A stretch of DNA of 10,224 bases from Candidatus Eiseniibacteriota bacterium (GTDB lineage Bacteria > Eisenbacteria > RBG-16-71-46 > JABDJR01 > JAWXBZ01). Location: NCBI GenBank assembly GCA_034440375.1, contig JAWXBZ010000228.1, positions 1 through 10,224 of the forward strand, read 5' to 3'. Each line of letters begins with the position of its first letter. The first letter of the stretch is position 1. Of the stretch, positions 1-10,224 are shown one piece after another. Both the position numbers and the translations under genes were made by a program. A model generated the notes under the pieces. The model was not told the origin of the DNA. It did no database searches and saw only the letters and a program-made list of their open reading frames with translations.

Positions 1-27
1 CAATCGCTTGACGGGTCGAATGGACAT
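1..27 (-). CDS. N-terminus of a probable pirin-family protein (partial, runs off left edge)
   Basis: Minus strand reads GGAGG-TGTCC-ATG TCC ATT CGA CCC GTC AAG CGA TTG (MSIRPVKRL). Good RBS, and I recall MSIRPVKR as a typical pirin N-terminus. Only 9 codons are visible. Confidence 0.55.
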
Positions 28-70
28 GGACACCTCCGGTTTGGATTCGTGATGACAACCGGGGCCAACA

Positions 71-1339
71 TTACACCCGTGGAGGAGGGGAGCTCCCCCT
101 TCCCAGGATCAGCCGAACCCCTTTTTGATAAGTCAAATACTCCCATCCCCACTCCAGAAACACGGCCACGCGGTTTCGGAAGCCTGCCAGGTACATGATG
201 TGGATGAAGAGCCACAGGAGCCAGGCAAACCACCCGCTGAAGCGGATGAAGCCAAGATCGGCCACCGCGCTGTGCCGGCCGATGGTGGCCATGTCTCCCT
301 TGTTCCAGTAGCGGAAGGGCCGACGTTCGCGGCCGGCCAGCGTCCGTCGGATGTTGTCCGCCGCCCGGGCGCCCCCCTGCATGGCCCCCTGACAAACGCC
401 CGGCACCGGCCGCCCGTTCCCCTGACGCGTGGCGGCGATGTCGCCGATCACGAAAATATCCGGCCGCCCGGGCAGCGACAGGTCTGGCTCCACGTCGATC
501 TGCCCGTTCGGCCGCGTGGGCACGCCCAGCATTTTCGACAGGGGGGAGGCGGCGTTGCCCGCCGCCCAGAACACCGTCCTCGTCGCAATCGTTTCCTCGC
601 CCAGCCGCGCCGACTCCGGGGTGATGTCGCTCACCAGCGTATTCAACCGGATCTCGACACCCATTTGTTCCAGGTCACGCCGCGCCGCCTCCGCCAGATC
701 CTCGGGAAAATTGGCGAGCAGGCGCGCTCCACCTTCCACGAGGAGGATCCGCGTGGCTGCGGTGTCGATCCGGCGAAAGTCCGGGCGCAGCGCCTTCCGG
801 GCCATCGTTATCATGATTCCCGCCAGTTCGACACCGGTCGGCCCGCCGCCGACAATGACGATGGTCTGCCAGGCCCGTCGCGCCGCCTCGTCCAGGGTCA
901 GTTCCGCCTGCTCGAATGCCATCAGGAAGCGCGAGCGCATCTCGAGCGCATCCTCCAGCGTCTTCAGCCCCGGCGCGCGCGGCTCCCATTCGCCATGCCC
1001 GAAGTAGGCGTGGCGCGATCCCGCCGCCAGGACCAGGAAATCCCATGGTTCACGGCGGATCCCGCCGTCAATCTCAACCGTATGCCCCACGGTGTCGATG
1101 CCCGTCACGTCGCCAAGCAGGACGCTCGTGTTCTTCTGCCGGCGCAGATACCAGCGGATCGGCACGGCAATGTCGCTCGGGGCCAGCGTGCCCGAGGCCA
1201 CCTGGTACAGAAGAGGCTGAAAGACGAAGTGATTGCTGCGATCGATGACCATGATGTCGACATCGGCCCCGGCCAACCCCTGCGCGACAGCGATTCCGCC
1301 GAAACCCCCGCCAATGATGACGACGCGCGGGCGGCTCAT
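71..1339 (-). CDS. ndh: NAD(P)/FAD-dependent oxidoreductase, type II NADH dehydrogenase (NDH-2) family
   Basis: Two Rossmann motifs (VVIIGGGFGG, IVIVGGGPTGVE), FQPLLYQVA, VIGD and the NDH-2 C-terminal KGDMATIGR..WLFIHIMYL. Start set at MSRPRVV (ATG 1339), which overlaps the upstream regulator's stop as ATGA (1336-1339). Confidence 0.9.
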   Translation of the reverse strand: MSRPRVVIIGGGFGGIAVAQGLAGADVDIMVIDRSNHFVFQPLLYQVASGTLAPSDIAVPIRWYLRRQKNTSVLLGDVTGIDTVGHTVEIDGGIRREPWDFLVLAAGSRHAYFGHGEWEPRAPGLKTLEDALEMRSRFLMAFEQAELTLDEAARRAWQTIVIVGGGPTGVELAGIMITMARKALRPDFRRIDTAATRILLVEGGARLLANFPEDLAEAARRDLEQMGVEIRLNTLVSDITPESARLGEETIATRTVFWAAGNAASPLSKMLGVPTRPNGQIDVEPDLSLPGRPDIFVIGDIAATRQGNGRPVPGVCQGAMQGGARAADNIRRTLAGRERRPFRYWNKGDMATIGRHSAVADLGFIRFSGWFAWLLWLFIHIMYLAGFRNRVAVFLEWGWEYLTYQKGVRLILGRGSSPPPRV

Positions 1340-1720
1340 TCGGTCATCCGTCGTCGAATTCGCCGCCCGCACTCCATCGGGTCGAGGCACCGGCATGTCA
1401 GTGCCTCGGCGAGCAGTTTTCTCATGGTCTGCGCTCGTTCAATGGATTGATCGATCTCGACCATCTTGGCAGCGGCCAATTTTTTCAATCGCGGTGAGAG
1501 CGACGACTTTACCGGGCGGGCGGTCAGCGTGCGGATTTCGGCAATTGTGAAGCCGCTTTCCCGCGCGAACTGGACGAATGCGATCTGGTTCAGGCAATCC
1601 TCGTCGTAGACACGCCGACCGCCGGCTCGAGGCGGTTTCGGGAGCAGCCCGGCACTTTCGTAGCAGGCGAATAGTCGATGCCGGCAAGCCGCTGCGGCCG
1701 GCGATGTCACCAATCGTCAT
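1336..1720 (-). pseudogene. MerR-family (SoxR-like) transcriptional regulator with a +1 frameshift
   Basis: ATG 1720 gives MTIGDIAGRSGLPASTIR; a second frame continues CYESAGLLPKPPRAGGRRVY...ARESGFTIAEIR...CRCLDPMECG. The junction reads ATT CGC C TGC TAC GAA, one extra base at about 1666-1667. Confidence 0.85.
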
Positions 1721-1730
1721 GATTTGCTCC

Positions 1731-1754
1731 TTGACTTAAAGTGAACTTTAAGTC
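1731..1754 (+). promoter_or_regulatory. SoxR/MerR-type operator overlapping a -35 hexamer
   Basis: Perfect inverted repeat GACTTAAAGT-GA-ACTTTAAGTC (1733-1754) overlapping TTGACT (1731-1736), 12 bp upstream of the regulator start. It resembles the SoxR box CCTCAAGTTAACTTGAGG. The -10 at 19-bp spacing (TGGACC) is poor. Confidence 0.75.
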
Positions 1755-1802
1755 CTGGACCTGGAAAACACCAACGATGATTCCGAAGTCCACCAACGGG
1801 GA

Positions 1803-1852
1803 CGCCCGTGGGTCAAGGAGATGATCCTGGCCGACCTGGAAACCAGATAGGT
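1803..1852 (+). pseudogene. Possible eroded VOC/glyoxalase-family C-terminal fragment
   Basis: One frame reads RPWVKEMILAD and an adjacent frame GNQIG, together resembling the VOC motif PWGxxExxxxDPDGNxI. Very short and frame-disrupted. Confidence 0.3.
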
Positions 1853-1996
1853 CGATCGCCCGGTACGACCCGCCCGGGAGGGCCGCTGGAATACCGGCCC
1901 CTTGAACTGTATTCTCCCCCCGGATTTCATCGAACGATTTCGCGCCGCCGGCGCAGCCACCCAACCACACCGGCCAGGGGCCACCAGGGGGAGATC

Positions 1997-2194
1997 ATGA
2001 GCGAAGATGATGTGATGGTCGTCGTATCCAAGCTGAAGAACTACATCCGCGCCAAGTCTGAAATGAACACGGCTGCCAACGTGGCACCGAAGATTTCCGA
2101 GCTGGTCCGCTCCCTCTGCGACCAGGCCATCGAGCGCGCCAAGAGCGACGGCCGCAAGACCGTCATGGACCGCGATTTCGAGGCGCGCGGGTAG
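1997..2194 (+). CDS. Bacterial histone-fold protein (Bd0055/HBb-like single histone), 65 aa
   Basis: RBS GGGGAG upstream of ATG 1997. MSEDDVMVVVSKLKNYIRAKSEMNTAANVAPKISELVRSLCDQAIERAKSDGRKTVMDRDFEARG contains VVxSKxK..I..K..MNT, LC..A.E.AK and the histone L2/alpha3 signature DGRKTVMxRD. The longer 1808 start in the ORF track is probably spurious. Confidence 0.9.
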   Translation: MSEDDVMVVVSKLKNYIRAKSEMNTAANVAPKISELVRSLCDQAIERAKSDGRKTVMDRDFEARG

Positions 2195-2216
2195 GGTAGT
2201 CTCCGAGGAGACAACC
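2191..2216 (+). repeat. GTAG-type REP-like hairpin
   Basis: GTAG (overlapping the histone stop) followed by GGTAGTCTCC-GA-GGAGACAACC, a palindrome with a single A-A mismatch. Confidence 0.35.
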
Positions 2217-2255
2217 GCCGGGGCACGTCCCTGGCGAGATGCCGTTGCCAACCGA

Positions 2256-2283
2256 CCGGGCGGGGATTGGATACCCCGCCCGG
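2256..2283. terminator. GC-rich hairpin between convergent genes (terminator or REP-like)
   Basis: CCGGGCGGGG-ATTGGATA-CCCCGCCCGG, perfect 10-bp stem; no clear U-tract on either side. Confidence 0.4.
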
Positions 2284-2306
2284 CACGGTCGGCAAACTTT
2301 GGTGCC

Positions 2307-2590
2307 TTACCCCTTGGTCCCCGCGACATCCAGGTGAACTCGAGGCGCCGGTTCGCGTCGATGGCCAGGTATCGCCCGTAGTGGGGGTAGGTGTGCTCCA
2401 GGTACACCATGTCGAGGTAGAAGAGGCCGTCGACCTGCGGTTGCAGTATGGCCCGGCCACCATTGGCCACCCACGCGGCGGCTTCCTTCGGGTCGGTCCA
2501 CGCCTTGAAGACACGTTTCGGGCTTGCGTGCAGGAAGCGGGGCACGTCGCAGGCAAAGGGGCCACGGGCGTCTGGATTCAGAGTTGTTAT
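2307..2590 (-). pseudogene. SRPBCC/AHSA1 (START-like) domain protein, start codon lost and C-terminally truncated
   Basis: Reads RFLHASPKRVFKAWTDP..AAW...HYGRYLAIDANRRLEFTWMS, typical of SRPBCC. Strong RBS AAGGAGG is followed by ATA (2590-2588) rather than ATG. Family-like sequence stops after WMS(x)GTKG at about 2307; the final strands and helix are absent. Confidence 0.75.
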
Positions 2591-2922
2591 GAGTTGTCCT
2601 CCTTGGATGCTTTGAGATGGTCCTCGAGGGCGTCGAGGCGATCGGACCAGAACCGATGAAACTTGCCGGACCATGCGTGAAGCTGCCTCAACGGTTCAGG
2701 CTTGAGACTCAGCACGTGCTCGCGCCCTGAACGGGTGCGTGATATCAAACCAGCTCCTTCCAGCACTTTGAGGTGCTTCGACACCCCGTTCAGCGACATG
2801 TCAAAGGGCGCCGCCAGATCGGTGACGCAGGCCGGCCCACGGGTCAGCCGTTCCACGATCCGTCGGCGCGCCGGATGCGCCAGTGCCGCCAGGGCTCGGT
2901 CGAAGCGTGCGGTCGTTGCCAT
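2587..2922 (-). CDS. ArsR/SmtB-family transcriptional regulator
   Basis: ALAHPARRRIVERL..GPACVTDLAAPFDMSLNGVSKHLKVLEGAGLISR..GRE, with C-terminal FWSDRLDALEDHL typical of SRPBCC-linked ArsR proteins. Confidence 0.92.
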   Translation of the reverse strand: MATTARFDRALAALAHPARRRIVERLTRGPACVTDLAAPFDMSLNGVSKHLKVLEGAGLISRTRSGREHVLSLKPEPLRQLHAWSGKFHRFWSDRLDALEDHLKASKEDNS

Positions 2923-2928
2923 GAATAC

Positions 2929-2948
2929 ATTCAACCATATGGTTGAAT
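2929..2948. promoter_or_regulatory. ArsR autoregulatory operator
   Basis: Perfect 20-bp palindrome ATTCAACCATATGGTTGAAT, 6 bp upstream of the arsR start; a minus-strand TATATT -10 overlaps its outer edge. Confidence 0.8.
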
Positions 2949-3009
2949 ATAAGCGCAAGCGAAATCGGATACCCTTCGCCCCATGCCACCCTGGCCGGAA
3001 GCGATCCCC

Positions 3010-3537
3010 ATGCTGAAATTCGCCGCCATCGACTTCGAAACCGCCGACAACGGCCGGGACAGCGCCTGCGCCCTGGCCATCGTGCGGGTTCAGGGGCAAC
3101 AGGTCATCCAGACCAGCACCCGGCTGATCCGGCCACCGCGCCGGGACATCTTCTACTCGTATATCCACGGGATTACCTGGGCCGACGTGGCCGATCAGCC
3201 GACCTTTCGCGAGCAGTGGCCGGCCATCCAGGAGGAACTGGCCGACCTCGATTTCCTGGTGGCCCACAACGCTCCTTTCGATCGGTCGGTTCTTTACGGC
3301 TGCTGCGAAAAGGCCGGTTACGAGCCGCCGCCGCACCCTTTTCACTGCACGGTCCGGGTGGCCCGCCAGACCTGGAAACTGTCATCCAACAGCCTGCCGA
3401 TTGTAAGTGCCCACCTCGGCATCCCGCTGAAACATCACGACCCGACCTCGGATGCCATGGCCTGCGCCCGCATCCTGCTGGCGGCGCTGGAGCGGGGAGA
3501 GGCGCTGCCGCCGTTTCTCAGGGCGCCGCGGCGGTAG
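3010..3537 (+). CDS. DEDDh 3'-5' exonuclease (DnaQ/epsilon-like, stand-alone)
   Basis: ExoI AIDFET, IHGIT, ExoII VAHNAPFD and ExoIII HDPTSDA (HxxxxD) all intact. Confidence 0.9.
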   Translation: MLKFAAIDFETADNGRDSACALAIVRVQGQQVIQTSTRLIRPPRRDIFYSYIHGITWADVADQPTFREQWPAIQEELADLDFLVAHNAPFDRSVLYGCCEKAGYEPPPHPFHCTVRVARQTWKLSSNSLPIVSAHLGIPLKHHDPTSDAMACARILLAALERGEALPPFLRAPRR

Positions 3538-4005
3538 GTGCGGGCGGAGCGGTCAATTGATACCTCTACGTTGAGCAGCGCCACGCTTCCGGCCGGCACC
3601 GTCGTGCCCATCACCGTGTCTTTTCATGCGCTTGGCACGCTGCGCCCGGGATTCATTTGCTACGGGCTTCGCGACGGATCCGTTCGTGGTGCCGGAACCA
3701 AGCCGCGTCGGAGGCGGGATCGGACCCAACAATGGCGCTCAGGTTTATCATCCGCATTACTCGGCCAGCGGCGCGGACATCCCCCTGGATCTCCTGGCGA
3801 CGATGACCATGAATGTCACGATCGGCACGCCGTTCGTAACTTCGCGAACAGGCGGCGAACAGGCCAATACATGGTGGCCATAAGCCTTCAAATAGGGAAT
3901 CGAGCCCTTCCACCATCCGCGGAGGGGCACCCCACCCATCTCAGGTTTCGGATGTCTCATGGACAACTCAAGAACTTTCAGCCATGACCAAAGTCTGTGG
4001 TGCAC

Positions 4006-4440
4006 TCAATTCCGCGGGGCCGGGCGGCTTTCAGGGTCTTTCTTCGAAGGCAAGGCATCCGTCTGTCCGCGCGACTCGACTTCGGCGATCGCCAACCGCT
4101 CTTCCTTGATCTCCAGGCGCAACCGGCCAAAGAGATTCATGTAAATGTTGGCCATCCAGACCAGTGAAAATCCTGCGATCAGATAGCCTCGCCAATCATC
4201 GAACAGCAGTTTGTAATCGGTGATGAACAGGAAGAAGACGGTGACGTAGTGACTGAAGCAATACTCGCACGTGAACAAGTAGAAGAACTTGCGCGCGAAC
4301 AGCCGCCGGCACGATTTATTCTTCGCAATACACCACTCGCGAGGCTCTCGAAAGATCTCCTCGTGCGTCACGGTCCACGCAATGGCAGCAATCGGCAACG
4401 GCAGCACAAATAACAAAACGAGCTGGCGATCCAACGTCAT
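4006..4440 (-). CDS. Small membrane protein with CxxC (FTCEYCFSHY), possibly DUF1360-like
   Basis: GGAG RBS 7 nt before ATG 4440; three hydrophobic segments; the region is visibly more AT-rich than its flanks. Confidence 0.7.
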   Translation of the reverse strand: MTLDRQLVLLFVLPLPIAAIAWTVTHEEIFREPREWCIAKNKSCRRLFARKFFYLFTCEYCFSHYVTVFFLFITDYKLLFDDWRGYLIAGFSLVWMANIYMNLFGRLRLEIKEERLAIAEVESRGQTDALPSKKDPESRPAPRN

Positions 4441-4478
4441 ATTTCGACTCCGTTGCTCCAATAAGACAACACACTGTC

Positions 4479-4493
4479 GCACAAGATGCGCCA
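4479..4493 (-). promoter_or_regulatory. Candidate sigma-54 (-24/-12) promoter
   Basis: Minus strand TGGCGCATCTTGTGC has the GG-N10-GC spacing of TGGCACGNNNNTTGC, 38 bp upstream of ATG 4440. Confidence 0.4.
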
Positions 4494-4503
4494 CTCCCCC
4501 ATT

Positions 4504-5205
4504 TCATGCCTCCCCCGGAAAAGCCGGAACAAACACCGTACAGTGACCCGGTACCTCCTCCGGCCGAACCCCAAGTTCGCTCCAGACCGAAGTCAGGAAG
4601 GCGCCCCACTGCTCTCGCGAGGTGGGGCGGTAAGGGTCGTTTACAAAGTAGACATCCGCGAGCCAGGCCGGGACGCGCATCACCTCACGGAAGAAGTGGA
4701 GATGGGCCAGTCGGTTCGCCGATTGATAGAGGCGTCCCTCCCAATCCGGCGTGCCGGAGGCCCCGAGGCGATCGGCCGTGACCTTCAAGGCCAGGCGAAT
4801 CTTCTCCACAGATGCCGGCCCGGCTCCACACCCCGTGCCAAAGACTTCATCCAGGTGGCTCTTGGCTTCGACCATGATGACACCGTGATAGTCCGGGTCA
4901 TCCGGGCTTGAAATCACCGCCAACCCATCCCAGCAAGGGCCCAGTCGGGGCCAGAACCCGCCTACCAGCTCTCGCGTCAGATGACCGACGCCGAGTGCGT
5001 CCAGAAAGCGCTCGTCGCAGAACTCAGCATAGTCATCCGATTCCAGCGGCGACACCCACCAGATTCGGCCGCCCCCCGCCGGCCCATCCACCAGCGAAGC
5101 CAGGATGGCCTCATTGAGCCGATCCGGCCCCTCGTTCACGTACCGTTGAATCTGCAGCCGACTCCCTGCTCGAGCCAGACCCTTCGGGCACTCCCTTTTC
5201 GCCAT
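4504..5205 (-). CDS. Hypothetical protein with PD-(D/E)xK nuclease-like motifs
   Basis: 233 aa; FWPRLGPCWDGLA ... GVIMVEAKSH ... YQSANRLAHL provides the D ... ExK ... YQ arrangement of restriction-endonuclease-like folds. Confidence 0.7.
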   Translation of the reverse strand: MAKRECPKGLARAGSRLQIQRYVNEGPDRLNEAILASLVDGPAGGGRIWWVSPLESDDYAEFCDERFLDALGVGHLTRELVGGFWPRLGPCWDGLAVISSPDDPDYHGVIMVEAKSHLDEVFGTGCGAGPASVEKIRLALKVTADRLGASGTPDWEGRLYQSANRLAHLHFFREVMRVPAWLADVYFVNDPYRPTSREQWGAFLTSVWSELGVRPEEVPGHCTVFVPAFPGEA

Positions 5206-5211
5206 GACCGG

Positions 5212-5217
5212 ATTCTA
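5212..5217 (-). promoter_or_regulatory. -10 element placed for leaderless transcription
   Basis: TAGAAT-CCGGTC-ATG on the minus strand (6 nt between -10 and ATG 5205); no Shine-Dalgarno. Confidence 0.5.
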
Positions 5218-5353
5218 GCGCACGGGGATGTCGGCCTCGGGATCAGAATTAGCTGCAACCACGTCGACCTTCTCTTCGTACAAGCAATCAGCCGTCGAGG
5301 GTCACCCTCGCTTGATGAGTCTCACACACCCGCGCGTCGAGCGCACTGGAGCG

Positions 5354-6514
5354 ATGATGTCTGGTGGCGCCGAGCTGCACACCTGCCTGAAGAAGATCGA
5401 CCGCGCCGAGTGGGACGCCATCGTCCCGAACCAACGGTTGTTCCAAAGCTATGCGTTCCACCAGGCGCTCCACGAAGCCACCATCAACGACTGCGAGTAC
5501 CGGTACTTCGTGGTCCGCGGCGCCGCCGGCGAGATGCGGGCGCACGCCTCGTTCTATTCCATCTCGACCCCCCTCGACCTGTTTCTCCCCGGGCAGAGCG
5601 GGCTGGCGCGCCTGCTCAGTGGCCTCCGCTCGGTGCATTCCTCATTTCTCGACTTTCGCCTGGTCGAGTGCGGCAGCCCCACTGCGATTGGATACCCTGT
5701 CGCCTTCCGGCCCGATATTCCGAGCTCCGAGCGAACGACCATCTTCGCCGCGCTGACGGAGCAAATGGAGGCGTTCGCCAGGAAAAAACGCGCCGACCTG
5801 CTGGTGCTACGCGATTTCCGCGACGGCGAGCTGGAGGACATAGGTGGCCTGGTCGAGGCGGGTTTTCGGGGCGTTCCCAACCTGGAGGACTCGCGCCTCA
5901 ACCTGAGGTGGAAAAGCTTCGATGCCTACCTCGCATCGCTCAAGTCGCACTATCGACGGCAGGTTCGCCTCAACATGGCCAAGGCGCAACGCGCCGGCCT
6001 TCGTGCCGAACGCGTGTTTGACTTCTCCCCACACGCGGAAGAGTTCGCCCGCCTTTGGAGGCTGACCCACCAGCGCTCGAAGGAGTACCAGCGCGAGCGG
6101 CTGGGCGCTGACTACTTCCGGGCCATCGCCCGCAACCTGGGCGAAAAAGCCTTCGCCACGCTCTTTTGGCTGGGCAACACCCTGGTCGGCTTCAGCCTCT
6201 ACCTCGCCAACGATGACGTACTGGTGCCCAGCTACATCGGCATCGACTACGAAAAAAATGCCGAGGCGGCACTGGTCTTCAACGCCTACTACGACTGGAT
6301 TCGCACCGGCATCGAGCTCGGTTTCGCATCAGTCGAACTGGGCATCACGTCCTACGAGCCCAAGCGGAGGCTTGGCGCCGAACTGGAGCGGCTACATGTC
6401 CTCATTCGCCACCGGACGTCAGGCCTCACCCCGATGGTGGCGGCTCTCTACCGGCAGATGACGCCACGGCAGAGCGTGCTGGGCCGTCACGTCTTTGCGG
6501 CGTCGGGGGGCTGA
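5354..6514 (+). CDS. GNAT/FemAB-like two-domain acyl/aminoacyl transferase
   Basis: GGAG RBS before ATG ATG (5354/5357). Motifs LVECGSP, WKSFDAYLASLKSHYRRQVR, YIGIDYE and ELGITSYEPKRRLGA are characteristic of FemAB-like/GNAT proteins. Start could be 5228 or 5315. Confidence 0.8.
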   Translation: MMSGGAELHTCLKKIDRAEWDAIVPNQRLFQSYAFHQALHEATINDCEYRYFVVRGAAGEMRAHASFYSISTPLDLFLPGQSGLARLLSGLRSVHSSFLDFRLVECGSPTAIGYPVAFRPDIPSSERTTIFAALTEQMEAFARKKRADLLVLRDFRDGELEDIGGLVEAGFRGVPNLEDSRLNLRWKSFDAYLASLKSHYRRQVRLNMAKAQRAGLRAERVFDFSPHAEEFARLWRLTHQRSKEYQRERLGADYFRAIARNLGEKAFATLFWLGNTLVGFSLYLANDDVLVPSYIGIDYEKNAEAALVFNAYYDWIRTGIELGFASVELGITSYEPKRRLGAELERLHVLIRHRTSGLTPMVAALYRQMTPRQSVLGRHVFAASGG

Positions 6515-6622
6515 CCCTCAACCGTGGCTCGCTCTCGCATGAAAAACATGACCGGCATGAATCGGAACCGGTCGCCGCGCGCCCGACCGTAACCGGCGGG
6601 CACCGGACCAGCGTCCCGCGGG

Positions 6623-7777
6623 CTATGGTGGCGGCGCCGGCAGGCTGGCGGGGTCGGCCGGGTAGGTGCCGAGGACGCGCAGCTCGACGGTCAGCGGGCG
6701 GACCTCGGCGAGCGCAGCCACGAACGCCTGCGAGGCACCGTGGCCGAGCGCGTCGAGGTAGAAGCGGTAACGCCAGGGAGTCGACGGAATCGGGCGCGAC
6801 TCGAGCTTGGTCAGCGACAGCCCGCGGGCCGCGAAGCGCATCAGGACCTCGCCGAGCGCGCCAGGGTGGTCCGCGAGAGTGAGCAGGAGCGAGGTCTTGG
6901 CGATCACGTCGGCGGCGACCGGCGCCGGGCGCAGCGCCACCTCGACGAAGCGGGTCGCGTTGCCGGCCTCGGTCTGGATGCCGCGTGCCACGATCGCAAG
7001 GCCGTAGGTGGTGGCCGCCGACGCGCTGGCAATGGCGCCGAACGTTGCGTCGCGCAGGTCGCGCACCTTGCGCGCCGAGCCGGCGGTGTCGAGCTCGGCC
7101 TGGGCGTGCAAGTGCGGGTTTGCGATCCAGAATGCCTGGCACTGCGCCAGCGCTTGCGGGTGCGACAGCACGACCCGCAGATCTTCGAGCCGCGCGCCAG
7201 GCAGGGCGAGCAGGCAGTGCTCGATCGCGCTCACGACCTCGCCGGTGATGGTGAGGTGCCCCTCGGCGAGAAGATCGTATGTCTCGTTGATGCTGCCGGC
7301 GGTGGTGTTCTCGATCGGCAAGAGGGCGAGGTCGGCGGCGCCGGAGACCACCGCTTCGGCCGCGGCCCGGAACGTGTCGGAGCCCCTCAGGAGCACGCCG
7401 CCGGGGCGACCGCTGTAGGTGCGTTGCGCCGCCAGGTGGCTGTAGCTGCCTTCGACGCCCTGGTAGGTAACCCGAAGCGGCGCATCTTCCCGGCGGCGGA
7501 CGCTCGCCTCCTGATGGGCGACCGACATGTCCATCACGACGCGGTACAGGCGCTCAACCTCGTGCGGGTCCAGGCCCACCGCGGTTGCCTCGGCGCGCAG
7601 GCGCATCATGAGGAGGTCTTCGCGCGTCCGATCGCGGAACGGGCTTGCCGCCTCCAGCTTGGCGCCGGCAACGGCTTCGACGGTGCGATTGCGCTCCGCG
7701 AGGAGCGCGATGATCTGCCGGTCGATGACCTCGATCCGATCGCGTAGCGCGCCGAGCCGAGCGGAAGGATCACTCAT
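6623..7777 (-). CDS. pheA: Bifunctional chorismate mutase / prephenate dehydratase (P-protein)
   Basis: AroQ domain LRDRIEVIDRQIIALLAER..K..RE; PDT motifs YQGVEGSYSHLAA, LPIENTTAGSI, SHPQALAQC, NATRF; ACT domain PGAL..LTKLESRP..YRFYLD. Confidence 0.95.
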   Translation of the reverse strand: MSDPSARLGALRDRIEVIDRQIIALLAERNRTVEAVAGAKLEAASPFRDRTREDLLMMRLRAEATAVGLDPHEVERLYRVVMDMSVAHQEASVRRREDAPLRVTYQGVEGSYSHLAAQRTYSGRPGGVLLRGSDTFRAAAEAVVSGAADLALLPIENTTAGSINETYDLLAEGHLTITGEVVSAIEHCLLALPGARLEDLRVVLSHPQALAQCQAFWIANPHLHAQAELDTAGSARKVRDLRDATFGAIASASAATTYGLAIVARGIQTEAGNATRFVEVALRPAPVAADVIAKTSLLLTLADHPGALGEVLMRFAARGLSLTKLESRPIPSTPWRYRFYLDALGHGASQAFVAALAEVRPLTVELRVLGTYPADPASLPAPPP

Positions 7778-7783
7778 ACGTGC

Positions 7784-7789
7784 ATGATA
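7784..7789 (-). promoter_or_regulatory. -10 element placed for leaderless transcription of pheA
   Basis: TATCAT-GCACGT-ATG on the minus strand (6-nt gap); no Shine-Dalgarno. Confidence 0.5.
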
Positions 7790-7983
7790 CGCGCTGGGGC
7801 GCGCGAGTCGCATCTGCGACCCGCCGCGAATCTTCCCGGTGGGGGGGGGCTGAGTCAGGGGACCCGGACCCCGGGGTCGAGCGCGACCACGCGGTCGAAC
7901 CCGCAGAGGACGCCTCCAAGTGAGGGTGTCTACCAAGAGCGGTTTGATCCAAGTTATTTACCCGCATATGACGCCAGAAACTG

Positions 7984-8027
7984 AAAATAAAGCAGTTCAG
8001 GGGTTTAGCTTGCGCCAAACCCCTGAA
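7984..8027 (-). terminator. Rho-independent terminator-like hairpin downstream of the tRNA 3' end
   Basis: Minus strand TTCAGGGGTTTGGC-GCAA-GCTAAACCCCTGAA (14-bp stem with one G.U pair, GNRA loop; 7996-8027) followed by CTGCTTTATTTT. Confidence 0.7.
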
Positions 8028-8031
8028 ATAT

Positions 8032-8076
8032 TGGTAGCGGGGCTTGGATTTGAACCAACGACCTTTGGGTTATGAG
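8032..8076 (-). tRNA. 3' half of tRNA-Met(CAT), initiator-like; probable att-site duplicate
   Basis: Minus strand CTCATAA-CCCAA-AGGTC-GTTGG-TTCAAAT-CCAAG-CCCCGCT-A-CCA covers anticodon loop to CCA. The upstream bases (CGACC) cannot form the anticodon stem, so there is no intact 5' half. Confidence 0.85.
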
Positions 8077-8354
8077 GGTCGTACCGGCTGAGAATCCAGC
8101 CCCCGTAAACTAATCCAAGCAAGGAAAATCAACGACTTCGCGGGTCCGGATTGGACCAAGTTGGGTCCTGTTGGCTGGAGAAAGGGCACAAAGAGGGCAC
8201 AGGGAGACAGCCGTCGTTCGATCGCTTGAGTGAAAGTGAACCACCCGGATCCGAAGTACAGAATATTCCTTCAACCACCTTTAACCCGACGCCAACACAC
8301 TTCCGGCGGTCACTCCCACGACATGATCTGGAACCTGATGACAAAGTTTATCAG

Positions 8355-8712
8355 TCATTGCGCGATCGTGTAGCTGCCGGTGTAGCCCTCGCTCTTCAAT
8401 CGATCGAAGATCCGCTTGGCCGTGTGGCGCTGCTTCTTCGGCGCCAGGCGGTCCTGGGCCAGAATCTGGCGGATACGGTCGACGTACGGCCCCAACTTCG
8501 GCTTCCCGCGCAGCCGCTTCAACCGATACCCCGGCGGCGTATCTCGGTCCACTGTTCCATGTTCGCGTACAACTCCTGGCCTCCGGGAGCTCAAGGGCAG
8601 ATCTGTCAGGGCGAAATCCCTGACCAGTCTGCCCCGCCTCCTGGCGGCGGCAGGGGATGCCGCACTTTTCGACCGGCGCGGCTGGTGCCGCGGTTTTGGA
8701 CCGGCGTTTACA
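8355..8712 (-). mobile_element. istA: IS21-family remnant: left end plus deleted/truncated istA
   Basis: End begins TGTAAA (8712) with two 21-bp direct repeats (8658-8678 and 8686-8706, 18/21 identical). istA start (M)YANMEQWTEIRRR from 8572, then a shifted frame PPGYR..KPKLGPY..I..IL..D..APKKQRHTAKRIFDRL..EGYTGSYT ending at TGA 8355. Confidence 0.85.
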
Positions 8713-8718
8713 GCGGCA

Positions 8719-8727
8719 TGTTATAAT
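8719..8727 (+). promoter_or_regulatory. Extended -10 promoter (TGnTATAAT)
   Basis: TGTTATAAT is a perfect match, 95 bp upstream of ATG 8823. Confidence 0.65.
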
Positions 8728-8822
8728 TTCTGCGCATTCCTTCATTGATTCGCGCGGCCGCGCCAGTCCCGCGGACGGGTCGAAGCTTCACAACAGCACG
8801 GTCCAGCTACGAGGAGGAATTC

Positions 8823-9758
8823 ATGACTATTCGGTATGGAGTTCTGGTTTCGGCCCTTGCGGTCGCCGTCCTCATCGCCCGGAAACCGCCCGTCGCCCAG
8901 GCGGCCGGAGGGATCGGCGACGCCTATATCACGAGCGATGCCTCGGACATCGTGCGGGCTTACGCCGGCGCCACCGGCGCGTTTCTCGGCAATCACTGCG
9001 CCTCGGTCAATGCGATCGGACAGCTCGGCATTCACTTCGGAACCTCGAACGGTCGCTTCCTCGTCGGAGCGTTCGGCGGCGGGGTGGACGAGTTCAACGC
9101 CGCGAGCGGGGCGTACATGAAGACGTACAGCCCGGGCGGCGGCGTGCAGTGGGCCGGCCTCTACGTTCCGAGCGGCAACGTGTACATAGGCTCCTGGAAC
9201 ACGAACGACGTCCGGGAGTACGACGCCACGACCGGCGCGTTCATACGCGTCGTCTGCCCCGCTTTAGGATTCGGCGGTGGGTTGCCGTCCGACATGCGCA
9301 TCGGACCAAACGGGAATCTGTACATCTGCTTATACGGTGACGCCAGTGTCATTGAAGTCGACGTGATTACCGGCGCTCCTATCAATCAGTGGCCTGTTCC
9401 GGGCCGGCCGAACGACATCGCGTTCATTCCCGGTGAAATCCTCGTCACGTCGATGGGACTGAACAACTGCCAGCGCTTCGATTCTTCGTCGCTGGCTCCT
9501 CTCGGCGCATTCGTCGGCACGGGCTGGGACCGGCCGCACGGCATCGACATCGGCCCCTCGGATGGACTCATCTATATCGTCGACGGCGTCACGACCCAGG
9601 TCCACGTCTTTGATCCGGTGACGTTCCTCGAGCTGAACGCGAACTGGCGCGCCCCCGATCCCGAAGACAAGATCGTCGACATCGAATTCCGCCGCTTCGA
9701 CCAGCCGACCCCGGTCAAGCCCGTCACATGGAGCAAGGTGAAGACGTTGTTCCAGTAA
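8823..9758 (+). CDS. Secreted beta-propeller-like protein (NHL/Vgb-like repeats) with C-terminal TWxxVK tail
   Basis: RBS GAGGAGG; signal peptide ending AQA; about 40-aa repeats such as P.DMRIGPNGNLYI, PHGIDIGPSDGLIYI and VREYDATTGAF; tail PTPVKPVTWSKVKTLFQ. Confidence 0.8.
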   Translation: MTIRYGVLVSALAVAVLIARKPPVAQAAGGIGDAYITSDASDIVRAYAGATGAFLGNHCASVNAIGQLGIHFGTSNGRFLVGAFGGGVDEFNAASGAYMKTYSPGGGVQWAGLYVPSGNVYIGSWNTNDVREYDATTGAFIRVVCPALGFGGGLPSDMRIGPNGNLYICLYGDASVIEVDVITGAPINQWPVPGRPNDIAFIPGEILVTSMGLNNCQRFDSSSLAPLGAFVGTGWDRPHGIDIGPSDGLIYIVDGVTTQVHVFDPVTFLELNANWRAPDPEDKIVDIEFRRFDQPTPVKPVTWSKVKTLFQ

Positions 9759-9776
9759 GTCTCAACCGGTCATGAA

Positions 9777-9810
9777 AACGGGGCGGCCGCTCGAGGCCGC
9801 CCCGTTCTTT
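9777..9810 (+). terminator. Rho-independent terminator
   Basis: AACGGGGCGGCC-GCTCGA-GGCCGCCCCGTT then CTTT, 18 bp after stop 9758. Confidence 0.8.
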
Positions 9811-9811
9811 G

Positions 9812-9960
9812 GTACGCCCGTCATGGGCACTGACCTGGAGATGCAAGTCCTCCGGTGATCTGGTCACGGAGAGCCAAGGGAACCGCAAGGTTTCGACCGC
9901 GAGGTCGAGGCTGAAAGCAGCGGGGAACGGAACCGCGGGCCAACGAACAGGAACCGGATA
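9812..9960 (+). mobile_element. Group II intron, class C (IIC)-like, 5' fragment (part of domain I)
   Basis: GTACGCCCGTCATGGGC resembles the IIC 5' end GTGCGCCCGGCATGGG; also TGCAAGTCC, GNRA hairpin TCGACC-GCGA-GGTCGA (9893-9908), CTGAA..AGC and GGGCCAACGAACAGGAACCGGATA. It starts 5 nt after a terminator stem, the known IIC target. Confidence 0.75.
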
Positions 9961-10068
9961 AGTGCCGGCCGAATATGTCGAGCCGGAGTCCTTCGCTACT
10001 AGCCCCTCCCAGCCGTTCTGCTTGACCTGCTCCCAAGCCTCAAAGTCGTTCGGTGCCAGTCGGCGAGC
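9961..10068 (-). pseudogene. ATP-dependent DNA ligase fragment (motif IV region)
   Basis: ARRLAPNDFEAWEQVKQNGWEGLVAKDSGSTYSAGT matches the EG(L/V)xxK..S.Y..G pattern of LigC/LigD-type ligases; 36 codons with no start or stop. Confidence 0.65.
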
Positions 10069-10086
10069 CCGTAGTGTCCGAAAATT

Positions 10087-10224
10087 GTGCGCCGTGCCAA
10101 GGCGTCGATTCCCAGTGGGTGCAAGTCCCACCCGGCGACGGGTCGCTCCAGCCGGAAGCAGTCGGAGCGGCGGAGGAGGTAACAAATCCGTCGAAGCCTC
10201 TGATGTAACGGGTCACTTCGGGTG
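10087..10224 (+). mobile_element. Second group II intron, 5' end (continues beyond window)
   Basis: Canonical GTGCG start: GTGCGCCGTGCCAAGGCG..GTGGGTGCAAGTCCCAC..GCCGGAAGC..GGTAAC..GAAGCC. Sequence differs from the upstream IIC-like fragment. Confidence 0.75.

Follow-up and report, generated by a model that had tools for sequence, protein, structure and literature searches.

The window, a stretch of 10,224 nucleotides from a contig of an uncultured Eisenbacteria bacterium, contains an intact gene for a small bacterial histone of the HBb type. The gene lies at 1997-2194 on the forward strand and has 65 codons followed by TAG. It was identified through its translation, phmmer searches, an AlphaFold2 model, Foldseek comparisons and the finding that pN < pS among its relatives. 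The best explanation, to which we assign a probability of roughly 85%, is that the protein is an HBb-type dimeric nucleoid histone.

Bacterial histones have been recognised as real chromatin proteins only in 2023-2024. To our knowledge two of them have been studied at the bench, HBb (Bd0055, from Bdellovibrio bacteriovorus) and HLp (from Leptospira perolatii).

The protein type itself is not new. The gene is a new member of the HBb-type 'bacterial dimer' family of alpha3 histones, a category that was defined by sequence clustering and is already catalogued (PMC11390915). New are only its source, an uncultured phylum that has not been studied, and the fact that curated models overlook it.

The histone ORF runs from ATG at 1997 to TAG at 2192-2194. 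A purine-rich, Shine-Dalgarno-like stretch, AGGGGGAG at 1986-1993 (+), can be read from the sequence 3 nt upstream of this ATG. By eye, GGAGG is found 5-6 nt upstream of the homology-assigned start in six of the seven other loci from the same order, and L030 was likewise seen to have the same site. The sequence-only reading had described a 65-aa ORF with its own ribosome-binding site, and that is what the window holds.

This ORF is also the 3' half of an in-frame 128-aa ORF that opens at GTG 1808. The longer start is not supported. Its extension (1808-1996) carries no Pfam domain, and the 76 aligned relatives are 61-74 aa long with a median of 65, 24 of them also opening with MSE. Matches to relatives begin at query residues 1-5, although the open frames of these relatives span 76 to 250 aa. 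The longer ORF had been called mis-started and the histone described as lacking an N-terminal zinc-finger extension; both statements agree with the blank extension and with the median length. The 65-aa protein consists of a histone domain only, with no ZZ, GTPase or other domain. A public protein collection already contains the exact 65-aa protein as a cluster, so it is solely a naive longest-ORF reading that hides the gene.

The non-coding leader or promoter region (1721-1985, +) takes in the unsupported extension. A scan of 1600-2500 gave no promoter-like and no terminator-like sites, with no sigma-70 consensus match in the leader, and at gathering score the leader has no match in Rfam. In one same-order genus, four loci (L025, L030, L046 and L082) have in common a ATCTGGGA-N-GAT element, located by eye about 90-110 nt upstream of the histone start. 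None was seen in the window, again by eye.

When all PDB chains were searched with phmmer, HBb/Bd0055 (8cmp/8fvx) matched at E 2.9e-12 over 57 ungapped residues, 27 of which are identical. The sequence therefore clusters with HBb. The next solved relatives are HLp at E 4.5e-6 and HTkC (Thermococcus kodakarensis) at E 3.9e-4; HMfB is found at E 0.12. Three motifs had been quoted earlier, and all of them are in the 65-aa protein: V8-V9-x-S11-K12-x-K14, I17..K20..M23-N24-T25, and A48-K49-x-D51-G52-R53-K54-T55-V56-M57-x-R59-D60. Bd0055 had been said to share them without gaps. This is correct, as the pairwise alignment is ungapped and all three recur in 8cmp/8fvx.

Curated models do not reach this protein. 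It scores 18.1 bits with PF00808 (CBFD_NFYB_HMF), where the cut-off is 21.4, and 17.8 bits with the NCBIfam model NF043032 (archaea_histone), where the cut-off is 50. Both weak matches span residues 33-61 only, which is alpha2, L2 and alpha3. In a PF00808 scan of the whole genome the sole match is the histone gene itself, at 17.2 bits and thus also under the cut-off. A comparison with PF00808 had been proposed from the sequence: formally the protein falls short there, but the homology is clear. Since the cut-offs of Pfam and NCBIfam miss the HBb-type family, its genes are deposited as 'hypothetical protein'.

The family is large. A search among proteins of 35-114 aa gave 1209 homologues at E<=1e-3, and with a 76-row profile, out of 1.84 billion, 953 representative clusters reach E<=1e-3, of which 479 reach E<=1e-10. 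The family is under purifying selection. Over a 56-codon core, pN is below pS in 80/80 pairwise comparisons (median pS 0.67, median pN 0.19); a few of the 80 loci with DNA that were compared duplicate one genome, and four rows were excluded for stops, X or a truncated start. Homology and selection signal are both well beyond chance.

Within the family, the protein is near the consensus of a very conserved subgroup, with 60-92% identity across MAGs labelled with many phyla. These labels include Bdellovibrionota, Planctomycetota, Nitrospirota and Eisenbacteria.

AlphaFold2, run on the 76-row alignment, gave a model with a pLDDT of 90.6 and helices at 3-21, 29-50 and 58-61. This means that alpha2 is shortened to 22 residues and alpha3 is cut to four, which makes it the alpha3-truncated histone fold that Schwab et al. 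describe (PMC11390915). The best solved Foldseek matches are HBb chains (TMq 0.74-0.77, TMt 0.78-0.82, 45-46% identity), then come HLp and HTkC, and then eukaryotic and archaeal histones. The short-alpha3 fold that had been predicted from the letters is thus recovered. VIA-align Z-scores are tied, at 6.7-6.8 for HBb, 6.6 for HTkC and 6.5 for HLp, which counts against the dimer reading. Because of this tie the fold alone cannot pick between the dimer and the face-to-face (FtF) subtype; the sequence does.

The key residues were mapped from HBb using the +2 offset in the phmmer alignment. According to PMC11317129, the ten main DNA-contact residues of HBb are S9, K10, K12, N22, K52, T53, R57, K16, T8 and S24. 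Seven of the ten are identical here (S11, K12, K14, N24, K54, T55 and R59), and K16 is replaced by R18. The remaining two, T8 and S24, are V10 and A26 and so are not kept, which counts against the preferred reading. The D49/R51/D58 clamp of HBb is complete, as D51/R53/D60, so the RKTxxxD motif is present together with an RD clamp augmented by a further Asp two residues ahead of the Arg.

Conservation among the relatives follows the same residues. S11, K12, K14, N24, C41, R53, K54, T55, D60 and F61 are invariant in 76/76, and D51 is Asp in 75/76. Position 18 is Arg in 61 relatives and Lys in the other 15. The protein thus has both the S-K motif and the conserved basic residues of alpha1. By our own matching, S11/K12/K14/R18 correspond to positions 11, 13 and 17 of the logo in PMC11390915.

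Cys41 (codon 2117-2119), one of the invariant residues, sits in the middle of alpha2. It is Cys in HBb as well, whereas HLp has Ile and HTkC has Val. The main texts of PMC11317129 and PMC10627809 mention no cysteine or disulfide in this connection.

HBb (PDB 8cmp, 8fvx, 9ezz, 9f0e) is the closest known system. It is in the same length class, with the same helix-loop-helix-loop-short-helix fold and an ungapped identity of 47%. Both proteins have the S-K motif in alpha1, MNT in L1, the alpha2 Cys and the D-G-R-K-T-V-M-x-R-D clamp, and both come from a stand-alone gene that coexists with HU/IHF. There are differences apart from the two lost contacts. The residue after the clamp is Phe here and Ile in HBb, and HBb is the more basic of the two. 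The gene here comes from the MAG of an uncultured Eisenbacteria bacterium and not from a predator. HBb has also diverged from the conserved subgroup to whose consensus this protein is near.

The charge is in fact only weakly basic, with a pI of 7.87 and 12 K+R versus 11 D+E, and this too counts against the main reading.

Archaeal HMfA and HMfB have the histone fold in common with this protein, and also the L2 RKT and RD clamp. They differ in alpha3, which has four residues here versus about ten there, and their alpha2 is longer. The position of the archaeal tetramerisation His (H49 of HMfB, as given in PMC10627809) is S50, and none of the 76 relatives has His there. With neither a full alpha3 nor this His, and with both curated cut-offs missed, the protein lacks the distinguishing features of the archaeal nucleosomal type.

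Most likely, by analogy with HBb, this is a homodimeric nucleoid protein that binds and bends DNA without sequence specificity. What the analysis establishes is the gene itself, its conservation and purifying selection, the fold and the retention of key residues; we infer dimerisation, DNA binding, bending and abundance. By homology, two copies would pair head-to-tail through a handshake of their long alpha2 helices. Through S11-K12, K14 and R18 at the start of alpha1, and through N24-T25, R53-K54-T55 (which the D51/R53/D60 clamp holds in place) and R59 in the paired L1/L2 loops, the dimer would bind the backbone of DNA at its minor grooves, whatever the sequence. Nucleosome-like tetramers would not be formed. 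DNA would be locally bent as by HU/IHF, or else coated.

The histone would have a monocistronic gene to itself and would work, at high abundance, as a nucleoid-associated protein beside the two HU/IHF proteins of the genome. HU/IHF (PF00216) would resemble it in this proposed job, being small dimers that bend DNA non-specifically at minor grooves (PMC11317129), but have an unrelated fold. The mode of action of HBb itself is modelled as bending in one of two papers and as filaments in the other, and this disagreement counts against the main reading.

There are also natural tandem doublets of the HBb-type domain in metagenomes (P0121, P0122, P0124, P0132, P0138 and P0144). Each half has its own S-K and RKT motifs, and the linker is about 5-15 residues long. 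The model of P0122 (pLDDT 91, pTM 0.83) is a single-chain handshake pair, and matches single-chain H2A-H2B constructs and the Methanopyrus (M. kandleri) doublet 1f1e (TMq 0.68). Its halves each superpose on HBb with a TMt of 0.89-0.95. Such doublets lend indirect, family-level support to a dimer, by way of one predicted doublet structure. No description of them was found in the available parts of PMC11390915.

The protein could instead function like the face-to-face alpha3 histones HLp and HTkC (PDB 9qt0, 9f2c). Two dimers would then join through the end of alpha2, L2 and alpha3, and the resulting tetramer would wrap about 60 bp, as HLp does. The truncated alpha3 fold is similar (TMq 0.71-0.73, Z 6.5-6.6), the RKT/RD clamp is common to all, and structural scores tie with those for HBb. 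Of the six residues in the HLp tetramer network (preprint 10.1101/2025.05.08.652872), mapped through the phmmer alignment to PDB chains, four are identical: R47, S50, R53 and F61. This also counts against the dimer reading. F61, invariant in the relatives, is Ile in HBb, which is a point in favour of the FtF-like reading.

The rest of the network speaks against such a tetramer. N53 and T61 of HLp are D51 and R59 here, and the T61 equivalent is Arg in 70/76 relatives. The conserved FtF interface is R48/N52/R54 (HLp R49, N53, R55). R48 and N52 of the logo have R47 and D51 as their counterparts here, so that Asp stands in place of the conserved Asn (N52/N53), as it does in 75/76 relatives. R47 and S50 are not conserved in the family, with Arg in 34/76 and Ser in 37/76. 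By sequence, the match to HBb is better than that to HLp by some six orders of magnitude. Schwab et al. report that they obtained no confident multimer above the dimer for this sequence cluster (PMC11390915). The shared network residues are the reason to keep a small probability for the tetramer, and the HBb-type dimer is preferred.

The gene is single-copy in a 3.96-Mb genome that is 93.7% complete, and which also has two PF00216 HU/IHF genes. It is found in 8/10 genomes of the order, including the one analysed here, and, using the family profile, in 14/201 of the phylum's sampled genomes. The contig matches its genome. Its GC content is 0.635, versus 0.638 for the genome, and its tetranucleotide correlation is 0.97, where the 5th percentile among 209 contigs of at least 5 kb is 0.945. 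The PheA protein encoded on it is closest to those of same-order genomes (59% and 56%). Two other metagenome contigs have the same locus. One (L102) is 100% identical over window positions 1-7191, and the other (L103) is 99.97% identical, with differences only inside merR.

The surroundings of the gene are not conserved. When 10 neighbours from the window were compared by tblastn with the histone loci of nine relatives, none was found. Pfam annotation of 30 flanking ORFs gave genus-level patterns only, for example SnoaL with acetyl-CoA hydrolase in one genus and an amidase in another. A conserved partner gene, including control by the divergent MerR, was considered and rejected, as no neighbour recurs in the nine relatives.

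Upstream lies a MerR-family gene (1336-1720, -), which is split over two frames with the break at about 1664-1667. The N-terminal HTH shares its frame with the 1439-1720 ORF, the remainder with the 1336-1713 ORF. L103 has the gene in frame, as do contigs from runs X9 and X11; L102 and run X5 match the window. The frameshift is either a population variant or an assembly error.

Between merR and the histone gene there is an inverted repeat at 1728-1759, with 15-nt arms, a 2-nt spacer, 87% complementarity and a perfect core of 9. It overlaps TTGACT and ends about 10 nt before the Shine-Dalgarno site of merR, and looks like the operator of the merR regulator. No link between this repeat and the histone gene is conserved in the relatives.

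Such a neighbour raises the question of whether a protein with a histone fold could have a job outside chromatin, for example as an adaptor between proteins or as a specific regulator that may itself be controlled by the divergent MerR-type protein. The divergent gene with its repeat and the nearly neutral net charge would be in keeping with this, and both published surveys warn that some prokaryotic histone folds may have roles outside chromatin (PMC11390915 and PMC10627809). We nevertheless hold it to be quite improbable: 0/9 relatives examined have a MerR gene beside the histone, the merR allele in the window is frameshifted where the histone ORF is intact, and no columns are more conserved than those of the DNA contacts of HBb.

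On the downstream side, the stop codon is immediately followed by three GC-rich stem-loops (2199-2292), which separate the histone gene from an oppositely oriented SRPBCC remnant. The RNA fold of 2190-2320 has an energy of -73.9 kcal/mol (z = -4.35), and 0/200 shuffles are as stable. Inverted repeats are at 2252-2265/2279-2292 and 2256-2265/2274-2283. The terminator scan is empty here because no T-run follows. The stem-loops are probably a transcription stop or a stability element.

The SRPBCC/AHSA1 gene (2318-2674, -) is downstream of an ArsR-type HTH gene and convergent with the histone gene. It is truncated: it covers Pfam positions 2-70 of 125, where a same-order homologue of 149 aa (L101) has 2-124. 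It ends near 2318, where the stem-loops begin. Its frame stays open to 1748, antisense across the histone gene, and this produces a spurious 308-aa ORF. Nothing in the remainder of the genome matches the half that is missing. Both flanking genes are thus damaged in this assembly and the locus may be decaying, which counts against the main reading.

Further away, Rfam matches to group II intron D1-D4 score 36.2 bits at 9893-10010 (+) and 69.8 bits at 10113-10224 (+). As the contig ends within the latter, its right edge holds the beginning of a group II intron. A tRNA T-arm-like motif at 8046-8056 (-) is one match where 0.10 is expected by chance; ARAGORN reports no tRNA there. Nearby is a 79-aa ORF (8355-8594, -) that looks IS21- or transposase-like, an identity for which Pfam gave no support. 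This region may be a mobile-element remnant. Two adjacent ORFs, 4006-4494 (-, 162 aa) and 4504-5205 (-, 233 aa), match no Pfam family at E<=0.001, and the first looks membrane-embedded by composition.

The origin of the gene was examined with a 79-row tree that excludes fifteen rows, which either duplicate one genome or have stops, X or a truncated start. Most deep forks of this tree are open. The window protein is placed beside two Bdellovibrionota MAG proteins with an unstarred support of 98/72, and the same-order sequences are scattered in a largely unresolved tree. In an AU test, a single clade for the eight same-order rows was not rejected (p 0.228).

Together, the scars at the locus and the scattered placement of same-order sequences hint at lateral arrival. 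Given the unresolved tree and the AU result, transfer is not demonstrated. A specific version is that the gene came in as a one-gene chromatin cassette, made up of the ORF, the Shine-Dalgarno site and the 3' stem-loops, and entered a locus that was damaged by the cassette or its arrival; we regard this as tentative and rather unlikely.

Hardly credible is that the gene is a recently acquired or decaying passenger, unexpressed in this organism: it does sit between a frameshifted merR and a 3'-truncated SRPBCC gene, without a neighbourhood in common with relatives and with higher identity to the two Bdellovibrionota MAG proteins (81%, 74%) than to those of the order (63-73%), but three assemblies (the window, L102 and L103) have an intact, identical ORF, which keeps its Shine-Dalgarno-like site and every invariant family residue, has 60.1% GC versus 63.8% for the genome, and belongs to a set that is present in 8/10 genomes of the order and for which a single clade was not rejected.

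Overall the sequence-only reading is supported in what it observed and in how it interpreted it, with the formal shortfall in Pfam as a caveat. It had also suggested that no histone might have been studied in this lineage. A full-text literature search found no mention of an Eisenbacteria histone. The supplement of PMC11390915 holds accession codes and categories without taxon names, and in the supplements of PMC10627809, as far as available, Eisenbacteria appears only in the list of surveyed genomes. The intact gene in an unstudied, uncultured candidate phylum may be new to its lineage; the type of protein is not new, as PMC11390915 had already defined and catalogued it.

The HBb type of histone now extends to the candidate phylum Eisenbacteria, where it is kept in most genomes of one order and is rare elsewhere in the phylum. 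If transfer were true, HBb-type histones would be mobile plug-in nucleoid proteins that are exchanged between phyla. This would explain their patchy distribution, and also the 60-90% identity across MAGs of different phyla. By itself the gene opens no new question. Being near the consensus of its subgroup, the protein is a reasonable second representative for finding out if bending or filament formation is the general mode of the family.
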